A DNA stretch of 64,000 bases, taken from sequence record PZ543597.1. The stretch is one strand, 5' to 3'. This stretch comes from a phage. The notes beneath the pieces were generated by a model. That model worked only from the letters and a program-made list of their open reading frames with translations, was not told the origin of the DNA and did no database searches. Positions within the stretch are counted from its first letter, which is position 1; every line of letters begins with the position of its first letter. Shown in pieces: positions 1-64,000 of the stretch. Made by a program: the position numbers and the translations under genes.

Positions 1-1135
<1,135 letters not shown>

Positions 1136-1166
1136 TTAAAATCCTTTGGGGCCTTGCGGCCCCATG

Positions 1167-2624
1167 TTATGCTGGTGATAAAAAGGTAGAAAGTAGTACC
1201 CATTCGCCGTCTTTACGAACGTAAGCTTGGCCATCTTTTGGAGCTTCAGGAATATAACCTGCTTCTTGTAGAGCTTGAACGCTGCTCTGTAAAGAGGATA
1301 TATTGTCTTTAGCTGTATTTACTTCATGTGTGACTGCCGCAATGTTAGTTTCATTCGTTTTTATAGAATTAGTTAATCCTCGTTCTTCAACAGTTGATCC
1401 GTCAGGATTATTTCCATTTATAAGTGAAGTAAGTTCAATAACTTGACCTTTAATTCCTGTTCTATTATTTCCTATTTCAACTTGTATATTTTGAACATTA
1501 TTGTTTAAAACTGAAACTTCTCCTTCAAGCACTGAAACTTTATTTAATAGAGATCCAGAAGGAGACGGTTGTCCTCCGCTGGAGTCAGTTCCAACAATTT
1601 GATTTAACCACGAAACATTCGCTCTTAAACCAGACGAAGTGTTTTCACCAACAATTCCGTTTAAAGACTCAATAGAAGTTGTGTGATTTTTAATTTTTCC
1701 TTTAATACTAGAAGGAATATCATCTGAACCTATAGAAGTTTCAATAGCCGTTAAGCGCTGTTTAACACCTTCACTCTGATTTAATTCATTATTAATAGCT
1801 TCAATGCTACTTTTGTTATTATTAATTTCTGTTATTATAGAAACATTTTCTGGGTATCCAATAGAAGATTTAATTTCTGCTATATCAGAAATTATTAAAG
1901 TTTGTTTATCATCTATGGTGTTTAATCTATTATAAATATTTGGCCCAAAATCTACTGGTTTATTACCAAGTTCATCACGTAATTTACCAACTTCAACAGT
2001 TAATGATCCTACGTCAGATTCAGTAAATTTATTTTCTAATTCACTTAAACGACTGCCTTGTGAAGATAATAATGTACTATTTGTTATTATTCTGTGTTTC
2101 ATTCCTGTGCTAGCATTACCAACAACAGGAAGACCGTTAATGTCTTGGCCAGAATATTGTCCTAATTCCTGTTTAATCCACAATAAATCATTTCTAATTG
2201 TTCTATAAACAGAGTTTTCTTCATCATTAAATGGACCTATATCAGCAATAATTTTGTCAACTGTATTATTAGTTCCAGTTAATATATCAGTGTGTTCACT
2301 GGTAAGTGTCTTTAAATTCGATATGTCATTTTTATTAACACTGATCTGCGATAGTGCTTCTATATCTCCTGATACATCTAAAACTCCTTGAATTGTTTTA
2401 ATATCTTTCTGTGATGTTTCAATGGCAGTTTTAAGAATTCCCACATTTTCATCAAGAACTTCGACGTTTTTAAACACGGAAACAATTGGTCTATTCATTG
2501 ATCCATCATTTCCATACTTAGTACTAGCTCCTAATATTTCTTCACCATTTTTAATCCATGAAATACGTTCCTGACCTTCGTCAGGAACGCTATCAACAAA
2601 AGGTAACTCTTTTAATTCAATCAT
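1167..2624 (-). CDS. wac: fibritin (whisker antigen control)
   Basis: 485-aa ORF with long heptad-repeat region and C-terminal foldon [27 protein letters not shown]. Confidence 0.95.
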
Positions 2625-2633
2625 TTGTAATCC

Positions 2634-4184
2634 TTAGTAATGAACTTTAATAATATAGTTTAATGATATATTCCATGGTCTAGTTTCATAACCAATTAAT
2701 CCTTCACGATTAAGTGTACCATGAGCATCTCTCGGTCCACCTAATTCAAATCCATCATTAGTGAAGTATGAAGCATTATCCCAGTCGGAATATTTTCTAG
2801 TTCCAAGATATCCTTGATAAACTGACGCGCCAAATGGGCCTTCACTTCTGTTATATTCACCCCAACCACCAGCATGTTTATGGTATGACATTTGTTGTGC
2901 CTGAACACCACCAACATGCATTCCGTCACATCCTACGCCCAGTCTATCCTTTCCATAGCCATCTTGTCCACGTTGATTTAAAATATGACCGCCTGTGCCG
3001 GCTCCTCTGACGAAAAGACCCCGCATATCAGGAACGCCAGGATTATTCCAATCGCCACCAAATCTTGTTCCAACTACGTTTCTATAATCAGGAAATTGGT
3101 CACCTGACACGGTTCCACCATGACACATAATCCAACCTGGAGGTGCTGAATCACCCGCAAACATCATAATAGTTCCAACCGGAACTCGTTCGGACGCATA
3201 TCTTTCAGTGGCAACAGGTTGATCGCCATTTTTCCACATTCCACCGCGTGACCAAATTCCATTTGCTGTAAGATGGTCTAAATTTAAAGAACCATTAATA
3301 GTTTGTCCACCACGAGTATTAATTACATCTGCGTTCCATGCTAATGCTCCAGAGCTATCACCTTCAGGGGCAATACCGGCTTGCGTCGTTAATTTAACTA
3401 CTCCACGCATAGAACCGGTAGCTCCTCGACCATTTAGTGTTTCACCTGTTACTGCAACACCACCCAAATTATTATTAATTTCAGTCTGCGTTCCTAGGCG
3501 TATAACACCCTTATATTCATGTGTTGCAACAGAATTCATAAAGGTATACGGGGAAATTGCATATCCTTCGCGGAGAGTTCCTTGACGAATTTGTGCAACA
3601 GTAGATAATTGAACTACTCCTCTCACCGATTCTGTTGCAGTGTCTTCTGAAGGAGCTATTTGCGAAATTAATTTTATTGCAAGTTTTTGGGTTTTTAGCG
3701 GAGTCATCGCAGTAGTATCATCAACTCCAGCCAAAGCTGCAGGTGTAGATGATATTTTAATAACCCCGTTTGATGACTCAGACGAATATCTATTTTTGAA
3801 CACATCGTCAGTGTGGTATTTCAGTTTTTGTGGTGTTATTGATGAATTATTATCTGAGCCTTTTAATGTTTCTTCATTTGTTGAATAACGCGTTAAACCA
3901 TATTTAGTTTCAGTAGCATTTGGATACAATAATCTTGTTGCTAATGTAGCTGGTGTAACGATTTTAGAATTATTAGTTCCATCTAAAACCTCTTGCTCTG
4001 ACGCAATCATTGCTATTCCTTTAACTTCCATAGTTGCATCAGGAATACCATTTACGCCGATATTACTTATTTTTGATAATGCAGACTGTACTGTCGTAAC
4101 AGTGCCAGGAAAATTCGATCCAGTAGGATCGAATTTAACATATTTTGATTCATTTGATACGTGCTGATATGTATTGTTACTCAT
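2634..4184 (-). CDS. 12: short tail fibre gp12
   Basis: 516-aa ORF between gene 11 and wac, Gly/Asn-rich fibre-like sequence; T4 synteny. Confidence 0.9.
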
Positions 4185-4840
4185 GCTACTCTCTCAAAAT
4201 AATAAAATACTGTAGGTTGTGTGTGACTATCTAGCGTAACAGTTTGCGCACCTAATAATTGCCAAGTTCCATACCCAGGTTTAGAAGGAGAAATTATTTC
4301 CTGTTTGAAAGTAATTCCTTTATCAGAGTATTGTTCTAAGATATGTTCTTGGTTATCTAAATACTTAACTTGTATTTTATTTCCTATGGTAGGATGGTCT
4401 TCAAATGAATCAATTGCAATAAATTTTACAACCATTTCCTGTAGAGCTATTCTAACGGCACTAGTAAATTCAATTGAAGTCATTCCATTAGTAGCTTTAA
4501 CTGGAATACCAAACATGTTAACAATAACTGGGTCACCTGATTTGACTGAAGTATCAGTAACAGTTCCTTCAAATGACCAATAGTCGGTTTGTTGCACGCC
4601 AGTAGGAGATACGCCGCTTATATTAACTAATACAGCTCCAACCGGTTGCTCTGCCATATTTCTAACATCATTGATAGCAGATTCTACATTCGGGTCATAA
4701 AAACCTTTTGCTATTTGTGAAATTGTTACAGCGCCTACTGGCTGATTATTCATAACCGAAATATCATTTTTCTTAGTTCTAAAACCAAGAAAATCTGCTA
4801 AGCGGGAAATAACTCCCGCTTTATTATTAAGTAAACTCAT
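4181..4840 (-). CDS. 11: baseplate wedge protein gp11
   Basis: 219 aa from the ATG (4840..4838) that overlaps the gene 10 stop; begins [14 protein letters not shown]; the track ORF extends 6 codons upstream from a TTG. Confidence 0.85.
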
Positions 4841-6645
4841 TATGCAATCCTTATCCAACGGTATACAGTAATAGACGGTTGAATATTACTAATATTAGTA
4901 GGAGGAGTATGTGAAGAGTTTGTTGTTGCGTAGTCTTCACGATATTTTGTATATATAGGACCAGTTTCGTCTGGGTCATATTGACAACCTCCAATAATAA
5001 CTGATCCGTTTTCATCTTCAATTAAAACTTTTTCATCAGTTTTAGTCGCAGGAAGATTTGCGTTCTCAAGTGTCACCGATGTTGTTCCAACTGTTCCACC
5101 GGCAGTATGTGAAGGATTTCCGCTAGAATCTAAATCATTATTGTTTAAAGCAAAGTTTGGATCCGTAACATCATCATTCCATCCTACTAAAACTTGTCCT
5201 TTACCAAATAATTTCCATGAACCAAATCCCATATAAGTCACCGGATTATTTGGATTTATAGCATTTTCATAAATTGAACCTACAGGATAAATGCTATCGA
5301 AAATAGATGATATTGAATTATACGTTCTAGTATAAGAATCAACTTTTTCAACATTTGGCCAACCGATTTTATCAAAATCTGTTAAGGCTACATCACCAGT
5401 AACTTCGGTAGATGATCCTTTACTAACATAACGGTCATCCGTTAATTCAATGATGTCATCTTTTTCTAAAAGAGTTCCTAAATCATTATTGAACCACGTT
5501 ATAACGATTATATCACCTGATTCAAATTTTCTATCAAATAAAAGACTGACAGGTTTTCCATCTTCATATTCTATAGAATAATCTGTGTTAGATTCTTTCC
5601 ATTCACCACCAAGAGATATACATCCTGCTTGCGTATCTGAGTTAGCACCTTCACACAAAAACAGAGGATATCCTGCTGTTCCAGCTTGTTGTTGTAAAAT
5701 TCCATTAAAACGAACTTCAAGAGAATTAGGATTAATAGGTTCTCCAGGAATTAATCCAAATGCAGAGAATGGAATTGATTTCATTGTTGATAAATCAGTA
5801 ACGTAAATACTTCCTTCTAAAGAAGTTTTTGACGTTAATTTTGAATCTAATACTTTTATTTGGCGTCTTGTATATGAACTTCTCCATTGTGATATACCAT
5901 CCATAAATGTTTCAATTTGAACAGTGTCACCAATATTACAAGGCTGTCTTAACCTAATATTAAATCCATCAAGAGGAATCAATTCTCCTTCATTTTCCCC
6001 AGGAGAGCCAAAGTCACTGTTTTCACTAAATACATCGCCGTAATATAATTCATTACCACGGTGTTTTACTCGGATGTTATTAACATTATAGCTAGTTCCG
6101 CGGAAAACATCTAAAAAGTCTGTTTGTCCTTGAACTTCGACTAAAAATTCTTTACGTGCTACATTACTAATATCTGAACTAATAATTTTGTCAATTTGTT
6201 TGTTTTTGACATATTCCCAACGTCCTGGAGCACAATAAACGAGCTCTAAATCACTAAATTGAATATTAATTTCAACTGACGATGACGACCCTTTAATTGT
6301 ATCCCCAGAAGCAGCTACTAAAGTAACTGGATTAATGTTCCATGTTGCAAATACATCCCTAGCTCTAATTACTTTATTATAATCATTAACAGTTCCTTTA
6401 GGAAGTTGTAAAGTTACTCTTCCAGAAGAGGTATTAATAGCGTATGATTTTCCCCACTTAGCTTTTAATGTTTGACCGGATGAAGCATTATAAGTTTTCC
6501 AGGCACCGGCTGAATATGGAACATCTCCATCGCCAAGTTCATAATAAAGTTCATCAAAGTTTTCATTTATTTTTATACCACCTTTACGCAGGTAGTCACC
6601 GGTACCATCATCAACAACATTACCGATATTAATATTTTGTTTCAT
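4840..6645 (-). CDS. 10: baseplate wedge protein gp10
   Basis: 601-aa ORF; size and synteny with T4 gp10. Confidence 0.9.
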
Positions 6646-7511
6646 TATTGAGCCACCCCGATTTTCTGCGTAGCGATAACTTTAACTGCTGCTCTCATAC
6701 CGACAGTTGAAGAACTTATAGTTGCCGTTACATAATTTTCTTTAATACTAAATGCAATATTAGCGATTTCGTCTTCTTCTGTTTCATTTCCAACCCGCAT
6801 GACAGCATATTCAGAAGAAATGACCGCTGAATTAACAGTATCTACAAGAATATTTATTTCTGCCGTTTTAATTTTTCTTCCATCTACTGATTGGCATGTA
6901 ACTAACAATTTAGCCATGTTATATTCAGTACGATGAAACAATGGAATGTCAACTGACCCAGATGTAGAAATATTCCATGTACCTTCGGCCGGTGATTCCT
7001 TTTGACCAAACATACTTTCAATAGAATAATTCCAAACCGACGTAGAATTATCAGATGAAATACAACGTAAAGTAACTTTACTATATGGACTAGTTACTAC
7101 TAAATTACCTGAAACGCCTTTAATTGAATCAATAGCCTGAATCGTTAAAGGATTAGTAACTGATATTGATCCATTAGAGTTAATGAATTCAACACAATCG
7201 CCAAGTTCTCCTCTTTCAATAATAACTTTAACACCTACAGTAGAGGTATCAATATCATGTCTAGTGCCAACTTTCACTGGAGTTGCGTACTCCGCGATAG
7301 AGTGCTTTTGATAATATCCAGTAGCATGGATAATTTGACCATCTGCTCCAGTGCCATTTGCTACTGCCATTTTACGCTGATCGCCAAACGCATTATAAAT
7401 TGCGTTAAAATCACTATTAATTTTATTACCACCGTCGAATAAGATATCACCAGTAGAAGCGTTACCAATTTCGCCGGTATCAATCAATTTCTTTGGTTCT
7501 TGAATGAACAT
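6645..7511 (-). CDS. 9: baseplate wedge / long-tail-fibre socket protein gp9
   Basis: 288-aa ORF, same length as T4 gp9; synteny. Confidence 0.9.
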   Translation of the reverse strand: MFIQEPKKLIDTGEIGNASTGDILFDGGNKINSDFNAIYNAFGDQRKMAVANGTGADGQIIHATGYYQKHSIAEYATPVKVGTRHDIDTSTVGVKVIIERGELGDCVEFINSNGSISVTNPLTIQAIDSIKGVSGNLVVTSPYSKVTLRCISSDNSTSVWNYSIESMFGQKESPAEGTWNISTSGSVDIPLFHRTEYNMAKLLVTCQSVDGRKIKTAEINILVDTVNSAVISSEYAVMRVGNETEEDEIANIAFSIKENYVTATISSSTVGMRAAVKVIATQKIGVAQ

Positions 7512-7535
7512 AGCGGTTTCCTTATGAGTTTATAG

Positions 7536-7543
7536 TATTTATA
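7536..7543 (-). promoter_or_regulatory. T4-type late promoter (TATAAATA) for gene 9
   Basis: Reverse complement of 7536-7543 is TATAAATA, about 25 nt upstream of the gene 9 start. Confidence 0.6.
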
Positions 7544-7569
7544 AAGAAAAAGGGAGCCCATGGGCTCCC
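7541..7569 (-). terminator. intrinsic terminator downstream of gene 8
   Basis: GC hairpin gggagccca/tgggctccc (7552-7569) followed on the minus strand by a U-run. Confidence 0.6.
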
Positions 7570-7574
7570 TTAAT

Positions 7575-8579
7575 TTAAAATGTAAACAGAATATTGATTT
7601 CTTCTGTCTGATCCATTGCCATGATAATAGGTGGCCTATTTTCCATATAAATCATTTCGCCCGAATGCCTCATTAAATCTTCTGGATCATAATAATCCTT
7701 TTCAGCTTTAACATTTGGGTCATTTGGATGAGCTTTAGCTTCAAGAGGATTTGTGATTATTGATATTTGTCTAAATCCTTTATTTCCTGGCAATGCAGCA
7801 TCAGGAAAGTAAACTGAATCTAAATATGCTTTAAAACGGATAGTATTTGCCTTAACCCGGTAAATTAATCCAAAATCATCTTGTTGCCAAGTGAGATTAT
7901 CTTCATACCCCCATCTAGTTGGGTCTTCTTTTAATTCCTCAGGCCAAGGAACTACGATATATTCATTTGTGCATCTATTTATAGATACATCGGGCGGAAT
8001 CTCAAAAAGATATTCCCAAACATATCCGTCTCCAGGTTCGATTGTTCCTTCCGCATCTCCTCGACCTTCAGGAGGAGTCATTGACCTAACAGAAGGAGTC
8101 CATTTTCCGCCTAATTTGAGGCATTCATCCTTATTAGTTAAAGATGCTATTGAACACATTCCGGTATCAGGAACATCTAAACAACGATATACTAACCAGC
8201 CTGCGCCTGATTCAGTAGCGTTGTAAGGAGCTGAGTTACACACTACAATATCGTTAATTCTAAATGTGTATGGATCCGGATATCTAGTATCTCCCCAATC
8301 TCTGCGAGGAATAACAGCATCAAGCATTGATGGAAGAACTTTTACTGTTCCCATCATATGCGTCCACATGTCAGTTACGCCTAATACAGAATCGGTTGGA
8401 TAAGGTGGGGCAAAGCCCACCTCATTTTCATTTGATGACCACGGTTCTGATCTTCCAAATGTGATAAAGATAGTGTTTTTATCCGGACCACTTCCAATTG
8501 AATTATAAAAATTCAGCATTTTTTCTGTTCTAAATTTTGAAGTAACTATCGCACGATAGATAACACTTGAATCATTCAT
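7575..8579 (-). CDS. 8: baseplate wedge protein gp8
   Basis: 334-aa ORF, same length as T4 gp8; synteny. Confidence 0.9.
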   Translation of the reverse strand: MNDSSVIYRAIVTSKFRTEKMLNFYNSIGSGPDKNTIFITFGRSEPWSSNENEVGFAPPYPTDSVLGVTDMWTHMMGTVKVLPSMLDAVIPRRDWGDTRYPDPYTFRINDIVVCNSAPYNATESGAGWLVYRCLDVPDTGMCSIASLTNKDECLKLGGKWTPSVRSMTPPEGRGDAEGTIEPGDGYVWEYLFEIPPDVSINRCTNEYIVVPWPEELKEDPTRWGYEDNLTWQQDDFGLIYRVKANTIRFKAYLDSVYFPDAALPGNKGFRQISIITNPLEAKAHPNDPNVKAEKDYYDPEDLMRHSGEMIYMENRPPIIMAMDQTEEINILFTF

Positions 8580-10212
8580 CTATTTTAACCTGTGTTGGAT
8601 TTTCAGGGTCTCTTGGATTTCCTATATTATCTTTTAGACGTTTATTAACTAAATCCCTAAATTGCGCAAATGTTGTTCCAGAAGCATCAAATAGGGGACT
8701 CATTAATTTACGTCGTTCAGACGGCAATTGACCTTGAAATATTGAATTATTATTTTCAGCATTATAGTCATCAGGAAGAGGATATTCTACACCAGCCATT
8801 GGGCCAGGCTCATAAATTGCTTCGCCTGTTACTGAATCATACTCAATTTCACCGGTTGGAGTTAATTTAGCTACTCTATCAGCATATTCAGTAGGCAATC
8901 CAGAATCCCATTTATAGTTTTTGTATTTATTAATTATAGTCTCTGTATGTTTAAGAGTTAAACCAACATTAATAAACATCGTTAAAAGGGTAATTGCTAT
9001 AAATCCAAATCCTACTGGATGAACAAAACGAATAACGTCAGATTTCCAGCGGGAAGAAGGTAAATTGGATTTAATTTTCATTACATAGTATGATCTACTT
9101 CTATTAATATAGTCTATATTGTTTTGAAGCAAATCCTTTCCTTTAACTCCACGAATAATTTCGCCTTCAAAACTAGGGAGTCTTTCTGCTTTAACTTCTT
9201 GACCAGCAATTAATCTTCCCAAAAGATTATGAATAGTTACGGTCCATTGCAATTTACCATTAGAATAACTTCTTTCTATATAAGTAACATTACATCTTCC
9301 TGTGGCTGTATAAATCGTTTGTCCTACTAAATCTTCAGTCAAAGAATCAGATTGAACGATTATGTCATATTCAGTACCAGCCCCAGATTCAATTTCAATT
9401 TCAACTTCTTCATTATAAAGAACTTTAAAAAGAAATTTGTATGATGCTTCAATTCCTTTAGTAGAATAAAAATCATAACTACGTGATTCAAAAAATCTTG
9501 CAACAGCATCACGTTTGTCAGCATTTAAATAAATGTTTCTTTTATATATCTCTGACCACAAATATTCCCACGCATGCTCTTCTCGTGGATACTGATTACG
9601 AATTAAATTTCGTAAATTATTATACTGAGTTCCGTATCCGTCAGAAAGATATTGAATATATGCTTCACAAAATGCCTCAAAATTCGAATCCTGCAACAAA
9701 TAAGAATCAGGCATCATTGTGCCAATTAATGGTCTTAAATCAGGGTCAGCTAATCCATGCTCTTCTTCTGGCGACCAAGGAGTCTCATGCTCTTGGTTTT
9801 GTAAAAATGCTTTTAAAAATACTCCAGTCGGCTTCCAAATAATTTCTACTGTATCTCTCACACGATAGTTAAAATCATAATAAGAAATTATTTCACCAGA
9901 AGATTTATAAAAAAGCATCCCAGACGCATATTTTTTAAATCCCGTGAATTTAACATTTGGCATTACTATCGTACAATCACCATCATCCCAGTATTCATGA
10001 ACTAATCTATCTGGTGATGTTTCCGGAATATTTTCTATAACTTTAGTGTATTTTAAATCAGCATAAACTACTACAGCTCTATTAGAGTTGTTTATCCAGC
10101 ACCGTGTATTAGACTTTTTAGACCAGTTAAAGAATGGTTCTGCATAGTATTTCATTGGCTGAGGCGTAAAAGTTTCCCAATCAGACTTTTCATCTGCTAT
10201 AAATGCCATCAT
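8572..10212 (-). CDS. 7: baseplate wedge protein gp7, C-terminal fragment (gene split by tandem duplication)
   Basis: 546-aa ORF beginning MMAFIADEKSDWETF..., which repeats the last 55 aa of the upstream fragment; the two pieces minus the repeat total about 1027 aa, close to T4 gp7. Confidence 0.8.
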   Translation of the reverse strand: MMAFIADEKSDWETFTPQPMKYYAEPFFNWSKKSNTRCWINNSNRAVVVYADLKYTKVIENIPETSPDRLVHEYWDDGDCTIVMPNVKFTGFKKYASGMLFYKSSGEIISYYDFNYRVRDTVEIIWKPTGVFLKAFLQNQEHETPWSPEEEHGLADPDLRPLIGTMMPDSYLLQDSNFEAFCEAYIQYLSDGYGTQYNNLRNLIRNQYPREEHAWEYLWSEIYKRNIYLNADKRDAVARFFESRSYDFYSTKGIEASYKFLFKVLYNEEVEIEIESGAGTEYDIIVQSDSLTEDLVGQTIYTATGRCNVTYIERSYSNGKLQWTVTIHNLLGRLIAGQEVKAERLPSFEGEIIRGVKGKDLLQNNIDYINRSRSYYVMKIKSNLPSSRWKSDVIRFVHPVGFGFIAITLLTMFINVGLTLKHTETIINKYKNYKWDSGLPTEYADRVAKLTPTGEIEYDSVTGEAIYEPGPMAGVEYPLPDDYNAENNNSIFQGQLPSERRKLMSPLFDASGTTFAQFRDLVNKRLKDNIGNPRDPENPTQVKIDE

Positions 10213-10231
10213 ATGATAATGCTTATCAGCT
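10063..10231. repeat. tandem duplication copy 1 (169 bp) inside gene 7
   Basis: ataaactactacagctct...gcttatcagct read directly from the sequence; identical to 10232-10400. Confidence 0.95.
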
Positions 10232-11839
10232 ATAAACTACTACAGCTCTATTAGAGTTGTTTATCCAGCACCGTGTATTAGACTTTTTAGACCAGTTAAA
10301 GAATGGTTCTGCATAGTATTTCATTGGCTGAGGCGTAAAAGTTTCCCAATCAGACTTTTCATCTGCTATAAATGCCATCATATGATAATGCTTATCAGCT
10401 AACCATTCACGAGGAAATTCATATTTAACGGCACCGATTAACTGATATTTTGCTACAGTTTCAGGGTCATTAACAACGTTATCATTTAAAAATTTAAAAT
10501 TACTCGAAGATAGAGAAACTAATTTACCATCAGTTGACATATTCGCATACCCAGGTTGAATACGTCTTCTTTCTTCTTCAGTGTTGCCAAAAACTCTTTT
10601 CCACGTTTTTGTGTCATGATTTAAAACATATATTCCTTTATCAGTAGAATCAATTATTTTTGACGTTCTAGGATTAGCATTTAATGTTTCAACTTCACCG
10701 ATAATAAGAGCAAAAACTTTATCACCAATAGAATCCATTTTATAGCATACTGCTTTAGGATTTCCAGTTATAGTCATTGTATCAGGTTCAAATAGCCTTT
10801 CCGAATATGTTGGAGATAATGGATCAGAATCTATAGGTGCATTGCTCGTTTTTATATATCTAACTTTATCTCTGGCAACAACATAGATATAATCATCCGT
10901 ACAAGTAATGGCTTCAGCTATACGATATACATTCGCTGGTAAAGTCGCATAAGTACCAAAGATTTCTACATCAAATCCTAAATGTAACTGGTCGCCAAGT
11001 TTAGCAAATGTTATATCCTGCGAACTGAATCTGACATCATCTGCTGACCATCTAACGTCAGTCGATTTACGGCCATAGAAAATCTTGTCGTATCCTAGAA
11101 CGTATGTTGTGTTCGCAGATTGGTAATATACTGTCTTAGATAAAGGATATCCTACACGGTCATTGAAGAGCTTTACGGCTTTCCAGGTTTGTCCTTTATC
11201 ATTGGATACTTTAACTACAGGTTGATAGCGCTCAAAAAGATATAGAATTCCTTCTGATTCCATCAAATAAACTCGGTTAATATCCTTACATACTTGCTGA
11301 ATAGAACCTTGTATTTCATGATACTCATTTTCACCAATAATAAAATTACTTATTGATGAAACATCAACATACGATGGGCTGAATTGAAATGATTCATTCA
11401 TCAATGCAGCCATTATAGTGTCATTGTTAAAATTAACATAATCAGAATTATTAAGAGTAAATTTTTCCTGAATGAATTTATTGGCTAATTGCATTTCAAT
11501 CATGTTTTGAAATGTATAAGCATTTGTAGCAAAAGTTTCAAACTCTTCGGTATAAATCCAATCAGACTGCTCAAAATCTTGCGCAGCTGTAGCTACTCTG
11601 ATAATGTATGATGTCAATGGGTCAGCATCATCAAAAAAGAAGCTGTTATTTGCAGTATATCCTAAGTTAATCCATCTGTATTGATTACTCGGGAGATTTT
11701 CCCCCGAGTTCGTTTTTGTCTCAGCGATTTCTACAAAATAGTAGAAATTAGCACCAACGTCATCCCAGCGTACTTGCACCTGATTTGCGGATAACTTGGA
11801 AATTCTGAGACTAGTGACTGAAGGTGCTTTTACTGTCAT
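10226..11839 (-). CDS. 7: baseplate wedge protein gp7, N-terminal fragment (terminated by frameshift at the duplication junction)
   Basis: 537-aa ORF ending ...NSNRAVVVYS*; the stop arises directly at the junction of the two 169-bp copies. Confidence 0.8.
   Translation of the reverse strand: MTVKAPSVTSLRISKLSANQVQVRWDDVGANFYYFVEIAETKTNSGENLPSNQYRWINLGYTANNSFFFDDADPLTSYIIRVATAAQDFEQSDWIYTEEFETFATNAYTFQNMIEMQLANKFIQEKFTLNNSDYVNFNNDTIMAALMNESFQFSPSYVDVSSISNFIIGENEYHEIQGSIQQVCKDINRVYLMESEGILYLFERYQPVVKVSNDKGQTWKAVKLFNDRVGYPLSKTVYYQSANTTYVLGYDKIFYGRKSTDVRWSADDVRFSSQDITFAKLGDQLHLGFDVEIFGTYATLPANVYRIAEAITCTDDYIYVVARDKVRYIKTSNAPIDSDPLSPTYSERLFEPDTMTITGNPKAVCYKMDSIGDKVFALIIGEVETLNANPRTSKIIDSTDKGIYVLNHDTKTWKRVFGNTEEERRRIQPGYANMSTDGKLVSLSSSNFKFLNDNVVNDPETVAKYQLIGAVKYEFPREWLADKHYHMMAFIADEKSDWETFTPQPMKYYAEPFFNWSKKSNTRCWINNSNRAVVVYS
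10232..10400. repeat. tandem duplication copy 2 (169 bp) inside gene 7
   Basis: Identical to 10063-10231 by base-by-base comparison; a 169-bp period is not a multiple of 3. Confidence 0.95.
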
Positions 11840-13818
11840 TGTGATATAGGCTCCAAATCGATAGTTAAGTATTGTGGACGTAAGTCATTTTCAAATACAA
11901 TCAGTGAACCGTCGCGAGTAAAGATAACATCATCGGTTGGGTCAGAATATAATTCGATGGTCTGAACTTCAAATTTTTCAGATGTTAAATTAATTTTAGC
12001 GATATTCCAATAAATCACATCAGCTGGATAATTTATTTCACCGATAACATAGTATTTGTCGCGTCCATCAGAATTTGCTAATTTGTTAAAATCGTTGCCT
12101 GTATATGGCTGAATGTTTTCATTTTCTGTAACATCGCCAGAAGCAAATGGACCAATAATAACTTTACCAATTCCTTTAGAATCTCGGTCTGTTGATACTA
12201 TGCGAACGTCATATAATACATCTTCTTCTAAACCAGTATCAGGATTTACAACCTTTCGTCCAGAATTAAATGAAAACGTATTAGATTCCATAGAACGATC
12301 TTTTATTTGATTATTGTATTTAATACCTGCTTCAGGCGTTTTATAGAAGTTTTGTACTTCACGAACAATTTGAATTGTCGCTGATGAGCCAATGATAGAA
12401 TGATCTGCATCATCTACATATGTCAACATCTTAGATTTAGCGAAAGATGAATTAAAAATTTCTACGTCTTCGGTATAATAACGATCAATTTTATCAATTA
12501 TTTGACCTTCGAGCCACTGTTCGGATTCTTGCAGCTTATTTAAAGCATATGTGACTTTTAAATTAGTCTTAATAAAAAGATAATTAGGAGAAATAATTGA
12601 TGGCGTAATAGGAGCTAAATTATAGTCTTTGAGATAATTTTTAATATCTTCACGCTGTACAGTAGTTAAATACAGACCTGATTTAGGTTTAGCAGCAATA
12701 AATGCATAACCAGGTTTAGTAGAATCAGTGAAAGTCTGAACTGCTTGAATAATAGAACCAAATCTCTCTGAAACGAATGTATCATAGTCAGTCGCAGTTA
12801 CGCAGCGTTGCTGGGTTTCGCGTTTAATAGTACCCAATTCGCGGATACGCTCAATATCTTCTGGATCACCGCCGCCATCTGCCCCAACAAAATCTGGGTC
12901 ATCGTTTGGATTTTCATTAATATTGATGACAGTTATATTTGTTAATGTATCTGCGTATGAAAATCCGACTGCTCCGTTCGCGTCAGCACCATTAGTACTG
13001 ATGTACTCAATAACAATCGTAGAGTTCTGAGTAGGTTTAAGACCTCCGATATAATTAGCGGTCAAAGCTCCTTCAGAAGCATTAACAGAAATTTCACCTT
13101 CACCAAAATAGAATTCAGTATTTCCATCAATAGTTTCACGCATGTAGTAAATTGTCGATGTAGAACCAGCATGAACCATTGACTTTCTTGTCCAGTTAAT
13201 CCATTCTGCTCCATCAACGTATAATTTAACCTGGTTTCTATCAATATTTTTATCATAAATGATAATAGGTGTTAATTTATCATAAATGATTTCAGTTCTT
13301 ACTATACGTCCCTGGGCCAATTTTAAACGCGGAAAATATTGGTTATTTTTATCACGAATAGCAATAACGTCTTCGGTAGAAACGAAGTTATATGGATTAA
13401 CAGAAGTATCTTTTGCATATGCTAAAAAGCGAGTTCCGCGAGGAATAGTAATGTAATTCCTATTCAATGCGTCGGTGCATGTTAACATAATTTCGGTCTG
13501 CGCAGCGGATTTTGAAGTAGGTAAATATCCGTTATCTTGTGCAGCTTGAACAACTGAACTTCGTAAGTTAGCAGTACGCATAAAGCTTTCATACACAGCA
13601 GCATTACCAAACTGTTGAATGTACAGCGTATTATAAGCCAAAAGGTCGCACAGAACGTTTAATCTTGAGCCTTCAAAATCATAATCCAAAAATTCATTTT
13701 GGCCATTAAGCCATTCAATGAGGTTTTGTTTTATTTCAGCAAATGTACCCCCGACGAATATCTCGGGAATAGCATTTGCTGTTCTTGTTAATTGATAATT
13801 TACAGGGGTATTTGCCAT
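11836..13818 (-). CDS. 6: baseplate wedge protein gp6
   Basis: 660-aa ORF, same length as T4 gp6; synteny. Confidence 0.9.
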   Translation of the reverse strand: MANTPVNYQLTRTANAIPEIFVGGTFAEIKQNLIEWLNGQNEFLDYDFEGSRLNVLCDLLAYNTLYIQQFGNAAVYESFMRTANLRSSVVQAAQDNGYLPTSKSAAQTEIMLTCTDALNRNYITIPRGTRFLAYAKDTSVNPYNFVSTEDVIAIRDKNNQYFPRLKLAQGRIVRTEIIYDKLTPIIIYDKNIDRNQVKLYVDGAEWINWTRKSMVHAGSTSTIYYMRETIDGNTEFYFGEGEISVNASEGALTANYIGGLKPTQNSTIVIEYISTNGADANGAVGFSYADTLTNITVININENPNDDPDFVGADGGGDPEDIERIRELGTIKRETQQRCVTATDYDTFVSERFGSIIQAVQTFTDSTKPGYAFIAAKPKSGLYLTTVQREDIKNYLKDYNLAPITPSIISPNYLFIKTNLKVTYALNKLQESEQWLEGQIIDKIDRYYTEDVEIFNSSFAKSKMLTYVDDADHSIIGSSATIQIVREVQNFYKTPEAGIKYNNQIKDRSMESNTFSFNSGRKVVNPDTGLEEDVLYDVRIVSTDRDSKGIGKVIIGPFASGDVTENENIQPYTGNDFNKLANSDGRDKYYVIGEINYPADVIYWNIAKINLTSEKFEVQTIELYSDPTDDVIFTRDGSLIVFENDLRPQYLTIDLEPISQ

Positions 13819-13826
13819 TTTAAATC

Positions 13827-14120
13827 CTATTTAATGAATACTTTAGATGATGCCTGAGCCACAGTATCACCGCATGATATTGGATCAGCCATTTGAACCG
13901 CTTTCTTTCCAGTGACATATACCTTAGAAGTTCTAGGTTGTGTCACTCCGCCATGTGTTTCATATGGCTTTTTAATTTCTGTATGTTCTGTAATTGGATC
14001 ACCTGCTACGAGAACAGCAATTCCTCCAGTGAATACTTTACTTTGTGTAGCATTCACAACTGTTGGAGGCCATGCTTCATGGCCGGCAGTAACACACTTA
14101 TCATAACTTAATCCTGACAT
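13827..14120 (-). CDS. 5.4: gp5.4 PAAR-type tail spike tip protein
   Basis: 97-aa ORF between gene 5 and gene 6, same length as T4 gp5.4. Confidence 0.85.
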
Positions 14121-14678
14121 CTATGACCTCTCATACACATAGCTTCTTAATTTATTAGCCCAACGACTCCAATTTCCAACTATAGTTTTAGTATAATTTT
14201 TAACGAGAGTTTTTCTTACTGGAGCAGGAGGATCTGTCGGTTCAGTAGTATCAGAAGATGACCTAGAATTACTGCCAGAACCTCCAGATTCACTTTGTTC
14301 TTGGTAGTCATATATTAATGTTACTTCGTAAGTGAATGTCTTCTGGAGGTTTTGAGGAGCTTTCCATAAATACAACTGAGTATCAGAATCAGTAGGAAGT
14401 TCTTCCCATGAAGCAGCAGTTTTAAATTCATCGCCTAAACGATATTTCAACGCGTCATTTCCAAATCCAAACACAGATTCATATGTTCCGTATAAGCGAT
14501 TTTCTTCTACTAAAACCCCAGGAGTTTCTTCGTAACTAGTTATATTTATAGATACTAACGTTTCACCTGTTTCTAATTGAGCGGTAAAGGTGACGTCGAT
14601 AGAAGAACCTTCCATGGATTCTCCTAAATCAGCGCTCATTGGAAGTATATTAGCCAATGTCAATCCTCGATCCATCAA
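14121..14678 (-). CDS. hypothetical protein at the gene 5.1 position
   Basis: 185-aa ORF directly downstream of gene 5; the true start may be an internal Met (MSADLGES) just after the gene 5 stop. Confidence 0.5.
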
Positions 14679-16377
14679 TTGTGTATTGACCAGATGAAAT
14701 AGAACTCATAGATGCCATTTTTTCTGTCCAATCGCCACCAACGTCCCAATCAACTGTCCCAGCAACTTTCCAAGAAAGATTTCCATTTACTGTATTAGTC
14801 TGATTTCCTTCAACTAAAGTGGTAGCATCCCCTTTAACTGTAATGTCAGCATTACCTTCAACTACAATAGTAACATTACCTTTGACTAGGATAGTTCCAT
14901 TACCTTCAACTGTCTTAGTTTCATCGCCACGGACAAATATTGTATTGCTTCCATCTATCTGGTGAAGACGATTATCCATGTTGTAATAAATTTCTGATCC
15001 ACCGACGTTAGTCTTTTTATCACCGGCTACCAAAAAATTACCATCAGCGTTGGTTATATCATACAAATTATCAACAGTTTTTCTTGTTCTTCTTCCTGAC
15101 GGTGATACTTCTTCATAAGTTCCAGTTGGATGAACTAATCTGTATCGTTCTTGCCCAGGGGTATCATCAAATTCCTGAATATGTCCACTTTCAGTTTCCA
15201 TTGTATGCACATAAGGATATTCACCTTTATATGAAGAAACTGGTTCTTTGAATAAAATTCTCGAGTCATTTGGAATAGGAGGGTCAGCAGGGTCAGAAGA
15301 TTTAGCTACAGTAGCAGCCATTGCTGATAGAGACTTAGCTGGGGTTTTCACTTCAACGCCATATGATTCTAAATTTCCCGTAAGAATAATCATGGTAACA
15401 CGGGATGCACGGCCTTTTGTTTGTTGATACCATAATGAATCACGACCGGCTTTATACGCTTTTTCCCAATCTCCTGCTAACATAGCAGTTAACATTGTGT
15501 TAAATTTAGCTACACCACCAACACCCATCTGAAATGCCATATTTTCTAACGCCATTTGACGAGAACGGTTGACAGCTTGCCAGACTGGTCCTACTTTAGA
15601 ATGTGATTTAATGTCCCGTTGCATATCAGCCAAATCACGTTCAAATAAAGTCGTCGCCTCTTCCATCGTAATAGAACCTGGGTTTCCAGTAATTTCACGA
15701 CCAACTTGTTTTGATAAAACTTTATTAATTTGAGCCATATCACGAACTGGCTGCTTTATGATAAGATGACCAATACCAATTGTCGGATATCCTTCAGTAT
15801 CCCAATAAACTTTTAGTCTTAATCCTTCATCACGGCGAAGCATGTCAGCCATTGACATATTTGGATTATCATCGGTTGGAATCTCTGATAGTGGTCTATC
15901 ATCGGGATTTATTGCAGTGTCTAAGTTACTATCTTGGATAATGTTAGAAGACGAATCATATCCTACTTCTCCGCCTTGGTTTAATACATTAGTATCATTT
16001 CCTAAACGTCTAGGATATTGCCCAGTTGGGTCAGAAAATCCTTCAAGTCTATTCGGTTTTTCGCGAACTATTCCACCATACGTGCCAAGGACAATTCCGT
16101 TAGTTTTCCATTTGTCTAAAAAATGACCATAAACTCTAGTTCCTTCTACCGGTCCAGTAACAGAACCTCCAATTCCAGACATTGCTGCAGAAGTTATAGG
16201 TTGAATAACTGACATCCATGGTAATTTTTCAGTTGGAATACCCATTACATCGCCTTGTGCTCTTTGAGGTGGATGCAGACCAACCACACGAACACGAACA
16301 CGACCTAATTTTAATGGGTCCATTCTATCTTCAACAACACCAACAAACCAATTAAGGTTATTACTTATCATTTCCAT
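14650..16377 (-). CDS. 5: baseplate hub / tail-associated lysozyme gp5
   Basis: 575-aa ORF with an internal lysozyme domain (RRDEGLRLKVYWDTEGYPTIGIGHLI) and a C-terminal VxGxxxxx beta-helix repeat. Confidence 0.95.
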   Translation of the reverse strand: MEMISNNLNWFVGVVEDRMDPLKLGRVRVRVVGLHPPQRAQGDVMGIPTEKLPWMSVIQPITSAAMSGIGGSVTGPVEGTRVYGHFLDKWKTNGIVLGTYGGIVREKPNRLEGFSDPTGQYPRRLGNDTNVLNQGGEVGYDSSSNIIQDSNLDTAINPDDRPLSEIPTDDNPNMSMADMLRRDEGLRLKVYWDTEGYPTIGIGHLIIKQPVRDMAQINKVLSKQVGREITGNPGSITMEEATTLFERDLADMQRDIKSHSKVGPVWQAVNRSRQMALENMAFQMGVGGVAKFNTMLTAMLAGDWEKAYKAGRDSLWYQQTKGRASRVTMIILTGNLESYGVEVKTPAKSLSAMAATVAKSSDPADPPIPNDSRILFKEPVSSYKGEYPYVHTMETESGHIQEFDDTPGQERYRLVHPTGTYEEVSPSGRRTRKTVDNLYDITNADGNFLVAGDKKTNVGGSEIYYNMDNRLHQIDGSNTIFVRGDETKTVEGNGTILVKGNVTIVVEGNADITVKGDATTLVEGNQTNTVNGNLSWKVAGTVDWDVGGDWTEKMASMSSISSGQYTIDGSRIDIG

Positions 16378-16951
16378 AAGATTTCTCCATTATACGTATA
16401 AGGTCGTTCATAAATGAATTAATGTCTGATTTTGCTATTATTTTTATTTGACGAAGTTTTTCATTTTCAAGAACAGCATCTTCATACGTATTAACAGCAG
16501 CAAGTGCTCCTTCATATTGAGGATATTTTCTAGCTTTATCACCTTTATCATACCAAACATATGGATTATCATCGTATGATATTAAATTATAAAATTTTTC
16601 ACCGTTCTCATTCACATGATATACTATTTGGTCTCCACCTACATTTTTGTATTTTTGTATAGATGCTTGATAAGCTGCTTCTTGTGAAGTAATCCATCCA
16701 TAATACGGGTCATAATTATCATTACACATCAATAAAACCCAATACAACTGTGGATTTCCATATATAGTATTTGCTAATTCTTCCGGGCGTGGTGAACCTT
16801 TGATATAATAAGTACGTAAGCGGTATCCCGCAAGAGCGCGTTTAAAATAGTCTTTATAGTTTCTAAAAATATCTGTCATAGGAATAGTCGGCGCGTTTTT
16901 ATTCACCGTTTTGGCCGCATATTCAATCGGATCAAAAAATGTAAAGAGCAT
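16361..16951 (-). CDS. 53: baseplate wedge protein gp53
   Basis: 196-aa ORF, same length as T4 gp53; diverges from gene 4. Confidence 0.85.
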   Translation of the reverse strand: MLFTFFDPIEYAAKTVNKNAPTIPMTDIFRNYKDYFKRALAGYRLRTYYIKGSPRPEELANTIYGNPQLYWVLLMCNDNYDPYYGWITSQEAAYQASIQKYKNVGGDQIVYHVNENGEKFYNLISYDDNPYVWYDKGDKARKYPQYEGALAAVNTYEDAVLENEKLRQIKIIAKSDINSFMNDLIRIMEKSYGNDK

Positions 16952-16964
16952 GGGCCCTCCTGTT

Positions 16965-16972
16965 TATAAATA
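16965..16972 (+). promoter_or_regulatory. T4-type late promoter (TATAAATA) for gene 4
   Basis: Exact TATAAATA 27 nt upstream of the gene 4 ATG. Confidence 0.6.
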
Positions 16973-16979
16973 TATTATC

Positions 16980-16987
16980 TATTTATA
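16980..16987 (-). promoter_or_regulatory. T4-type late promoter (TATAAATA) for gene 53
   Basis: Reverse complement is TATAAATA, about 29 nt upstream of the gene 53 start; divergent partner of the gene 4 late promoter. Confidence 0.6.
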
Positions 16988-16998
16988 AGGAGAATCCA

Positions 16999-17451
16999 AT
17001 GGCATATTCTGGAAAATGGGTTCCTAAAAATATATCAAAATATAGAGGTGACCCTAAAAAAATTACGTATAGATCAAATTGGGAAAAATTCTTTTTTGAA
17101 TGGTTAGATAAAAATCCAGAAATTATTGCATGGGGTAGTGAAACAGCAGTAATTCCTTATTTTTGTAATGCAGAAGGGAAAAAACGTAGATACTTCATGG
17201 ATATTTGGATGAAAGATTCTTCTGGACAAGAATTTTTTATTGAAATAAAACCTAAAAAAGAAACACAACCACCAGTTAAACCAGCACATCTAACAACTGC
17301 AGCGAAGAAAAGATTTATGAATGAAATTTATACATATTCCGTTAATACTGACAAATGGAAAGCAGCGCAATCTTTAGCTGAAAAGCGTGGAATAAAATTT
17401 AGAATTCTAACAGAAGATGGATTACGAGCTCTTGGCTTTAAGGGGGCATAA
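16999..17451 (+). CDS. 4: head completion protein gp4
   Basis: 150-aa ORF, same length as T4 gp4; its stop overlaps the gene 2 start (TAATG). Confidence 0.85.
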
Positions 17452-18275
17452 TGGCTATTTTTCAAATAATTAATGAAAGCACTCCCCAAGTTCCAAAGGT
17501 TAAGCAATCATTAAACGAAAAGAAATGGATTCAGATAGGTCTTGAATACAGAAAGGCCAAAGCAAAAGGAATGACAGGAAAGCAATTTGCTGAAGAAAGA
17601 GGAATCAAATACTCTACGTTTACTTCGGCAATGTCAAAATATGCTTCAGGAATTAAAACAGCTGAAAAGATTCAAAAGCTTGAATCAAAACCAATGAATA
17701 AACTCAATAAGCAAGAAAGACAACTGCTTATGATAAATTCATTCAGGCAAACATTGCGTGATAAAATTCGTAATGAAGGTGCAGCAATTAATAATAAAAC
17801 CAGAAAGTGGTTTGCTGAAACTATTAAGCAAGTAAAAGGACATAAGGTTGTTCGCCCGCAGCCGGGACGAATATATGCTTTTGCTTATGATGCTAAACAC
17901 AAGGAAACTCTTCCTTACTGGGATAAATTTCCTTTGATAATTTACCTTGGTTTAGGTAAGCATAATTTAATGTACGGATTGAACTTGCACTATATTCCAC
18001 CTAAAGCTCGCCAGCAATTCCTAGAAGAGCTTTTAAAGCAATATTCAAATACACCTACTATTACTAATAAAACGAAATTAAAAATTGATTGGAGTCAAGT
18101 GAAAGGATTTAGGGGTGCAGACCAAATGATTAAGGCATATATACCTGGTAATATTATGGGTAGCCTTGTTGAAATCGCCCCGAAAGACTGGGCGAACGTT
18201 GTGTTAATGCCACTTCAGCAGTTCGTTTCAAAAGGAAAACGTTTCTCTGCAAACAAAGTCTGGTCAAATATCTAA
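17451..18275 (+). CDS. 2: DNA end-protector protein gp2
   Basis: 274-aa basic protein, same length as T4 gp2; synteny. Confidence 0.85.
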
Positions 18276-18381
18276 TTCTATTATCTTCCATTCTTTTCTA
18301 TTGTTTGTTCTAATTGGAATTGAATGGAAGGGACTTAGACCCATTATACCACCAACATTTATAAAGCATTATGAGGAATAT

Positions 18382-18912
18382 ATGTCGCAAGCACTGCAAC
18401 AAATTTTTAACCAAGCAAATACAACTAACTTTGTAGTATCAATACCACATAGTAATACTACATCTGCTTTTACTTTAAATGCTCAGTCAGTTCCTATTCC
18501 AGGAATTAGGATACCTGTTACTGATACCGTGACTGGGCCGTTTGGACTAGGCAGAGCACAACGTCCAGGAGTTACATTTGAATACGATCCACTCATCGTG
18601 AGATTTATAGTTGACGAAGAGCTTAAGTCGTGGATAGGAATGTATGAATGGATGCTAGGAACTAGTAACTATCTTACAGGCGAAAATACTGCCCAAAAAA
18701 CAGGTCCTGAATACATTACGCTTTACATTTTAGATAATAGTAAAACTGAAATCGTGATGTCAATAAATTTTTATAAGCCTTGGGTTTCTGACCTGTCTGA
18801 AGTAGAATTTAGCTACACGGAAGATTCAGACCCAGCTTTAGTATGCACAGCAACGATTCCTTATACGTATTTTCAAGTAGAAAAAGATGGCAAAATTATA
18901 GCAGAAGTTTAA
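18382..18912 (+). CDS. 3: tail completion / sheath stabiliser gp3
   Basis: 176 aa from the internal ATG preceded by gaggaa; the track ORF starts 27 codons upstream without an RBS. Confidence 0.8.
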   Translation: MSQALQQIFNQANTTNFVVSIPHSNTTSAFTLNAQSVPIPGIRIPVTDTVTGPFGLGRAQRPGVTFEYDPLIVRFIVDEELKSWIGMYEWMLGTSNYLTGENTAQKTGPEYITLYILDNSKTEIVMSINFYKPWVSDLSEVEFSYTEDSDPALVCTATIPYTYFQVEKDGKIIAEV

Positions 18913-18961
18913 TGCTTCAGTTTCATGTGTTATAATCTTAACTAAATTTGAGGAGAAACAC

Positions 18962-19686
18962 ATGAAACTAATCTTTTTAAGTGGTGTAAAGCGTAGTGGA
19001 AAAGATACTACTGCAGATTTTATCATGAATAATTATTCTGCAGTTAAATATCAACTTGCTGGTCCTATTAAAGATGCATTGGCTTATGCATGGGGTGTAT
19101 TTGCAGCAAACACTGACTATCCTTGCTTAACTCGTAGAGAGTTTGAAGGAATTGACTATGATCGTGAGACTAATTTGAATTTGACTAAATTAGAAGTAAT
19201 TATGATTATGGAACAAGCATTTTGCTATCTTAATGGTAAAAGCCCAATTAAAGGTGTGTTTGTTTTTGATGACGAAGGAAAAGAATCAGTTAATTTCGTA
19301 GCATTTAACAAAATTACTGACGTTATAAATAATATTGAAGATCAATGGTCAGTCCGTCGTCTGATGCAAGCCCTAGGTACGGATTTGATTGTTAATAACT
19401 TCGACCGCATGTACTGGGTAAAATTATTTGCTTTAGATTATCTTGATAAATTTAACTCAGGTTATGATTATTATATCGTTCCTGATACCCGTCAAGATCA
19501 TGAAATGGATGCGGCTAGGGCGATGGGTGCTACAGTAATTCATGTAGTTCGTCCTGGTCAAAAATCCAATGATACACATATTACAGAAGCTGGATTGCCA
19601 ATTCGTGATGGCGATTTAGTAATTACAAACGATGGTTCTCTTGAAGAACTTTTTTCTAAAATTAAAAATACACTAAAGGTACTATA

Positions 19687-19687
<1 letters not shown>
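18962..19687 (+). CDS. 1: deoxynucleoside monophosphate kinase
   Basis: 241-aa ORF with P-loop GVKRSGKDT; matches T4 gp1 as recalled. Confidence 0.95.
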
Positions 19688-20372
<685 letters not shown>

Positions 20373-20385
20373 TTTCACAAAGTTG

Positions 20386-20414
20386 TTTACATAGGGTTTT
20401 AGTTGTGATACTAT
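20386..20414 (+). promoter_or_regulatory. T4-type early promoter (-35 TTTACA, 17-bp spacer, -10 TACTAT)
   Basis: Preceded by ttcacaaagttg; a 7-bp inverted repeat atagggt/accctat brackets the spacer and -10. Confidence 0.65.
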
Positions 20415-20448
20415 TACCCTATCAAAACAAAACCAAATGGAAATCAAA

Positions 20449-20682
20449 ATGAAAACTTACCAAGAATTTATTGCTGAAACTGCTGATGTAAAAGTTGAGT
20501 TTATTTACACTGGCAAGAAAGATAAAATGGGTGAAATGCCTCATGGAGTTCTTCGTGATGCATTAGATAATTTCGGTCAACTCGCCGCAGAAGATTACGG
20601 TGATAAAATTGTTGTTACTGGTCCTGCTGCAGTTATTGAAAAATGGGCAGCAGAAAATAAATCAATTTTTCGTAAAAAATAA
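20449..20682 (+). CDS. internal-protein-like gene with capsid targeting sequence (ipI locus)
   Basis: Begins MKTYQEFIAE, the T-even capsid targeting sequence cleaved by the prohead protease; the rest of the 77-aa protein does not match T4 IpI as recalled. Confidence 0.6.
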   Translation: MKTYQEFIAETADVKVEFIYTGKKDKMGEMPHGVLRDALDNFGQLAAEDYGDKIVVTGPAAVIEKWAAENKSIFRKK

Positions 20683-20683
20683 G

Positions 20684-20712
20684 TTTACTTTTAGATAGGG
20701 TAGTGATACTAT
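20684..20712 (+). promoter_or_regulatory. T4-type early promoter with embedded stem-loop
   Basis: -35 TTTACT, 17-bp spacer, -10 TACTAT; 9-bp inverted repeat gatagggta/taccctatc (20694-20721) with the -10 in its loop. Confidence 0.65.
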
Positions 20713-20740
20713 TACCCTATCTACTACTGAGGAGAATAAA

Positions 20741-20926
20741 ATGAAACGTTGTGAATTAATTCGAAATGTTGCTATTGCAATTTCTGCTTCCGCTTTTAGT
20801 TTTTCAATGTTTGTTGGATTTATATGTGGATTATTGACTACAGCAGAAAATGTGTTTTCACTTGTAGTAGCATTTTTAATTGGTTTAATTGCTATTGTTA
20901 TGGATAAAATTTCTAAAGGTGAATAA
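20741..20926 (+). CDS. small hydrophobic membrane protein
   Basis: 61-aa ORF with two hydrophobic segments and an RBS (gaggag). Confidence 0.5.
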   Translation: MKRCELIRNVAIAISASAFSFSMFVGFICGLLTTAENVFSLVVAFLIGLIAIVMDKISKGE

Positions 20927-21324
20927 TGAACGTTGAATATTATGTATATGCGGATTACGAAAATAATCCGTCTAAAGATGAAGATAATCGTTTAGGTGTA
21001 GATGCTTTCGATTCCCCTGCGGCGGCATGGCAATGGGTTGAAAGAACCGATATTCCTTACCGTTATATTGAAGTGGTTGACCACGCAGGAAACAAGTATC
21101 CTAAGGAAGCATATGTTGCTTCCGGGAAGGTAAATTTCCTTTTGTTTGCAGGTGATAATTATTATCCCCGTGGTGGGTATACCGATTTAATTGCTAAAGC
21201 ATTCTCTGAAGATGAACTCCGTGACATTATCAAAGAAAATGAAAACAAACCGATGGATTCTAATCGCTTTGATTGGTGGCAAATCGTAAATGCTAATACT
21301 CACACTATTGTTGATGAAGGCTGA
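20926..21324 (+). CDS. hypothetical protein
   Basis: 132-aa ORF with ATGA overlap to the upstream gene; phage-like composition. Confidence 0.55.
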   Translation: MNVEYYVYADYENNPSKDEDNRLGVDAFDSPAAAWQWVERTDIPYRYIEVVDHAGNKYPKEAYVASGKVNFLLFAGDNYYPRGGYTDLIAKAFSEDELRDIIKENENKPMDSNRFDWWQIVNANTHTIVDEG

Positions 21325-21326
21325 TA

Positions 21327-21614
21327 ATGATTCTTTATGCGAAAGTATCATCCATTGAAAATGGATATAAATATGATCAAGACGCGGCTAAAGCTTTGAT
21401 TGATGATTATGGCATTTTAACATGTTTTGAAGTTGAAAAGGTTTACATTGACCGTTCATCTTCTCAAGTTAAATTAGTGAAGGAAGAACGTAAATTTAAT
21501 ACAGTAAATTTTGATTTCTTTATTGAAACAGAAAAAGGTCCTCTTGAATATGATATTTTCAAGAATCCTTTGGGTCTTGAATGCATCGTAAATATGTATT
21601 ATTATAAATGGTAA
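21327..21614 (+). CDS. hypothetical protein
   Basis: 95-aa ORF abutting the upstream gene. Confidence 0.5.
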   Translation: MILYAKVSSIENGYKYDQDAAKALIDDYGILTCFEVEKVYIDRSSSQVKLVKEERKFNTVNFDFFIETEKGPLEYDIFKNPLGLECIVNMYYYKW

Positions 21615-21617
21615 ATA

Positions 21618-21642
21618 TGCTTTAAGAATTATTTGTTATTAT
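21618..21642 (+). promoter_or_regulatory. candidate MotA-dependent middle promoter upstream of the tRNA cluster
   Basis: MotA-box-like TGCTTTA at 21618-21624 and TATTAT at 21637-21642; the spacing is slightly short of consensus. Confidence 0.3.
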
Positions 21643-21711
21643 TAACTCATATCGCACTGATTAATACCCTCTATCATCAAGGGTTCTTGCTTAAGAGCCT
21701 TTGTTAATAAT

Positions 21712-21784
21712 TGGGAATTAGCCAAGTTGGTAAGGCACTGGATTTTGATTCCAGGATGCAAAGGTTCGAGTCCTTTATTCCCAG
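21712..21784 (+). tRNA. tRNA-Gln: tRNA-Gln (anticodon UUG)
   Basis: Manual cloverleaf: acceptor tgggaat/attccca, anticodon loop ttTTGat, T-loop ttcgagt. Confidence 0.85.
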
Positions 21785-21785
21785 C

Positions 21786-21872
21786 GCGAGAATGGCCAAA
21801 TTGGTAAAGGCACAGCACTTAAAATGCTGCGGAATGATTTCCTTGTGGGTTCGAGTCCCACTTCTCGCACCA
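21786..21872 (+). tRNA. tRNA-Leu: tRNA-Leu (anticodon UAA), class II, CCA encoded
   Basis: Acceptor gcgagaa/ttctcgc, anticodon loop ctTAAaa, long variable arm, 3' CCA. Confidence 0.85.
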
Positions 21873-21877
21873 AATTT

Positions 21878-21951
<74 letters not shown>

Positions 21952-21961
21952 ATTTAATTTA

Positions 21962-22035
21962 CTCCGTGTAGCTCAGTTTGGTAGAGCGTCTGCTTTGGGA
22001 GCAGAATGTCGTAGGTTCAAATCCTGCCACGGAGA
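21962..22035 (+). tRNA. tRNA-Pro: tRNA-Pro (anticodon UGG)
   Basis: Acceptor ctccgtg/cacggag, anticodon stem tctgc/gcaga, loop ttTGGga. Confidence 0.85.
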
Positions 22036-22037
22036 CT

Positions 22038-22127
22038 GGAGGCGTGGCAGAGTGGTTTAATGCACCGGTCTTGAAAATCGGCAGTCGCTCCGGCGACTCA
22101 TAGGTTCAAATCCTATCGCCTCCGCCA
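22038..22127 (+). tRNA. tRNA-Ser: tRNA-Ser (anticodon UGA), class II
   Basis: Acceptor ggaggcg/cgcctcc, anticodon loop ctTGAaa, long variable arm, 3' CCA. Confidence 0.85.
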
Positions 22128-22132
22128 GTTTT

Positions 22133-22208
22133 GCTGATTTAGCTCAGTAGGTAGAGCAACTCACTTGTAATGAGAAGGTCGGCGGTTCGATTCCGTCAAT
22201 CAGCACCA
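22133..22208 (+). tRNA. tRNA-Thr: tRNA-Thr (anticodon UGU)
   Basis: Acceptor gctgatt/aatcagc, anticodon loop ctTGTaa, 3' CCA. Confidence 0.85.
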
Positions 22209-22209
22209 A

Positions 22210-22284
22210 GGCCCTGTAGCTGGAAGGTTCAAGCAAGCGACTCATAATCGCCAGATGGTGGTTCAATTCCACCCAGGGCCACCA
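22210..22284 (+). tRNA. tRNA-Ile: tRNA with anticodon CAU (Ile by analogy with T4, where the wobble C is modified; Met not excluded)
   Basis: Acceptor ggccctg/cagggcc, anticodon loop ctCATaa, 3' CCA. Confidence 0.75.
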
Positions 22285-22293
22285 AATTAATTT

Positions 22294-22380
22294 GGGGAGT
22301 TATCCCGTAGAGGTAGCGGTGTGGACTGTAAATCCATTGTCATTGCGACTCGGGTGGTTCGACTCCACCACTCCCCACCA
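22294..22380 (+). tRNA. tRNA-Tyr: tRNA-Tyr (anticodon GUA), class II; not among the eight T4 tRNAs
   Basis: Acceptor ggggagt/actcccc, anticodon stem gtgga/tccat with loop ctGTAaa, 15-nt variable arm, T-arm ggtgg-ttcgact-ccacc, 3' CCA. Confidence 0.7.
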
Positions 22381-22384
22381 ATTT

Positions 22385-22459
22385 GGATGTGTAGCTCAAT
22401 GGCAGAGCGATCGCCTGTTAAGCGATTGGTTATAGGTTCGAATCCTATCACGTCCGCCA
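22385..22459 (+). tRNA. tRNA-Asn: tRNA-Asn (anticodon GUU); not among the eight T4 tRNAs
   Basis: Acceptor ggatgtg/cacgtcc (one G-U), anticodon stem atcgc/gcgat with loop ctGTTaa, T-loop ttcgaat, 3' CCA. Confidence 0.7.
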
Positions 22460-22573
22460 AATTTGTGACAACTGTCACATTAATATCTACTTGACGCGAT
22501 TATAGGGGTTGAACTGATCACTCTTCTCTTAATTTCGTGTGAAGACATCTTGATTGTTGGAGTAGGTATTAAT

Positions 22574-22649
22574 GTGGCCGTAGTTCAGTTGGTAGAACTC
22601 GAGATTGTGATTCTCGTAGTCATGGGTTCGACTCCCATCGGTCACCCCA
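22574..22649 (+). tRNA. tRNA-His: tRNA-His (anticodon GUG); not among the eight T4 tRNAs
   Basis: Acceptor gtggccg/cggtcac, D-stem gttc/gaac, anticodon stem cgaga/tctcg with loop ttGTGat, T-loop ttcgact, 3' CCA. Confidence 0.7.
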
Positions 22650-22653
22650 ATTA

Positions 22654-22729
22654 CGGGGCATAGCTCAGAAGGAAGAGCAAGGACCTTCTAAGTCCTAGGT
22701 CGTAGGTTCGATCCCTACTGCCTCGACCA
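22654..22729 (+). tRNA. tRNA-Arg: tRNA-Arg (anticodon UCU)
   Basis: Acceptor cggggca/tgcctcg, anticodon stem aggac/gtcct with loop ctTCTaa, T-loop ttcgatc, 3' CCA. Confidence 0.85.
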
Positions 22730-22747
22730 ATTATAAGTGAGGAAAAT

Positions 22748-23098
22748 ATGAAAGGTAATGTTTATTTAGTAGTTCATGATTTAACATTCTATTTTAATCA
22801 TAATGATACTGTTATTTCTGAACGTGTAATTAATTTGCTTTATCAGCATGCAGATTATGTTTATGTCGAAAACGAATATGGTCATTGGCAATTTCTCAAA
22901 AATCGTTCATTTGGTTTAGATGGTTACGAATATTTTGATCGTAAAGACCTTTTAGATACAATTCCGTTATCTACACAATATCAAAATCATAAGTCTTTAC
23001 ATAAATGCCGGCTAATTCGAAATGCTGAATCCGCGTATGAAGCAATTGATTTGTGGCGTAAACGCCGTGAATATATTGATTCTTTAAAAGAATATTAA
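22748..23098 (+). CDS. hypothetical protein
   Basis: 116-aa ORF with RBS gtgaggaaaat immediately after tRNA-Arg; AT-rich phage-like codon usage. Confidence 0.55.
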   Translation: MKGNVYLVVHDLTFYFNHNDTVISERVINLLYQHADYVYVENEYGHWQFLKNRSFGLDGYEYFDRKDLLDTIPLSTQYQNHKSLHKCRLIRNAESAYEAIDLWRKRREYIDSLKEY

Positions 23099-23099
23099 G

Positions 23100-23434
23100 A
23101 AACCGGGTCGCTACCGGTAAGTCGTCGGACTGATGTTCCCTGGAGTATAGTTTCCTCCCACAGTTTTACTGTGTTCTGGCTCTTTACTATCACAGCAGAA
23201 ACGGCGCACCGAATTATCGATTCGAGGAAATATCTTTGCCGTAAGCCGAGTAGCGTTTTTGACGGAACGTTCGGATATGGTCGAGATATGGCCTTTTAAA
23301 AATATTGAGTAGCGTCAACTACTTAATAACCGGGTTCGAATCCCGGCGTTTCGTACAAACACTTGCCTTAGCAGGTGGAACCCCGACAAGGTTGCCGCAA
23401 GGCTTAGCCCCGACCGAAAGGTTGGGGCTTTTTG
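23100..23434 (+). ncRNA. GC-rich structured non-coding segment, possible stable RNA (compare T4 rnaC/rnaD)
   Basis: About 330 nt with no ORF on either strand except a spurious N-terminal extension; GC content clearly above the local phage average; contains a tRNA-like T-arm ccggg-ttcgaat-cccgg and several hairpins; ends in an intrinsic terminator. Confidence 0.3.
23406..23434 (+). terminator. intrinsic terminator (copy 1 of a repeated hairpin)
   Basis: agccccgaccgaaaggttggggc followed by ttttt; identical to 23963-23990. Confidence 0.7.
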
Positions 23435-23435
23435 G

Positions 23436-23443
23436 TATAAATA
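23436..23443 (+). promoter_or_regulatory. T4-type late promoter (TATAAATA) for the downstream capsid-targeting-sequence gene
   Basis: Exact TATAAATA immediately 3' of the terminator hairpin, 39 nt upstream of the ATG at 23482. Confidence 0.55.
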
Positions 23444-23481
23444 TTAGTATATTAAATCTACAAATTAAAACAGGAAATAAG

Positions 23482-23955
23482 ATGAAATCATATACTCAAT
23501 TTTTAAATGAAGCGGTGTTAAATGAAGCATCTAGCACCGAAATTCAAGCTGTTGCAAAAGCTGCCATTGCCGCGGGTAAATATTCCTATAAAGATGCTTC
23601 TGATGAATCGCGATTCCAGTTTGCACGCGACATGAAAGCGGAAGGATTTACGGGAAATGCAGTTAGTATGGCCTGGAAAAGTTTAGTTGCTACTGGCGCT
23701 GCTTTTGCAAAGGCTTCGGGTAAACCTGCTCCTAAAGCAGATCCTAAAGCGGCACAAGAAAAAAATATCGTTAAAGGAATTATCGCTAAATATGAAGCTA
23801 TCCTTAAAGAGCTTTTAGTAATCAAAACCGAAGGCCAAAAGTTAGCCCGTGCTTATAGTTTCAAAGATAATCCACATGTTCACTCTCTTGAGTATGTTGA
23901 AGACATCCAAAAAATTATTAAAGACCGCATTTGGTCTGCTAAACAAATCAAATGA
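23482..23955 (+). CDS. internal-protein-like gene with capsid targeting sequence
   Basis: Starts MKSYTQFLNEA with RBS caggaaa; Ala/Lys-rich 157-aa product. The track ORF 23305-23955 extends upstream through a terminator hairpin and is rejected as the start. Confidence 0.6.
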   Translation: MKSYTQFLNEAVLNEASSTEIQAVAKAAIAAGKYSYKDASDESRFQFARDMKAEGFTGNAVSMAWKSLVATGAAFAKASGKPAPKADPKAAQEKNIVKGIIAKYEAILKELLVIKTEGQKLARAYSFKDNPHVHSLEYVEDIQKIIKDRIWSAKQIK

Positions 23956-23962
23956 CATTCTT

Positions 23963-23990
23963 AGCCCCGACCGAAAGGTTGGGGCTTTTT
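23963..23990 (+). terminator. intrinsic terminator (copy 2 of the repeated hairpin)
   Basis: Same agccccgaccgaaaggttggggc hairpin plus ttttt, directly after the stop at 23955. Confidence 0.7.
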
Positions 23991-24080
23991 AGTTTGAATC
24001 ACTCGGATAACGCTGTTACGGATAGTAACAAAGTAATAAATAATTAATAACCAACCGATAAATTATTTCAAGGATTTTAA

Positions 24081-24644
24081 ATGAAAACCTATGCCGAATT
24101 TTTAACCGAAGCAGCAAAATTACCATCTGAAGCAGATCTTACTAAAGTATTCTTCCAATTGGACCCAAAAGACCGCGGCGATTTTCTTAAGTGGAAAGCT
24201 AAAGCTATTGAAATGTACAACATCGATAATAGTTCTTTTACAATGAGTCAAGAAAATAAATTCAATAAAGCATTTTTCAAAATTTCTAAGAAATTGGCAT
24301 CTGGCGCTCAGGTTCCTAAATCTGTGTTAGCTACTCCTGAACGCGCACCTGTTAAAATTTCTAAGAATATGTTCGACACTAAAAAATACGTTAATGCTTT
24401 GAATAAAGCTCTTGATGCATTGGATGATGCAAAGAAGGCAGCCCGCGATCTTCAAGACGTGTACACCGATTTTGACCGCAAAACTAAAGGTTCTATTTCA
24501 AATAGCGAACGCAATAGTGTAAGTGTTTATTCTGATAGCCTTGATGTTCTTGGCGATGCGTATACTGAAATTAAAAATCGTATTAACACTGCATCTAAGC
24601 TAAAAGCTGCTGCAGAAGCTATAATAAGTAAACTAGGTAAATAA
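24081..24644 (+). CDS. internal-protein-like gene with capsid targeting sequence
   Basis: 187-aa ORF starting MKTYAEFLTEA with RBS aaggat; basic and Ala-rich, similar in size to T4 IpIII. Confidence 0.6.
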   Translation: MKTYAEFLTEAAKLPSEADLTKVFFQLDPKDRGDFLKWKAKAIEMYNIDNSSFTMSQENKFNKAFFKISKKLASGAQVPKSVLATPERAPVKISKNMFDTKKYVNALNKALDALDDAKKAARDLQDVYTDFDRKTKGSISNSERNSVSVYSDSLDVLGDAYTEIKNRINTASKLKAAAEAIISKLGK

Positions 24645-24651
24645 TTTTAAA

Positions 24652-24677
24652 TCCCTATCTAAATGATAGGGCTTTTT
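24652..24677 (+). terminator. intrinsic terminator
   Basis: Hairpin ccctatc-taaat-gataggg followed by ctttttgg. Confidence 0.6.
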
Positions 24678-24810
24678 GGTATCTAGGCCTTTCTGGACCT
24701 CTCTAGGCATCATTTAGTTTCTACCCTTTATAATATATTATCCTATCCTTTAACTGCCCCTTCCCTCCCTAGAATTCCCTAAAACTTTTTAAAATTTTTT
24801 CACAAAACTG

Positions 24811-24839
24811 TTTACATCCCCGTTCTTCCATGGTACTAT
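24811..24839 (+). promoter_or_regulatory. T4-type early promoter
   Basis: A/T-rich upstream region with ttcacaaaactg, -35 TTTACA, 17-bp spacer, -10 TACTAT. Confidence 0.65.
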
Positions 24840-24883
24840 ACAACTATCAACTACTGATACAGAAAAACAACTTGGAGAATGAA

Positions 24884-25147
24884 ATGGATAATTACGGCGA
24901 ACTGTTCAACTTCTTTATGAAATGCGTTTCAGAAGATTTCGGTCGTACAGTGAATGATATTAAAGTTATCGGTCCTGATCATCCGATGTTTGAAACTTAC
25001 GCAGTAATGGGTAATGAAGACGGTCAGTGGTATACTGTAAAAGTTGTGATTAACATGTTCACAGCAGAAGGTTATGTTAAACTGTCTTCTAAAGTTTATC
25101 ATGACAACGACGAAATCGCAGAAGAATATTTCAATAATATGAAATAA
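24884..25147 (+). CDS. hypothetical acidic protein
   Basis: 87 aa from an ATG preceded by ggagaatgaa; the track ORF begins further upstream inside the promoter. Confidence 0.5.
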   Translation: MDNYGELFNFFMKCVSEDFGRTVNDIKVIGPDHPMFETYAVMGNEDGQWYTVKVVINMFTAEGYVKLSSKVYHDNDEIAEEYFNNMK

Positions 25148-25148
25148 G

Positions 25149-25177
25149 TTTACACAGGCTCATGATTGAGATATTAT
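25149..25177 (+). promoter_or_regulatory. T4-type early promoter with embedded stem-loop
   Basis: -35 TTTACA, 17-bp spacer, -10 TATTAT; inverted repeat ggctcat/atgagcc brackets the -10. Confidence 0.6.
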
Positions 25178-25202
25178 GAGCCTATAATTTGAGGAAAATA
25201 TT

Positions 25203-25538
25203 ATGAAACGTAACTTTAGCAAAGATTTTTGCAATAGAAATGATTACCCTGAAGAGCTTTTTGAATCTAAGGACTTTAAAGAGTTTAATGAACGTTCTCA
25301 AAACATACCTGTACAATGGGTGTTAGATTATGCCAATCGTATCTTTGAAGGTGTGCGGGATATTTGTCCTGATGATGAAGCTCCTTATTTTAAAAAGGCT
25401 TGGGAACTCGCCAATCAAGCATATATCAATGCTTCAGAATCTTATAAAGGTACTGACGACGATTTTATTTTACTGGCTATTAACGATGCCATTGTCGAGT
25501 CCATCAACGTCTTTATCGACGAGCTAGACGAAGAATAA
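25203..25538 (+). CDS. hypothetical protein
   Basis: 111-aa ORF with RBS gaggaaaat. Confidence 0.55.
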   Translation: MKRNFSKDFCNRNDYPEELFESKDFKEFNERSQNIPVQWVLDYANRIFEGVRDICPDDEAPYFKKAWELANQAYINASESYKGTDDDFILLAINDAIVESINVFIDELDEE

Positions 25539-25539
25539 G

Positions 25540-25568
25540 TTTACAATCTATTAAAAACGTGATATTAT
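25540..25568 (+). promoter_or_regulatory. T4-type early promoter
   Basis: -35 TTTACA, 17-bp spacer, -10 TATTAT. Confidence 0.6.
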
Positions 25569-25595
25569 CTAATTGTATCAATCTAAGGAAATACT

Positions 25596-26189
25596 ATGAA
25601 CACACTGAAGAAAATTGTTGAGTTTATTCGCACTAAACTTGGTTCTGCTATGGCTAAAAATCTATCTGTTGAAGAACAGTATACTGCTGCAGCAGCAAAA
25701 CTACTTGATAAAATTAAAGATCTAAAAACTGCTTCTATTAAATCTATTAATGAAGAAAAACGTATTCGTGAACTTGTTATCGAAAAGAATCGACAGGCCG
25801 AATCAAAAGAGCGTGAAATTCGTAAACTTCTTTCCGAAGGTCAAGATGTAACAATGCATGCTAAACTCGGTTTACTATATCGCCGAACAGCTGAGCAGTT
25901 GACTACTAAAGCTGACGGTTATGCTGAAATGCGAATTGAAATCGCCAAGAAAGTAGTTGAGTTAGATGATGCTCGTCAAGAACTTGCAGTTAAATTGGAA
26001 TATATCCGTGAAACTCGTGCAGCAAATGCCCTTGGAATTAGTACTGCCGATGATGTAGTTGAAATCGCAGCGCTGACTAAGGTTGATATTGAAGATACCC
26101 TTGCTCGAGTTGAAACCTTTAACGGTAATATTTCCGGGGTTGAAACTACCTCTGCCGATGTCCAGGAATATATTAATTCTCTGAAATAA
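25596..26189 (+). CDS. hypothetical coiled-coil protein
   Basis: 197-aa ORF with RBS aaggaaa; predicted mostly helical with heptad character. Confidence 0.55.
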
Positions 26190-26194
26190 TGATA

Positions 26195-26210
26195 AGGGGC
26201 TTCGGCCCCT
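26195..26210 (+). terminator. GC hairpin with UUCG loop (terminator or RNA stabiliser)
   Basis: aggggcttcggcccct directly after the stop codon; the downstream U-tract is weak. Confidence 0.45.
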
Positions 26211-26230
26211 ATTACTTGGAGTAAATAGGA

Positions 26231-26836
26231 ATGAAAATGCAAAGTGATTTCAATTCAATGTTTGAAGAGTTCCAAAGACAGGTTGATGTTCCAGATCAAT
26301 TATTAAATGCTCTTAAACGTATGGCAGAAGGACGTAATTACTATTGGGGGTCTTCATACGAAACTGATGAAAGTCTTTCTGGATTTTATAAAGGTAAAAA
26401 GTCTTTAATACGTCCTGGAATACTCATTAAAAGTATTGAATCAATTCATTCATTGACGTGTGATTTTGATGTTGAATTTACTGATTTCATTTCTCCTGAA
26501 TGGACAGTTTGTTATTTAAATGACGATTATGATTATCTTGGCGTTTATAGTTTAAGTGACGCATGGTTTAAACGTAATTTACAAAAGTCAAATTTGTTCT
26601 ATATTGATACTACGGTAAAATTTCAGGGAAAGAAATATTTCTTTACTCTTATAGTTGATTCTGAAACGAAGCATGAGAATAAACGTATTCTTAGTAAAAA
26701 GAATATCTTAACTATTGTTGATGATCTTTTTGATAAATTCGTAGAAAATCCCAATTTTGAAAGCGATTTATTACTAGAAAAATTTGTTAAGGAATGTAGA
26801 GAATATGTCAAAACCATCACTATACCTTCCAAGTAA
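26231..26836 (+). CDS. hypothetical protein, first member of a translationally coupled chain
   Basis: 201-aa ORF with RBS ggagtaaatagga; C-terminus FVKECREY overlaps the next gene's start. Confidence 0.55.
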   Translation: MKMQSDFNSMFEEFQRQVDVPDQLLNALKRMAEGRNYYWGSSYETDESLSGFYKGKKSLIRPGILIKSIESIHSLTCDFDVEFTDFISPEWTVCYLNDDYDYLGVYSLSDAWFKRNLQKSNLFYIDTTVKFQGKKYFFTLIVDSETKHENKRILSKKNILTIVDDLFDKFVENPNFESDLLLEKFVKECREYVKTITIPSK

Positions 26837-27197
26837 ACCGTTGAAGTATGAATTAAAGCGCCAGCTAATTCCTACTGATGTATTAATAGGTCCTGTTATA
26901 CTCATATCATTTGTAATTCTATTGATTATTGGAGGTGTTTTAGATGTTATGACTGATATTGATTCTGGCGAAATACTTGTGTTAATGCTAATTCTTCCAT
27001 TAATAGTTCCACTTTTATTAGTACCTGTAAATTGGGTAGGATACTGGTATCAAGGAAGACATTATCGTAAACGTGTACGCGAATGGAAAGCTCAGTGTAA
27101 AAAGATTAAAAAGGAACACCAGTTTAAACTTGCCGCGTATGAATTTGATGAAATTATGAAATTTGTTAAGGAATCACGATGCAAAAGCCAAAACTAA
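26805..27197 (+). CDS. small membrane protein (coupled chain member)
   Basis: 130 aa from ATG 26805 (MSKPSLYLPSK); hydrophobic core, basic tail, C-terminal FVKESRCK. Confidence 0.5.
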   Translation: MSKPSLYLPSKPLKYELKRQLIPTDVLIGPVILISFVILLIIGGVLDVMTDIDSGEILVLMLILPLIVPLLLVPVNWVGYWYQGRHYRKRVREWKAQCKKIKKEHQFKLAAYEFDEIMKFVKESRCKSQN

Positions 27198-27541
27198 ATA
27201 AAGTCAAATATTCGTTTTCTGAGTCATTTTTAATTTTTGCTGTGGCGTTGGCTGCAGCTCTTGCGGGTAGTCTTTTTGGATTGTTAATTGACTGTCTTAT
27301 TTTAAACATTGACGGCACAGTAAATATAATAGAAGTTTGGAGTGAACTTCACTATACCAAAATTATTTCATTGTTTTCATTTTTTGGTATTATATTATAT
27401 TTTCATTATGATAATTTTAAAATAAATTGGCAAAGAAAAAAGGATTACAAAATACAATTAAAGGAATATAATAACTACATGTCTTATATTGAAAATGAAT
27501 CAATGAAAGAGTTTGTGAGTGATTGCAGGAAAATCAAATGA
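27179..27541 (+). CDS. small membrane protein (coupled chain member)
   Basis: 120-aa ORF with two hydrophobic segments and C-terminal FVSDCRKIK; the start overlaps the previous gene's 3' end. Confidence 0.5.
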   Translation: MQKPKLNKVKYSFSESFLIFAVALAAALAGSLFGLLIDCLILNIDGTVNIIEVWSELHYTKIISLFSFFGIILYFHYDNFKINWQRKKDYKIQLKEYNNYMSYIENESMKEFVSDCRKIK

Positions 27542-28026
27542 TTTTAAAAACTCGCTGGTATGATTTAGATGATGGGGACGATAGCATTTCAGTTGATAGA
27601 GTTGACTGGAATGGCTGTTCCGAAGATATGAAAAATTTGCTGATTAGGGAGTTTAGAATGGGATATCAACCAGTTAAGCCATCTACTGCAACAGATGATA
27701 AATTCGTGTGTATTCATAATGGTCGCGCTAAATTAACGAACGCTGATTGGTTCACAGATAAAATTATGATTCTGTGGTACATTATTAGTTTTCCTGTGAC
27801 ATCATTTGTATTTTGCTTCTTTGGAGAAAGTCCAGTAGGCAGAACGGGAGATTGGATTCTTTTAATCATACTTGTTAATATTTTTACAGCAGCAGTACTA
27901 TCAGGAATATGGTGCGTGTTCATTGAAATGCCATGGCGTTTACGTAGGCAGCAAAAGATTTTTGATGAAAAGAAATATACTCAAAATTTAAATAACTTTA
28001 TCACTGAATGCAGGAAATTAAAATGA
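27538..28026 (+). CDS. small membrane protein (coupled chain member)
   Basis: 162 aa from ATG 27538 (MILKTRWYDL); hydrophobic segments; C-terminal FITECRKLK. Confidence 0.5.
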   Translation: MILKTRWYDLDDGDDSISVDRVDWNGCSEDMKNLLIREFRMGYQPVKPSTATDDKFVCIHNGRAKLTNADWFTDKIMILWYIISFPVTSFVFCFFGESPVGRTGDWILLIILVNIFTAAVLSGIWCVFIEMPWRLRRQQKIFDEKKYTQNLNNFITECRKLK

Positions 28027-28463
28027 AAACATTATCAGCTGGTATTATCTTTATGACAGAAGATAAAGATTTATTCATGGGACGGGTTACTGGTTCTCGT
28101 AAGCCTGGAATGATGGCACATCGCTGGGATATTCCAAAGGGCCGTGTAGAAAATTCTGATTTAAACGCACTAGATGCAGCACGAAGAGAATGTTTAGAAG
28201 AGACTGGTTTTAGCAATTATAATCCAGACCTTCTAGAAGACCTAGGTGTATTTAAATATTCTAGTAATAAAGACTTACAGTTATTTTATTATACGATTCC
28301 AGTAGAGCATGAGATGTTTAGAAATTGCCATTGCGAGTCTTATTTTGAAAATAAAGATGGTGTTATGATTCCAGAGATGGATGCTTTTGCTCTTATTCCT
28401 CGTACTCAGTGGCAATATGTGATGGGTCCTTCACTTTACCGAATAATGAACAGCCTCTTTTAA
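28023..28463 (+). CDS. nudE: Nudix hydrolase
   Basis: Nudix box GRVENSDLNALDAARRECLEETGF; ATGA overlap with the upstream gene; sits immediately upstream of e as T4 nudE (e.1) does. Confidence 0.8.
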   Translation: MKTLSAGIIFMTEDKDLFMGRVTGSRKPGMMAHRWDIPKGRVENSDLNALDAARRECLEETGFSNYNPDLLEDLGVFKYSSNKDLQLFYYTIPVEHEMFRNCHCESYFENKDGVMIPEMDAFALIPRTQWQYVMGPSLYRIMNSLF

Positions 28464-29266
<803 letters not shown>

Positions 29267-29270
29267 TGTT

Positions 29271-29299
29271 TACTTCCTCCAAGGACTTTGATACTATAC
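29271..29299 (+). promoter_or_regulatory. T4-type early promoter upstream of denV
   Basis: -35 TTTACT, 17-bp spacer, -10 TACTAT. Confidence 0.6.
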
Positions 29300-29324
29300 A
29301 TTCATCAACTACTTGGAGGAAATT

Positions 29325-29741
29325 ATGACTCGTATCAATTTAACACTTGTTTCTGAACTGACCGACCAACATCTTATGGCTGAGTATCGTGAATTGCCAC
29401 GTGTTTTTGGTATAGTTCGTAAGCATGTGGCAAACGGTAAGCGCGCTAAAGATTTTAAAATATCTTCTAAATTTATTTTAGGTTCTGGTCATGTTACTTT
29501 CTTTTACGATAAGTTAGAATTTTTGCGAAAGCGTCAATCGGACATTATAACGGAATGCTTAAAACGCGGGTTCAGTATAAAAGATACTGAAGTTCCTGAC
29601 ATCAGCGATATTCCAGTAGAATGGAAAAATGATTATAATCCATGCAAATCAGCTATTAAGTTGAGTCAACAACGACTCGATGAAAAAATTTTAATGAAGC
29701 CACACTGGTATAAGTATTACGGCAAAAATATTTACATTTAA
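29325..29741 (+). CDS. denV: endonuclease V (pyrimidine-dimer DNA glycosylase)
   Basis: 138 aa from [12 protein letters not shown]...; matches T4 EndoV as recalled; RBS ggagga. Confidence 0.95.
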
Positions 29742-29886
29742 ATAACATGGGAATAACCTGGACCTCATGATTCTATGAGGGATTCCCGCCAACCTGTAAT
29801 AAGGTCGAGCCCAAGTGCGGTAATGGGTAAATACAGAAATGGACAATTCATGCGCCATGGAATGGCCCAAATTTAGAGAGAATAAA

Positions 29887-30426
29887 ATGAGAACATTTTT
29901 AACTGGTCCTTATCTATCCCTGATGAATGCTTTTACACACCATTCTGATGCTAGAGTAGAAGAAATTTGTAAAAACGAATATATCCCACCATTTGAAGAC
30001 TTACTTAAGCAGTATTGCACACTTCGACTAGACGGTGGACGTCAATCCGGTAAATCAACTGCTGTGACTAACTTTGCTGCTAATTGGCTGTATGACGGTG
30101 GAACAGTTATTGTTCTTTCTAATACTTCAGCTTACGCTAAAATTTCTGCAGGCCACATTAAAAAAGAATTTTCTCGTTATTCTAGTGATGATATTCGATT
30201 CCGCTTATTTACTGATTCTGTCCGTAGTTTTATCGGTAATAAAGGAAGCAAGTTCAGAGGTTTATCTCTTTCGCGAATTTTGTATATAATCGATGAGCCT
30301 GTTAAATCTCCTGATATGGATAAAATTTACGATATTCATATTGAAACTGTGCAACACTGCTGTAATAGTAAATGCTGCATTGGCGGTATTACTCGTCCGC
30401 AGTTTTTCGTAATTGGAATGCAATGA
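29887..30426 (+). CDS. small P-loop NTPase
   Basis: Walker A GGRQSGKST and Walker B-like ILYIIDEP; start set at the ATG after gagaga. Confidence 0.55.
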   Translation: MRTFLTGPYLSLMNAFTHHSDARVEEICKNEYIPPFEDLLKQYCTLRLDGGRQSGKSTAVTNFAANWLYDGGTVIVLSNTSAYAKISAGHIKKEFSRYSSDDIRFRLFTDSVRSFIGNKGSKFRGLSLSRILYIIDEPVKSPDMDKIYDIHIETVQHCCNSKCCIGGITRPQFFVIGMQ

Positions 30427-30752
30427 TGACAGATACGCAACTTTTCGAATATCTTTATTTTTCGCCAAAAACTATTAAAAATAAATTGGTGAATCATTTT
30501 GAAATTTTGGCAAATAACAACGTCTTGAGCGAATTTTATCCCAAGCAATACAAATTACAAAAAGGTGTATTCAAAGGATGCAGAGTTTTGTGCACTGCTC
30601 CTAATGCAAGATTAATGAATAAAATTCCATATTTTACCATGGAATTTATTGATGGACCATTTAAAGGATTAATTACTCAAAGTTTAATGGCATATGATTC
30701 TGAGCCATTTTTAATTAAAGAACAGTCTTGGATAAATTTATTTTCTAATTGA
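30423..30752 (+). CDS. hypothetical protein
   Basis: 109 aa from an ATG overlapping the upstream stop (ATGATGA). Confidence 0.5.
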   Translation: MMTDTQLFEYLYFSPKTIKNKLVNHFEILANNNVLSEFYPKQYKLQKGVFKGCRVLCTAPNARLMNKIPYFTMEFIDGPFKGLITQSLMAYDSEPFLIKEQSWINLFSN

Positions 30753-30758
30753 GGTTAT

Positions 30759-31121
30759 ATGAAAGCATATCAAATTCTTGAAGGCACGCATAAAGGTACT
30801 ATTTATTTTGAAGATGGTATTCAAGCACGAATTATTGTTTCTAAAACCTTTAAAGAGGACTCTTTTGTAGACCCAGAAATTTTCTACGGTTTGCATGCCC
30901 GTGAAATTGAAATTGAACCACAGCCTACAGTTAAAATTGAAGGTGGTCAACACCTGAACGTTAACGTTCTGCGTCGTGAAACTCTGGAAGATGCAGTTAA
31001 GCATCCGGAAAAATATCCGCAGCTGACCATCCGTGTATCCGGTTATGCAGTTCGCTTTAACTCTCTGACTCCGGAACAGCAGCGCGACGTTATCGCTCGT
31101 ACCTTTACTGAGAGCTTGTAA
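30759..31121 (+). CDS. grcA: autonomous glycyl-radical cofactor (GrcA/YfiD-like)
   Basis: C-terminal 60 aa ([60 protein letters not shown]) match E. coli GrcA as recalled, including the RVSGY radical glycine; corresponds to the T4 Y06I family. Confidence 0.9.
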
Positions 31122-31342
31122 TGGCAAAGATAATTATTGAAGGTTCTAAAGATGTGTTAAATGCTTTCGCAGAATGGTTTAGTAATTCAGGCGAACAGCA
31201 ATTTAATGAAGCGTGGAATATGGGTGATATTAGTGGAATTTATCCTACGACAGAAATTTCTGTTCAGGGATATGGCATTCATGAACCTATTCGTTTAGTT
31301 GAATATGATTTGGGAACGGGCGAGGAAGTCAAATATGATTGA
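31121..31342 (+). CDS. hypothetical protein
   Basis: 73-aa ORF, TAATG-coupled to the GrcA-like gene. Confidence 0.5.
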   Translation: MAKIIIEGSKDVLNAFAEWFSNSGEQQFNEAWNMGDISGIYPTTEISVQGYGIHEPIRLVEYDLGTGEEVKYD

Positions 31343-31601
31343 AGATATTAAAGGTTATAAGCCGCACACTGAAGAGAAAATCGATAAAGTGAATGCTATC
31401 AAAGACGCTGAAGTTCGTTTAGGACTTATCTTTGATGCTTTATATGATGAATTCTGGGAAGCACTAGATAATTGTGAAGACTGTGAATTCGCGAAGAATT
31501 ATGCTGAAAGCCTCGATCAGTTAACTATTGCTAAAACGAAACTCAAAGAATCCAGTATGTGGGCTTGTCGTGCAGTGTTCAAACCAGAGGAAAAATACTA
31601 A
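31335..31601 (+). CDS. small acidic protein at the vs.4 position (candidate Acb2-type cyclic-dinucleotide sponge)
   Basis: 88 aa from [24 protein letters not shown]...; second gene upstream of regB. The Acb2 = T4 Vs.4 link is from literature memory, not a search. Confidence 0.5.
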
Positions 31602-31879
31602 TGACTCAATTAAGCGCAGGGTTTGGTTATGAGTATTATACTGCCCCTCGTCGTGTATCTGTTGCTCCTAAGAAAATTCAAAGTCTTGATGATTTCCAGG
31701 AAGTAGTCCGTAACGCTTTCCAGGACTATGCACGCTATCTTAAAGAAGATTCACAGGACTGTCTCGAAGAAGATGAAATTGCTTACTATACGCAGCGTCT
31801 TGAACAGCTCAAAAATCTACATGAGGTTCGTGCCGAAGTTTCAAAGTCTATGAATAAATTGATTAGATTTAAAGAATAA
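31601..31879 (+). CDS. hypothetical protein (vs.3 position)
   Basis: 92 aa from an ATG overlapping the upstream stop. Confidence 0.5.
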
Positions 31880-31882
31880 CTG

Positions 31883-31911
31883 TTTACTTTTCCTCTTGAC
31901 TGTGGTATAAT
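31883..31911 (+). promoter_or_regulatory. T4-type early promoter upstream of regB
   Basis: -35 TTTACT, 17-bp spacer, TG-extended -10 TATAAT. Confidence 0.7.
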
Positions 31912-31938
31912 TTTTCTATCAGTTAAGAGGAGAATAAC

Positions 31939-32400
31939 ATGACTATCAACACAGAAGTTTTTATCCGTCGAAATAAGCTTCGTCGTCACTTTGAGTCGGA
32001 GTTTCGTCAAATTAACAATGAGATTCGTGAGGCATCAAAAGCAGCAGGGGTCTCATCGTTTCATCTAAAATATTCTCAGCATCTTCTTGATCGTGCAATT
32101 CAACGGGAGATTGATGAGACATATGTTTTTGAATTATTCCATAAAATAAAAGACCATGTTTTAGAAGTTAATGAATTCCTGAGTATGCCTCCGCGTCCTG
32201 ACATTGACGAGGATTTTATTGATGGGGTTGAATATCGTCCTGGGCGTTTAGAAATCACCGATGGAAATCTTTGGCTTGGATTTACAGTTTGTAAACCTAA
32301 TGCGAAGTTCAAAGACCCGTCACTTCAGTGCAGGATGGCAATTATCAATAGTCGTCGTTTACCAGGAAAGGCTTCTAAAGCAGTAATTAAAACTCAATGA
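31939..32400 (+). CDS. regB: RegB site-specific endoribonuclease
   Basis: 153-aa ORF MTINTEVFIRRNKLRRHFESEFRQINNEIREASK...; matches T4 RegB as recalled. Confidence 0.95.
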   Translation: MTINTEVFIRRNKLRRHFESEFRQINNEIREASKAAGVSSFHLKYSQHLLDRAIQREIDETYVFELFHKIKDHVLEVNEFLSMPPRPDIDEDFIDGVEYRPGRLEITDGNLWLGFTVCKPNAKFKDPSLQCRMAIINSRRLPGKASKAVIKTQ

Positions 32401-32407
32401 GGTAAGC

Positions 32408-32953
32408 ATGAGAAAAGCACTACTCGCTGGTCTATTGGCCATTTCAATGATGGCACATAGCTCCGAGCATACTTTCAGTAATGTCCAACTCGATAACATG
32501 CGTTACGCGTATCAATTCGGGGAACAATTTTCTAAGGATGGAAAATATAAAACACACAAAAACATCCATAAGAGCGGATTGGGTCATATAATGGCTGCTA
32601 TTTTGTGGCAAGAAAGCTCTGCCGGAGTTAATTTAAAATCTAAACCAAAGCATCATGCCTATGGAATGTTCCAAAATTATTTGCCTACTATGCGAGCGAG
32701 AGTCAAGGAACTTGGTTATAATATGACCGATGCTGAAATAAAAAGAATGTTGAATAAACGGTCCAATTCAGCTTCCTGGGCGTACATTGAACTTTCTTAT
32801 TGGTTAAATATACATAAGGGTGATATAAGAAAAGCAATATCATCTTATAATTCGGGATGGAATGTTAAAGCAGGTTCTAAATATGCTTCTGAAGTCCTAG
32901 AAAAGGCTAATTACCTTAAAAATAATAAACTTTTGGAAATAGTAAATGACTAA
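32408..32953 (+). CDS. secreted/periplasmic hypothetical protein (vs.1 position)
   Basis: 181-aa ORF with an N-terminal signal peptide (MRKALLAGLLAISMMAHS). Confidence 0.55.
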   Translation: MRKALLAGLLAISMMAHSSEHTFSNVQLDNMRYAYQFGEQFSKDGKYKTHKNIHKSGLGHIMAAILWQESSAGVNLKSKPKHHAYGMFQNYLPTMRARVKELGYNMTDAEIKRMLNKRSNSASWAYIELSYWLNIHKGDIRKAISSYNSGWNVKAGSKYASEVLEKANYLKNNKLLEIVND

Positions 32954-33287
32954 AATTTTGGTTTTATGTATAGGATTAATTTCATTTTCTGTGTTAGCAG
33001 ATACATCATATACTGAAATTAGAGAGTATGTAAACCGTACTGCAGCGGATTATTGCGGGAAAAATAAAGCATGCCAAGCTGAATTTGCGCAGAAATTAAT
33101 ATATGCATATAAAGACGGAGAAAGAGATAAATCAAGCAGATACAAAAACGATACATTATTAAAACGATATGCTAAAAAGTGGAATACCTTAGAATGTTCA
33201 GTTGCGGAGGAGAAAGATAAAGCCGCTTGTCATTCAATGGTTGACCGTTTGGTAGATTCTTATAATCGAGGATTGAGTACTAGATGA
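32946..33287 (+). CDS. signal-peptide protein at the vs position
   Basis: 113-aa ORF with signal peptide MTKILVLCIGLISFSVLA and four Cys; the vs assignment is positional only. Confidence 0.45.
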   Translation: MTKILVLCIGLISFSVLADTSYTEIREYVNRTAADYCGKNKACQAEFAQKLIYAYKDGERDKSSRYKNDTLLKRYAKKWNTLECSVAEEKDKAACHSMVDRLVDSYNRGLSTR

Positions 33288-33751
33288 TTGTAAAATATAT
33301 CAAGGGCGATATTGTCGCCCTTTTCGCTGAAGGTAAAAATATTGCGCATGGATGCAATTGTTTTCATACTATGGGTTCAGGCGTAGCGGGTCAATTAACC
33401 AAAGCTTTCCCTAAAATTTTGGAAGCTGATAAATTACAGACTGAATGGGGTGATGTAACTAAACTCGGTTCTTACTCAGTCTATGAAAAATACTTTAGGA
33501 CTCATAAAGCGTATTGCTTCAACCTTTATACTCAATTTCAACCAGGGCCAAATTTTGAGTATTCCGCTTTAATGAATTGTATGTTAGAATTAAATGAGTT
33601 TGGTGAAAATAAACTGATTAAACCTACAATCTATATGCCTAGGATTGGTGCAGGCATAGGTAAAGGGAACTGGGATATTATTGAGGGGATTTTAGATACA
33701 TATTCCTCTAAATTAGAAATTGTGATTGTTGATTGGGAACCGTTATTATGA
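33284..33751 (+). CDS. macro-domain-like protein (putative ADP-ribose-binding/processing)
   Basis: 155 aa; N-terminal GDI...IAHGCNCFHTMGSGVAGQL and later IYMPRIGAGIGKGNW resemble the macro-domain phosphate-binding loops (TARG1/OARD1-like). Motif-level inference only. Confidence 0.5.
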   Translation: MIVKYIKGDIVALFAEGKNIAHGCNCFHTMGSGVAGQLTKAFPKILEADKLQTEWGDVTKLGSYSVYEKYFRTHKAYCFNLYTQFQPGPNFEYSALMNCMLELNEFGENKLIKPTIYMPRIGAGIGKGNWDIIEGILDTYSSKLEIVIVDWEPLL

Positions 33752-33960
33752 ATATACATTATCCACATCCATATGACCCAAAGAATAAGGTAGTAATTAT
33801 TCGTCAATGGGAACGCATTTGCCGTACTAAATGTCCAATTAATAGTCCGCATGATGTAGATAAAGACTACATTGGAACATTCGTTGAATATACCTTTATT
33901 GATAAGAAAGGTCGTAAACAGCATGTAGAAGAATACTGCTTAAAGGTTACATGGTTATGA
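33748..33960 (+). CDS. hypothetical protein
   Basis: 70 aa from an ATG overlapping the upstream stop (ATGA). Confidence 0.45.
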   Translation: MNIHYPHPYDPKNKVVIIRQWERICRTKCPINSPHDVDKDYIGTFVEYTFIDKKGRKQHVEEYCLKVTWL

Positions 33961-34163
33961 GCCAAACTAGTATTCTTAAAAATGCCCATTGTGAAAAGTG
34001 TAAATGGCCAGTTGTTTTTGCTTTATGCAACGATGAAATGGCTTGTGATTTCGATTATTGGTGCTATTGTTCTAATAAAGGATGCATCAATCATAAAGGT
34101 GAAGGATTTTATTCGGGATTTTATCCTTATCCAGATTTCGTTAAAGAAGGTAAACCGAAATGA
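33951..34163 (+). CDS. Cys-rich small protein (putative zinc-binding)
   Basis: 70 aa with CEKCK...CNDEMACDFDYWCYCSNKGC. Confidence 0.5.
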   Translation: MVMSQTSILKNAHCEKCKWPVVFALCNDEMACDFDYWCYCSNKGCINHKGEGFYSGFYPYPDFVKEGKPK

Positions 34164-34333
34164 ATAGTTTTGAGTTACAGTATGAAGTGTTACGTGAGCT
34201 TGATAATTTAATTGAACTCGCTGTCAATAAAGGTTTTGCCATTGGAATCGGTCAAAAAGATACTGGTCATTTAACTATGGAAATATTTAAGCAAAAGCGA
34301 ATTATTATAAAACTCCTGGAAATTAATATATGA
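34160..34333 (+). CDS. hypothetical small protein
   Basis: 57-aa ORF (below the track cutoff) with ATGA coupling at both ends. Confidence 0.4.
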   Translation: MNSFELQYEVLRELDNLIELAVNKGFAIGIGQKDTGHLTMEIFKQKRIIIKLLEINI

Positions 34334-34515
34334 GTCTGAGTAAAGAACAAAAAGATAAATTGTTTGAGCTTATCCATGAACTTCTAGATGAGCATACAGA
34401 AGCAAACACCTTTTATGATGAATACGGCCCGCTATCTCCCGAACAGCAAGAAGAATTTGCTGATCGGTTTAATAAGAAAGAAAACGAATTAATAGCTTAT
34501 GTGAATATGCTTTAA
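34330..34515 (+). CDS. hypothetical small acidic protein
   Basis: 61-aa ORF coupled to its neighbours. Confidence 0.45.
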   Translation: MSLSKEQKDKLFELIHELLDEHTEANTFYDEYGPLSPEQQEEFADRFNKKENELIAYVNML

Positions 34516-34524
34516 GAAGGTGAT

Positions 34525-35106
34525 ATGGCGAGTTTAATTTTTACTTACGCAGCAATGAATGCTGGAAAATCTGCTTCTCTTTTGACTGCTGCACATAATT
34601 ATAAAGAACGCGGAATGGGTGTATTAGTTCTTAAGCCTGCTATTGATACTCGCGATTCTGTCTGTGAAGTCGTTTCTCGCATTGGAATTAAGCAGGAAGC
34701 GAATATTATTACGGATGATATGGATATTTTTGAGTTCTATAAATGGGCTGAAGCACAAAAAGATATTCATTGTGTATTTGTAGATGAAGCTCAGTTTTTA
34801 AAAACTGAACAGGTGCATCAATTAAGTCGAATTGTTGATACATATAATGTTCCTGTTATGGCTTATGGGCTAAGGACTGATTTCGCTGGAAAATTATTTG
34901 AAGGTTCTAAAGAACTTTTGGCGATTGCAGATAAACTTATTGAACTAAAGGCAGTTTGTCATTGTGGTAAAAAAGCTATTATGACAGCTCGATTAATGGA
35001 AGATGGAACACCAGTTAAAGAAGGTAATCAAATCTGTATTGGTGATGAAATTTATGTTTCTTTGTGTAGAAAACATTGGAACGAATTAACTAAAAAGCTC
35101 GGTTAG
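34525..35106 (+). CDS. tk: thymidine kinase
   Basis: 193-aa ORF with P-loop AMNAGKSASLL and zinc ribbon CHCGKK...C..HW; matches T4 Tk as recalled. Confidence 0.95.
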   Translation: MASLIFTYAAMNAGKSASLLTAAHNYKERGMGVLVLKPAIDTRDSVCEVVSRIGIKQEANIITDDMDIFEFYKWAEAQKDIHCVFVDEAQFLKTEQVHQLSRIVDTYNVPVMAYGLRTDFAGKLFEGSKELLAIADKLIELKAVCHCGKKAIMTARLMEDGTPVKEGNQICIGDEIYVSLCRKHWNELTKKLG

Positions 35107-35148
35107 TGCAAAAGTTATAAATAGGTTTATCTAACTAAAGGGGTATAT

Positions 35149-35361
35149 ATGCTACAATTAACTGAAAAGCAACTTCGCAATCTTACTGTTCTTCAATTAG
35201 ATGAAATTCGTAGGGAAGTTGGAAATATCATTTCAGCTTTGCGTCGAGAAGTATCACTCAACCAATCTCCGGCAGACTATACTAGATTGCGAAATTTTGA
35301 AAAATACCTTGATAAAGTTAAGGCCGTGCATCGGCATAAAGTAAATACAGGACAAAAATGA
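35149..35361 (+). CDS. hypothetical protein (rI.1 position)
   Basis: 70-aa ORF with RBS aaagggg. Confidence 0.5.
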
Positions 35362-35373
35362 TAGGAGGCCTTT

Positions 35374-35667
35374 ATGGCCTTAAAAGCAACGGCACTATTT
35401 GCCATGCTAGGATTAGCGTTTGCTTTATCTCCACCAATTGAAGCGAATGTCGATCCTCATTTTGATAAATTTATGGAATCTGGTATTAGACACGTTTATA
35501 TGCTTTTTGAAAATAAAAGCGTAGAATCATCTGAACAGTTCTATAGTTTTATGCGAACGACTTATAAAAATGACCCGTGCTCTTCCGATTTTGAATGTAT
35601 AGAGCGAGGCGCGGAGATGGCACAATCATACGCTAGAATTATGAACATTAAATTGGAGACTGAATGA
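35374..35667 (+). CDS. rI: lysis-inhibition regulator rI
   Basis: 97-aa ORF with signal-anchor MALKATALFAMLGLAFALSP and ...CSSDFECIERGAEMAQSYARIMN; matches T4 RI as recalled. Confidence 0.9.
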   Translation: MALKATALFAMLGLAFALSPPIEANVDPHFDKFMESGIRHVYMLFENKSVESSEQFYSFMRTTYKNDPCSSDFECIERGAEMAQSYARIMNIKLETE

Positions 35668-36050
35668 AATTCAGCGACTTTTCACAAAGTGGAAAACCTT
35701 CAAAGGCAGATGAATACTTAGGTTTATTAATGGCTGCACAAGCTTATTTTCATTCTGCGCATTTTGAAACTAAAAGTTATGCTAGACACAAAGCATACGA
35801 TTTTATTTTCTCTGAGTTGCCAGATTTGATTGATAAATTTGGTGAGCAATATTTGGGGTATTCTGGTAGAAAATACACGCCTTCTATTCCAGATGCCAGT
35901 AAACTTCCTACCGACACAATTAAAATGATTGATCGCATACTAGACCAATCTAACAGCATTTATAAAGAAATGCCTCCAGCCATTCAAAGCACGATAGATG
36001 ATATTACTGGGATGTTTTACCAGAGTAAATATCTTCTTTCCCTCGAATAA
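35664..36050 (+). CDS. hypothetical protein (rI.-1 position)
   Basis: 128-aa ORF, ATGA-coupled to rI. Confidence 0.55.
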
Positions 36051-36053
36051 CAT

Positions 36054-36077
36054 TAGTCTCCTTCGGGAGACTTTTTT
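36054..36077 (+). terminator. intrinsic terminator
   Basis: agtctccttcgggagact hairpin followed by tttttc. Confidence 0.7.
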
Positions 36078-36088
36078 CATTTTACCGG

Positions 36089-36117
36089 TTTACTTTCCAT
36101 TTGAGCTGTGATACTAT
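36089..36117 (+). promoter_or_regulatory. T4-type early promoter
   Basis: -35 TTTACT, 17-bp spacer, -10 TACTAT followed by acaactatc. Confidence 0.65.
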
Positions 36118-36145
36118 ACAACTATCGGATAAAGAGGAGAACATC

Positions 36146-36334
36146 ATGAAAATTGAAGCACTTAATCAAGAAGGAAATATCTACGTCATCATTAATGGTG
36201 ATTTTTTCGTCGACATGGATGAAGTTACTAGTGAAGAACTTGTAGAACTTCTTAAGAAACGTTATGATATGTGTGATGAAGCTGCAACTCATATGGCGTG
36301 TGCAATATTCTCTCTTTCATATGTGGTGGAATAA
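36146..36334 (+). CDS. hypothetical small acidic protein
   Basis: 62 aa from an ATG after aaagaggagaa. Confidence 0.5.
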
Positions 36335-36537
36335 TGACTAGAATTGAACAAGCAGATAAAATTAAAGAATTGGTAGCTTTAATTCGCAAAGCAGATGAGG
36401 AACTTAGTGACTTTGCTTGGTTTTCGGCAGGCATTGCAAATAAAGGTATTGAAAAATTTGAAGCTAAAGTTGATAATGCTTTAGAAGCGTTAGATATGTT
36501 TCTTGATGAAATTATCGATCATAATACGAGAGTTTAA
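36334..36537 (+). CDS. hypothetical small protein
   Basis: 67 aa, TAATG-coupled. Confidence 0.45.
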   Translation: MTRIEQADKIKELVALIRKADEELSDFAWFSAGIANKGIEKFEAKVDNALEALDMFLDEIIDHNTRV

Positions 36538-36539
36538 TT

Positions 36540-36734
36540 ATGCTAACACGTGAACAGTTTGAAAAAATTATTAAATTAGCACGTGATATTGAAATAGATT
36601 CATACCAATTAGCAGTTGAGCATTGTGAAGGATATTCATACGACGGTATAGAAGCAGCTAAAAAGGATTTGGATAAATCCAAAGCTAAGTTAGTTCAATA
36701 TCTTGAAATGATTAGGTGGAATAATGAAAACTGA
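36540..36734 (+). CDS. hypothetical small protein
   Basis: 64-aa ORF. Confidence 0.45.
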   Translation: MLTREQFEKIIKLARDIEIDSYQLAVEHCEGYSYDGIEAAKKDLDKSKAKLVQYLEMIRWNNEN

Positions 36735-36897
36735 AAAGCAGATGTTTTTAATGAAGCTAATTGAAGAATATGCTAATGCAGTTTCTGACTATGAGTATTC
36801 TGCTCGGGAAAGAGGTACAGCTTTCGCAAAGGAAGAAATGAAAATCATGGTTGATGCTCACACAAAGCTTCAGAATTTTATTGAAAACGTCATTTAA
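36724..36897 (+). CDS. hypothetical small protein
   Basis: 57-aa ORF (below the track cutoff) overlapping the upstream gene by 11 nt. Confidence 0.35.
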   Translation: MKTEKQMFLMKLIEEYANAVSDYEYSARERGTAFAKEEMKIMVDAHTKLQNFIENVI

Positions 36898-36900
36898 TGG

Positions 36901-36929
36901 TTTACAAGTTGGCAAGATTATGATATAGT
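36901..36929 (+). promoter_or_regulatory. T4-type early promoter with 13-bp embedded stem-loop
   Basis: -35 TTTACA, 17-bp spacer, -10 TATAGT; inverted repeat gttggcaagatta/taatcttgtcaac encloses the -10. Confidence 0.6.
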
Positions 36930-37088
36930 AATCTTGTCAACTGCCAAGGAGAAGAGAATGAAAGTTTTGTTTGTTGTGTATGTGATGATTCAATATAATT
37001 ATCCAATGTTTACTTATAATCTGGTGAACAACATTATTGATATTATTCAAAGGAGTATGTAATTGTGGGTGAGTCGAAGAGAATCAAT

Positions 37089-37622
37089 ATGAAACGATTA
37101 GTATTAGAAGTTAGTCCGCTTTTTGGTGAATTAGCTATAGAAAAAGTAAATAATATGTATCGTTTGACACAAGAAGACGATATGCTATATTTTACGCCTA
37201 GTGAAATCATTCATTTAACCCAAATTGAATATCCTTATACTGATAAAATAGTAAGCATCAATGATGAGCACAAAATTCATTTTTATTCTTCATGCCCAGG
37301 ATTTAATATTAAAAGTGAGTCAATGTGTTTATCAGTTATCCATTGGGATAGTTTTATAGATAAGATTAAATATTTTTATTATTCTAATGAAAGAAAACAT
37401 AGTTTAAAATGGCTCAAAAATTGCAATGCTATTATTACTAACGCTTGCAATCAGAATGATGAAACTGTTTTAAACGTATCAAAATGCTATGAAGATGGTG
37501 ATGTCTTAACTATTCGTCAAATTGATGATTTTCGATCGTATATTGTCACATTTACCAAAGACGAAGCTATTGCGCTAAAGACTTATCTCGATTCTGTCAT
37601 TCCAACTATGATTTCAAAGTGA
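37089..37622 (+). CDS. hypothetical protein, paralogue A of a tandem pair
   Basis: 177 aa from ATG 37089; C-terminus DEAIALKTYLDSVIPTMISK resembles that of the next gene. Confidence 0.5.
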   Translation: MKRLVLEVSPLFGELAIEKVNNMYRLTQEDDMLYFTPSEIIHLTQIEYPYTDKIVSINDEHKIHFYSSCPGFNIKSESMCLSVIHWDSFIDKIKYFYYSNERKHSLKWLKNCNAIITNACNQNDETVLNVSKCYEDGDVLTIRQIDDFRSYIVTFTKDEAIALKTYLDSVIPTMISK

Positions 37623-37628
37623 GGAAAT

Positions 37629-38150
37629 ATGTTTATTTCAAGTGGAAGTGGTTTAATTCGTGTTGAATTTAAAAATGACATCTTCCTTATTCAAGGAGAT
37701 GATATTATTAAAATGAGTTATGATGAAATTAAGAAAATTTGTAATGCTCTTGAAAGTCATGGAAAAGTGAACGCTGTTATTGATATTGGTGATTTATGGG
37801 TGACACTTTATGAAGTATCCGAAGGATTTAATATTGAAGATGAAAACAACATCTTAGCTATTGATAAAAGAAGCGATTTGTTTGATGTGTTAAAAGTTTA
37901 TGAACAGTCAAACGGTGGAAGAACAGCTGTATTGATTTATCAAAAACCACATTCATGTGGAACTGCTTCAATCATTTCAGATATTGAAGATGAAACTGAT
38001 ACTTATATGTGTGTTTTAAAAGCTGGTGGTGACCGTCATCCGGATTTTATTTCTATTCGTCAAAACAATGAAGAAATTTCATTATCAAAATCAGAAGCTG
38101 AAGCTATGATTAAGTATTTAACAACTGTTACACCTTCAATGAAAGGATAA
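37629..38150 (+). CDS. hypothetical protein, paralogue B of a tandem pair
   Basis: 173 aa; C-terminus SEAEAMIKYLTTVTPSMKG. Confidence 0.5.
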   Translation: MFISSGSGLIRVEFKNDIFLIQGDDIIKMSYDEIKKICNALESHGKVNAVIDIGDLWVTLYEVSEGFNIEDENNILAIDKRSDLFDVLKVYEQSNGGRTAVLIYQKPHSCGTASIISDIEDETDTYMCVLKAGGDRHPDFISIRQNNEEISLSKSEAEAMIKYLTTVTPSMKG

Positions 38151-38152
38151 TT

Positions 38153-38614
38153 ATGATTATTAATGAAAACTCTTGGCACTATAAATTATTCAAACTGTTT
38201 AACGACGAATGGAAACGACCTAAGACACTGTGTGCATACTTTTGGTCTATTGTTATCCCTACATTTTTCGTTTCTTTTTTCGGATGTACTATACTCGCAG
38301 GTCTAACTATTATCTGTGCAGAAATCATACAGAAATGGCTTATTTTTGGTAGTTTATGGACTCTTCTTCCATCGGCATTTATACTTGCACTTTTGGTTGT
38401 TTTACTTATTATCGGTTCATTTGTTATTCCTGCACAACTGCGTGAAAAATATAAAGATTATAAATGGAAAAAGGATTATGCTTTACACGTAGAAAATATT
38501 GATAGGGCGTATAAAGGTTTACCTTCTATTCAACCAAAGAAATCGGTTATCGTTGAATTTTTAAAAGCTCGTAAAGCTAAAGTATGTCCTGTTATTGAAT
38601 ATAAGGCTGAATGA
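38153..38614 (+). CDS. membrane protein (two or three transmembrane segments)
   Basis: 153 aa with hydrophobic segments IVIPTFFVSFFGCTILAGLTIICA and LLPSAFILALLVVLLIIGSFVI; ATGA-coupled to the downstream gene. Confidence 0.55.
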   Translation: MIINENSWHYKLFKLFNDEWKRPKTLCAYFWSIVIPTFFVSFFGCTILAGLTIICAEIIQKWLIFGSLWTLLPSAFILALLVVLLIIGSFVIPAQLREKYKDYKWKKDYALHVENIDRAYKGLPSIQPKKSVIVEFLKARKAKVCPVIEYKAE

Positions 38615-39624
38615 TGAAAACAGTAATGAAAAGCTATTTTGGTAGTCATCTTTATGGAACTTCTACCCCAGAATCTGATGTAGATTTTAAAGAAATCTTT
38701 GTTCCTCCTGCTCGTGATATTCTTATCGGAAATGTTAAAGAGCATATGAGTAAAAACACTAACAACACATCATCTAAAAACACTAAAGATGATATTGACC
38801 ACGAATTGTATAGTCTTAAATATTTCTTTAAATTAGCAGCAGATGGTGAAACTGTAGCGTTAGATATGCTTCACACTCCACCTGAGTTAGTGGTTAAATC
38901 TGATTTGCCTGATGTGTGGAAGTTTATTCAAGACAACCGTTCTCGTTTTTATACGACTAACATGAAATCCTATTTAGGATATGTCCGTAAGCAAGCTTCT
39001 AAATACGGCGTTAAGGGTTCTCGTTTGGCTGCATTACGTGATGTATTGAAAGTAGTTAATCAAATCCCTGAGAAATGGGTTGATTACCAAGAAGATGGTT
39101 CTATTAAGCAGCGTCGTACTAAAGTTGAAGATATTAAGCATCGTCTTCCAGAAAACGAATTCTGTGAATGGGTGTTCCATAATCATGAGAAAACAGGCCC
39201 ACAGACGTTCTACACAGTGTTGGGTCGTAAATATCAGACAACGCTTTCTCTTATTGAGCTTAAGCAGTCACTGAACAAATTAGATGCTGAATACGGTGAA
39301 CGTGCTCGTAAGGCCGAAGCCAATGAAGGTATTGACTGGAAAGCTCTGAGTCATGCTTGCCGTGGTGGACTCCAACTATTGGAAATTTACAAAACTGGTG
39401 ACTTGGTTTATCCACTCCAAGATGCTCCATTTATTCTCGACGTGAAGTTGGGTAAACATCCATTTAAAACGGTTCAAGAGTTTTTGGAAGATGTGGTCGA
39501 TCAAGTAGAAGCAGCATCTACTGAAGCTTCTAAGAACGGTATGCAGCAAAAAGTAGACATGGGTTTTTGGGATGACTTCCTTGAGAGGGTTTATCTTGAA
39601 AACCACCGAAGTTATTATAAATGA
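38611..39624 (+). CDS. nucleotidyltransferase-fold protein (Pol-beta superfamily motif)
   Basis: 337 aa; N-terminal GSHLYGTSTPESDVDF fits the G[SG]x9-13DxD nucleotidyltransferase signature, followed by a long helical domain. Confidence 0.5.
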   Translation: MMKTVMKSYFGSHLYGTSTPESDVDFKEIFVPPARDILIGNVKEHMSKNTNNTSSKNTKDDIDHELYSLKYFFKLAADGETVALDMLHTPPELVVKSDLPDVWKFIQDNRSRFYTTNMKSYLGYVRKQASKYGVKGSRLAALRDVLKVVNQIPEKWVDYQEDGSIKQRRTKVEDIKHRLPENEFCEWVFHNHEKTGPQTFYTVLGRKYQTTLSLIELKQSLNKLDAEYGERARKAEANEGIDWKALSHACRGGLQLLEIYKTGDLVYPLQDAPFILDVKLGKHPFKTVQEFLEDVVDQVEAASTEASKNGMQQKVDMGFWDDFLERVYLENHRSYYK

Positions 39625-39626
39625 TA

Positions 39627-39652
39627 GGGAGCCTTCGGGCTCCCTTTTTTAT
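39627..39652 (+). terminator. intrinsic terminator
   Basis: gggagccttcgggctccc hairpin followed by tttttt. Confidence 0.75.
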
Positions 39653-39675
39653 TTCAAAAATTTTTCACAAAATTG

Positions 39676-39704
39676 TTTACAAGCATAAAGCTTTATGGTA
39701 CTAT
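39676..39704 (+). promoter_or_regulatory. T4-type early promoter
   Basis: ttcacaaaattg upstream, -35 TTTACA, 17-bp spacer containing the palindrome ataaagctttat, -10 TACTAT. Confidence 0.65.
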
Positions 39705-39741
39705 ACAACTATCAAAACAAACACTTAAACGGAAAAACAAA

Positions 39742-39891
39742 ATGAAAATTACACCAATTGAAGTAAAAAAGTTGATTGACACAGAAGAAATTTCAGAGTG
39801 TTTTGAAAGTTTCTTAGAAGATGCAACTGAAGATAATGCAGTTTATCTCGCTCAGAAAATTATCGAAACTTATTTGGAGAAGAATCAATGA
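39742..39891 (+). CDS. hypothetical small acidic protein
   Basis: 49 aa from an ATG after aaaacaaa; the track ORF starts upstream inside the promoter. Confidence 0.4.
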   Translation: MKITPIEVKKLIDTEEISECFESFLEDATEDNAVYLAQKIIETYLEKNQ

Positions 39892-40151
39892 CAGTTTACG
39901 TAGATGTTTTAATGAATCATGGATGGAAACTTCGCGGTCATCCAACTAAAAATTGTCATATGTTCACTGATGGAGATATTGAAGAGCTTCATGAAATGGC
40001 AGAAGCAATAGGAATGAAACGTTCTTGGTTTCAAGATAAACGCATTAAACATTATGACTTACACGCTCGCCGACGCCAAAAAGCTGTAGAACTTGGAGCT
40101 GTAGAAGTATCTCGCCGTGAAGCAGTAAAAATTTGGCGAACGTTAAAATAA
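39888..40151 (+). CDS. DUF4031-like small protein
   Basis: 87 aa, MTVYVDVLMNHGWKLRGHPTKNCHMFTDGDIEELHEMAEAIGMKRSWFQDKRIKHYDL...; recalled as matching the DUF4031 family pattern. Confidence 0.45.
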   Translation: MTVYVDVLMNHGWKLRGHPTKNCHMFTDGDIEELHEMAEAIGMKRSWFQDKRIKHYDLHARRRQKAVELGAVEVSRREAVKIWRTLK

Positions 40152-40155
40152 ATTG

Positions 40156-40184
40156 TTTACAGAAGGGTAGTAGTGTGATACTAT
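40156..40184 (+). promoter_or_regulatory. T4-type early promoter with embedded inverted repeat
   Basis: -35 TTTACA, 17-bp spacer, -10 TACTAT; 27-nt tract gtgatactattaccctatcaaaacaaa is identical to 20405-20431. Confidence 0.65.
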
Positions 40185-40220
40185 TACCCTATCAAAACAA
40201 ATGTGAGATTGGAGAATAAA

Positions 40221-41189
40221 ATGAAAACTGTAACTATCAATAAGGGTATCTACTTCGGTAAAGAAATCTCTGGAACTTTTGAGCTCTTAGGTGAATGGTT
40301 CCCAGATAATGCTCCGGTAGATGCACAAGGAGATGGTAAAGTTTTTGTTGAAATTGACGGTAAGCGTCGCGGTGTTTGGGTTTACAAATCAGACATTTCA
40401 TATGATGGTGTAAAAGTTGAAGAAGTTAAAGAATCATATGAAGATATGAAAACCCGCATTAATAAAAGATTTAATGTTATGGGAATGATGACGAATGGTA
40501 TTATTAATGGAAATATTCGTTCATTAATTATCTCTGGCGCAGCAGGTATTGGTAAAACGTATTCTTTAGATAAAGCTTTAAATAAAGCAAATGATATTGG
40601 ATACATTGAATATAAAAGCATTAATGGTAAAATCTCTGGTATTGGTCTTTATGAGCAGCTTTGGAATAATCGTGAAGAGAATTCTGTCCTTTTGATTGAT
40701 GATGTGGATGTTTTCTCTGATATGGACATTCTTAATCTTCTGAAAGCTGCTCTGGACACTGGAGAGACCCGTAAAGTCTGCTGGAGCACCGCATCTTCTT
40801 ACTTAGAAGAAAAAGGCATTGAGCGTGAGTTTGAATTTAAAGGAACGATTGTTTTTATCACAAACGTTGACATTGACCGCGAATTAGACCGTGGTACTAA
40901 ACTTGCTCCACATTTACAAGCATTAGTGTCCCGCTCGGTTTATTTGGATTTGGGTGTTCACACTAATGAAGAAATTATGGTCAGGGTTGAAGATGTTATT
41001 CTTTCAACTGACATGATGCAAAAGCGCGGTCTTTCTGATGAAGAAACTTATAAAGCATTATCATGGATGAAAGTTAATGTTAATCGTTTACGCAATGTTT
41101 CACTGCGTACTGCTCTTTATCTTGCTGACTTTATTATGACCGACAAAAACGGTTGGGAAGAAATTGCTGAGGTTACTCTTCTGAAATAA
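40221..41189 (+). CDS. AAA-type P-loop ATPase
   Basis: 322 aa from ATG 40221; Walker A GAAGIGKT and Walker B LLIDDVD. Confidence 0.6.
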   Translation: MKTVTINKGIYFGKEISGTFELLGEWFPDNAPVDAQGDGKVFVEIDGKRRGVWVYKSDISYDGVKVEEVKESYEDMKTRINKRFNVMGMMTNGIINGNIRSLIISGAAGIGKTYSLDKALNKANDIGYIEYKSINGKISGIGLYEQLWNNREENSVLLIDDVDVFSDMDILNLLKAALDTGETRKVCWSTASSYLEEKGIEREFEFKGTIVFITNVDIDRELDRGTKLAPHLQALVSRSVYLDLGVHTNEEIMVRVEDVILSTDMMQKRGLSDEETYKALSWMKVNVNRLRNVSLRTALYLADFIMTDKNGWEEIAEVTLLK

Positions 41190-41278
41190 TTCATAAGAGG
41201 ACTTCTATGACAAAAAGGCAGTTCAGAAATAGATTATATGGACTGCCATTAAAAAGATAACTAGAATTAAACTGGTGA

Positions 41279-41593
41279 ATGGAGGTAATGATGTTATACT
41301 CAAAGGCTCGTGAAATTTACGAAACTAAAATTAAAGAAGCAGTATTTAAGTTCGCAACGACAATGCGATGGACAAATGACTGGGAGTATTCAAAAAATCA
41401 TAAGAAGCCCATGGTGACAAGAAAGGCTCATATGTTAGTGTTAATAGACCGTGAGCAGATTAAAGCCCGAGAAGCCCTCCAGAATCACAAAAAGGCTGCC
41501 TTTGAATGGTTTATGGATAACACTGCTCCTGAGACCAAGAAAGCGGTAAGTGCATGGTTCAGTGGAAAAAATTGTGAAAGAAGTTTCTTTTAG
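41279..41593 (+). CDS. hypothetical protein
   Basis: 104-aa ORF; start ambiguous between ATG 41279 and ATGs 9-12 nt downstream. Confidence 0.45.
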   Translation: MEVMMLYSKAREIYETKIKEAVFKFATTMRWTNDWEYSKNHKKPMVTRKAHMLVLIDREQIKAREALQNHKKAAFEWFMDNTAPETKKAVSAWFSGKNCERSFF

Positions 41594-41596
41594 TGG

Positions 41597-41625
41597 TTTA
41601 CAAGACTGTTCCTCTGTGGTATTAT
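41597..41625 (+). promoter_or_regulatory. T4-type early promoter inside an RBS-sequestering stem-loop
   Basis: -35 TTTACA, 17-bp spacer, -10 TATTAT; 9-bp arms ctgttcctc (41606-41614) and gaggaacag (41642-41650), the latter being the RBS of the gene at 41654. Confidence 0.6.
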
Positions 41626-41653
41626 TACCCTATCAACTACGGAGGAACAGAAA

Positions 41654-42181
41654 ATGAACGCTAAAGATATTTTCAACTTAGTAAATTATAACGATGGTAA
41701 ATTTAAATCTGAAGCACAAAGCAAGTTCTTTAATGACATCTCAATCGGAGGTGAAATCACGGTTGATGGAGGACAAATTTACAAATCCCGTTGGAATTGG
41801 ATCGTTATTATCGATGAGATTGGTATTGTAGAAATTTACAAGAATACGAATAAAAATCGTACATTACACTGGTCTCGTGATACTAATGAACAGTACAAAA
41901 AGGATAAAGCATCTAAATTATCTCGTGTAACTCAAGAAGATATTGAGTTCATCAAGAAAGATATTTTGATGTATGATAACTTAATTGCTGAAGAGCAAGC
42001 TGTTATTGATAAATTTGATGAGATTAAAGCTTCTCGTGAAATTCCTGATTTTATGAAAGAATCAGTAAATGAACGATACACTCTCATTTCAGAGCGTATT
42101 GAAACTTACAAAAAGCAAAGAGCTGAACGCCAAAATACTCTTCGGAAGTTTGAAGAACGGTTAAAGACGGTACTCGCATAA
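41654..42181 (+). CDS. hypothetical protein
   Basis: 175-aa ORF with RBS ggaggaacag; C-terminal coiled-coil character. Confidence 0.55.
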   Translation: MNAKDIFNLVNYNDGKFKSEAQSKFFNDISIGGEITVDGGQIYKSRWNWIVIIDEIGIVEIYKNTNKNRTLHWSRDTNEQYKKDKASKLSRVTQEDIEFIKKDILMYDNLIAEEQAVIDKFDEIKASREIPDFMKESVNERYTLISERIETYKKQRAERQNTLRKFEERLKTVLA

Positions 42182-42236
42182 CCGCTTTATACCAAGGATG
42201 GTATAATGGTTCTAAGCCCTTTTAATTGAGATTATT

Positions 42237-42641
42237 ATGAAACAGTTGATAATTAAAAGATTGAATTTATTGATATGTTGTTTATGTATAATAATTGCAT
42301 ATGGTTATTATGCTATTAATGATTATATGCATTATAAAGATTATGATGTTACTGTAGTTAATACCTTTACAGGAACTCAAGGAAAGGGGTCTAGTTTATC
42401 GTTTATTGCTGTATATGAACTCAAAGACGGTTATAGATTTAGTGAATATATTTCCCCAGAGATGTATTCTTCAATAGAAAAAGGTGATAATATTACTGTA
42501 AGTTTACGTCCTTTCGACGTAAAACAGACATTGTTTGATAATATTGTTTGGTTCTTTGGAATGGTATTAGTTCAATCTGTGTGTGGTGCTTATATAGTCT
42601 GTTCCATCTTATTCTGTATATTTAGTAAAATTGAAAATTGA
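42237..42641 (+). CDS. membrane protein
   Basis: 134 aa with N- and C-terminal hydrophobic segments. Confidence 0.5.
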   Translation: MKQLIIKRLNLLICCLCIIIAYGYYAINDYMHYKDYDVTVVNTFTGTQGKGSSLSFIAVYELKDGYRFSEYISPEMYSSIEKGDNITVSLRPFDVKQTLFDNIVWFFGMVLVQSVCGAYIVCSILFCIFSKIEN

Positions 42642-42652
42642 GTGAGGAAAAT

Positions 42653-43540
42653 ATGTCAGTAGTAATTAATAATGTCAATGCAGTAATTAAATCTTTAGTT
42701 AATAAAAAATTAAATGAATGGACTGTACTTCGTCGTGGAGAGCCAGATAAATTTTTTCATAGATTTAACCCAACTTTGGATTTGAATGTTATTGACAGAG
42801 ATGTTCATGCTGAAATTTTAGATAAGTTTAAAGTTGATATTGGATTTGGATTAGAAAAACATTTACAGCGAACAAATGGATCTGGAATGAGTTTATCTAA
42901 TCGCATTATGAAAGCCCTTAATAAAATTGGAGCATTGTCTCGTATTAACGCGAGTGAAATCCTTCGTAATTATAATAAAGGATATGACCTTTATGGTCGA
43001 CTAATGCCGAAGTTATCATTTGACCAAATGATAGCAGATTTGTGGGAAAATCAACGACGATTATTAGCATTAGGCGCTCGATTAGCTAAAGGTCTAGATA
43101 AACAAATGATTTTTAAGACCAATAATACAGAAGACCTTAAATGCTTTAAATTTAGTACTCGTGGAGATGATTATTACATCAGAGCTCGCTCTACAGATTA
43201 TGTTAATATGGGGCATCATCTCTGTTTAGCTTTTGAAGTTTTAAAAGAAGCCGGAACATTAGAATATGTGTCTGGTGCTAAATGTCCGATTGGTTCAAAT
43301 TGCATTTTAATTTATCGCCCAGATGAATCCAGTTCAACTAAATTACCTACAAAACCTGTACCAGTTCGCAGTAATGAAAAACATTCTGAACAAATTGCTT
43401 ATTTTAATAAGCAGATTGAAGAGCTAAATATTTCTATTCAGCAATATGATGATGAAATTTTCAGACTATCTGGATTGAGTAGTAAAGCTAAATCTGAGCG
43501 TGAAAAATTAATTAAAATCGTTGATTTACTTAAATCTTAA
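42653..43540 (+). CDS. paralogue-array protein 1 (globular domain plus C-terminal coiled coil)
   Basis: 295 aa from ATG after gaggaaaat; shared motif GARLAKGLDKQMIFK; C-terminal heptad-repeat tail. Confidence 0.55.
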   Translation: MSVVINNVNAVIKSLVNKKLNEWTVLRRGEPDKFFHRFNPTLDLNVIDRDVHAEILDKFKVDIGFGLEKHLQRTNGSGMSLSNRIMKALNKIGALSRINASEILRNYNKGYDLYGRLMPKLSFDQMIADLWENQRRLLALGARLAKGLDKQMIFKTNNTEDLKCFKFSTRGDDYYIRARSTDYVNMGHHLCLAFEVLKEAGTLEYVSGAKCPIGSNCILIYRPDESSSTKLPTKPVPVRSNEKHSEQIAYFNKQIEELNISIQQYDDEIFRLSGLSSKAKSEREKLIKIVDLLKS

Positions 43541-43548
43541 GGAACACC

Positions 43549-44577
43549 ATGAAAACTCGTTCTCAAATTGAAGATATGGTTCGTAATGCCAGCTATACTC
43601 GTGATGTTATGACATTTTTGTGTGAAAATAATTTAGACCCTGATAAAGTTAATCGTGTTATTCATCACTTTAAGTATACGAATAGCAGTGAATGGGTGCG
43701 TAATTTTAGTAAAGCAGGGTATATTACACAAATGACTGCTCGTGAACAGCTCACCGATTTCTGTAAAACTATTGATTATAAAAATCCTTTGATTGTTCAA
43801 GGCGTTGGTCAAAGTAAGGTCGATTTATCATCTGGATTTTTCAATCCAAATCATTATCGTATTGAATGGAGATTTATTGCTCTATTCCGTAAACAATTAA
43901 AGCAAATTTTGTCTACTGCTAGTCGATTAAAAGGCTCTGATATTAACTTAAAGAACCTGAAATTTGATGGTTATACTCTTCAGATGGAAGTAAGACCGTT
44001 AAAAGAAAATAATAGAACTGCACGAATTAGCTTTAAGCCTAATACTAAAAATTCTCTTTCAATTTGTGAATGTCTTAAATCACAGCTGACAGAAGCATTT
44101 AAGTATATGGATGTTGTTGCTGCTGTTCAATCTAAGATTTTACCTCGTTTTGAGCGAAATTGGGAACATACAACAACATATGAACTTGATATGATCGTTT
44201 CATTTAAATATGAATTTTTGAGAAAGGATGAAATTGTTCAAGAGAAAAAGCAGGAAGTGCAAGATACCTTAAATTTAAATTTATCCAATTACTTATCAAA
44301 CGATCCTAAATGTTGGATGTACAGTTCAAGTAACATAGATGCATGTAAACTTAATAAAGTGAGTTTTCTTCCTACTGAAAATTCAAATTTTAAACCTGTA
44401 GAAAAATGGCACGCTGATGCGATTGAAAAGTCTCTTAAGGCAGTAGATGATGAACTCGTTAAAGCGACCAATGAAATGCTAGAAGCTGAAAAGGCGTTAG
44501 AACAAGCTCAGTCAAGGGTTCAAAATCTGACAAAGCAACGTTCTAAACTGAACAATGCACTAAATGCACTGAACTAG
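43549..44577 (+). CDS. paralogue-array protein 2
   Basis: 342 aa; motif ASRLKGSDINLKNLKF; C-terminal coiled coil ...AEKALEQAQSRVQNLTKQRSKLNNALNALN. Confidence 0.55.
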   Translation: MKTRSQIEDMVRNASYTRDVMTFLCENNLDPDKVNRVIHHFKYTNSSEWVRNFSKAGYITQMTAREQLTDFCKTIDYKNPLIVQGVGQSKVDLSSGFFNPNHYRIEWRFIALFRKQLKQILSTASRLKGSDINLKNLKFDGYTLQMEVRPLKENNRTARISFKPNTKNSLSICECLKSQLTEAFKYMDVVAAVQSKILPRFERNWEHTTTYELDMIVSFKYEFLRKDEIVQEKKQEVQDTLNLNLSNYLSNDPKCWMYSSSNIDACKLNKVSFLPTENSNFKPVEKWHADAIEKSLKAVDDELVKATNEMLEAEKALEQAQSRVQNLTKQRSKLNNALNALN

Positions 44578-44606
44578 TTTACTTTGCCACAAGGATGTGG
44601 TATAAT
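44578..44606 (+). promoter_or_regulatory. T4-type early promoter overlapping the 3' end of the upstream gene
   Basis: -35 TTTACT, 17-bp spacer, TG-extended -10 TATAAT. Confidence 0.6.
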
Positions 44607-44634
44607 GTTCTTACTTTCTACTGAGGAGATTATT

Positions 44635-45636
44635 ATGACTCGTAACGAATATATCAAATCATTCAATAGCGTTATTGATGATAAAGCTATACCGATGTTT
44701 GGCCAAAATAGCGTTCTTTCTATTATCAATCAATGGCTCAATAGTGTTGATGCAAGTATTGTTTCTTCTACTAAATTTATTCATGAAATTCGTAAAATTT
44801 CTAGCCGTGTAGATAAAGATGTTATCAAGAAAACCTTTAAAGAGTCTCGTCTTCTTTCATATTTGGTTAATCGGGATATTCTTGGTAATTTTGGGAAAGA
44901 AATTAAACGAACCAAAGATGTAGTAGGATATAATTGGTTCGGTGATGTTAATTCTTATCATCTTAATAATAAAGAAGACCCTGAGAATATTTTTACTCGT
45001 CGTTGGATTAGTAATTTCAGACTTTTCAAAGGACAGATTCTAAAATCAGCTTCTAAATTATGTTATGGCGATTATCGTCAAATTCATCCTTTGGCTTCTG
45101 ATATGATTATCATAAAAGAATATGAACTTGATAAAAATAAAGTATCTATTTTTGTGAATTATGGATTTTTTACACCAGAAACTAACCAAAAGAATATTAA
45201 TAAATTTTTCTCAATTGCTAGCACTATAACTCGTCAATTAGAGACCGCATTACTTTGTATGGAAACAGTAGAAAATATTCATACATATCCTTTTAAGAAT
45301 ATATGCGGTTGGGAAGGATATAAACTCGTAATTAGCCTTCGTGAAGTGAAATGTGCTTATTCACCTACTGATAAAGAAATTTACCAACAAAAATGTGATG
45401 AAATTGTGAATACTCCTAAAGAAGAAACTACCCTTGAGGAACTAATGGAATGTCTTGATGATTCACCTGAACCGATAGAAATTCGTCCAGAAGTTATTGC
45501 ACTAGAAAAAGCTTATAAAGAAGTTCTAGAAATTTCTAATAAAGCGCAGAAAGAATATGAGCAGGCTAAAAGGATTTGGGAAGAATCTGTTAATCGTCTT
45601 GATCGTCTGGAACAAGCTTTACAGTTAATTAAGTAA
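44635..45636 (+). CDS. paralogue-array protein 3
   Basis: 333 aa from ATG after gaggag; motifs SRLLSY and ASKLCYGDYRQ; C-terminal coiled coil. Confidence 0.55.
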   Translation: MTRNEYIKSFNSVIDDKAIPMFGQNSVLSIINQWLNSVDASIVSSTKFIHEIRKISSRVDKDVIKKTFKESRLLSYLVNRDILGNFGKEIKRTKDVVGYNWFGDVNSYHLNNKEDPENIFTRRWISNFRLFKGQILKSASKLCYGDYRQIHPLASDMIIIKEYELDKNKVSIFVNYGFFTPETNQKNINKFFSIASTITRQLETALLCMETVENIHTYPFKNICGWEGYKLVISLREVKCAYSPTDKEIYQQKCDEIVNTPKEETTLEELMECLDDSPEPIEIRPEVIALEKAYKEVLEISNKAQKEYEQAKRIWEESVNRLDRLEQALQLIK

Positions 45637-45688
45637 TTTAAAGCCAAGGATGGCTCGGAGTATAAATCATTAACCAAGTGAGAAGAAC

Positions 45689-46615
45689 ATGAAAACTCGT
45701 AAACATTATATTGATTATTTTGACAGTCTTATTACTAAACATCGTAATTATCAGATAGGACACAGAGCAGTAATCAATAATATTCTTCGTGATTTTTTAG
45801 ACTATATTGGATGGGAAAACCATATTTGTAAAGATACACAAAATGCGTATTCACATTCTCTTGGTTTTTTGCTCGAGTGGTTCAAACGTTCCCGATTACT
45901 ATCTTCTGTGATAGCTGTTAATAATGTTAAAAAATTTATGTATCCAAGCTACATTGAGACTAATGTATCAAATGCTAGTGTTGTTACATTTAATATTATT
46001 AACGACGTGAAAAGAACTTATTTAGAAGAATGGTTTTCTAAAGATAGTAAAGAAAAATTTGCTAGTGAATTTTCACACGAATTCAATAATAACGTGAATA
46101 TGCTTTTTAAGCATTCTCGTAGACTGTTTTGTCATGGTGATAACCGTACTATTAATGTGAATGTAAAAGACTGGGTTACGGCTAAATTCACTCCATCGTC
46201 CCAGAATGGGCAATTTGAATTGTCAATTATCATTTGTGCTCCGCACGAGATATATAAAAATCTTCCGTATATGAAACCACGCGAAGCTAATAAACACAAT
46301 GAAACTATTAGTTCTTTGGCTTATAATTTACGCGTGTTATTATCTGATATGGATGTAGTCAAATCCTTTGATGATAATACGAATTATGGTCTTTCGCTGT
46401 TTGAAACTAAATTTGTTATTAAATTAAAGGACCCTAGTGAATTTAAACCTACACCAAAATCCAATCATGGAAATGATACTATGAAAGAAGAACGCGAATA
46501 TCTCAGTGCCCGTTTGATTGAAGTTGAAAAACAGATTGAAGAGCATACTAAAGTTCTTAAGGCTTTAACCGCCAAAGCAAATGGTTTACGTAATGCTATT
46601 GAGGTATTGAAATGA
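45689..46615 (+). CDS. paralogue-array protein 4
   Basis: 308 aa; motifs SRLLSS and HSRRLFCHGDNRT; C-terminal coiled coil. Confidence 0.55.
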   Translation: MKTRKHYIDYFDSLITKHRNYQIGHRAVINNILRDFLDYIGWENHICKDTQNAYSHSLGFLLEWFKRSRLLSSVIAVNNVKKFMYPSYIETNVSNASVVTFNIINDVKRTYLEEWFSKDSKEKFASEFSHEFNNNVNMLFKHSRRLFCHGDNRTINVNVKDWVTAKFTPSSQNGQFELSIIICAPHEIYKNLPYMKPREANKHNETISSLAYNLRVLLSDMDVVKSFDDNTNYGLSLFETKFVIKLKDPSEFKPTPKSNHGNDTMKEEREYLSARLIEVEKQIEEHTKVLKALTAKANGLRNAIEVLK

Positions 46616-47001
46616 AAAAGCGTTTATTAGAAGACATTGCAGCTTCAAGTAATTCCAGTTTAATTAAAATTATTATGGCTGGTGAGGAAGATGATATGGA
46701 AATGCGTGGAAAGATTCACGGCTGCGACGATTTAGATTTTAAACCTCCAGCATGGGATGCTATTATGGCTATGGTTGAACGACGTGAAAGAGCTTCTAAA
46801 AACGTTCCTAATTGCCCTGAATGCGGTACTGAACAAGTTCAATTGATTAACTGGCGTAAACCAGAGCTTGAATATAAATGCCGTCAATGTAAACATAAAT
46901 TCAGTAAGCATGCTCCGGAAATGGTTAAATTGCCTGACTCTACTGAGTTCTTTAAAGAACTTGTGAGTGTTCAACCAATGCCTAATAATATTTTGGATTA
47001 A
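46612..47001 (+). CDS. zinc-ribbon protein
   Basis: 129 aa with CPECG...CRQCKH; ATGA-coupled upstream. Confidence 0.5.
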
Positions 47002-47003
47002 AA

Positions 47004-47246
47004 ATGACCAAGCGTAAAGAATATATGGAGGCTGCTGAAAAGGCAGTCCGTGAATTAGCAATAGCTTATTATAATGAACATGGTAAATTTCCTGATAGAT
47101 ACAGCGTGCTTAAATCTGCTTTAACTCGTTCATATAAAAATATGCTATCAGAAGTAAGTGATATTATATACAAACATAAAGAACAAACGGGCCAAAGTCT
47201 TGATTACGACGAGACTTTTAAACAAGTACTAGGAATTAAGGAATAA
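47004..47246 (+). CDS. hypothetical small protein
   Basis: 80-aa ORF immediately upstream of nrdC. Confidence 0.5.
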
Positions 47247-47247
47247 T

Positions 47248-47511
47248 ATGTTTAAAGTATATGGTTATGATAGCAACATTCATAAATGTGTGTATTGCGA
47301 TAATGCAAAACGTCTTTTGACCGTGAAGAAACAGCCGTTTGAATTTATCAACATTATGCCGGAAAAAGGTGTTTTTGATGATGAGAAAATTGCTGAGCTT
47401 CTGACTAAACTAGGTCGTGATACTCAAATCGGCTTGACAATGCCCCAGGTATTTGCTCCTGATGGAAGTCATATTGGTGGATTTGACCAACTGCGAGAAT
47501 ATTTTAAATGA
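47248..47511 (+). CDS. nrdC: glutaredoxin (T4 thioredoxin)
   Basis: 87-aa ORF MFKVYGYDSNIHKCVYCDNAKRLL... with CVYC active site; matches T4 NrdC as recalled. Confidence 0.95.
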   Translation: MFKVYGYDSNIHKCVYCDNAKRLLTVKKQPFEFINIMPEKGVFDDEKIAELLTKLGRDTQIGLTMPQVFAPDGSHIGGFDQLREYFK

Positions 47512-47723
47512 TGCTCGAAGGAACTGACTATATTCATGATTACCGCGGAAGCGCGGTATATGTAGGTGATGAAGTTGCAGTTTATTATGGGTATGGAACT
47601 TTGATGACAGCCAAGGTTATTCAAATTAAAAATAATCGTGCTAAACTTGAAGTTTATTATTCTAATGGTGAAAAGTCTATTTCTAAGTGGAAATACGGCG
47701 ATTGTATGGTCAAACTGGGGTAA
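47508..47723 (+). CDS. hypothetical small protein
   Basis: 71 aa, ATGA-coupled to nrdC. Confidence 0.45.
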   Translation: MMLEGTDYIHDYRGSAVYVGDEVAVYYGYGTLMTAKVIQIKNNRAKLEVYYSNGEKSISKWKYGDCMVKLG

Positions 47724-47725
47724 AT

Positions 47726-47896
47726 ATGATTTACGATATTAATGTAGCAAGAACTCCATCAATGGTTACTATTCCAGCTGAAGAATTAGATCGTCTTCAT
47801 AAAATTGAAGAACTTCTTTGGGAAATTGAATCTGATTTGCCATCAGGACTAGAATCCTGGATTGATTATGAAGAACTTAATAAGCTTCGGGGTTAA
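47726..47896 (+). CDS. hypothetical small acidic protein
   Basis: 56 aa from ATG 47726. Confidence 0.4.
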   Translation: MIYDINVARTPSMVTIPAEELDRLHKIEELLWEIESDLPSGLESWIDYEELNKLRG

Positions 47897-48018
47897 ACCT
47901 TGGTGGGCGGTTAGATGGGAAACTGTAGAGCCAGAGCCGGAAGAACCGGTTTACACTGATGAAGAAACAGTATATAATGAACCTACAATAAATGACTTAA
48001 TTGATATGGAGATGGGAC

Positions 48019-48504
48019 ATGATTACAGTAGATAAGTGGTTTAGAATTAATCGTGTTGATACAGGGCTATGTAATTACTGGCCGGAACTTAGTGCAGGTA
48101 CTGTCTTTAAAGTTCGTGAACTTGCAAAAGAATGCGAAGATGATATAGAACCTGATACTGGAATTATTGAAATTGAACTTTCCGACGGAAAGATTATTAA
48201 CATCTATGATAAGCCAATTACATACTGGTGTTTGTGGAATACTGAATCCGTTGAAAATGGCGAAATTGAAGAAGTTGTAGAGAGAACTAGCCAAGATGTT
48301 CAGAAGCCTAAAGCCGCTTTTCAAGGTGAACGTATTTCATACGCATTAGCTAAATTAGCTGCGCAAGAAAATAACGATGGCTATGAAGGTAACCTGATGC
48401 AAGCTGCCGCAGAGTACATTGAATGGCTTGAAACTCAAATTTCTTTTTCTGACCAAAAGATTCGGCAATATAAGCGATTGCATCAAATGTTTTACAATAC
48501 TTGA
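48019..48504 (+). CDS. hypothetical protein at the T4 pin position (possible Lon-protease inhibitor homologue)
   Basis: 161 aa from ATG after ggagatggga; same length as T4 Pin and located between nrdC and gene 49; the assignment is by position and size only. Confidence 0.4.
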   Translation: MITVDKWFRINRVDTGLCNYWPELSAGTVFKVRELAKECEDDIEPDTGIIEIELSDGKIINIYDKPITYWCLWNTESVENGEIEEVVERTSQDVQKPKAAFQGERISYALAKLAAQENNDGYEGNLMQAAAEYIEWLETQISFSDQKIRQYKRLHQMFYNT

Positions 48505-48540
48505 AAAAACTCAAAATTCTTTTTCTGACAGGACATTTTA

Positions 48541-48717
48541 ATGAAAACCGAATTGGTTTATACTGAAAAGTTAAATGGCGGTAAGGTTTGGAAACTTTTT
48601 ATTAAAGGACATTCTACGGACCCTCATATGACCACTTGCGTAGGAACCTATTCTCGTCCTACTAAAAAGATGATTCGACAGTATAAACGATTGCATCGAA
48701 TGTTTTACAATACTTAA
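48541..48717 (+). CDS. small ORF sharing the 3' end of the upstream gene
   Basis: 58 aa; last 15 residues (MIRQYKRLHRMFYNT) nearly identical to the C-terminus of the upstream gene through a 45-bp direct repeat. Confidence 0.4.
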   Translation: MKTELVYTEKLNGGKVWKLFIKGHSTDPHMTTCVGTYSRPTKKMIRQYKRLHRMFYNT

Positions 48718-48759
48718 AAATAATAAATACCCTTATCTATTTAAGGTAAGGGTTTTATT

Positions 48760-49233
48760 ATGTTATTGACTGGCAAATTATATAAAGAAGAAAAACAGAA
48801 ATTTTATGATGCGCAAAACGGTAAATGCTTAATTTGCCAACGAGAACTAAATCCTGATGTTCAAGCTAATCATCTTGATCATGACCATGAATTAAATGGA
48901 CCAAAAGCAGGAAAGGTACGTGGATTGCTTTGTAATCTATGCAATGCCGCAGAAGGTCAAATGAAGCATAAATTTAATCGTTCTGGCTTAAAGGGACAAG
49001 GTGTTGATTATCTTGAATGGTTAGAAAATTTACTTACTTATTTAAAATCCGATTACACCCAAAATAATATTCACCCTAACTTTGTTGGAGATAAATCAAA
49101 GGAATTTTCTCGTTTAGGAAAAGAGGAAATGATGGCCGAGATGCTTCAAAGAGGATTTGAATATAATGAATCTGACACTAAAACACAATTAATAGCTTCA
49201 TTTAAGAAGCAGCTTAGAAAGAGTTTAAAATGA
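48760..49233 (+). CDS. 49: endonuclease VII (Holliday-junction resolvase)
   Basis: 157-aa ORF MLLTGKLYKEEKQKFYDAQNGKCLICQREL...; matches T4 gp49 as recalled. Confidence 0.95.
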   Translation: MLLTGKLYKEEKQKFYDAQNGKCLICQRELNPDVQANHLDHDHELNGPKAGKVRGLLCNLCNAAEGQMKHKFNRSGLKGQGVDYLEWLENLLTYLKSDYTQNNIHPNFVGDKSKEFSRLGKEEMMAEMLQRGFEYNESDTKTQLIASFKKQLRKSLK

Positions 49234-51047
49234 CAATTGAAAAAGAAATTGAAGGATTGATTCATAAAACTAATAAAGACCTTTTGAACGAGAATGCTAA
49301 TAAAGATTCTCGTGTTTTTCCAACTCAACGGGACCTTATGGCTGGTATTGTGTCTAAACACATTGCCAAAAATATGGTCCCGTCTTTTATTATGAAAGCG
49401 CATGAAAGCGGAATTATTCATTTTCATGATATTGATTATTCCCCTGCTCTTCCATTTACTAATTGCTGTTTAGTAGATTTAAAAGGAATGCTTGAGAACG
49501 GATTTAAGCTCGGTAATGCACAGATTGAAACTCCTAAATCAATTGGCGTTGCTACTGCAATTATGGCACAAATTACTGCACAGGTTGCTTCTCATCAATA
49601 TGGCGGAACGACTTTTGCGAATGTAGATAAAGTCCTTTCTCCTTATGTTAAACGCACCTACGCAAAACACATTGAGGATGCAGAAAAATGGCAAATCGCT
49701 GATGCATTGAATTATGCCCAATCTAAAACAGAAAAAGACGTATACGATGCATTCCAAGCTTATGAATATGAAGTAAATACTCTCTTTAGTTCAAACGGAC
49801 AAACGCCTTTTGTAACAATTACATTTGGTACGGGAACTGACTGGACTGAACGAATGATTCAGAAAGCAATTCTGAAAAATCGTATTAAAGGTCTCGGTCG
49901 TGATGGGATAACTCCTATTTTCCCTAAGCTTGTTATGTTTGTTGAAGAAGGTGTTAATCTTTATAAAGACGATCCGAACTATGATATTAAGCAGCTTGCT
50001 CTAGAGTGTGCAAGCAAAAGAATGTATCCTGACATCATTTCGGCTAAGAACAATAAAGCTATCACAGGTTCATCTATTCCTGTTTCTCCAATGGGTTGCC
50101 GTAGTTTCTTGGGTGTATGGAAAGATTCGACTGGTAATGAAATTCTTGATGGACGTAATAATCTTGGTGTTGTAACACTGAATCTTCCTCGTATTGCATT
50201 AGATTCTTATATTGGAACACAGTTCAATGAACAGAAATTTGCCGAATTGTTCAATGAACGAATGGATTTATGTTTTGAAGCATTGATGTGTAGAATTAGT
50301 TCCTTAAAAGGAGTTAAAGCTACTGTTGCTCCTATTCTTTATCAAGAAGGTGCATTCGGGGTTCGTCTTAAACCTGATGACGATATAATTGAGTTATTTA
50401 AAAACGGTAGAAGTTCAGTGTCCCTAGGATACATTGGTATTCACGAATTGAATATTCTTGTCGGTCGTGATATTGGACAAGAAATTTTAACTAAAATGAA
50501 TACTCATCTTAAGCAGTGGACTGAAAGAACCGGTTTTGCTTTTAGCTTGTATTCTACTCCTGCGGAAAACCTGTGCTATCGCTTCTGTAAACTTGATACC
50601 GAAAAATATGGAAGTGTAAAAGATGTTACTGATAAAGGCTGGTACACTAATAGTTTCCATGTTTCAGTAGAAGAAAATATTACTCCGTTTGAAAAGATTT
50701 CTCGCGAAGCACCGTATCATTTCATTGCAACAGGTGGTCACATTTCTTATGTTGAACTTCCTGATATGAAAAATAACCTAAAAGGTCTTGAGGCTGTATG
50801 GGATTATGCCGCACAACATTTAGATTATTTTGGTGTTAATATGCCAGTAGATAAATGTTTTACGTGTGGAAGTACCCATGAAATGACTCCTACTGAAAAC
50901 GGATTTGTTTGTTCTATTTGTGGAGAAACTGATCCTAAAAAGATGAACACTATAAGAAGAACTTGTGGTTATTTGGGAAATCCGAACGAACGCGGATTTA
51001 ATCTTGGCAAAAATAAAGAAATCATGCATAGGGTTAAACACCAATGA
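49230..51047 (+). CDS. nrdD: anaerobic ribonucleoside-triphosphate reductase
   Basis: 605-aa uninterrupted ORF with C-terminal zinc ribbon and glycyl-radical motif RRTCGYLG. Confidence 0.95.
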   Translation: MTIEKEIEGLIHKTNKDLLNENANKDSRVFPTQRDLMAGIVSKHIAKNMVPSFIMKAHESGIIHFHDIDYSPALPFTNCCLVDLKGMLENGFKLGNAQIETPKSIGVATAIMAQITAQVASHQYGGTTFANVDKVLSPYVKRTYAKHIEDAEKWQIADALNYAQSKTEKDVYDAFQAYEYEVNTLFSSNGQTPFVTITFGTGTDWTERMIQKAILKNRIKGLGRDGITPIFPKLVMFVEEGVNLYKDDPNYDIKQLALECASKRMYPDIISAKNNKAITGSSIPVSPMGCRSFLGVWKDSTGNEILDGRNNLGVVTLNLPRIALDSYIGTQFNEQKFAELFNERMDLCFEALMCRISSLKGVKATVAPILYQEGAFGVRLKPDDDIIELFKNGRSSVSLGYIGIHELNILVGRDIGQEILTKMNTHLKQWTERTGFAFSLYSTPAENLCYRFCKLDTEKYGSVKDVTDKGWYTNSFHVSVEENITPFEKISREAPYHFIATGGHISYVELPDMKNNLKGLEAVWDYAAQHLDYFGVNMPVDKCFTCGSTHEMTPTENGFVCSICGETDPKKMNTIRRTCGYLGNPNERGFNLGKNKEIMHRVKHQ

Positions 51048-51514
51048 ATTACGATAGATTTTATCCCTGCGATTTTGTAAATGGCCCTGGATGCAGGGTC
51101 GTTCTTTTCGTTACAGGTTGTTTGCATAAATGTGAAGGGTGTTATAATAAATCAACATGGAATGCTAGAAATGGCGTTCCATTCACTGGTGAAACACTAG
51201 AACAATTAATTGAATGTTTGAATAATGATTATATAGAAGGATTAACTATAACTGGAGGAGACCCTCTTTATCCTGATAACCGAGATGATGTTCATTGCAT
51301 TGTTCAAACGGTAAAAAATCTTTATCCGAATAAAAGCATTTGGTTGTGGACAGGATATAAGTTTGAAGATATTAAACAACTAGAAATGCTTAAATATGTT
51401 GATGTTATTATTGATGGGAAGTATGAGAAAAATCTTCCGACCAAAAAGCTGTGGCGAGGTTCAGATAATCAGCGACTTTGGTCAAATACCGATGGGGTGT
51501 GGAAACATGATTAA
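51044..51514 (+). CDS. nrdG: anaerobic RNR activating enzyme (radical SAM)
   Basis: 156 aa with CLHKCEGC radical-SAM cysteine motif; ATGA-coupled to nrdD. Confidence 0.9.
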   Translation: MNYDRFYPCDFVNGPGCRVVLFVTGCLHKCEGCYNKSTWNARNGVPFTGETLEQLIECLNNDYIEGLTITGGDPLYPDNRDDVHCIVQTVKNLYPNKSIWLWTGYKFEDIKQLEMLKYVDVIIDGKYEKNLPTKKLWRGSDNQRLWSNTDGVWKHD

Positions 51515-51629
51515 ATTGAATTATATTATGGACACTATAAATGATATGATTTTTCATTTTGGTCCAGAATTTTATTCGCAATATAGTTTAGTGCTTATCA
51601 ATGCTTGGTTAATCAATTAAGGGTAAAAT

Positions 51630-51845
51630 ATGTATAAATTTCGTAAAGGTTTAGCTGATTTTCTTACAACTGTAACATTCTTTTTGTTTATGGCAGTTGG
51701 AGCTATTTTCCTTATTCCTTTTATTGTTATATTTTTCGTGATTAGTTTGATTTCTCCAGAAAAAGGACTGTCTTCTAGCGAGTTCAATGAGCGTCTGGAT
51801 AAAATTACTAACAAGCTGAATTCTGTTCTTGATAAAAAGGCTTAA
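51630..51845 (+). CDS. small membrane protein
   Basis: 71 aa with one long hydrophobic segment. Confidence 0.5.
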   Translation: MYKFRKGLADFLTTVTFFLFMAVGAIFLIPFIVIFFVISLISPEKGLSSSEFNERLDKITNKLNSVLDKKA

Positions 51846-51847
51846 TT

Positions 51848-52159
51848 ATGATTAGTTTTGAGCGGTATGTGGTAGAGAGTTGGAAAGGTTTTGATATGTT
51901 CGGTAATGACTATTATTTTTATGAATGTAGTCTAAATCCTAGTTTTTGGGCTGGGCGTGAACGAGAACTTGAAGAAATTAATAACCGTGCTGAATTGTTA
52001 GGTGAATTACCTACGGTTTATTTTACCTTTGATGCGTCTGGATTTGTTATCCAGGTTTATTTTCCTGAAGAAAATTCTGGCGATGATTCTGTTAACCCGC
52101 CATACTGGGCTTATCAAGGAATTATTTCTCGTGGAACAAAACTCGAACTTAAAGAATAA
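51848..52159 (+). CDS. hypothetical protein
   Basis: 103-aa ORF upstream of the glutaredoxin-like region. Confidence 0.5.
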   Translation: MISFERYVVESWKGFDMFGNDYYFYECSLNPSFWAGRERELEEINNRAELLGELPTVYFTFDASGFVIQVYFPEENSGDDSVNPPYWAYQGIISRGTKLELKE

Positions 52160-52160
52160 G

Positions 52161-52454
52161 ATTGAAGTCTATGGAATTCCAGATGAAGTAGGTCGTTGCC
52201 CTGGATGTCAATCAGTTACAAAACTTCTAAAGGAGCTCAATGCTCCTTTTACTTTCTATAAAGTTCTTACAAATAATGGTAAGATTGAGTATGATCGTCC
52301 ACTGATTGTATCTCTTGCTAAACGCGCTGGATTCACATCTCTTAACATTCGTTATCCAGTCATTTTCATCAATGATTCTAGACAAAAGAACATTAAACAC
52401 TTCAAAGAAACTCTCATTTCACTTGGATATGATAGAGATATCATAGAAGACTAA
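52161..52454 (+). CDS. glutaredoxin-like protein (NrdH-type redoxin), start codon unresolved
   Basis: KIEVYGIPDEVGRCPGCQSV... with CPGC motif; the reading frame has no in-frame ATG near the domain start; the first codon after the upstream stop is ATT at 52161. Confidence 0.5.
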   Translation: MEVYGIPDEVGRCPGCQSVTKLLKELNAPFTFYKVLTNNGKIEYDRPLIVSLAKRAGFTSLNIRYPVIFINDSRQKNIKHFKETLISLGYDRDIIED

Positions 52455-52552
52455 GACGGGCCCTCTGGGCCTTTCTTTCTCACATTCTGTATATTACCAT
52501 TCTAAGCATCATTCACTTCTTATCATTCCCTAAAATAATTTTCACAAAGTTG

Positions 52553-52581
52553 TTTACAAGAAGTTCAAACTGTGGTATTAT
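52553..52581 (+). promoter_or_regulatory. T4-type early promoter
   Basis: ttcacaaagttg upstream, -35 TTTACA, 17-bp spacer, -10 TATTAT. Confidence 0.65.
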
Positions 52582-52786
52582 TAACATATGAATTGCCTTT
52601 GAGGAATTGATATGGTTATGGTTGATAAAGAAATTAAAAAGGGACAGTATTATCTCATTAATGGTAATGCTGTTCGTGTTACTCATGTAAATAGTTTTGA
52701 AGTTTGCTATATTATACTCAAGTTACATAAACGCATGATTTGCGATCGTGCTGCATTTAGTTCAGTTGCTAAGGAAATTAAACTCC

Positions 52787-53080
52787 ATGGGTAAAACGTA
52801 TCGTCGTAAAGACTTAAAAGTGCGTGATTATGACTATTTCGGAAAGCGTAAAGCTCCTGATGGTGTAAGTCATAAAGATATGGTTGAAAACATTTTTCGC
52901 TCAGATAAATGGCGACGTATGCGAGGTGTTGATTCAGAGGTTAAGAATGAATTGAATCGTCAATTACGTGGTGAAGTAAGAAAGTTGAAAAAATCAGTTT
53001 ACATTGACGATGATTTTGATTATAATATTTCTCAACGAGTTGCTAAACGTAAATCAAACGAGTGCTATCGTTACAGCTGA
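52787..53080 (+). CDS. hypothetical basic protein
   Basis: 97 aa from ATG 52787 (MGKTYRRKDLK). Confidence 0.45.
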   Translation: MGKTYRRKDLKVRDYDYFGKRKAPDGVSHKDMVENIFRSDKWRRMRGVDSEVKNELNRQLRGEVRKLKKSVYIDDDFDYNISQRVAKRKSNECYRYS

Positions 53081-53087
53081 GGAAAAT

Positions 53088-53219
53088 ATGAATATCAAAC
53101 GAATGCTTTTTAAGCAAGGGCTATATACTTTAAATGCTACTCCAAAAGGCGATACAACTAAGTGGTCAGTAAATGACTGGATTAAATTTATTGATGAAAA
53201 TGGTAATTGGGAAATTTAA
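53088..53219 (+). CDS. hypothetical small protein
   Basis: 43-aa ORF with RBS gaggaaaat (below the track cutoff). Confidence 0.35.
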   Translation: MNIKRMLFKQGLYTLNATPKGDTTKWSVNDWIKFIDENGNWEI

Positions 53220-53420
53220 ATGAATCCTGAATCTAAATTATCGCAGCGAATTGCTGAAGAACGTGCCAAATTTTTCCAGAACATGAAATACAATGGTATT
53301 GAGGATGAAGTTTTTCTAAATTGGTTCTGGAATAATAAGTATGCAGCATGTGAAGGAGCTTTGTCATTGTCAGTCGCAATGATGTACGAAGGCTGGAAGG
53401 GTGCCAAACAGTTTAGCTAA
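53220..53420 (+). CDS. hypothetical small protein
   Basis: 66-aa ORF followed by a terminator hairpin. Confidence 0.5.
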   Translation: MNPESKLSQRIAEERAKFFQNMKYNGIEDEVFLNWFWNNKYAACEGALSLSVAMMYEGWKGAKQFS

Positions 53421-53439
53421 GGGCTTCGGCCCTTTTTTG
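53420..53439 (+). terminator. intrinsic terminator
   Basis: agggcttcggccct hairpin followed by tttttt. Confidence 0.8.
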
Positions 53440-53472
53440 GATAATAAATTTTAATGCAATTGAGGATAATGT

Positions 53473-53799
53473 ATGACTATTCAAATTAAAAACGCCATCA
53501 ATTCTTACGCATATGATAAAGTAGTTTCTCTGCTAGAAAAAGGCGATATTGTAACTCCTCAAATTTTGGATAAATGGGAAAAAGAGCTTCATCAGACGAT
53601 GAAACAGAATGATCAGAAAATTGGACGCAATACTGTCCGTGAATTGTTAGTTCAATATATCTTGTCAGAATTTGATGTTAAAGCTTTTGGTGTAGAATCT
53701 AAAGCTTATCAAAAACATGAAATTTCCGATAAAACTATTCGTCGTATGAAAAATCAACGCAAGAAAAAATTTGCTGACCTGAAAATTACTAAGGCATAA
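53473..53799 (+). CDS. hypothetical protein
   Basis: 108-aa ORF with RBS tgaggataat. Confidence 0.5.
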   Translation: MTIQIKNAINSYAYDKVVSLLEKGDIVTPQILDKWEKELHQTMKQNDQKIGRNTVRELLVQYILSEFDVKAFGVESKAYQKHEISDKTIRRMKNQRKKKFADLKITKA

Positions 53800-53801
53800 T
53801 T

Positions 53802-54017
53802 ATGAACGAAGCTCTTATTAACGATTTACGTCTTGCCGGATATGAAGTAAATACAAACGGCAGTGGTTTAACTCAAATTGAAGGAAATGGGTTCATCCTT
53901 GAGTATGAATTTAGCCAATGGTGGTTATATGCTAATTACGGCAAACTGATTGAATATGTTGACCAATTTGATTCACTAGATGCAGCTCTTGAAGCGGCTA
54001 AGTTGATGAATGCATGA
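53802..54017 (+). CDS. hypothetical small protein
   Basis: 71-aa ORF. Confidence 0.45.
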   Translation: MNEALINDLRLAGYEVNTNGSGLTQIEGNGFILEYEFSQWWLYANYGKLIEYVDQFDSLDAALEAAKLMNA

Positions 54018-54283
54018 AATTAATTAATATTTCTATTGCTATTGAAAATTTTGGTATTTTCTATGTTGACCAATACATGAAAATTTCATTTTTCCCAAAT
54101 AAGACTGGTGTTGGATATTGGGAAAGCCATGTTTCTGAATTAAATGGCAGTAAATATTCTAACACCCATAAAAAGTTTTTAGACTTTTTATATCGTGCTG
54201 ATATTAATGATCATTATATAGATATTCATGAATTTAAAAAGATGATGGAGAAAGTATTCCAAGCATACTGCTTACTTAGATAA
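54014..54283 (+). CDS. hypothetical protein
   Basis: 89-aa ORF, ATGA-coupled. Confidence 0.45.
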   Translation: MKLINISIAIENFGIFYVDQYMKISFFPNKTGVGYWESHVSELNGSKYSNTHKKFLDFLYRADINDHYIDIHEFKKMMEKVFQAYCLLR

Positions 54284-54296
54284 CTGATATCCTCTA

Positions 54297-54332
54297 TGCT
54301 TTAAGATAGATCTTCAAATATTATGATATAAT
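54297..54332 (+). promoter_or_regulatory. candidate middle/sigma70-type promoter upstream of gene 55 with inverted repeat
   Basis: MotA-box-like TGCTTTA (54297-54303), TATTAT (54319-54324) and TG-extended TATAAT (54327-54332), flanked by the inverted repeat atagatct/agatctat. Confidence 0.3.
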
Positions 54333-54361
54333 AGATCTATGAATTGAGCTAAGAGGTGAAA

Positions 54362-54919
54362 ATGTCAGAAACTAAGCCTAAATATAATTACGTAAACAAT
54401 AAAGAGCTTTTACAAGCTATTATTGATTGGAAAACAGAATTAGCAAATAATAAAGACCCAAATAAAGTAGTTCGTCAGAATGATACTATCGGATTAGCCA
54501 TTATGCTTATTGCAGAAGGCTTATCTAAACGTTTCAACTTTTCAGGATACACCCAGTCTTGGAAACAAGAAATGATTGCAGATGGTATAGAAGCTTCTAT
54601 TAAGGGGCTTCACAATTTTGATGAAACGAAATATAAAAACCCACATGCGTATATAACTCAAGCTTGTTTTAATGCATTCGTCCAACGTATTAAAAAAGAA
54701 CGTAAGGAAGTTGCAAAGAAATATAGTTACTTCGTTCACAATGTCTATGACAGTCGTGACGACGATATGGTTGCGTTAGTAGATGAAACTTTTATTCAAG
54801 ACATCTACGATAAAATGACGCATTACGAAGAATCAACCTATAGAACACCGGGGGCTGAAAAGAAAAGTGTTGTAGACGATTCTCCTAGTTTGGATTTTTT
54901 ATATGAGGCTAACGATTAA
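54362..54919 (+). CDS. 55: late-transcription sigma factor gp55
   Basis: 185 aa from [24 protein letters not shown]...; matches T4 gp55 as recalled; RBS aagaggtgaaa. Confidence 0.95.
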
Positions 54920-55121
54920 CCTCTCCGGATTCTTGGAAGAAATACCTGAAGTTGAAGCTATTCCCTATTTACTTAAAATGTATCTCAGGGAAGTTTTAGC
55001 TCTTGACATTGATATTGACCCAGAAAATCCGTATGATACCGCTTTTAAATCTAATGGTGTAGAATTAAACTATCGGTATCATTTAACAGATGATGATTTT
55101 TATTTTATATTAGAGAAATAA
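54903..55121 (+). CDS. hypothetical small acidic protein
   Basis: 72-aa ORF overlapping the 3' end of gene 55. Confidence 0.45.
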
Positions 55122-55122
55122 T

Positions 55123-55440
55123 ATGACTGATAAACCCGAAATTAATGATGAAGTGGAAAAGCTTATTTCTTCTATTGAAGAAAAGAACCGTCTTGAAGCA
55201 GAAAGAAAAGCAAATAAGTTATTGTCTAAAAACAAACGCGAACTGAATCGTCTTTATAAGCACGCTCAGATCGCAGCTGAAAATAATAATTTTGCTCAAT
55301 ACGAATATGCTATCAAGAAAAGTCGGGATATTCTAAAACAGCCATATAACGATGAACTCATTAGTATTCTTTGGAAGACTACTAGATCGCAGATTGAGGA
55401 TATGATTGATGCTTACACACGTAAAATTCAAGCGTCTTAA
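55123..55440 (+). CDS. hypothetical protein
   Basis: 105-aa ORF. Confidence 0.5.
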   Translation: MTDKPEINDEVEKLISSIEEKNRLEAERKANKLLSKNKRELNRLYKHAQIAAENNNFAQYEYAIKKSRDILKQPYNDELISILWKTTRSQIEDMIDAYTRKIQAS

Positions 55441-55612
55441 AATTAATGCAGGATTTACTGAATCTCTGAATGGTCATCTTTGTGTGAAAATTTCTGAAAA
55501 AGAATACCATGATAGTTCAATTAAAGAAGTTAATCCTCCTATTGTAAGAGCAGACCCTAATATGAAAGTGTGGGTTGATTCTTATCAAGTCAAAAAATGG
55601 TGGCAACTGTGA
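55409..55612 (+). CDS. hypothetical small protein
   Basis: 67 aa from ATG 55409. Confidence 0.4.
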   Translation: MLTHVKFKRLKINAGFTESLNGHLCVKISEKEYHDSSIKEVNPPIVRADPNMKVWVDSYQVKKWWQL

Positions 55613-55615
55613 AAG

Positions 55616-55789
55616 ATGAACACCCAGACTTCTGAAATAGATTATAATAAAATTCGTTCCTCTAAAGAGGAAATGATGAGACGCTTTAAAGAGTCTCATG
55701 ATAAAGCTAAAGCAGAAGGAACTATAAAATATAAGCGCATAAAATTTAAAAGTTCTAACGAGCCTCTGTATGGCGTATTATGTGGATAG
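55616..55789 (+). CDS. hypothetical small basic protein
   Basis: 57-aa ORF (below the track cutoff) ending in a terminator hairpin. Confidence 0.35.
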   Translation: MNTQTSEIDYNKIRSSKEEMMRRFKESHDKAKAEGTIKYKRIKFKSSNEPLYGVLCG

Positions 55790-55810
55790 GAGCTTCGGCT
55801 CCTATATTGC
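55787..55810 (+). terminator. hairpin with UUCG loop (terminator or stabiliser)
   Basis: taggagcttcggctccta followed by a T-rich tract. Confidence 0.5.
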
Positions 55811-55855
55811 TTTATAAATTTTTGGTAAAATAAACCAAAACAAAGAGGATATTAA

Positions 55856-57058
55856 ATGAAAGTATGTATTTTTATGGCTCGAGGTCTTGAAGGTTGTGGT
55901 GTAACTAAATTTTCTCTTGAGCAGCGTGATTGGTTTATTAAAAATGGTCATGAAGTAACTTTGGTTTATGCTAAAGATAAATCATTTACTCGTAATTGCG
56001 CGCATGATTATAAATCATTTTCAATTCCGGTTTTATTGGCAAAAGAATATGATAAAACACTTAAGCTGGTAAATGATTGTGATATTCTAATTATTAATTC
56101 AGTTCCTGCTACTTCGGTTGAAGAAGACACTATTAATAACTATAAAAAAATTATTGATAACATTAAACCTTCTGTTCGTGTTGTAGTTTATCAACATGAC
56201 CATTCTTCTCTTTCTTTGCGTCGAAATTTGGGATTAGAAGAAACTGTTCGTCGAGCTGATGTTATTTTTAGCCATTCTGATAATGGTGATTTTAATAAAG
56301 TTCTGATGAAAGAATGGTATCCAGAAACAGTTTCTCTGTTTGATGATATTGAAGAAGCGCCGACCGTATATAACTTTCAGCCTCCTATGGATATTGCGAA
56401 GGTTCGGTCAACCTACTGGAAAGATGTTTCTGAAATTAACATGAATATCAACCGTTGGATTGGTCGTACGACTACATGGAAAGGTTTTTATCAGATGTTT
56501 GATTTTCATGAAAAGCATCTTAAACCTGCAGGACTAAGTACTATTATGGAAGGTCTGGAACGTTCTCCAGCGTTCATTCCTATTAAAGAAAAAGGAATTC
56601 CATACGAGTATTATCGTCTTCATCAAGTAGACCAAATTAAAATTGCTCCTAATTTGCCAACGCAAATTCTTGACCGTTATGTAAATAGCGAAATGCTTGA
56701 ACGCATGAGTAAATCCGGATTTGGTTATCAGCTGAGTAAGTTGGACAAAAAATATCTACAACGTTCTTTAGAATATACTCATCTCGAGCTTGGTGCATGT
56801 GGAACAATTCCGGTATTTTGGAAATCTACTGGCGAAAATTTAAAATTCCGTGTTGATAATACTCCTTTGACCTCGCATGATAGCGGTATCATTTGGTTTG
56901 ATGAAAATGACATGGAATCAACATTTGAACGTATTAAAGAACTGTCATCTGACCGAACTCTTTATGACCGTGAACGCGAAAAAGCTTATGAATTTTTGTA
57001 TCAGCATCAAGATTCAAGCTTCTGCTTTAAAGAACAGTTTGACATTATTACAAAATAA
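55856..57058 (+). CDS. a-gt: DNA alpha-glucosyltransferase
   Basis: 400-aa ORF MKVCIFMARGLEGCGVTKFSLEQRDWFIKNGHEVTLVYAKDK...; same length as T4 alpha-glucosyltransferase and matches it as recalled. Confidence 0.95.
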   Translation: MKVCIFMARGLEGCGVTKFSLEQRDWFIKNGHEVTLVYAKDKSFTRNCAHDYKSFSIPVLLAKEYDKTLKLVNDCDILIINSVPATSVEEDTINNYKKIIDNIKPSVRVVVYQHDHSSLSLRRNLGLEETVRRADVIFSHSDNGDFNKVLMKEWYPETVSLFDDIEEAPTVYNFQPPMDIAKVRSTYWKDVSEINMNINRWIGRTTTWKGFYQMFDFHEKHLKPAGLSTIMEGLERSPAFIPIKEKGIPYEYYRLHQVDQIKIAPNLPTQILDRYVNSEMLERMSKSGFGYQLSKLDKKYLQRSLEYTHLELGACGTIPVFWKSTGENLKFRVDNTPLTSHDSGIIWFDENDMESTFERIKELSSDRTLYDREREKAYEFLYQHQDSSFCFKEQFDIITK

Positions 57059-57078
57059 AGGGCTTCGGCCCTTTAGCT
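57057..57078 (+). terminator. intrinsic terminator after a-gt
   Basis: aagggcttcggcccttt followed by a T-containing tract. Confidence 0.6.
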
Positions 57079-57234
57079 TTATACGGAGTTTGATATAATG
57101 ATATTTCTTGGATATGTGATACTTTTTCTTGCATTTTATCTATTCACTAGAGCATGTTGGATTGGGTTCTTTAGCACGCCAGATGGGTTTATTTCAATAA
57201 TTTTATTTTGCATTTCAATGACGGTTCTTGATAT

Positions 57235-58254
57235 ATGAAAATTTTAAATTTAGGTGATTGGCATTTAGGCGTTAAAGCTGATGATGAGTGGATTCGCGGT
57301 ATTCAAATTGATGGAATTAAGCAAGCGATAGAATATTCTAAGAAAAATGGAATTACTGTATGGATTCAATATGGTGATATTTTTGATGTGCGAAAAGCAA
57401 TCACGCATAAAACTATGGAGTTTGCCCGTGAAATAGTTCAAATGCTTGATGGTGCTGGAATCACATTACATACTATTGTAGGAAATCACGATCTCCACTA
57501 TAAAAATGTAATGCATCCAAATGCCTCTACTGAGCTTTTGGCTAAATATCCTAATGTTAAAGTATATGATAAGCCTACTACAGTAGATTTTGACGGATGT
57601 TTAATTGATTTAATTCCTTGGATGTGTGAAGAAAATACTGGTGAAATTCTTGAGCATATCAAAACTTCATCTGCTTCTTTTTGTGTTGGTCACTGGGAAC
57701 TGAATGGATTTTATTTTTATAAAGGAATGAAATCTCATGGTCTTGAACCTGATTTCCTTAAGACTTATAAAGAGGTGTGGTCTGGTCACTTCCATACTAT
57801 CTCTGAGGCTGCTAACGTCAGATATATTGGGACACCATGGACACTAACTGCCGGTGACGAGAATGACCCTCGTGGGTTCTGGATGTTTGATACAGAAACA
57901 GAACGAATGGAATTTATTCCAAACAACACTACCTGGCATCGTAGAATTCATTATCCATTTAAAGGAAAAATTGACTATAAAGATTTTACAAATCTATCAG
58001 TACGTGTTATAGTAACTGAAGTAGACAAAAATCTAACGAAGTTCGAATCTGAACTAGAAAAAGTTGTGCATTCATTACGAGTTGTGTCAAAAATTGATAA
58101 CTCTGTCGAGTCAGATGACAGTGAAGAAGTTGAAGTTCAATCTCTTCAGACGTTGATGGAAGAATACATTAATGCAATTCCAGACATCACTGATTCTGAC
58201 CGTGAAGCACTTATTCAATATGCAAATCAGTTATATGTAGAGGCAACACAATGA
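57235..58254 (+). CDS. 47: recombination endonuclease subunit gp47 (Mre11-like)
   Basis: 339-aa ORF with phosphoesterase motifs (LGDWHLG, GNHD); same length as T4 gp47. Confidence 0.95.
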   Translation: MKILNLGDWHLGVKADDEWIRGIQIDGIKQAIEYSKKNGITVWIQYGDIFDVRKAITHKTMEFAREIVQMLDGAGITLHTIVGNHDLHYKNVMHPNASTELLAKYPNVKVYDKPTTVDFDGCLIDLIPWMCEENTGEILEHIKTSSASFCVGHWELNGFYFYKGMKSHGLEPDFLKTYKEVWSGHFHTISEAANVRYIGTPWTLTAGDENDPRGFWMFDTETERMEFIPNNTTWHRRIHYPFKGKIDYKDFTNLSVRVIVTEVDKNLTKFESELEKVVHSLRVVSKIDNSVESDDSEEVEVQSLQTLMEEYINAIPDITDSDREALIQYANQLYVEATQ

Positions 58255-58514
58255 CTTTTGATGAATTTAAAAATGTTATGATGAGTCAGCATTTTGAATG
58301 CGAAGTAAAAGATGATATTGGGCATAAAGAAATTATTGAATATTGGTTTGAACCGCTAGAGGTTGAAGATAATTGTATTAAAAAGGTCACGGTCTGCACT
58401 GACTGGGCTGTATCTTTTAACTTCAACATTTTAGATAATGACACACCTAAATCATTGCGAGATATGGCCGTATCTTGTATTAAGGATGCATACTGTGAAG
58501 TTTTCGACATTTGA
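58251..58514 (+). CDS. hypothetical small protein between 47 and 46
   Basis: 87-aa ORF, ATGA-coupled to gene 47. Confidence 0.5.
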   Translation: MTFDEFKNVMMSQHFECEVKDDIGHKEIIEYWFEPLEVEDNCIKKVTVCTDWAVSFNFNILDNDTPKSLRDMAVSCIKDAYCEVFDI

Positions 58515-58701
58515 CATTAATGATGAATTCATAGCAAACATTGATTATACCGAAGAAGATTCTAGATATGTTGGAATAATTTATATTACATCAAAAACAG
58601 CACAAGGCGTTGTTTGCATGGCTGAATTTGATGAATACTTTTTAGATTATGATGATATGATAGAATGGTCTAAAAGATACATTAAAAGGAATCTTTTGTG
58701 A
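58486..58701 (+). CDS. hypothetical small protein between 47 and 46
   Basis: 72 aa from the internal ATG 58486; overlaps the previous ORF by 29 nt. Confidence 0.4.
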   Translation: MHTVKFSTFDINDEFIANIDYTEEDSRYVGIIYITSKTAQGVVCMAEFDEYFLDYDDMIEWSKRYIKRNLL

Positions 58702-60380
58702 AGAATTTTAAACTAAACCGAGTTAGGTATCAAAATATAATGTCAGTAGGTGGAAATCCTATTGACATTCAATTAGATAAGGTTCAAAAAACTCTTATTA
58801 CTGGACGAAATGGCGGTGGTAAGTCTACTATGTTAGAAGCCATCACATTTGGGCTTTTTGGCAAGCCATTTCGTGATGTAAAGAAAGGCCAATTAATAAA
58901 CAGCACAAATAAGAAAGAACTTTTAGTTGAACTGTGGATGGAATATGATGAGAAAAAGTACTATATCAAAAGAGGACAAAAACCAAACGTTTTCGAAATC
59001 ACCGTTAACGGTACACGTCTTAATGAATCTGCCAGCAGTAAAGATTTCCAAGCAGAATTTGAACAGCTTATCGGAATGTCATATGCCAGTTTCAAGCAGA
59101 TTGTTGTCCTTGGTACAGCAGGGTATACCCCTTTCATGGGTTTGTCGACCCCTGCGCGAAGAAAGCTTGTGGAAGACCTGCTTGAGGTAGGAACATTAGC
59201 TGAAATGGATAAGCTTAATAAAGCACTAATACGTGAATTAAATTCACAAAACCAAGTGCTTGATGTTAAAAAAGATAGTATTATCCAACAAATTAAAATA
59301 TATAATGATAACGTTGAACGCCAGAAAAAATTAACTGGTGATAACCTTACTCGTCTGCAGAATATGTATGATGATTTGGCGAAAGAAGCTAGAACGTTAA
59401 AATCGGAAATAGAAGAAGCTAATGAAAGATTAGTTAATATTGTTTTGGATGAAGACCCGACTGATGCATTTAATAAAATCGGTCAAGAAGCATTTTTAAT
59501 TAAATCAAAAATTGACTCGTATAATAAAGTCATTAATATGTATCACGAAGGTGGATTATGTCCAACCTGTTTGTCACAATTAAGTTCCGGTGATAAAGTT
59601 GTTTCTAAAATTAAAGATAAAGTTTCTGAATGCACACATTCGTTTGAACAGCTTTCAACGCATCGTGATAATTTAAAAGTTCTTGTTGACGAATACCGAG
59701 ACAATATTAAAACCCAGCAGACGCTGGCAAATGATATTCGCAATAAAAAGCAATCCTTAATCACGACGGTAGATAAAGCTAAAAAAGTTAAAGCGGCTAT
59801 AGAAAAAGCATCATCTGAGTTTATTGACCATGCTGATGAAATAGCACTGCTTCAAGAAGAACTTGATAAAATTGTTAAGACAAAAACTAATTTAGTAATG
59901 GAAAAATACCACAGAGGAATTTTGACTGACATGCTCAAAGATTCTGGTATTAAAGGTGCTATTATTAAAAAGTACATTCCATTATTTAATAAGCAGATTA
60001 ACCATTATCTTAAAATAATGGAAGCGGATTATGTGTTTACATTAGATGAAGAATTTAATGAGACAATTAAATCCCGTGGTCGTGAAGATTTTAGTTATGC
60101 TTCATTTAGTCAAGGCGAAAAAGCACGAATTGATATTGCTCTTTTATTTACTTGGCGTGATATTGCTGAAAAAGTTTCAGGTGTTAAAATAAACACATTA
60201 ATTCTTGATGAAGTTTTTGATTCAGCAACTGATGTTGAAGGTGTAAAAGCTATTTCAACTATTTTAGATAGTTTAAAAAATACTAATGTTTTTGTTATTT
60301 CGCATAGAGACCATGATCCGCAAGCATATGGTCAGCATCTTCAAATGAAGAAAGTTGGTCGGTTTACTGTAATGGTTTAA
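58698..60380 (+). CDS. 46: recombination endonuclease subunit gp46 (Rad50/SbcC-like ATPase)
   Basis: 560-aa ORF with Walker A GRNGGGKST, central coiled coil with CPTC zinc hook, and C-terminal signature and Walker B motifs. Confidence 0.95.
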   Translation: MKNFKLNRVRYQNIMSVGGNPIDIQLDKVQKTLITGRNGGGKSTMLEAITFGLFGKPFRDVKKGQLINSTNKKELLVELWMEYDEKKYYIKRGQKPNVFEITVNGTRLNESASSKDFQAEFEQLIGMSYASFKQIVVLGTAGYTPFMGLSTPARRKLVEDLLEVGTLAEMDKLNKALIRELNSQNQVLDVKKDSIIQQIKIYNDNVERQKKLTGDNLTRLQNMYDDLAKEARTLKSEIEEANERLVNIVLDEDPTDAFNKIGQEAFLIKSKIDSYNKVINMYHEGGLCPTCLSQLSSGDKVVSKIKDKVSECTHSFEQLSTHRDNLKVLVDEYRDNIKTQQTLANDIRNKKQSLITTVDKAKKVKAAIEKASSEFIDHADEIALLQEELDKIVKTKTNLVMEKYHRGILTDMLKDSGIKGAIIKKYIPLFNKQINHYLKIMEADYVFTLDEEFNETIKSRGREDFSYASFSQGEKARIDIALLFTWRDIAEKVSGVKINTLILDEVFDSATDVEGVKAISTILDSLKNTNVFVISHRDHDPQAYGQHLQMKKVGRFTVMV

Positions 60381-60435
60381 TTTATAAGAGATTATGCTTT
60401 AATTTATTAGAGTATAATCTCTATGGAGGAAAAAC

Positions 60436-60624
60436 ATGGAATATTCAACTGGACAGCATCTATTAACTATTCCTGAAATAAAACGATATATTCTGAGAAA
60501 TAATTTTTCTAATGAAGAGCATATAGTTACTGAATCTATGCTTAAGAATGCATTTAAATCAGAATATACGAAAATAATGTCCAACAGAAATGAAGCTTGG
60601 ACTGTTACTGATTATTATGACTAA
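60436..60624 (+). CDS. hypothetical small protein
   Basis: 62-aa ORF with RBS ggaggaaaaac. Confidence 0.5.
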   Translation: MEYSTGQHLLTIPEIKRYILRNNFSNEEHIVTESMLKNAFKSEYTKIMSNRNEAWTVTDYYD

Positions 60625-60633
60625 AGGTGTATT

Positions 60634-61023
60634 ATGACTAAAATTACTGTGAATTATACTGTTGATGTAAAAGATATTCAGCCAAAACACGTGCGTTCTG
60701 AATCAAATCCGCAAAACCAAAATAAAATTCGTCGAGCATGGGTTTTGTCTCTTTCTGATAACGCGATGGAAGTTATTCAGAATAAAATTAAATCTGCACC
60801 TGCTCGTCATGCGTATTATGAAGCTATCGATCGTGAAGTGAGTGATAAATGGATTGAACTAATGCGCAAACATACGACAGAATCTCTAAATGCTGGTGCT
60901 AAATTTATTATGACTTCATGTGGTGAACGCCTTGAAGACGATTATTGTGGTAATGCAGATGAACGTCTAATTGTTGCTGCTCAAATTGTTGCTGAAACAA
61001 TTGCTGCTGATTTTAATCGTTAA
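60634..61023 (+). CDS. rpbA: RNA polymerase-binding protein
   Basis: 129-aa ORF in the T4 rpbA position between 46 and 45; same length as T4 RpbA. Confidence 0.75.
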
Positions 61024-61078
61024 TTGCTTTATTAAATTAGTTATAAAATTAAATCTTATTTGAATTGAAGGAAATTAC

Positions 61079-61765
61079 ATGAAACTGTCTAAAGATACTA
61101 CTGCTCTGCTTAAAAATTTCGCTACTATTAACTCCGGTATTATGCTTAAATCCGGTCAATTTATTATGACTCGCGCGGTTAATGGTACTACTTATGCGGA
61201 AGCAAATATTTCTGACACTATTGATTTTGATGTAGCAATTTACGATTTGAACGGTTTTCTCGGTATTCTGTCTCTAGTTAATGACGATGCAGAAATTTCC
61301 CAGTCAGAAGATGGTAATATTAAAATTGCTGATGCCCGTTCAACAATTTTTTGGCCAGCAGCCGATCCGAGTACAGTAGTTGCTCCTAATAAACCAATTC
61401 CATTCCCGGTAGCATCTGTTGTTACTGAAATTAAAGCTGAAGACCTTCAACAGCTGTTGCGTGTATCTCGTGGTCTGCAGATTGATACAATTGCTATCAC
61501 AGTAAAAGAAGGTAAAATCGTAATTAACGGTTTTAATAAAGTAGAAGATTCTGCTTTGACTCGTGTTAAATATTCTTTGACTCTTGGTGATTATGATGGT
61601 GAAAATACATTTAATTTCATTATCAATATGGCAAATATGAAAATGCAACCAGGAAATTATAAACTTCTTCTCTGGGCAAAAGGTAAACAAGGCGCTGCTA
61701 AATTTGAAGGTGAACATGCGAATTATGTAGTAGCTCTTGAAGCTGATTCTACCCACGATTTTTAA
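61079..61765 (+). CDS. 45: sliding clamp gp45
   Basis: 228-aa ORF MKLSKDTTALLKNFATINSGIMLKSGQFIMTRAV...; matches T4 gp45 as recalled. Confidence 0.95.
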   Translation: MKLSKDTTALLKNFATINSGIMLKSGQFIMTRAVNGTTYAEANISDTIDFDVAIYDLNGFLGILSLVNDDAEISQSEDGNIKIADARSTIFWPAADPSTVVAPNKPIPFPVASVVTEIKAEDLQQLLRVSRGLQIDTIAITVKEGKIVINGFNKVEDSALTRVKYSLTLGDYDGENTFNFIINMANMKMQPGNYKLLLWAKGKQGAAKFEGEHANYVVALEADSTHDF

Positions 61766-61767
61766 TA

Positions 61768-61788
61768 GAGGGCTTCGGCCCTTTATAA
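61768..61788 (+). terminator. hairpin after gene 45 (attenuator/terminator)
   Basis: agggcttcggccct followed by ttataatt. Confidence 0.5.
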
Positions 61789-61816
61789 TTTACACTAAAA
61801 CTTGAATGAGGAAATT

Positions 61817-62776
61817 ATGATTACTGTAAATGAAAAAGAACACATTCTTGAACAGAAATATCGTCCATCTACTATCGATGAATGTATTCTTCCCGCCTTT
61901 GATAAAGAAACCTTTAAATCTATTACAAGTAAAGGTAAGATTCCACATATTATTCTTCATTCTCCTTCTCCAGGAACAGGTAAAACAACCGTAGCAAAAG
62001 CATTGTGTCATGATGTAAATGCTGATATGATGTTTGTGAATGGGTCAGATTGTAAAATTGATTTCGTTCGTGGTCCTTTGACTAATTTTGCTAGTGCAGC
62101 TTCATTTGATGGTCGTCAAAAAGTAATCGTTATTGATGAATTTGACCGTTCAGGATTAGCAGAGTCTCAGCGACATCTTCGTTCCTTTATGGAAGCTTAT
62201 AGTTCAAACTGTAGTATTATTATTACTGCTAACAATATTGATGGTATTATTAAACCGCTTCAGTCACGCTGCCGAGTTATTACGTTCGGTCAACCGACCG
62301 ATGAAGATAAAATTGAAATGATGAAGCAGATGATTCGTCGATTGACTGAAATCTGCAAGCGTGAAGGAATTGCTATAGCTGATATGAAAGTTGTAGCAGC
62401 TTTGGTTAAAAAGAATTTTCCTGATTTTCGTAAAACTATTGGCGAGCTCGATAGTTATTCATCTAAAGGTGTTTTGGATGCTGGTATTTTATCACTGGTT
62501 ACTAACGATCGTGGTGCTATTGATGATGTTCTTGAGTCTCTCAAAAATAAAGATGTTAAACAGCTCAGAGCTTTAGCACCAAAATATGCAGCTGATTATT
62601 CGTGGTTCGTAGGTAAACTTGCCGAAGAAATCTATACACGCGTAACTCCGCAAAGTATTATTCGTATGTATGAAATTGTTGGTGAAAATAACCAGTATCA
62701 TGGAATTGCGGCTAATACTGAATTACATTTAGCATATCTTTTCATTCAATTGGCATGTGAAATGCAGTGGAAGTGA
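61817..62776 (+). CDS. 44: clamp loader large subunit gp44
   Basis: 319 aa from [17 protein letters not shown]...; Walker A GTGKTT, Walker B DEFD; the track ORF starts 5 codons upstream of the RBS-supported ATG. Confidence 0.95.
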
Positions 62777-62777
62777 T

Positions 62778-63341
62778 ATGAGCTTATTTGAAGATGATAT
62801 TCAATTAAACGAGCATCAAGTTGCTTGGTATTCAAAAGATTGGACAGCTGTCCAATCCGCTGCTGATTCTTTTAAAGAAAAAGCTGAAAATGAGTTTTTT
62901 GAAATAATTGGAGCTATTAATAATAAAACTAAATGCTCTATTGCTCAAAAAGATTATTCAAAATTCATGGTTGAAAATGCATTATCACAATTTCCAGAGT
63001 GCATGCCAGCTGTATATGCTATGAATTTAATTGGATCAGGCTTAAGTGATGAAGCCCATTTTAATTATCTAATGGCTGCAGTTCCTCGTGGTAAAAGATA
63101 TGGTAAATGGGCAAAACTGGTTGAAGATTCTACCGAAGTATTGATTATTAAGTTACTTGCTAAACGGTATCAAGTTAATACAAATGATGCAATTAACTAT
63201 AAATCAATTCTTACTAAAAATGGAAAACTACCTTTAGTATTAAAAGAACTTAAAGGATTAGTCACGGATGATTTTTTGAAAGAAGTGACTAAGAACGTAA
63301 AAGAACAGAAACAACTCAAAAAACTAGCATTGGAATGGTAA
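62778..63341 (+). CDS. 62: clamp loader small subunit gp62
   Basis: 187 aa from [14 protein letters not shown]..., immediately after the gene 44 stop. Confidence 0.9.
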
Positions 63342-63342
63342 A

Positions 63343-63711
63343 ATGATTGAAATTACTCTTAAAAAACCTGAAGATTTTCTGAAAGTAAAAGAAACTTTGA
63401 CTCGTATGGGAATTGCTAATAATAAAGATAAAGTTCTGTATCAGTCCTGTCATATTCTTCAGAAAAAAGGACTATACTATATCGTTCATTTTAAAGAAAT
63501 GCTTCGTATGGATGGCCGTCAAGTTGAAATGACAGAAGAAGATGAAGTTCGTCGTGATTCGATTGCATGGCTGTTAGAAGATTGGGGACTGATTGAAATC
63601 GTTCCTGGACAAAGAACTTTTATGAAAGATTTAACTAATAACTTCCGAGTTATTTCTTTTAAACAAAAACATGAATGGAAACTCGTTCCTAAATATACGA
63701 TTGGTAATTAA
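63343..63711 (+). CDS. regA: translational repressor RegA
   Basis: 122-aa ORF MIEITLKKPEDFLKVKETLTRMGIANNKDKVLYQSCHIL...; matches T4 RegA as recalled. Confidence 0.95.
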   Translation: MIEITLKKPEDFLKVKETLTRMGIANNKDKVLYQSCHILQKKGLYYIVHFKEMLRMDGRQVEMTEEDEVRRDSIAWLLEDWGLIEIVPGQRTFMKDLTNNFRVISFKQKHEWKLVPKYTIGN

Positions 63712-63714
63712 GCA

Positions 63715-63735
63715 AGGGGCTTCGGCCCCTTATTT
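63715..63735 (+). terminator. hairpin after regA
   Basis: aggggcttcggcccct followed by tatttgg. Confidence 0.5.
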
Positions 63736-63793
63736 GGAGTATAATATATATATCAAGAGCCTAATAACTCGGGCTATAAACTAAGGAATATCT

Positions 63794-64000
63794 ATGAAAG
63801 AATTTTATATCTCTATCGAAACAGTCGGAAATAACATTGTTGAACGTTATATTGATGAAAATGGAAAGGAACGTACTCGCGAAGTAGAATATCTTCCAAC
63901 TATGTTTAGACATTGTAAGGAAGAGTCAAAGTACAAAGACATCTATGGTAAAAATTGCGCTCCTCAAAAATTTCCATCAATGAAAGATGCTCGAGATTGG
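63794..64000 (+). CDS. 43: DNA polymerase gp43, N-terminal 69 codons (runs off the window)
   Basis: MKEFYISIETVGNNIVERYIDENGKERTREVEYLPTMFRHCKEESKYKDIYGKNCAPQKFPSMKDARDW with RBS taaggaata; matches the T4 gp43 N-terminus as recalled. Confidence 0.9.
   Translation, partial: MKEFYISIETVGNNIVERYIDENGKERTREVEYLPTMFRHCKEESKYKDIYGKNCAPQKFPSMKDARDW

Follow-up and report, generated by a model that had tools for sequence, protein, structure and literature searches.

In T4, the genes e, soc, 49 and I-TevI are established cases of an inhibitory leader helix combined with an internal promoter, and in the case of e the helix reduces translation about 100-fold (Uzan & Miller 2010, PMC3014915). In transcripts that start upstream of these genes, the Shine-Dalgarno (SD) sequence and/or the AUG lies in a local helix, and the transcript of the internal promoter lacks the 5' strand of that helix. 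The internal promoter is a late one (gp55 class, TATAAATA), which delays translation to late infection. Hairpins at the ribosome-binding site (RBS) also limit the translation of homing-endonuclease genes, which are dispensable phage genes, as shown for Aeh1 mobE and implicated for T4 segB (Uzan & Miller 2010, PMC3014915), and according to that review they are not described with an early promoter between the arms. The early promoters of T4-like phages are known from another type of element, the promoter-early stem-loop (PeSL) cassettes (Arbiol 2010, PMC2839356; Comeau 2014, PMC4122927), in which an intergenic strong early promoter, together with a stem-loop, precedes the next gene's SD and ATG, in hyperplastic regions rich in small ORFs of unknown function. 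Their stem-loops can lie between -35 and -10 or over the -10 and have been taken for terminators or attenuators and for sites of recombination; all five PeSL subclasses described stop short of the transcription start, and for none is a pairing with the SD described. Finally, GGAG motifs in the SD sequences of early genes are targets of the trans-acting endoribonuclease RegB. An efficient RegB site is unstructured and consists of GGAG and 7 A-rich nucleotides without C (GGAGAAUAAAA), and the GGAG of T4 nrdC.8 is "moderately cleaved" in vivo (Durand 2006, PMC1702504). Secondary structure prevents cleavage by RegB, as in 16 structured GGAG sites that are resistant.

The locus described here shares features with each of these systems. 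It lies in the intergenic region between nrdC.9 and nrdC.8 of a T4-like phage of the genus Tequatrovirus, in a window of 64,000 nucleotides (the whole stretch of DNA that was analysed, record PZ543597.1), and it is a cassette of an early promoter and a hairpin (Table 1). The regulated gene is the orthologue of T4 nrdC.8 (T4 53358-53885, complement), its product belongs to PHROG 2274 (class unknown function) and has no match in a Pfam search, and in an orthologue search the protein was found only in Tequatro-, Mosig- and Dhakavirus-like phages. The upstream gene owes its name to the annotated relatives vB_SsoM_113 and T4. T4 nrdC.8 is early by both RNA and protein. The literature search returned neither 5'-end mapping nor translation data for its promoter, with nrdC.8 mentioned in passing only, and no genome-wide start-site data set for T4; the GenBank and RefSeq records of T4 annotate no promoter features at the locus, and nrdC.8 is not among the leader-helix cases named in the review of Uzan & Miller 2010 (PMC3014915).

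Table 1. Features of the nrdC.8 cassette and its surroundings (positions in the window)
Feature	Position	Strand	Basis	Remarks
nrdC.9 (gene upstream of nrdC.8)	41279..41593	+	ORF list	Pfam DUF7203
nrdC.8 (regulated gene)	41654..42181	+	ORF list	175 aa
Early promoter GTTTACA-N14-TGG-TATTAT	41596-41625	+	promoter scan and stringent motif	
-35 element GTTTACA	41596..41602	+	promoter scan	TTTACA itself 41597-41602
Promoter spacer	41603..41619	+		17 nt; the TGn of the extended -10 and the greater part of the 5' arm lie here
-10 element TATTAT	41620..41625	+	promoter scan, fold	
5' arm (CTGTTCCTCTGTGGT)	41606..41620	+	fold	anti-SD strand
Loop	41621..41635	+	fold	15 nt; -10, discriminator, predicted start
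3' arm (ACTACGGAGGAACAG)	41636..41650	+	fold	includes the Shine-Dalgarno
Shine-Dalgarno GGAGG	41641..41645	+		8 nt 5' of AUG; GGAG 41641-41644 also RegB motif
Weak outer helix	41590..41664	+	MFE structure	41590-41600 pairs with 41655-41664
Early promoter further upstream	39675..39704	+	promoter scan, stringent motif	read-through source
Early promoter in front of nrdC.10	40155..40184	+	promoter scan, stringent motif	read-through source

The initial annotation of this stretch had called the promoter a canonical early one, and this is borne out. The site is an exact match, in intergenic space, to the PST/T4 early-promoter consensus TTTACW-N17-TAYWAT (Comeau 2014, PMC4122927), and it is of the sigma-70 early class with an extended -10 (TG at 41617-41618). 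The stringent T4/PST motif used for counting, GTTTACW-N14-TGN-TAYWAT, has 12 matches in the window against 0.01 expected, all of them on the plus strand, which is the early-transcribed strand, and the nrdC.8 site is one of the 12; the nrdC.8 promoter is not a chance match. A late promoter of the gp55 class (TATAAATA) is absent from 41590-41654. Judged by the usual distance between -10 and start, transcription probably begins at about A41632, 7 nt past the -10. RNA that reads through the locus can come from the two early promoters upstream, and a terminator scan of the plus strand from the 39675-39704 promoter to 41597 found no terminator-like site. In T4 the middle promoter PmobD also lies upstream of nrdC.8, and RNA-seq read density is 2.3 reads/nt in nrdC.9 and 3.9 reads/nt in nrdC.8, a rise that is consistent with an active promoter together with substantial read-through but not decisive for it.

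The hairpin around this promoter had been proposed from the perfect complementarity of nine nucleotides at 41606-41614 (ctgttcctc) with those at 41642-41650 (gaggaacag), and these positions are correct, but the stem is longer than the nine pairs then claimed. It has 15 pairs, 13 Watson-Crick and two G·U. On the opposite strand the latter would read as A·C mismatches, which ties the helix to the sense RNA. The hairpin by itself has -22.1 kcal/mol; in its 81-nt context the fold reaches -28.5 kcal/mol (z = -5.98), and none of 200 dinucleotide shuffles folds as well. That the 3' arm covers the RBS of the gene starting at 41654 holds as well, with the whole GGAGG inside the arm, whereas the placement of the -10 in the loop is right for ATTAT and not for the first T, which closes the stem as its final pair. 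RNA beginning at the predicted start has -4.4 kcal/mol (z = +1.3) and no significant structure. A search with the Rfam 15 covariance models gave chance-level matches only, the best being potC with 20.5 bits against a gathering threshold of 44 (E = 0.23). An intrinsic (Rho-independent) terminator was considered and rejected, as the stem is followed by GAAAAUGAAC, without a U-tract, and the terminator scan is negative. The nrdC.8 cassette has the layout of the PeSL cassettes and lies in the same kind of region, and with its 5' arm in the promoter spacer and its -10 in the loop it agrees with the positions described for them. Its 3' arm, however, runs past the predicted start onto the SD and is the SD itself, and the predicted effect is on translation, while transcription can continue.

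The promoter spacer holds the 5' arm, upstream of the -10, which is why transcripts from the nrdC.8 promoter must lack it, whereas transcripts from upstream carry both arms. The consequence for the RBS was computed as the energy needed to free the stretch around the AUG from -15 to +5 (opening energy), because the paired probability of the SD separated the two transcript classes poorly, owing to weak alternative pairings in the short RNA. In read-through RNA the opening costs 21.6 kcal/mol, against 2.3 kcal/mol in RNA from the predicted start, so that in these computations the long transcripts mask the RBS and the short one does not, as had been proposed for the locus. The cost in read-through RNA ranks first among 162 ORF starts in the window, where e with 18.2 kcal/mol is third and gene 49 with 18.0 kcal/mol is fourth; the identities of both were confirmed, and their hairpins are present at 28500 and 48760. 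The difference between read-through and promoter-initiated RNA, 19.2 kcal/mol, is the largest among 15 early-promoter cassettes. When the first 14 nt of the promoter spacer were shuffled with their composition preserved, the observed masking was matched by 0 of 1000 shuffles in the window, 0 of 1000 in T4 and 1 of 1000 in Dhakavirus.

The best explanation for this arrangement is translational insulation, in which nrdC.8 is translated only from the transcript of its own early promoter; we give it a probability of about 0.6. The locus would then be a composite cis-regulatory cassette in which a strong sigma-70 early promoter sits inside a hairpin of the RNA; the promoter spacer would supply the 5' arm and the SD region of nrdC.8 the 3' arm. 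RNAs from the promoters at 39675 and 40155, and in T4 possibly also from PmobD, would form the local 15-bp helix (-22 kcal/mol) that buries the GGAGG, with the weaker outer helix over the AUG, and 30S initiation on nrdC.8 would be blocked in them while RNA polymerase proceeds to the downstream genes. The gene's own transcript, with its predicted start near 41632 in the loop, would lack the 5' arm, have an open 22-nt leader and be translated, so that NrdC.8 synthesis would follow its own early promoter only and upstream transcription would add nothing. Early promoters of this class are shut off 2-3 min after infection, and NrdC.8 would therefore be made as an immediate-early pulse. The RegB-type site of the gene (GGAGGAACAGA) is a GGAG with an A-rich stretch after it, but has a C at position 8, in T4 also at position 10, and is structured in the long RNAs by prediction; the GGAG would be exposed and accessible to RegB in the short transcript and should be protected where it is paired in the long ones. 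A RegB site as such is a nuclease target and not a hairpin, whereas the nrdC.8 hairpin would make cleavage depend on the transcript class.

It had been suggested that the locus follows the same logic as e. With respect to geometry this is so: in e, soc, 49, I-TevI and nrdC.8 alike, the SD and/or AUG is in a local helix of transcripts started upstream, and the transcript of the internal promoter, from a predicted start in the case of nrdC.8, is free of the 5' strand. With respect to timing the parallel fails, as an internal promoter that is early cannot delay expression and can only tie translation to itself. Unlike with the late-promoter leaders, both transcript classes of nrdC.8 would exist from the first minutes, and all the device could do is confine translation to the short-lived promoter of the gene itself. 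What would be new at nrdC.8 is the use of the T4 leader-helix trick with an early instead of a late promoter. The likeness to the homing-endonuclease hairpins is that the RBS of a dispensable phage gene would be sequestered and its translation limited, and the difference is the early promoter between the arms.

Within Tequatrovirus, 11 of the 15 pairs of the stem are invariant. The nine-pair arm that had first been noticed is intact in the window, but its pairs C41606-G41650 and T41607-A41649 are unpaired in most Tequatrovirus variants, including T4, the stem of which has 13 pairs without these bottom two, and the T2 stem is interrupted internally by a C·U mismatch (-12.8 kcal/mol). Among nine distinct leader variants of the genus there is no change on both sides of a pair, and in this covariation test shuffles were indistinguishable from what was observed, so that the conservation of the stem inside Tequatrovirus could reflect low divergence alone. 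In Dhakavirus, the nrdC.8 leaders use the pairing TCTCCAGTAG / CTACTGGAGG, set directly 3' of the -35, which is another sequence in another register, and the SD is still covered; this is an independent re-creation of the masking. In the Mosigvirus orthologues, a hairpin is found around the -10 and the SD is free (opening energy 6.1 against 8.0 for the null), and masking is therefore not indispensable for nrdC.8. Scans of IMG/VR by protein and by DNA pattern and of metagenomes yielded the same three leader types and a few point variants only. Between conserved flanks, the spacers of the three genera are unrelated to one another, and the -10 and discriminator of nrdC.8 in the window match those of other promoters of the window and not those of T4; this pattern is suggestive of exchange, short of proof.

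The same design recurs at other early genes of the window. At regB the arms are at 31888-31902 and 31920-31934 and at denV at 29274-29283 and 29312-29321, and in both cases 0 of 400 spacer shuffles reached the observed masking. The pairing at regB is kept in Mosigvirus and Winklervirus, with changes on both sides at 4 of 14 pairs. For denV, seven leaders were compared (Tequatro-, Dhaka-, Karam-, Marfa- and Bragavirus), and as read from their sequences the SD folds onto a 5' arm that is located upstream of where transcription is predicted to start; the shuffle test is clear for the three Tequatrovirus leaders and for Dhakavirus, it is unsupportive in Marfavirus (66/300), and in Karam- and Bragavirus the arm is outside the shuffled spacer. 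Significant hairpins embedded in the promoter but sparing the SD are found at four other early promoters of the window (20385, 20683, 25149 and 40155), which indicates that another selective force also builds promoter hairpins.

The nrdC.8 hairpin could also be an attenuator or terminator only, as proposed for the PeSL cassettes, which stops or reduces transcription from upstream promoters and overlaps the SD incidentally. Such a role is unlikely at nrdC.8, although the PeSL papers place stem-loops between -35 and -10 or over the -10 of early promoters in RB49/phi1 and PST/T4, one RB49 stem-loop cut lacZ expression as much as rrnB T1, and the four SD-free hairpins and the Mosigvirus nrdC.8 orthologue would fit it. 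Against it are the lack of a U-tract in GAAAAUGAAC and of a terminator-scan match, and the T4 read density, which goes up across the element, though this is confounded by the promoter itself. In addition, the 3' arm lies on the SD at nrdC.8 in two genera, at regB in three genera and at denV despite differing arms, and a 3' arm that falls repeatedly on the SD with differing arm sequences is not predicted by a need for just any hairpin. Another idea is that the inverted repeat acts as DNA, either as an operator for a dimeric protein or by forming a cruciform with an influence on the promoter. The perfect 9-bp repeat on both sides of the -10 would suit this. However, the arms of different genera have nothing in common in sequence or spacing although their RNA still pairs with the SD, the G·U pairs, two in number, would be A·C mismatches in DNA and on the opposite strand, and 36 bp from centre to centre is an unusual distance for an operator, all of which makes a role at the DNA level very improbable.

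The masking may also be a by-product without function, either left over from recombination between repeated promoter cassettes or due to a pyrimidine-rich spacer that meets a purine-rich SD. The absence of covariation in Tequatrovirus, the frayed base of the stem, the loop of the window's variant, which looks swapped with that of other promoters, and the lack of SD masking in Mosigvirus all speak for this, but spacer shuffles that preserve the composition reach the masking in only 0-1 of 1000 cases, the opening cost of the RBS is the highest in the window, Dhakavirus has re-created the masking independently and regB has compensatory changes, so that a mere by-product is quite unlikely. About as improbable is that the hairpin serves to hide the GGAG from RegB in polycistronic RNA, so that the downstream genes stay expressed and a control of nrdC.8 translation is secondary. 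Structure does inhibit RegB, as the 16 resistant sites attest, and T4 nrdC.8 is only moderately cut. The C residues after the GGAG, however, which are off the GGAGAAUAAAA optimum, suffice to predict weak cleavage, and the same architecture is present at regB, the SD of which is cut efficiently, and at denV leaders, the SD of which is not always GGAG. A shield against RegB and translational insulation are compatible with each other and do not exclude one another.

If translational insulation is true, T4-type phages uncouple translation from transcription for chosen early genes, and polymerase can pass through a gene to those downstream without that gene's protein being made. This would explain how a dense array of strong early promoters escapes cumulative over-expression and how proteins such as RegB, the synthesis of which is said to need tight control, are confined to the first minutes. 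It would also give a concrete function to promoter-embedded stem-loops hitherto read as terminators, and help to explain why RNA and protein timing do not match for some T4 genes. A promoter spacer that encodes an anti-SD would be a compact and portable design for the engineering of synthetic phages or operons. More tentatively, and with odds that we put slightly below even, T-even-type phages may have a general "anti-RBS in promoter" code, in which some promoters from each of the three temporal classes carry, within the spacer or the -10/discriminator, a stretch complementary to the SD or AUG of the next gene, each such gene being translated from the transcript of its own promoter only. Candidates in the window are the early genes nrdC.8, regB and denV, the middle gene 1, and the late genes e and 49. 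With such a code, the immediate-early pulse of early genes would be enforced together with promoter shut-off and RegB cleavage, and the PeSL cassettes would gain a translational function so far undescribed.

A minor point concerns the ribosomes that translate nrdC.9. The stop codon of this gene (TAG, 41591-41593) precedes the 5' arm by 12 nt and the AUG of nrdC.8 by 60 nt, and at this distance translational coupling from nrdC.9 is unlikely for the main stem, although ribosomes that end there could fray the stem base. In the outer helix, the stop-codon region itself pairs with the start of nrdC.8, namely the UG of its AUG and the first codons, and terminating ribosomes would open it; coupling is thus possible for this weak helix, and also for the Mosigvirus arrangement. 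The outer helix is less conserved than the main stem, and T4 has a G-to-T change in it.

The early gene nrdC.8 is preceded by a predicted hairpin whose 5' arm lies in the spacer of the gene's own promoter and whose 3' arm covers its Shine-Dalgarno sequence (SD). The initial annotation described a 9-nt inverted repeat at this place; all of its coordinates proved correct on rechecking the sequence and the repeat is real, but it extends further, to 15 pairs (41606-41620 with 41636-41650; 13 Watson-Crick and two G·U) that enclose a 15-nt loop. The computed fold of the hairpin by itself has -22.1 kcal/mol, and its 81-nt context reaches -28.5 kcal/mol (z = -5.98), with 0 of 200 shuffles as good; the complementarity is far beyond chance. 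As the two G·U pairs become A·C mismatches on the opposite strand, the helix is a feature of the sense RNA. Around it, 41590-41600 and 41655-41664 make up a weaker outer helix, in which the UG of the AUG is paired to the stop-codon region of nrdC.9. According to the promoter scan, the promoter is TTTACA-17-TATTAT with a TG at -15/-14, an exact fit to the published PST/T4 early consensus TTTACW-N17-TAYWAT (Comeau 2014, PMC4122927). Because a loose sigma-70 scan of the AT-rich window was at chance level (23 sites found vs 18.5 expected), the stringent motif GTTTACW-N14-TGN-TAYWAT was tested, and this has 12 matches in 64 kb vs 0.01 expected, the nrdC.8 promoter among them, all on the + strand and each preceding an ORF. 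From the usual spacing, transcription is predicted to start near A41632, within the loop, and since the -10 is 3' of the 5' arm, that arm is absent from the own-promoter transcript wherever the exact start falls. The -10 and discriminator (41620-41631) differ from T4 at five positions (TATTATTACCC in the window, TACTATACAAC in T4), both hairpin arms being the same in the two despite these differences, and the discriminator/start region TTACCCTATC is that of other early promoters of the window (20400-20420, 40170-40190), which looks like a sequence exchange between promoter cassettes.

Masking of the ribosome binding site (RBS) was computed as opening cost, the free energy required to single-strand positions -15 to +5 around a start codon within a segment from -70 to +30. 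The calculation took in 162 candidate ORF starts from the two strands. nrdC.8 ranks first (median of all starts 5.8 kcal/mol). Third and fourth are e, the lysozyme gene, at 18.2 and gene 49 at 18.0; their identities were confirmed by Pfam, and their hairpins, established RBS-masking cases, served as positive controls, so that the measure recovers known biology. Folding of the RNA from the predicted +1 revealed no significant structure. With shuffling confined to nt 1-14 of the spacer, so that composition and every promoter element were kept, 0 of 1000 shuffles attained the observed masking (null 6.8 ± 2.2). With an opening cost of 21.6 kcal/mol for RNA started upstream vs 2.3 kcal/mol for RNA from the predicted +1, the interpretation proposed initially, that read-through RNA masks the RBS and own-promoter RNA leaves it open, is the best supported, and we would put the probability that a translational masking mechanism operates at nrdC.8 at about 0.6.

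The nrdC.8 leaders of the phage collection, IMG/VR and metagenomes are of three types, with conserved flanks (GTTTACA, TAYTAT, CTATCAACTAC, GGAGG and ATGAACGC) and unrelated spacers. In Tequatrovirus, a core of 12-13 pairs is invariant, the two bottom pairs are open in most variants, T4 included (-19.4 kcal/mol), the SD of T2 contains a C·U mismatch (-12.8 kcal/mol), and in one metagenomic variant a G-C pair is changed to G·U; as there are no both-side changes among the variants compared, the data within this genus speak neither for nor against the structure. In Dhakavirus, the spacer start TCTCCAGTAG, adjoining the -35, pairs with CTACTGGAGG and buries the SD with another sequence and in another register (opening 19.5 vs null 9.0 ± 1.8; 1 of 1000 shuffles). 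The spacer AGGTCTAT of Mosigvirus and one unclassified phage pairs with ATAGACCT just 3' of the -10, in a hairpin that encloses the -10 without masking the SD (opening 6.1 vs 8.0 for the null). SD masking at nrdC.8 is thus predicted in two of the three genera, by differing means, and appears dispensable in the third.

A survey of 15 early-promoter cassettes in the window by the spacer-shuffle test found three whose spacer shows significant complementarity to the downstream gene's SD, namely those of nrdC.8, regB and denV, and seven with no structure. At regB, the 5' arm TTTTCCTCTTGACTG (31888-31902, in the promoter spacer) pairs with the SD region CAGTTAAGAGGAGAA (31920-31934), and the opening cost of 19-20 kcal/mol is second among the 162 and attained by 0 of 400 spacer shuffles; Mosigvirus (TTCTCCTCTAGTTG / CAACTAGAGGAGAA) and Winklervirus (ATCCTCATTTGTT / AACAAATGAGGAT) retain the pairing, with compensatory changes at 4 of 14 pairs across genera. 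Stem-loops before regB and other ORFs were reportedly noted already in a 1986 sequencing paper on the 58-65 kb region of T4. The denV spacer TTCCTCCAAG (29274-29283) pairs with CTTGGAGGAA (29312-29321), and in all seven leaders compared, from five genera (three Tequatrovirus, and Dhaka-, Karam-, Marfa- and Bragavirus), the SD is folded against a 5' arm that, as read from the sequence, would be upstream of the predicted start. Tequatro- and Dhakavirus have this arm in the spacer, and Karam-, Marfa- and Bragavirus have it over the -10/discriminator. Only leaders of the first kind give a clear result with spacer shuffling (0-6 of 300); for Marfavirus the test does not support masking (66 of 300), and for Karam- and Bragavirus the shuffled segment does not include the arm. 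The complementarity is marginal in the cassette at ~24811 (24810-24886, +) before the gene at 24884 (opening 10.0 vs null 5.8; 12 of 400 shuffles). Gene 1, whose promoter equals T4 P1 (MotA box TAATGCTTCA at 18910-18919, -10 TATAAT at 18931-18936), has a spacer GTTTCATGTGTT that is complementary to AACACATGAAAC across the AUG and an opening cost of 16.5 kcal/mol (rank 6 of 162); here a middle promoter is predicted to sit in a hairpin in the same way. That the design recurs, its arms changing but its target always the RBS, is the strongest argument that the masking would be selected and not accidental.

Coordinates and assignments of the features discussed
Feature	Position	Strand	Remarks
Gene 1 (dNMP kinase) region	18910-18968	+	Pfam DNMK; MotA-box middle promoter
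Gene at 24884	24884 (start)	+	87-aa ORF; PHROG 2678, unknown function
Lysozyme gene e hairpin	28462-28505	+	TATAAATA late promoter inside; -15.2 kcal/mol
denV (endonuclease V) region	29268-29327	+	Pfam Pyr_excise
regB	31882-31941	+	Pfam REGB_T4; region with promoter GTTTACT-N17-TATAAT
nrdC.9	end at 41593	+	directly upstream of nrdC.8
nrdC.8	41654-42181	+	orthologue of T4 nrdC.8 (T4 53358-53885, complement)
Gene 49 hairpin	48719-48765	+	TATAAATA late promoter inside; -17.7 kcal/mol

A non-functional by-product of cassette exchange, as another explanation of the complementarity, is contradicted by the shuffles, the opening-cost rank and the cross-genus pattern, and the G·U pairs and the different arms of the different genera contradict a DNA operator or cruciform at the promoter. 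The stem-loop could also be an attenuator, since the promoter-early stem-loop (PeSL) cassettes have stem-loops at exactly such positions, which were read as terminators (Arbiol 2010, PMC2839356; Comeau 2014, PMC4122927). In four early promoters of the window (~20385, ~20683, 25149 and ~40155; +), the spacer is complementary to the sequence immediately 3' of the promoter's own -10 (e.g. TAGATAGGGTA / TACCCTATCTA), which places the -10 in a hairpin loop and leaves the SD free (0-1 of 400 spacer shuffles); these hairpins look like PeSL stem-loops, and such SD-free hairpins show that a pressure besides SD masking selects promoter hairpins. The nrdC.8 stem, however, has no U-tract and received no call in the terminator scan, and the 3' arm falls on the SD repeatedly. 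At the sequence level the nrdC.8 cassette has the features of a PeSL cassette. Its stem-loop extends beyond the predicted start as far as the SD, which none of the five described subclasses does. It is plausible, and compatible with translational masking, that the hairpin shields the GGAG from the endoribonuclease RegB. RegB is blocked by RNA structure and cleaves the T4 nrdC.8 SD 'moderately' (Durand 2006, PMC1702504), which a mixture of open short and closed long RNAs would give, and equally the C residues 3' of the GGAG, which are off the RegB optimum.

Read-through RNAs across nrdC.8 are to be expected: the gene has stringent early promoters 5' of it at 39675 and 40155, and the terminator scan found no terminator-like site between these and 41597. 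The T4 read densities of nrdC.10,.9,.8 and.7 (1.6, 2.3, 3.9 and 8.0 reads/nt at the sampled time) fit a promoter between nrdC.9 and nrdC.8 together with sizeable read-through, and differences in RNA stability could contribute; T4 also has the middle promoters PmobD upstream of nrdC.8 and PnrdC.7 just downstream. On the long RNA, the local hairpin would close once the 3' arm is synthesised; it is more stable than that of e, whose helix cuts translation ~100-fold (Uzan & Miller 2010, PMC3014915). Translation of nrdC.9 stops 12 nt 5' of the stem, and ribosomes terminating there would probably open the outer helix and leave the main stem intact. As T4 early promoters are shut off 2-3 min post-infection, NrdC.8 would be made in an immediate-early pulse to which upstream transcription would not add, and polymerase would still get to nrdC.7 and beyond. 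T4 NrdC.8 is classed early for both RNA and protein, which is compatible with such an insulation but does not discriminate.

In its predicted working the cassette is like the T4 leaders of e, soc, 49 and I-TevI, and to this extent the logic of e suggested by the initial annotation holds, but not for the timing, as with an early promoter the device would insulate and not delay. The late promoter that defines those leaders was looked for at nrdC.8 and is absent, which is why nrdC.8 cannot be classified as a plain member of this group. nrdC.8, regB and denV are absent from the RBS-sequestration cases in the 2010 review of T4 post-transcriptional control, which lists e, soc, 49, I-TevI, mobE and segB (PMC3014915). 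The design would extend the classical mechanism to early and probably also middle promoters and link it to PeSL cassettes and RegB; the principle is unsurprising to a T4 specialist.

The window is part of a T4-like genome (Tequatrovirus) and is 100% identical to Escherichia phage ECO07P4 across the tested 1.9 kb; its + strand corresponds to the strand that T4 transcribes early (counter-clockwise). The 742 records of NrdC.8 all come from Tequatro-, Mosig- and Dhakavirus-like phages; its function is 'unknown' in PHROG 2274, and the Pfam search gave no match. Directly 5' of the 39675 early promoter there is a terminator-like site, a classic CUUCGG-tetraloop hairpin (39626-39645, +; AGGGAGCCTTCGGGCTCCCT) followed by TTTTTATTT. 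The nrdC.10 orthologue (40221-41186, +), the Pfam matches of which to AAA/STAND NTPase families (AAA_14, nSTAND3) are all sub-threshold, has the Walker A motif GAAGIGKT.

Follow-up and report, generated by a model that had tools for sequence, protein, structure and literature searches.

The window, the whole 64,000-nt stretch of phage DNA analysed here, contains an array of four consecutive genes (A to D) encoding proteins of 295-342 aa. The open reading frames lie exactly where an earlier note on this DNA had placed them (Table 1). All four are on the same strand and have an ATG start preceded by a Shine-Dalgarno-like purine run. The window belongs to a Tequatrovirus, and its DNA is 99.6% identical to that of phage ECO07P4. 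Because of this identity and the annotation of T4, A, B, C and D could be assigned to nrdC.6, nrdC.5, nrdC.4 and nrdC.3, respectively, in agreement with the proposed positional correspondence to the nrdC.x ORFs of T4. B is 93% identical to T4 nrdC.5 and occupies the same position, and C is 99% identical to T4 nrdC.4. The real NrdC is encoded by an 87-aa ORF at 47248-47511.

Although T4 is the best-studied virulent phage, roughly half of its genes are still without an assigned function. The four proteins are already contained in PHROG 1435, 2351 and 2257 and in Pfam PF26897, PF23882 and PF26899, that is, in three unconnected families of unknown function, which are here united with each other and with their fold relatives. 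Against the DUF7235 model (PF23882, gathering score 30 bits), B scored 403 bits, whereas D stayed below the threshold (11 bits, E 0.25) and A and C gave no match. When scanning for promoters and terminators, no enrichment over shuffled sequences was observed, and only the GTTTAC-17 nt-TATAAT site between B and C was notable. This site resembles the T4 early-promoter consensus and is considered a lead only, a candidate promoter suggested by its sequence.

Table 1. Genes and sequence features of the array (positions in the window; residues refer to the respective protein)
Feature	Position	Strand	Length or residues	Evidence and remarks
Paralogue A, T4 nrdC.6 orthologue	42653..43540	+	295 aa	phrog_2257 E 1.4e-152; precomputed Pfam family PF26899; T4 synteny; AlphaFold model; Foldseek neighbours shared with C
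A core, LSRINASEILRNYNK ... QRRLLALGARLAKGLDKQM	42935..43108	+	aa 95-152	Most conserved segment of the A-family head
A tail	43376..43537	+	aa 242-295	Ends KLIKIVDLLKS; heptad p 0.003; model helices 245-271 and 277-294
Paralogue B, T4 nrdC.5 orthologue	43549..44577	+	342 aa	Pfam DUF7235 (PF23882) E 1.1e-120
B core, ITQMTAREQLTDFCK ... LKQILSTASRLKGSDIN	43723..43947	+	aa 59-133	Pairs with C core in the hhalign match of B and C/D
B tail	44404..44574	+	aa 286-342	Ends KLNNALNALN; conserved throughout the B family
Promoter-like site, GTTTAC-17 nt-TATAAT	44578..44606	+		In the 57-nt B-C spacer; consensus match 10/12, extended TG
Paralogue C, T4 nrdC.4 orthologue	44635..45636	+	333 aa	phrog_1435 E 2e-168; precomputed Pfam PF26897
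C core, SRLLSYLVNRDILGNFGK ... KGQILKSASKLCYGDYRQ	44845..45081	+	aa 71-149	Profile alignments
C tail	45487..45633	+	aa 285-333	Ends RLEQALQLIK; model helix 285-332; heptad p 0.004
Paralogue D, T4 nrdC.3 orthologue	45689..46615	+	308 aa	phrog_1435 E 2.5e-100
D core, SRLLSSVIAVNNVKKFM ... VNMLFKHSRRLFCHGDNRT	45890..46150	+	aa 68-154	Profile alignments
D tail	46478..46612	+	aa 264-308	Heptad p 0.004

Homology and architecture of the four proteins

In profile-profile comparisons with hhalign, C and D matched each other with 98% probability (E 1.8e-13), both also matching phrog_1435, and B matched C/D with 81.7% (range 80-82%; E 1.1e-5 over 123 columns). A bridge family from Klebsiella phages (Jiaodavirus) gave 92.4% to B and 94.8% to C/D, whereas the control families nrdC.8, nrdC.10 and nrdC.11 reached at most 0.8% against A, B, C/D and the bridge family. 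As judged from these profiles, nrdC.5, nrdC.4 and nrdC.3 share ancestry, and their similarity goes beyond composition, as had been claimed. Pairwise BLASTP, which is uninformative at such divergence, detected only C-D, and weakly (E 0.009). HMMER profiles run against the ORFs of related loci returned the families as reciprocal best matches, but with E values of only 0.001-0.05. In a full HMMER search of 1.84 billion representatives, the C/D profile yielded nine matches, and no A-family or B-family protein was among them. The gap between the A, B and C/D families cannot be bridged by HMM-to-sequence search.

The columns paired by the profile alignments are those that had been picked out by eye as a central motif. 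The motif, L..A(S/R)(R/K)L..G.D, is carried by a conserved helical core, and in B the core residues A64, L68, F71, R126 and N133 are invariant. SRLLS(Y/S), described as common to the third and fourth genes, was found in C and D. The core columns of A are paired with the motifs of B and C. In the AlphaFold models, the core is formed by helices 94-106, 123-132, 134-144 and 147-150 in A and by helices 72-84, 119-130, 132-142 and 145-148 in C.

For A, hhalign gave 2.2-6.7% against B and 2.4-4.2% against C/D (E 0.005-0.02, below threshold), and pairwise BLAST and HMMER found nothing connecting it to the others. Moreover, A-family entries are absent among the best 50 BFVD matches of the C model. These results favour the reading that nrdC.6 is not a paralogue but has a convergent helical head and coiled-coil tail, the array then consisting of three related genes and an unrelated neighbour. 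We nevertheless regard this as very unlikely. The sub-threshold alignments to B and C/D are all collinear and pair the same motifs, an intermediate family (gp94 of Yersinia phages) gave 32-35% to A (31.9%, E 4.9e-4 in one comparison) and 2-4% to B, and A agrees with the others in position, length, linker and tail motif. AlphaFold monomer models were made for A (pLDDT 77.6) and C (pLDDT 81.3, pTM 0.66), and the elements that follow residue 81 in the A model come in the order in which those of the C model follow residue 61. The Foldseek neighbours of A outside its own family are largely those of the C model. Seven matches are common to both (E 7.8e-7 to 3e-3, all predicted models), among them the nrdC.3 representative (probability 0.87). 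By element order and Foldseek neighbours, the predicted models give A and C/D a common fold and on this basis place nrdC.6 with the others. The claim of tandem paralogues stands on profile-profile statistics for B, C and D, and for A on the predicted fold together with consistent sub-threshold alignments.

All four proteins have the same architecture of a variable head, a linker and a conserved tail, and this layout is visible in both AlphaFold models. The head, which evolves fast, consists of helices at the N-terminus and an alpha/beta domain. A flexible linker of about 25-45 residues leads to the conserved tail, an amphipathic helix of about 45-55 residues at the C-terminus. In the C model, linker residues 261-284 have a pLDDT below 50, and the tails of A and C are predicted helices of about 48-50 residues following a low-confidence linker.

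Heptad periodicity was detected in all four tails, which end in L..A(L/I)..L(K/N). The a/d core occupancy over the last 42 residues is 9/12 in A, 11/12 in B, 9/12 in C and 10/12 in D (permutation p at most 0.004). Over the last 56 aa of B it rises to 15/16, which was equalled by none of 5,000 shuffles (p < 0.0002). Many of the tail core positions are Ala, which speaks against oligomerisation. Among the 93 ORFs of at least 80 aa with an ATG start, the terminal pattern, which was defined post hoc, is matched by A-D only. By the heptad criterion the tails are of the coiled-coil type, and their oligomerisation is a prediction from sequence. The earlier note had given each protein a heptad-repeat tail of about 35 aa; the periodicity was confirmed in four of four, but the length is nearer to 45-55 aa.

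Conservation, alleles and distribution

The proteins of the array evolve faster than those of the neighbouring genes: dN is 0.015-0.19 for the four genes compared to 0.001-0.003 for nrdC, gp49 and nrdC.1, and dN/dS is 0.10-0.30 compared to 0.01-0.05. Gene-wide positive selection on A-D was rejected at these dN/dS values, which are below 1 and thus do not demonstrate an arms race. Of the strong diversification under host-interaction selection that had been suggested, the raised dN and deep allele classes hold, but not positive selection. Conservation is highest in the core and tail, whereas the N-terminus and the alpha/beta domain are the most variable regions. In the A family, for instance, no pair of proteins falls below 47% identity in the tail, whereas the minimum drops to 9-14% in the N-terminal and alpha/beta segments.

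Within Tequatrovirus, nrdC.3 falls into two allele classes, one of about 140 records with an identity of at least 90% and one of 313 records with 60-80%. Similarly, 2 records match Mineola gp080 with 100% identity and 140 with about 43%, all within one genus. A is 95-99% conserved across most Tequatroviruses, and this high conservation runs counter to the prediction of a fast-moving interface. The composition and copy number of the array vary between genera.

Distant Straboviridae carry members of the superfamily as well: in Acinetobacter phage Acj61, two of them lie in tandem immediately upstream of nrdC. Relatives by predicted fold are proteins of 300-370 aa from phages of Acinetobacter, Klebsiella, Enterobacter, Pectobacterium, Erwinia, Serratia and Yersinia. 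No homologues outside the phage families were found in the 1.84 billion representatives. In word-seeded protein searches each family retrieved itself only; the phage-named matches were all enterobacteria phages, and some matches carry bacterial names. A locus search in viral contigs returned only five near-identical loci. Membership of nrdC.8, nrdC.10 and nrdC.11 had no support, and neither did that of any other window ORF of 150-500 aa, nor that of Acj61p118 and, in RB43, a 283-aa ORF lying upstream of nrdC.

Counter-defence and the proposed role of the array

Functional data within the array concern nrdC.5 (B) alone. It has been shown by complementation that nrdC.5 neutralises Dsr1, a SIR2 NADase defence protein of E. 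coli ECOR17: when T4 nrdC.5 is expressed, a deletion mutant again infects and plates on MG1655 carrying dsr1, and deletion of dsr1 in ECOR17 likewise restores infection by this mutant (PMC9391042; Srikant, Guegler and Laub 2022). The label "uncharacterised" given to the four genes is outdated for nrdC.5 by this publication. Dsr1 carries an Avs7-type sensor, which recognises the major capsid protein of the phage (PMC13581612). Of the adjacent genes, nrdC.1 is a reported Septu inhibitor and gp49.2 a reported OLD inhibitor. Like the array they lie in the early, dispensable, hyperplastic gene 49-mobD segment and encode small accessory proteins of strain-specific benefit. Unlike the array proteins, they are unrelated short proteins (80-106 aa) outside the superfamily and lack the head-linker-tail layout.

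The laboratory host can be infected without any of the four genes: a deletion of nrdC.1-6 is viable (PMC9825161), and T4 nrdC.3-.6 are reported to tolerate transposon insertions on K-12, at 79/82 to 97/101 sites. The main text of the HIDEN-SEQ study lists nrdC.1 as an anti-defence gene and none of nrdC.3-.6, which speaks against such a function of the array. Together, the anti-Dsr1 activity of nrdC.5, the Septu and OLD inhibitors next to it and the dispensability of all four genes support the proposed role in host interaction. PADLOC and NCBIfam scans of A-D returned only coiled-coil noise (BrxC, PgrA). Searching the PDB by sequence with B and with the A and C/D family profiles gave no convincing chain (best E 0.017, to unrelated proteins), so that A-D have no link to any solved anti-defence protein.

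Since nrdC.5 counters Dsr1, nrdC.3, nrdC.4 and nrdC.6 are good candidate inhibitors of other defences, and on balance we think that A-D probably form a dispensable set of paralogues that is transcribed early and serves in counter-defence. B may bind Dsr1 directly and would thereby block either trigger recognition or NADase activation. A comparable action is that of DSAD1 from an SPbeta-group phage, which is described as neutralising DSR2, a defence-associated sirtuin NADase with a C-terminal virion-protein sensor. DSAD1 is proposed here as a functional analogy for NrdC.5 (DUF7235), of which B is the orthologue and to which C and D are homologous by profile and A by predicted fold; no homology of sequence or fold to DSAD1 was found in the array proteins. 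A, C and D could direct this scaffold at different immune sensors of the host, the variable head setting the specificity. The conserved tail might form a homo- or hetero-oligomeric coiled coil that provides avidity for oligomeric defence proteins, or alternatively dock onto a shared partner.

The four could also be true paralogues of which only nrdC.5 acts in counter-defence, the others having different accessory roles early in infection on the same scaffold, for instance in taking over the host, in excluding competing phages or in modulating a host pathway. That the phenotype is known for one gene only agrees with this, as does the high conservation of A within the genus; non-essentiality on K-12 fits any accessory role, and the hyperplastic regions of T4 hold many kinds of accessory genes. 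We consider it rather unlikely, given that all neighbours with an assigned function are defence inhibitors and that selection by variable host factors most readily accounts for the deep allele classes and for the differences in copy number from genus to genus. Names and GenBank entries would instead suggest auxiliary components of phage nucleotide metabolism: the genes sit between nrdC/nrdD and tk, and many records are labelled "thioredoxin". However, this label looks like gene-name propagation. Pfam and NCBIfam scans found no thioredoxin family in A-D, nor did these or the PDB sequence searches reveal any other enzyme domain, and A-D are dispensable and vary far more than nrdC or nrdD do, which makes this reading hardly credible. 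It is also conceivable, with a slim chance, that the proteins are decoys mimicking a phage structural protein. An alpha/beta domain derived from a tail-terminator or tail-completion fold (such as that of lambda gpU, T5 p142 or SPP1 gp17-like proteins) would then soak up virion-protein sensors, and the tails would assemble a multi-specific hetero-oligomer.

In the preferred reading, accessory counter-defence genes in a hyperplastic region are a familiar type of system, and what is new is the unification of the three database families; this makes the advance an incremental one, not a conceptual one. Through it, three hitherto anonymous genes of T4, together with their counterparts in phages of Klebsiella, Acinetobacter, Enterobacter and Yersinia and in other phages of the therapeutic type, become candidates to be screened as defence inhibitors. 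It also offers a structure-function hypothesis in which the variable head confers specificity and the conserved tail assembly. Deep allele classes in otherwise near-identical genomes may partly explain host-range differences between close phages.

A bolder version, which we regard as doubtful, is that the superfamily is a modular anti-sensor platform across Straboviridae. Hypervariable heads, possibly of a virion-protein fold, would each block a different sensor, tails would zip paralogues into a multi-specific hetero-oligomer, and whole alleles would be swapped by recombination, tracking host immune repertoires. Candidate targets of such a platform would include the Avs7-type sensor domain, which is common to Dsr1 and many effectors.

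Organization of the array and its neighbourhood

Region 42000-47300 of the window shares 99.6% identity with Escherichia phage ECO07P4 and matches 596 phage records in megablast, the hosts in their names being almost all enterobacteria. The four consecutive ORFs described in an earlier note on this sequence, here called A to D, were all found where it placed them, and each starts with an ATG preceded by a purine-rich ribosome-binding site. Comparison with the annotated T4 genome identified A, B, C and D as orthologues of nrdC.6, nrdC.5, nrdC.4 and nrdC.3, respectively. The array is flanked by the membrane protein nrdC.7 on one side and by nrdC.2, nrdC.1 and nrdC on the other; gene 49 and nrdD lie downstream.

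Features of the array and its surroundings (window coordinates)
Feature	Position	Length
A (nrdC.6)	42653-43540	295 aa
B (nrdC.5)	43549-44577	342 aa
C (nrdC.4)	44635-45636	333 aa
D (nrdC.3)	45689-46615	308 aa
Candidate promoter	44578-44606	
Small hairpin	44585-44602	
nrdC.2	46612-47001	129 aa
nrdC.10	40203-41189	
nrdC.11	38611-39624	
Strong hairpin and T-run	39626-39645	
DUF4031 ORF	39888-40151	87 aa

Between nrdC.5 and nrdC.4, the 57-nt spacer contains GTTTAC and, after 17 nt, TATAAT with an extended TG. This site resembles a T4 early promoter, from which nrdC.4 and nrdC.3 would be transcribed separately; a small hairpin overlaps it. The start of nrdC.2 overlaps the nrdC.3 stop codon (ATGA), and its product, of the same length in RB14 (104 aa in T4), carries a double CxxC zinc-ribbon signature (Zn_ribbon_8, E 6.6e-6). 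On the other side, nrdC.10 has a Walker A motif and weak matches to AAA/STAND-type NTPases (E 6e-5 to 5e-4). For nrdC.11 the match is to the RlaP nucleotidyltransferase family (E 2.4e-11), and the gene is directly followed by a strong hairpin and T-run. A further small ORF matches DUF4031 (E 8e-22); in the T4 reference annotation nrdC.11 and nrdC.10 follow each other with no gene in between, so T4 appears to lack it. Klebsiella phage Mineola has an annotated DUF4031 gene close upstream of its family member.

In many deposited GenBank genomes nrdC.2 to nrdC.11, including A to D, are labelled 'thioredoxin'. A thioredoxin domain is absent from all of these, and the annotation was apparently propagated from the name of the gene.

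Relationship of the four proteins

Pairwise BLASTP among A to D revealed only a weak C-D match (E 0.009), so testing the shared motifs proposed in the earlier note required profile methods. Orthologues were taken from T4, RB14, RB69 (Mosigvirus), VR25 and TH40 (Gaprivervirus), NC-G and ABTNLS3 (Dhakavirus), and from a large protein collection. With hhalign, C and D matched at 98% probability (E 1.8e-13), and B matched C/D at 81.7% when richer alignments were used (E 1.1e-5, 123 columns). A bridge family from Klebsiella Jiaodaviruses, consisting of Mineola gp080 together with three variants that share about 43% identity with it, matched both C/D (94.8%, E 5e-8) and B (92.4%, E 5e-7). The neighbouring unrelated families nrdC.8, nrdC.10 and nrdC.11 gave at most 0.8% against B, C/D, the bridge family and A. 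Among 43 window ORFs of 150-500 aa, only A to D matched their own profile at 100%, or a sister or bridge profile at 17-85%; all others remained at or below 7%. The proposed paralogy is supported by sequence profiles for C-D and B-C/D, and A was joined on its predicted fold.

By sequence, A stayed below threshold (2-7% against B and C/D). When the C/D profile was run in HMMER against the full set of 1.84 billion representatives, only nine proteins were found, none from A or B. All sub-threshold alignments of A were collinear and paired the same two motifs, (S/T)R(L/I)... and L..A(S/R)(R/K)L..G.D, the latter being the central motif already pointed out in the earlier note. AlphaFold gave good models for A (pLDDT 77.6, pTM 0.64) and C (pLDDT 81.3, pTM 0.66). 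Starting at the first motif, both models run through the same elements in turn: a pair of helices and a short beta-meander come first, then three helices bearing the second motif; a beta-hairpin, a long helix and another beta-hairpin follow, and a linker of low confidence leads to the long helix at the C-terminus. Among the matches listed by Foldseek against BFVD, seven proteins outside A's own family were common to both models. On the shared model order and these common matches, A was accepted as a superfamily member on structural, not sequence, grounds.

Foldseek E-values of proteins matched by both predicted models
Protein	A model	C model
Enterobacter phage IME523	7.8e-7	7.4e-8
Pectobacterium phage PM2	8.3e-6	4.1e-8
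Acinetobacter phage fHyAci03	8.8e-6	1.6e-7
Acinetobacter phage Acj9	6.2e-5	1.1e-6
Acinetobacter phage Acj61 (E5E4A2)	1.2e-4	3.8e-6
Yersinia phage fHe-Yen9-01	1.5e-4	8.5e-5
nrdC.3 representative (fPS-65)	3e-3	7e-8

C and D both fall in phrog_1435, B in phrog_2351 and Pfam DUF7235, and A in phrog_2257. The new element is that these three database families can be joined in a single Straboviridae-wide superfamily of defined architecture, providing candidates for testing.

The T4 reference (NC_000866.4, locus L001, record 52066-52893) has a 1-nt deletion in nrdC.6 compared to window 43380-43552 (GAGCT-GATAT versus GAGCTAAATAT). Through the resulting frameshift the protein loses its final 37 residues, corresponding to the coiled-coil tail, which is still perfectly encoded in another frame. 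HIDEN-SEQ used a T4 annotation in which nrdC.6 is full-length (891 nt), so the deletion probably reflects either an error in sequencing or a difference between strains.

C-terminal tails and diversification

The C-terminal heptad tails described in the earlier note were recovered in all four proteins. Over the last 42 residues, L, I, V, M or A occupied 9 (A), 11 (B), 9 (C) and 10 (D) of the 12 a/d positions, with significant periodicity (permutation p <= 0.004). AlphaFold predicted tail helices at 285-332 in C and at 245-271 and 277-294 in A. The four proteins share the terminal pattern L..(A/I)(L/I/V)..(L/I)(K/N), which was defined post hoc and matched only A to D among the 93 ATG-opening window ORFs of at least 80 aa. 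In each family, variation is greatest in the N-terminal part and in the alpha/beta domain, and conservation is greatest in the helical core and tail, which argues that the tail does something specific. For the RB69 gene annotated nrdC.5 (L007 4973-5875), the match to B is confined to residues 50-168 (E 6e-6), and the C-terminus shows no alignment to the heptad tail, which may therefore have been replaced or lost in at least one lineage.

Array composition is.6-.5-.4-.3 in Tequatrovirus,.6-.5-.3 in RB69 and.6-small ORF-.5-.4 in Gaprivervirus and Dhakavirus. Acinetobacter phage Acj61 (subfamily Twarogvirinae) has its two structural matches side by side, immediately upstream of nrdC, and each encodes a heptad-type tail. 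At this position Mineola has a single clear member.

Within Tequatrovirus, dN was 0.015-0.19 for A to D compared to 0.001-0.003 for nrdC, gp49 and nrdC.1, and dN/dS was 0.10-0.30 compared to 0.01-0.05, never exceeding 1. There are two nrdC.3 allele classes in this genus (about 140 records at >=90% identity, 313 at 60-80%), and the same pattern was seen for gp080 (L014 5307-6287) in Jiaodavirus (2 records at 100%, 140 at about 43%). The DNA flanking the nrdC.3 classes stays >90% identical. The protein collection (contigs up to 167 kb) also holds a natural 299-aa chimera, P0119, in which nrdC.5 residues ~146 to 265 are followed by nrdC.3-type sequence from central motif to tail, with a short NKV/NNV microhomology at the fusion point. 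This structure implies a deletion that removed nrdC.4 and joined two paralogues in register.

A putative counter-defence array

T4 clones lacking a segment of the genome did not plate on ECOR17, and deletion of the host dsr1 restored plating; expression of T4 nrdC.5 likewise allowed a deletion mutant to infect MG1655 carrying dsr1 (PMC9391042). Dsr1 is a SIR2 NADase protein whose sensor, a homologue of the Avs7 sensor, responds to a phage major capsid protein (PMC13581612). The correspondence to T4 nrdC.x ORFs proposed in the earlier note holds; its description of them as uncharacterised does not for nrdC.5, whose phenotype was already known. We found no paper linking nrdC.3, nrdC.4 or nrdC.6 to a function or to nrdC.5. 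The neighbouring gp49.2 inhibits OLD (PMC13096335). According to a preprint (bioRxiv 10.1101/2025.11.20.689424), nrdC.1 inhibits Septu. Transposon insertions are tolerated in all four T4 genes nrdC.3-.6. The genes nrdC.1-6 can be deleted (PMC9825161).

The best-supported reading, which we infer and which fits the host interaction suggested in the earlier note, is that the array encodes counter-defence proteins built on one scaffold, one of them phenotypically characterised. The variable head would recognise the target, and the role of the conserved tail would be either to form oligomers or to attach to a partner that the proteins share. If the analogy to DSAD1 acting on DSR2 holds, B would bind Dsr1 directly. 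There is no homology to DSAD1, and sequence searches of the PDB gave none to any solved protein.

At a distance of about 30 kb from the two family members, the Acj61 genome also has genes annotated as nicotinamide phosphoribosyltransferase and ribose-phosphate pyrophosphokinase (L013 1229-3938, record 31228-33937). This pair is of the NAD-rebuilding kind reported to counter NADase defences, so Acj61 may combine metabolic and protein-inhibitor strategies.

Follow-up and report, generated by a model that had tools for sequence, protein, structure and literature searches.

The window analysed here, a stretch of 64,000 nucleotides from a phage (sequence record PZ543597.1), carries on its plus strand the gene nrdC, three small ORFs, pin, a small gene of 58 codons, a stem-loop and gene 49 (endonuclease VII), after which nrdD follows on the same strand (Table 1). 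A query of 791 nt spanning pin and the small gene (47990-48780) matched 640 phage records in total and was 100% identical to several independently sequenced Tequatrovirus genomes (fFiEco06, fHoEco02, ECO07P4, a51, and others), and on the strength of this match the window is assigned to a T4-like Tequatrovirus of the RB32/fFiEco06 type, in the reverse orientation of the T4 map. A transcript spanning pin and the small gene probably starts from the early promoter-like site upstream of pin; the annotation of SA20RB places a promoter at the equivalent position, and the scan listed no promoter-like site on the + strand between 48226 and 49041. At the other end, the stem-loop immediately 5' of gene 49 is kept in every allele type of the pin-49 interval described below and forms the right-hand border of the variable segment. 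Two genes 5' of pin, an ORF of 69 aa (47687-47896) matched phrog_3402 (“antitoxin from a toxin-antitoxin system”, E 3e-39) and also, weakly, a RecBCD-inhibitor PHROG.

Table 1 Features of the pin-49 interval and its surroundings, in window positions.
Feature	Position	Strand	Detail	Basis
nrdC	47248-47511	+	followed by three small ORFs, then pin	ORF list
Sigma-70-type (early) promoter-like site	47950-47978	+	TTTACA-17-TATAAT, upstream of pin	11/12 matches
pin	48019-48504	+	ATG at 48019, stop at 48504	ORF list
pin core (PinA / Inhibitor_I24 domain)	48019-48456	+	codons 1-146	Pfam and PHROG profiles
Repeat A	48427-48453	+	last conserved pin-core codons (..LETQISFSD)	sequence read, repeat finder
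Fusion junction CAAAAG (“QK” form)	48454-48459	+		junction comparison
Putative chimeric tail of pin	48457-48504	+	codons 147-161 and stop; most of repeat B	homology to small-gene codons 44-58
A6 run	48504-48509	+	join of fused-pin allele end to putative ancestral-pin stub	allele alignment
A' stub	48506-48541	+	putative dead 3' end of an ancestral-type pin	allele comparison
Counterpart of the 137 nt missing in T4-type pin	48533-48669	+	8 nt before the ATG and codons 1-43 of the small gene	SA20RB/SP1 vs T4/Shinka
Small gene (DUF7279 / phrog_3272)	48541-48717	+	58 aa	profile matches, structure model
Repeat B'	48672-48717	+	last 15 codons and stop of the small gene (C-terminal helix)	repeat finder, structure model
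Stem-loop	48729-48753	+	immediately 5' of gene 49; 10 pairs	-19.9 kcal/mol, z -4.2
Gene 49 (endonuclease VII)	48760-49233	+	anchor for locus comparisons	

The product of pin matched the Pfam family Inhibitor_I24 (PF10465) over residues 4-141 with 160.8 bits (cut-off 27). It equals T4 PinA (NP_049694, 161 aa) in length, shares its fused architecture and is, by its sequence, a close orthologue of that protein and a predicted inhibitor of Lon, an activity that, as cited in PMC8835725, has been demonstrated biochemically for T4 PinA only. The last 15-20 residues of pin fall outside the PF10465 model, phrog_2167 (146 positions) matched residues 1-146 of the window pin end to end, and residues 147-161 matched positions 44-58 of phrog_3272, the family to which the neighboring small gene belongs. 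Since these domain boundaries coincide with the junction given in Table 1, they support a fusion between pin and the small gene. Among 5.8 billion proteins searched, the close relatives of pin formed two classes, a tailed one of 161 aa, confined to sequences of ≥90% identity, and one of 148 aa ending in ...SFSDRAF, and the more distant full-length homologues were without the T4-type tail; all 148-aa pins have the ending ...FSD(R/K/E)AF*, as do pins of many genera. The comparisons point to an ancestral pin of 148 aa that was tail-less, ended in ...SFSDRAF* and had its stop overlapping the ATG of the small gene. In the AF2 model of the window pin (mean pLDDT 65, about 53 in the tail) a single helix covers residues 121-159, and the acquired tail may lengthen this C-terminal helix.

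The original prediction held that the small ORF had been created by a duplication, an origin at odds with what was found in relatives, where the gene is ancestral; the original prediction had itself named this outcome as refuting, and it applies to the part on origin. The 58-aa ORF scored 62.7 bits against Pfam DUF7279 (PF23945; cut-off 24.5), with residues 7-56 on profile positions 1-53, and matched positions 1-58 of the 59 of phrog_3272 (E 3.4e-34); it is 100% identical to the RB32/RB33 protein YP_803020.1 (pVOG VOG5760). A tblastn search with it returned 370 phage records, the lowest identity being about 40%. The DUF7279 gene adjoins gene 49 on its 5' side in five genera, namely Tequatrovirus (SA20RB), Gaprivervirus (VR7), Dhakavirus (JS10), Mosigvirus (phiC120, ST0) and Gelderlandvirus (UTK0003), and of the 44 gp49-anchored IMG/VR loci, at least 15 have it directly 5' of gene 49. 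The family threshold was passed even at distant loci, next to a gene 49 with a product of 68% identity only (L044), and in phages lacking pin. Among eight phages, pairwise dN/dS of the small gene ranged from 0.06 to 0.33 (24 of the 28 comparisons, those with an estimable dS), which indicates that it is under purifying selection and behaves as a protein-coding gene. The sequence evidence thus argues for an old, real and independently conserved gene, and its annotation is to be corrected to match. AlphaFold predicted three strands (residues 2-9, 15-22 and 31-37) and a C-terminal helix (42-56), the top model alone being reasonably confident (pLDDT 81.7), and this helix is the best-conserved part of DUF7279. 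A fold search of the model against the PDB gave no match below E 0.27, its dsRBD- and HigB-like hits being non-significant. A profile search of 1.8 billion representative proteins yielded 9 DUF7279 hits only, with no informative multi-domain relatives among them, consistent with a family limited to T-even-like phages, and a literature search found no publications on DUF7279.

Two pairs of same-orientation repeats link pin to this gene. In the first, A (48431-48453, AAACTCAAATTTCTTTTTCTGAC) and A' (48507-48529, AAACTCAAAATTCTTTTTCTGAC) are identical at 22/23 positions, and A reaches 4 nt further left (CTTGAAACTC...), 48427-48453 pairing with 48500-48529 if a difference of 3 nt in a run of A is allowed. 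In the second, B (48459-48504) and B' agree at 41/46 positions, and the start-to-start spacing reported by the repeat finder is 213, that is, 76 + 137. The repeats had been described correctly at the outset except for the second copy of B, where the location stands and the exact bounds shift by one base (48672-48717 in place of 48671-48716); the observation that the reading frames of the window pin and the 58-aa ORF both end in ...IRQYKRLH(Q/R)MFYNT* was likewise confirmed. Since the whole 64-kb window, shuffled 20 times with dinucleotides preserved, gave best 45-nt matches (offsets 30-400) of only 28-33/45, the A/B repetition is far beyond chance. A 100-nt stretch that runs from the end of B through A' into the small ORF was covered to at least 80% in 114 phage records, and with the same allele in 114 records an assembly artefact is excluded as the source of the repeats.

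Between B and the small gene, the novel join ...ACTTG-A6-CTCAAA... connects the stop region of pin to a second pin 3' end. The run of A varies in length, from A6 in the window to A11 in phage L14, which suggests replication slippage at a recombination joint. What follows it appears to be a pseudogene stub, consisting of the last 11 codons and the stop of an ancestral-type pin: in the 35-nt sequence AAACTCAAAATTCTTTTTCTGACAGGACATTTTAA the old pin frame reads KTQNSFSDRTF*, its TAA overlaps the small-gene ATG, and the ORF 48419-48541 ends at this stop. An AGGA (48530-48533) lies inside the stub 7 nt 5' of the small-gene ATG, and is already present in the SP1 haplotype.

Comparison of the interval across phages established four alleles, with their exact junctions and the family memberships of their genes. 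In type I (SA20RB, HY01, KNP5, SP1; ...TTTTCTGAC CGAGCGTTTTA ATG...), the pin core, the small gene and the gene 49 leader are as in the window, whereas A and B are single; the 148-aa pin ends in ...ETQ(I/N)SFSDR(A/T)F*, thus in ...RAF* or ...RTF*, its stop overlaps the small-gene ATG (TAATG), and about 40 nt lie between the end of the small gene and gene 49. Type II (T4, T2, Shinka; ...TTTTCTGAC CGA|ATG ATT CAG...) is exactly type I minus 137 nt. The missing stretch comprises the last two pin codons, the pin stop and small-gene codons 1-43, and its loss joins pin codon 146 in frame to small-gene codons 44-58, starting at Met44, to give 161 aa and a distance of only 41 nt between pin and gene 49 in T4. 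The T4 junction GACCGA|ATGATT is the exact concatenation of type I sequence. Type III (the window, RB32, ZN18, L14) runs from a fused pin through the A-run and the ancestral-pin stub to an intact small gene, and in type IV (Pu-Krd-SF4, T4_ev240; ...CGAGCGTTTTAAT|ACTTGAAAATAATAAATA) the small gene is cleanly removed between GTTTTAAT and GTTTTACAAT while pin retains its ...RAF* end.

Junction-specific megablast identified type III in 114, type I in 72 and type IV in 57 records, counts that are approximate given the short queries and a redundant database of 50,697 phage records; the sum for types III and I (186) agrees with the 188 records that cover at least 80% of the 791-nt query. The fused pin is the majority form in Tequatrovirus. 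Its junction occurs in three forms that make up a one-step series, CGAATG in T4 (“RM”), CAAATG in APTC-EC-2A (“QM”) and CAAAAG in the window (“QK”), the outer two of which differ at 3/9 nt. The same megablast counted the RM form in 48 records, all type II alleles, and the QK form in 278 records, type III included. In protein terms, the tail of the window pin differs from that of T4 PinA by three residues (QKIRQ.. vs RMIQQ..), and T4 is without the small gene, whereas the window retains the ancestral-pin stub and an intact small gene 3' of the fused pin.

The alleles bear directly on how pin and the small gene came to share an end. Judged on the window alone, the layout A-B / A'-X-B' suggests a duplication of the pin 3' end (A+B) with later insertion of a foreign coding segment between A' and B', or else the capture of a small gene at that place, as the original prediction proposed. 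Type I has X with zero duplication, the pin family profiles end before B, and X together with B' makes up a full-length DUF7279 whose N-terminal part is the same where pin is tail-less or absent, so that we find insertion or capture scarcely credible. Of the partial duplication, the second copy of the pin 3' end (A') stands, but the supposed inserted coding segment, the 141 nt between A' and B', is part of the ancestral gene. The shared C-terminus would also have travelled in the direction opposite to that first proposed, with pin taking the last 15 codons of the small gene through the 137-nt deletion. By the same comparisons, the C-terminus of the reference T4 PinA appears to be chimeric, its last 15 residues stemming from a neighbor gene that T4 has since lost. 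Insertion of a mobile element or moron with target-site duplication was rejected since type I carries the “insert” without any duplication, and the ORF list shows no homing-endonuclease or transposase gene within the pin-49 segment.

The alleles also speak to the suggestion, raised with the original prediction, that the repeats are a conserved cis-regulatory element, which could be, for example, a cassette of the PeSL type or a control element of gene 49. PeSLs are intergenic cassettes of a promoter and a stem-loop, about 100 bp long, which mediate shuffling in T4-type phages (PMC2839356), and the pin-49 interval resembles such shuffling in its indel polymorphism of small accessory ORFs and in its position beside the gene 49 stem-loop, within a variable early region. 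It differs in that the breakpoints lie inside genes and in the nature of the repeats: the scan found no stem-loop or promoter-like site in A, A', B or B', the repeats are coding in the other alleles, and the substitutions in them are mostly synonymous. Repeats that are coding and free of promoter and stem-loop argue against PeSL-mediated shuffling, and the identification with a PeSL cassette was dropped. Types I, II and IV carry single copies, hence the duplication is not conserved. We consider the chance that the repeats are a cis-element to be next to negligible.

It is likely, in our assessment, that the fused pin arose through the 137-base deletion and that type III then joined this fused pin to an intact small gene, leaving the arrangement in the window as a recombination scar. 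The whole history is read from comparative sequence, and the order of events is inferred. In the first step, the deletion would turn type I into type II; in the second, an unequal (illegitimate) crossover in which a type II genome recombined with a type I genome within the A-run would yield type III, and the small gene would be re-supplied to a fused-pin genome. The left half of the window structure (A, CAAAAG, B) agrees in haplotype with type II-QK alleles (for example, L009-L013). The right half, from A' to the small-gene ATG, is identical to the 3' end of the live pin of SP1, including its AAAATTC and AGGACA variants, and inside the small gene SP1 and the window differ at two sites, both synonymous. 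Since the halves match type II-QK and an SP1-like type I, a crossover between types II and I is the simplest account. At the join CTTG-A6-CTC, the left parent (CTTGAAAAT) and the right parent (CTTGAAACT) share at most 1-3 nt of A, plus possible slippage, and the crossover is called illegitimate by default. T4 recombination requires only short patches of homology (Arbiol et al. 2010, PMC2839356), and the earlier suggestion of recombination at short homology is borne out in that the join was made within a short A-run.

The same final structure would result if the duplication had come first, with a 213-nt tandem duplication in type I, a 137-nt deletion in copy one and a later B x B' pop-out giving the T4-type allele. 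The B-B' spacing agrees with such a course, as the 213 is the sum given above, and with a second small gene still in place, losing the 137 nt would have done no harm. In phage PST, the QK junction is followed by the B' haplotype, which looks like the B x B' pop-out product of a type III allele, although ordinary allelic exchange could give the same result. Against duplication first, three events in place of two are needed for three alleles, and the A and A' of the window are of different haplotypes (AAATTTC vs AAAATTC). It also leads one to expect type III alleles with an RM junction, and a pristine RM junction was found in 0/114 type III records (best match with 2 mismatches). The lack of type III-RM together with the one-step junction series favors the order in which the deletion preceded the crossover, and we hold duplication first to be unlikely. 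Separate origins of the QK and RM junctions are less likely given their equal length and the QM intermediate in APTC-EC-2A. Rampant allelic recombination among T-even phages blurs arguments from haplotypes, so that deletion first is to be read as the favored order.

The direct repeats of type III would render it resolvable, A x A' exchange restoring type I and B x B' exchange giving type II. An early transcript starting at the promoter-like site would span pin and the small gene. Translation of the two would be coupled through TAATG in type I, whereas in type III the pin stop lies 37 nt upstream and the small gene would depend on the AGGA of the stub for its translation.

Losses of the same gene are seen outside Tequatrovirus as well. 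The order in Mosigvirus is 49.1, DUF7279(a), pin, DUF7279(b), gene 49. Two diverged DUF7279 paralogues thus flank pin in Mosigvirus (phiC120, L005, 306-476 and 901-1080; L022, 695-844); ST0-type phages have paralogue (a) alone and no pin. In one Mosigvirus-like Logan contig (L061), pin ends in ...EYIEYLERR|FHRDFYNVY* and gene 49 follows directly, the fusion having been made between short ACGTTT homologies, AGACGTTTAAG on the pin side and AAACGTTTCCAT on the small-gene side, which points to a second, independent in-frame fusion of pin to a DUF7279 tail. Two ENA contigs (L062, L063) have copy (b) cleanly deleted, and in both of them copy (a) lacks a stop and reads through into pin to give a DUF7279-PinA protein of 191 aa (P0046). 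Taken over Tequatrovirus and the Mosigvirus-like phages, the DUF7279 gene proximal to gene 49 appears to have been lost at least four times independently, leaving its helix on pin twice.

Several other forms of pin were observed in the databases. Many “pin” entries 180-184 aa long (P0041, P0044) begin with extra N-terminal residues that come from reading paralogue (a) out of frame, likely a start-codon miscall. Gaprivervirus VR7 (L003, 456-901) and Dhakavirus JS10 (L004, 429-904) have pin cut to an ORF of 57 aa that matches its C-terminal third only (...AAADYIHWLEAQLRFSDEAF), and an unrelated ORF of 89-100 aa lies between this remnant and the DUF7279 gene. One ENA contig of 1494 nt encodes a protein of 142 aa (P0039) in which about the first 83 residues of pin are followed by Peptidase_S24 (LexA-like, PF00717), probably a chimeric assembly or another pin rearrangement.

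Two independent in-frame fusions with different junctions, one in the T4 type and one in the Mosigvirus-like contig, raise the question of adaptive capture, in which PinA would gain a new interaction or a better one through the DUF7279 helix and type III would be kept as a recombination-resolvable allele. That the fused pin has become the majority form in Tequatrovirus and that the tail is the most conserved part of DUF7279 would both fit. Yet two in-frame outcomes could be due to chance (about 1 in 9), pins without a tail are common and represent the ancestral state, the second fusion comes from one contig only, and the tail is modelled with low confidence (pLDDT about 53), so that we regard adaptive capture as quite improbable. 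A more specific form of the idea, in which DUF7279 ends in a portable interaction module, its C-terminal basic helix (RPTKKMIRQYKRLHRMFYNT), that pin captured at least twice independently because it improves or redirects the inhibition of Lon or brings in a second host target, we rate as highly doubtful. If it were true, type III would be a recombination-resolvable “both options” state that lets the population toggle between tailed and tail-less pin and between presence and absence of DUF7279.

In the rII region of T-even phages, deletion r1589 fuses rIIA and rIIB in frame, and partial tandem duplications arise by unequal recombination at very short homology and segregate by recombination between the repeats. 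The pin case is alike in that adjacent cistrons are joined in frame and repeats come from minimal homology; it differs in that the rII variants are laboratory mutants, whereas the pin-49 events are natural, are fixed in large parts of the population and concern accessory early genes. The feature is thus a recombination scar among natural alleles, an instance of ordinary phage mosaicism, and the kind of system is already known. With four Tequatrovirus alleles, at least four putatively independent losses and two in-frame fusions, pin-49 offers a compact and well-populated case of how T-even accessory genes may be lost, fused and regained through very short homologies.

For PinA itself, the comparisons imply that the T4 protein used in Lon biochemistry would be a chimera, and many natural phages make a tail-less PinA of 148 aa. 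The PinA literature, as far as its accessible part goes, takes the 161-aa protein as the native unit, and we found no report that the C-terminus of T4 PinA comes from a neighboring gene. The natural 148-aa and 161-aa forms are ready variants for asking about the role of the tail in Lon binding.

Two further similarities within the window concern other genes. A stretch of 37 nt in pin (48412-48448, ...EYIEWLETQISFS) is 70% identical to one in gene 49 (49006-49042, ...DYLEWLENLLTYL), and this “EWLE” similarity is probably due to chance. At 10057-10401 there is a tandem duplication of 169 nt (2.0 copies, 99% identical) that divides a baseplate-wedge gene (gp7-like, single in relatives) into the minus-strand ORFs 10226-11839 and 8572-10212, which have the peptide MMAFIADEKSDWETF...AVVVY in common. 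The closest relatives aligned over 382 nt of a 551-nt stretch, hence as a single copy, and the duplication is either a private, frameshifting one in an essential gene or an assembly artefact.
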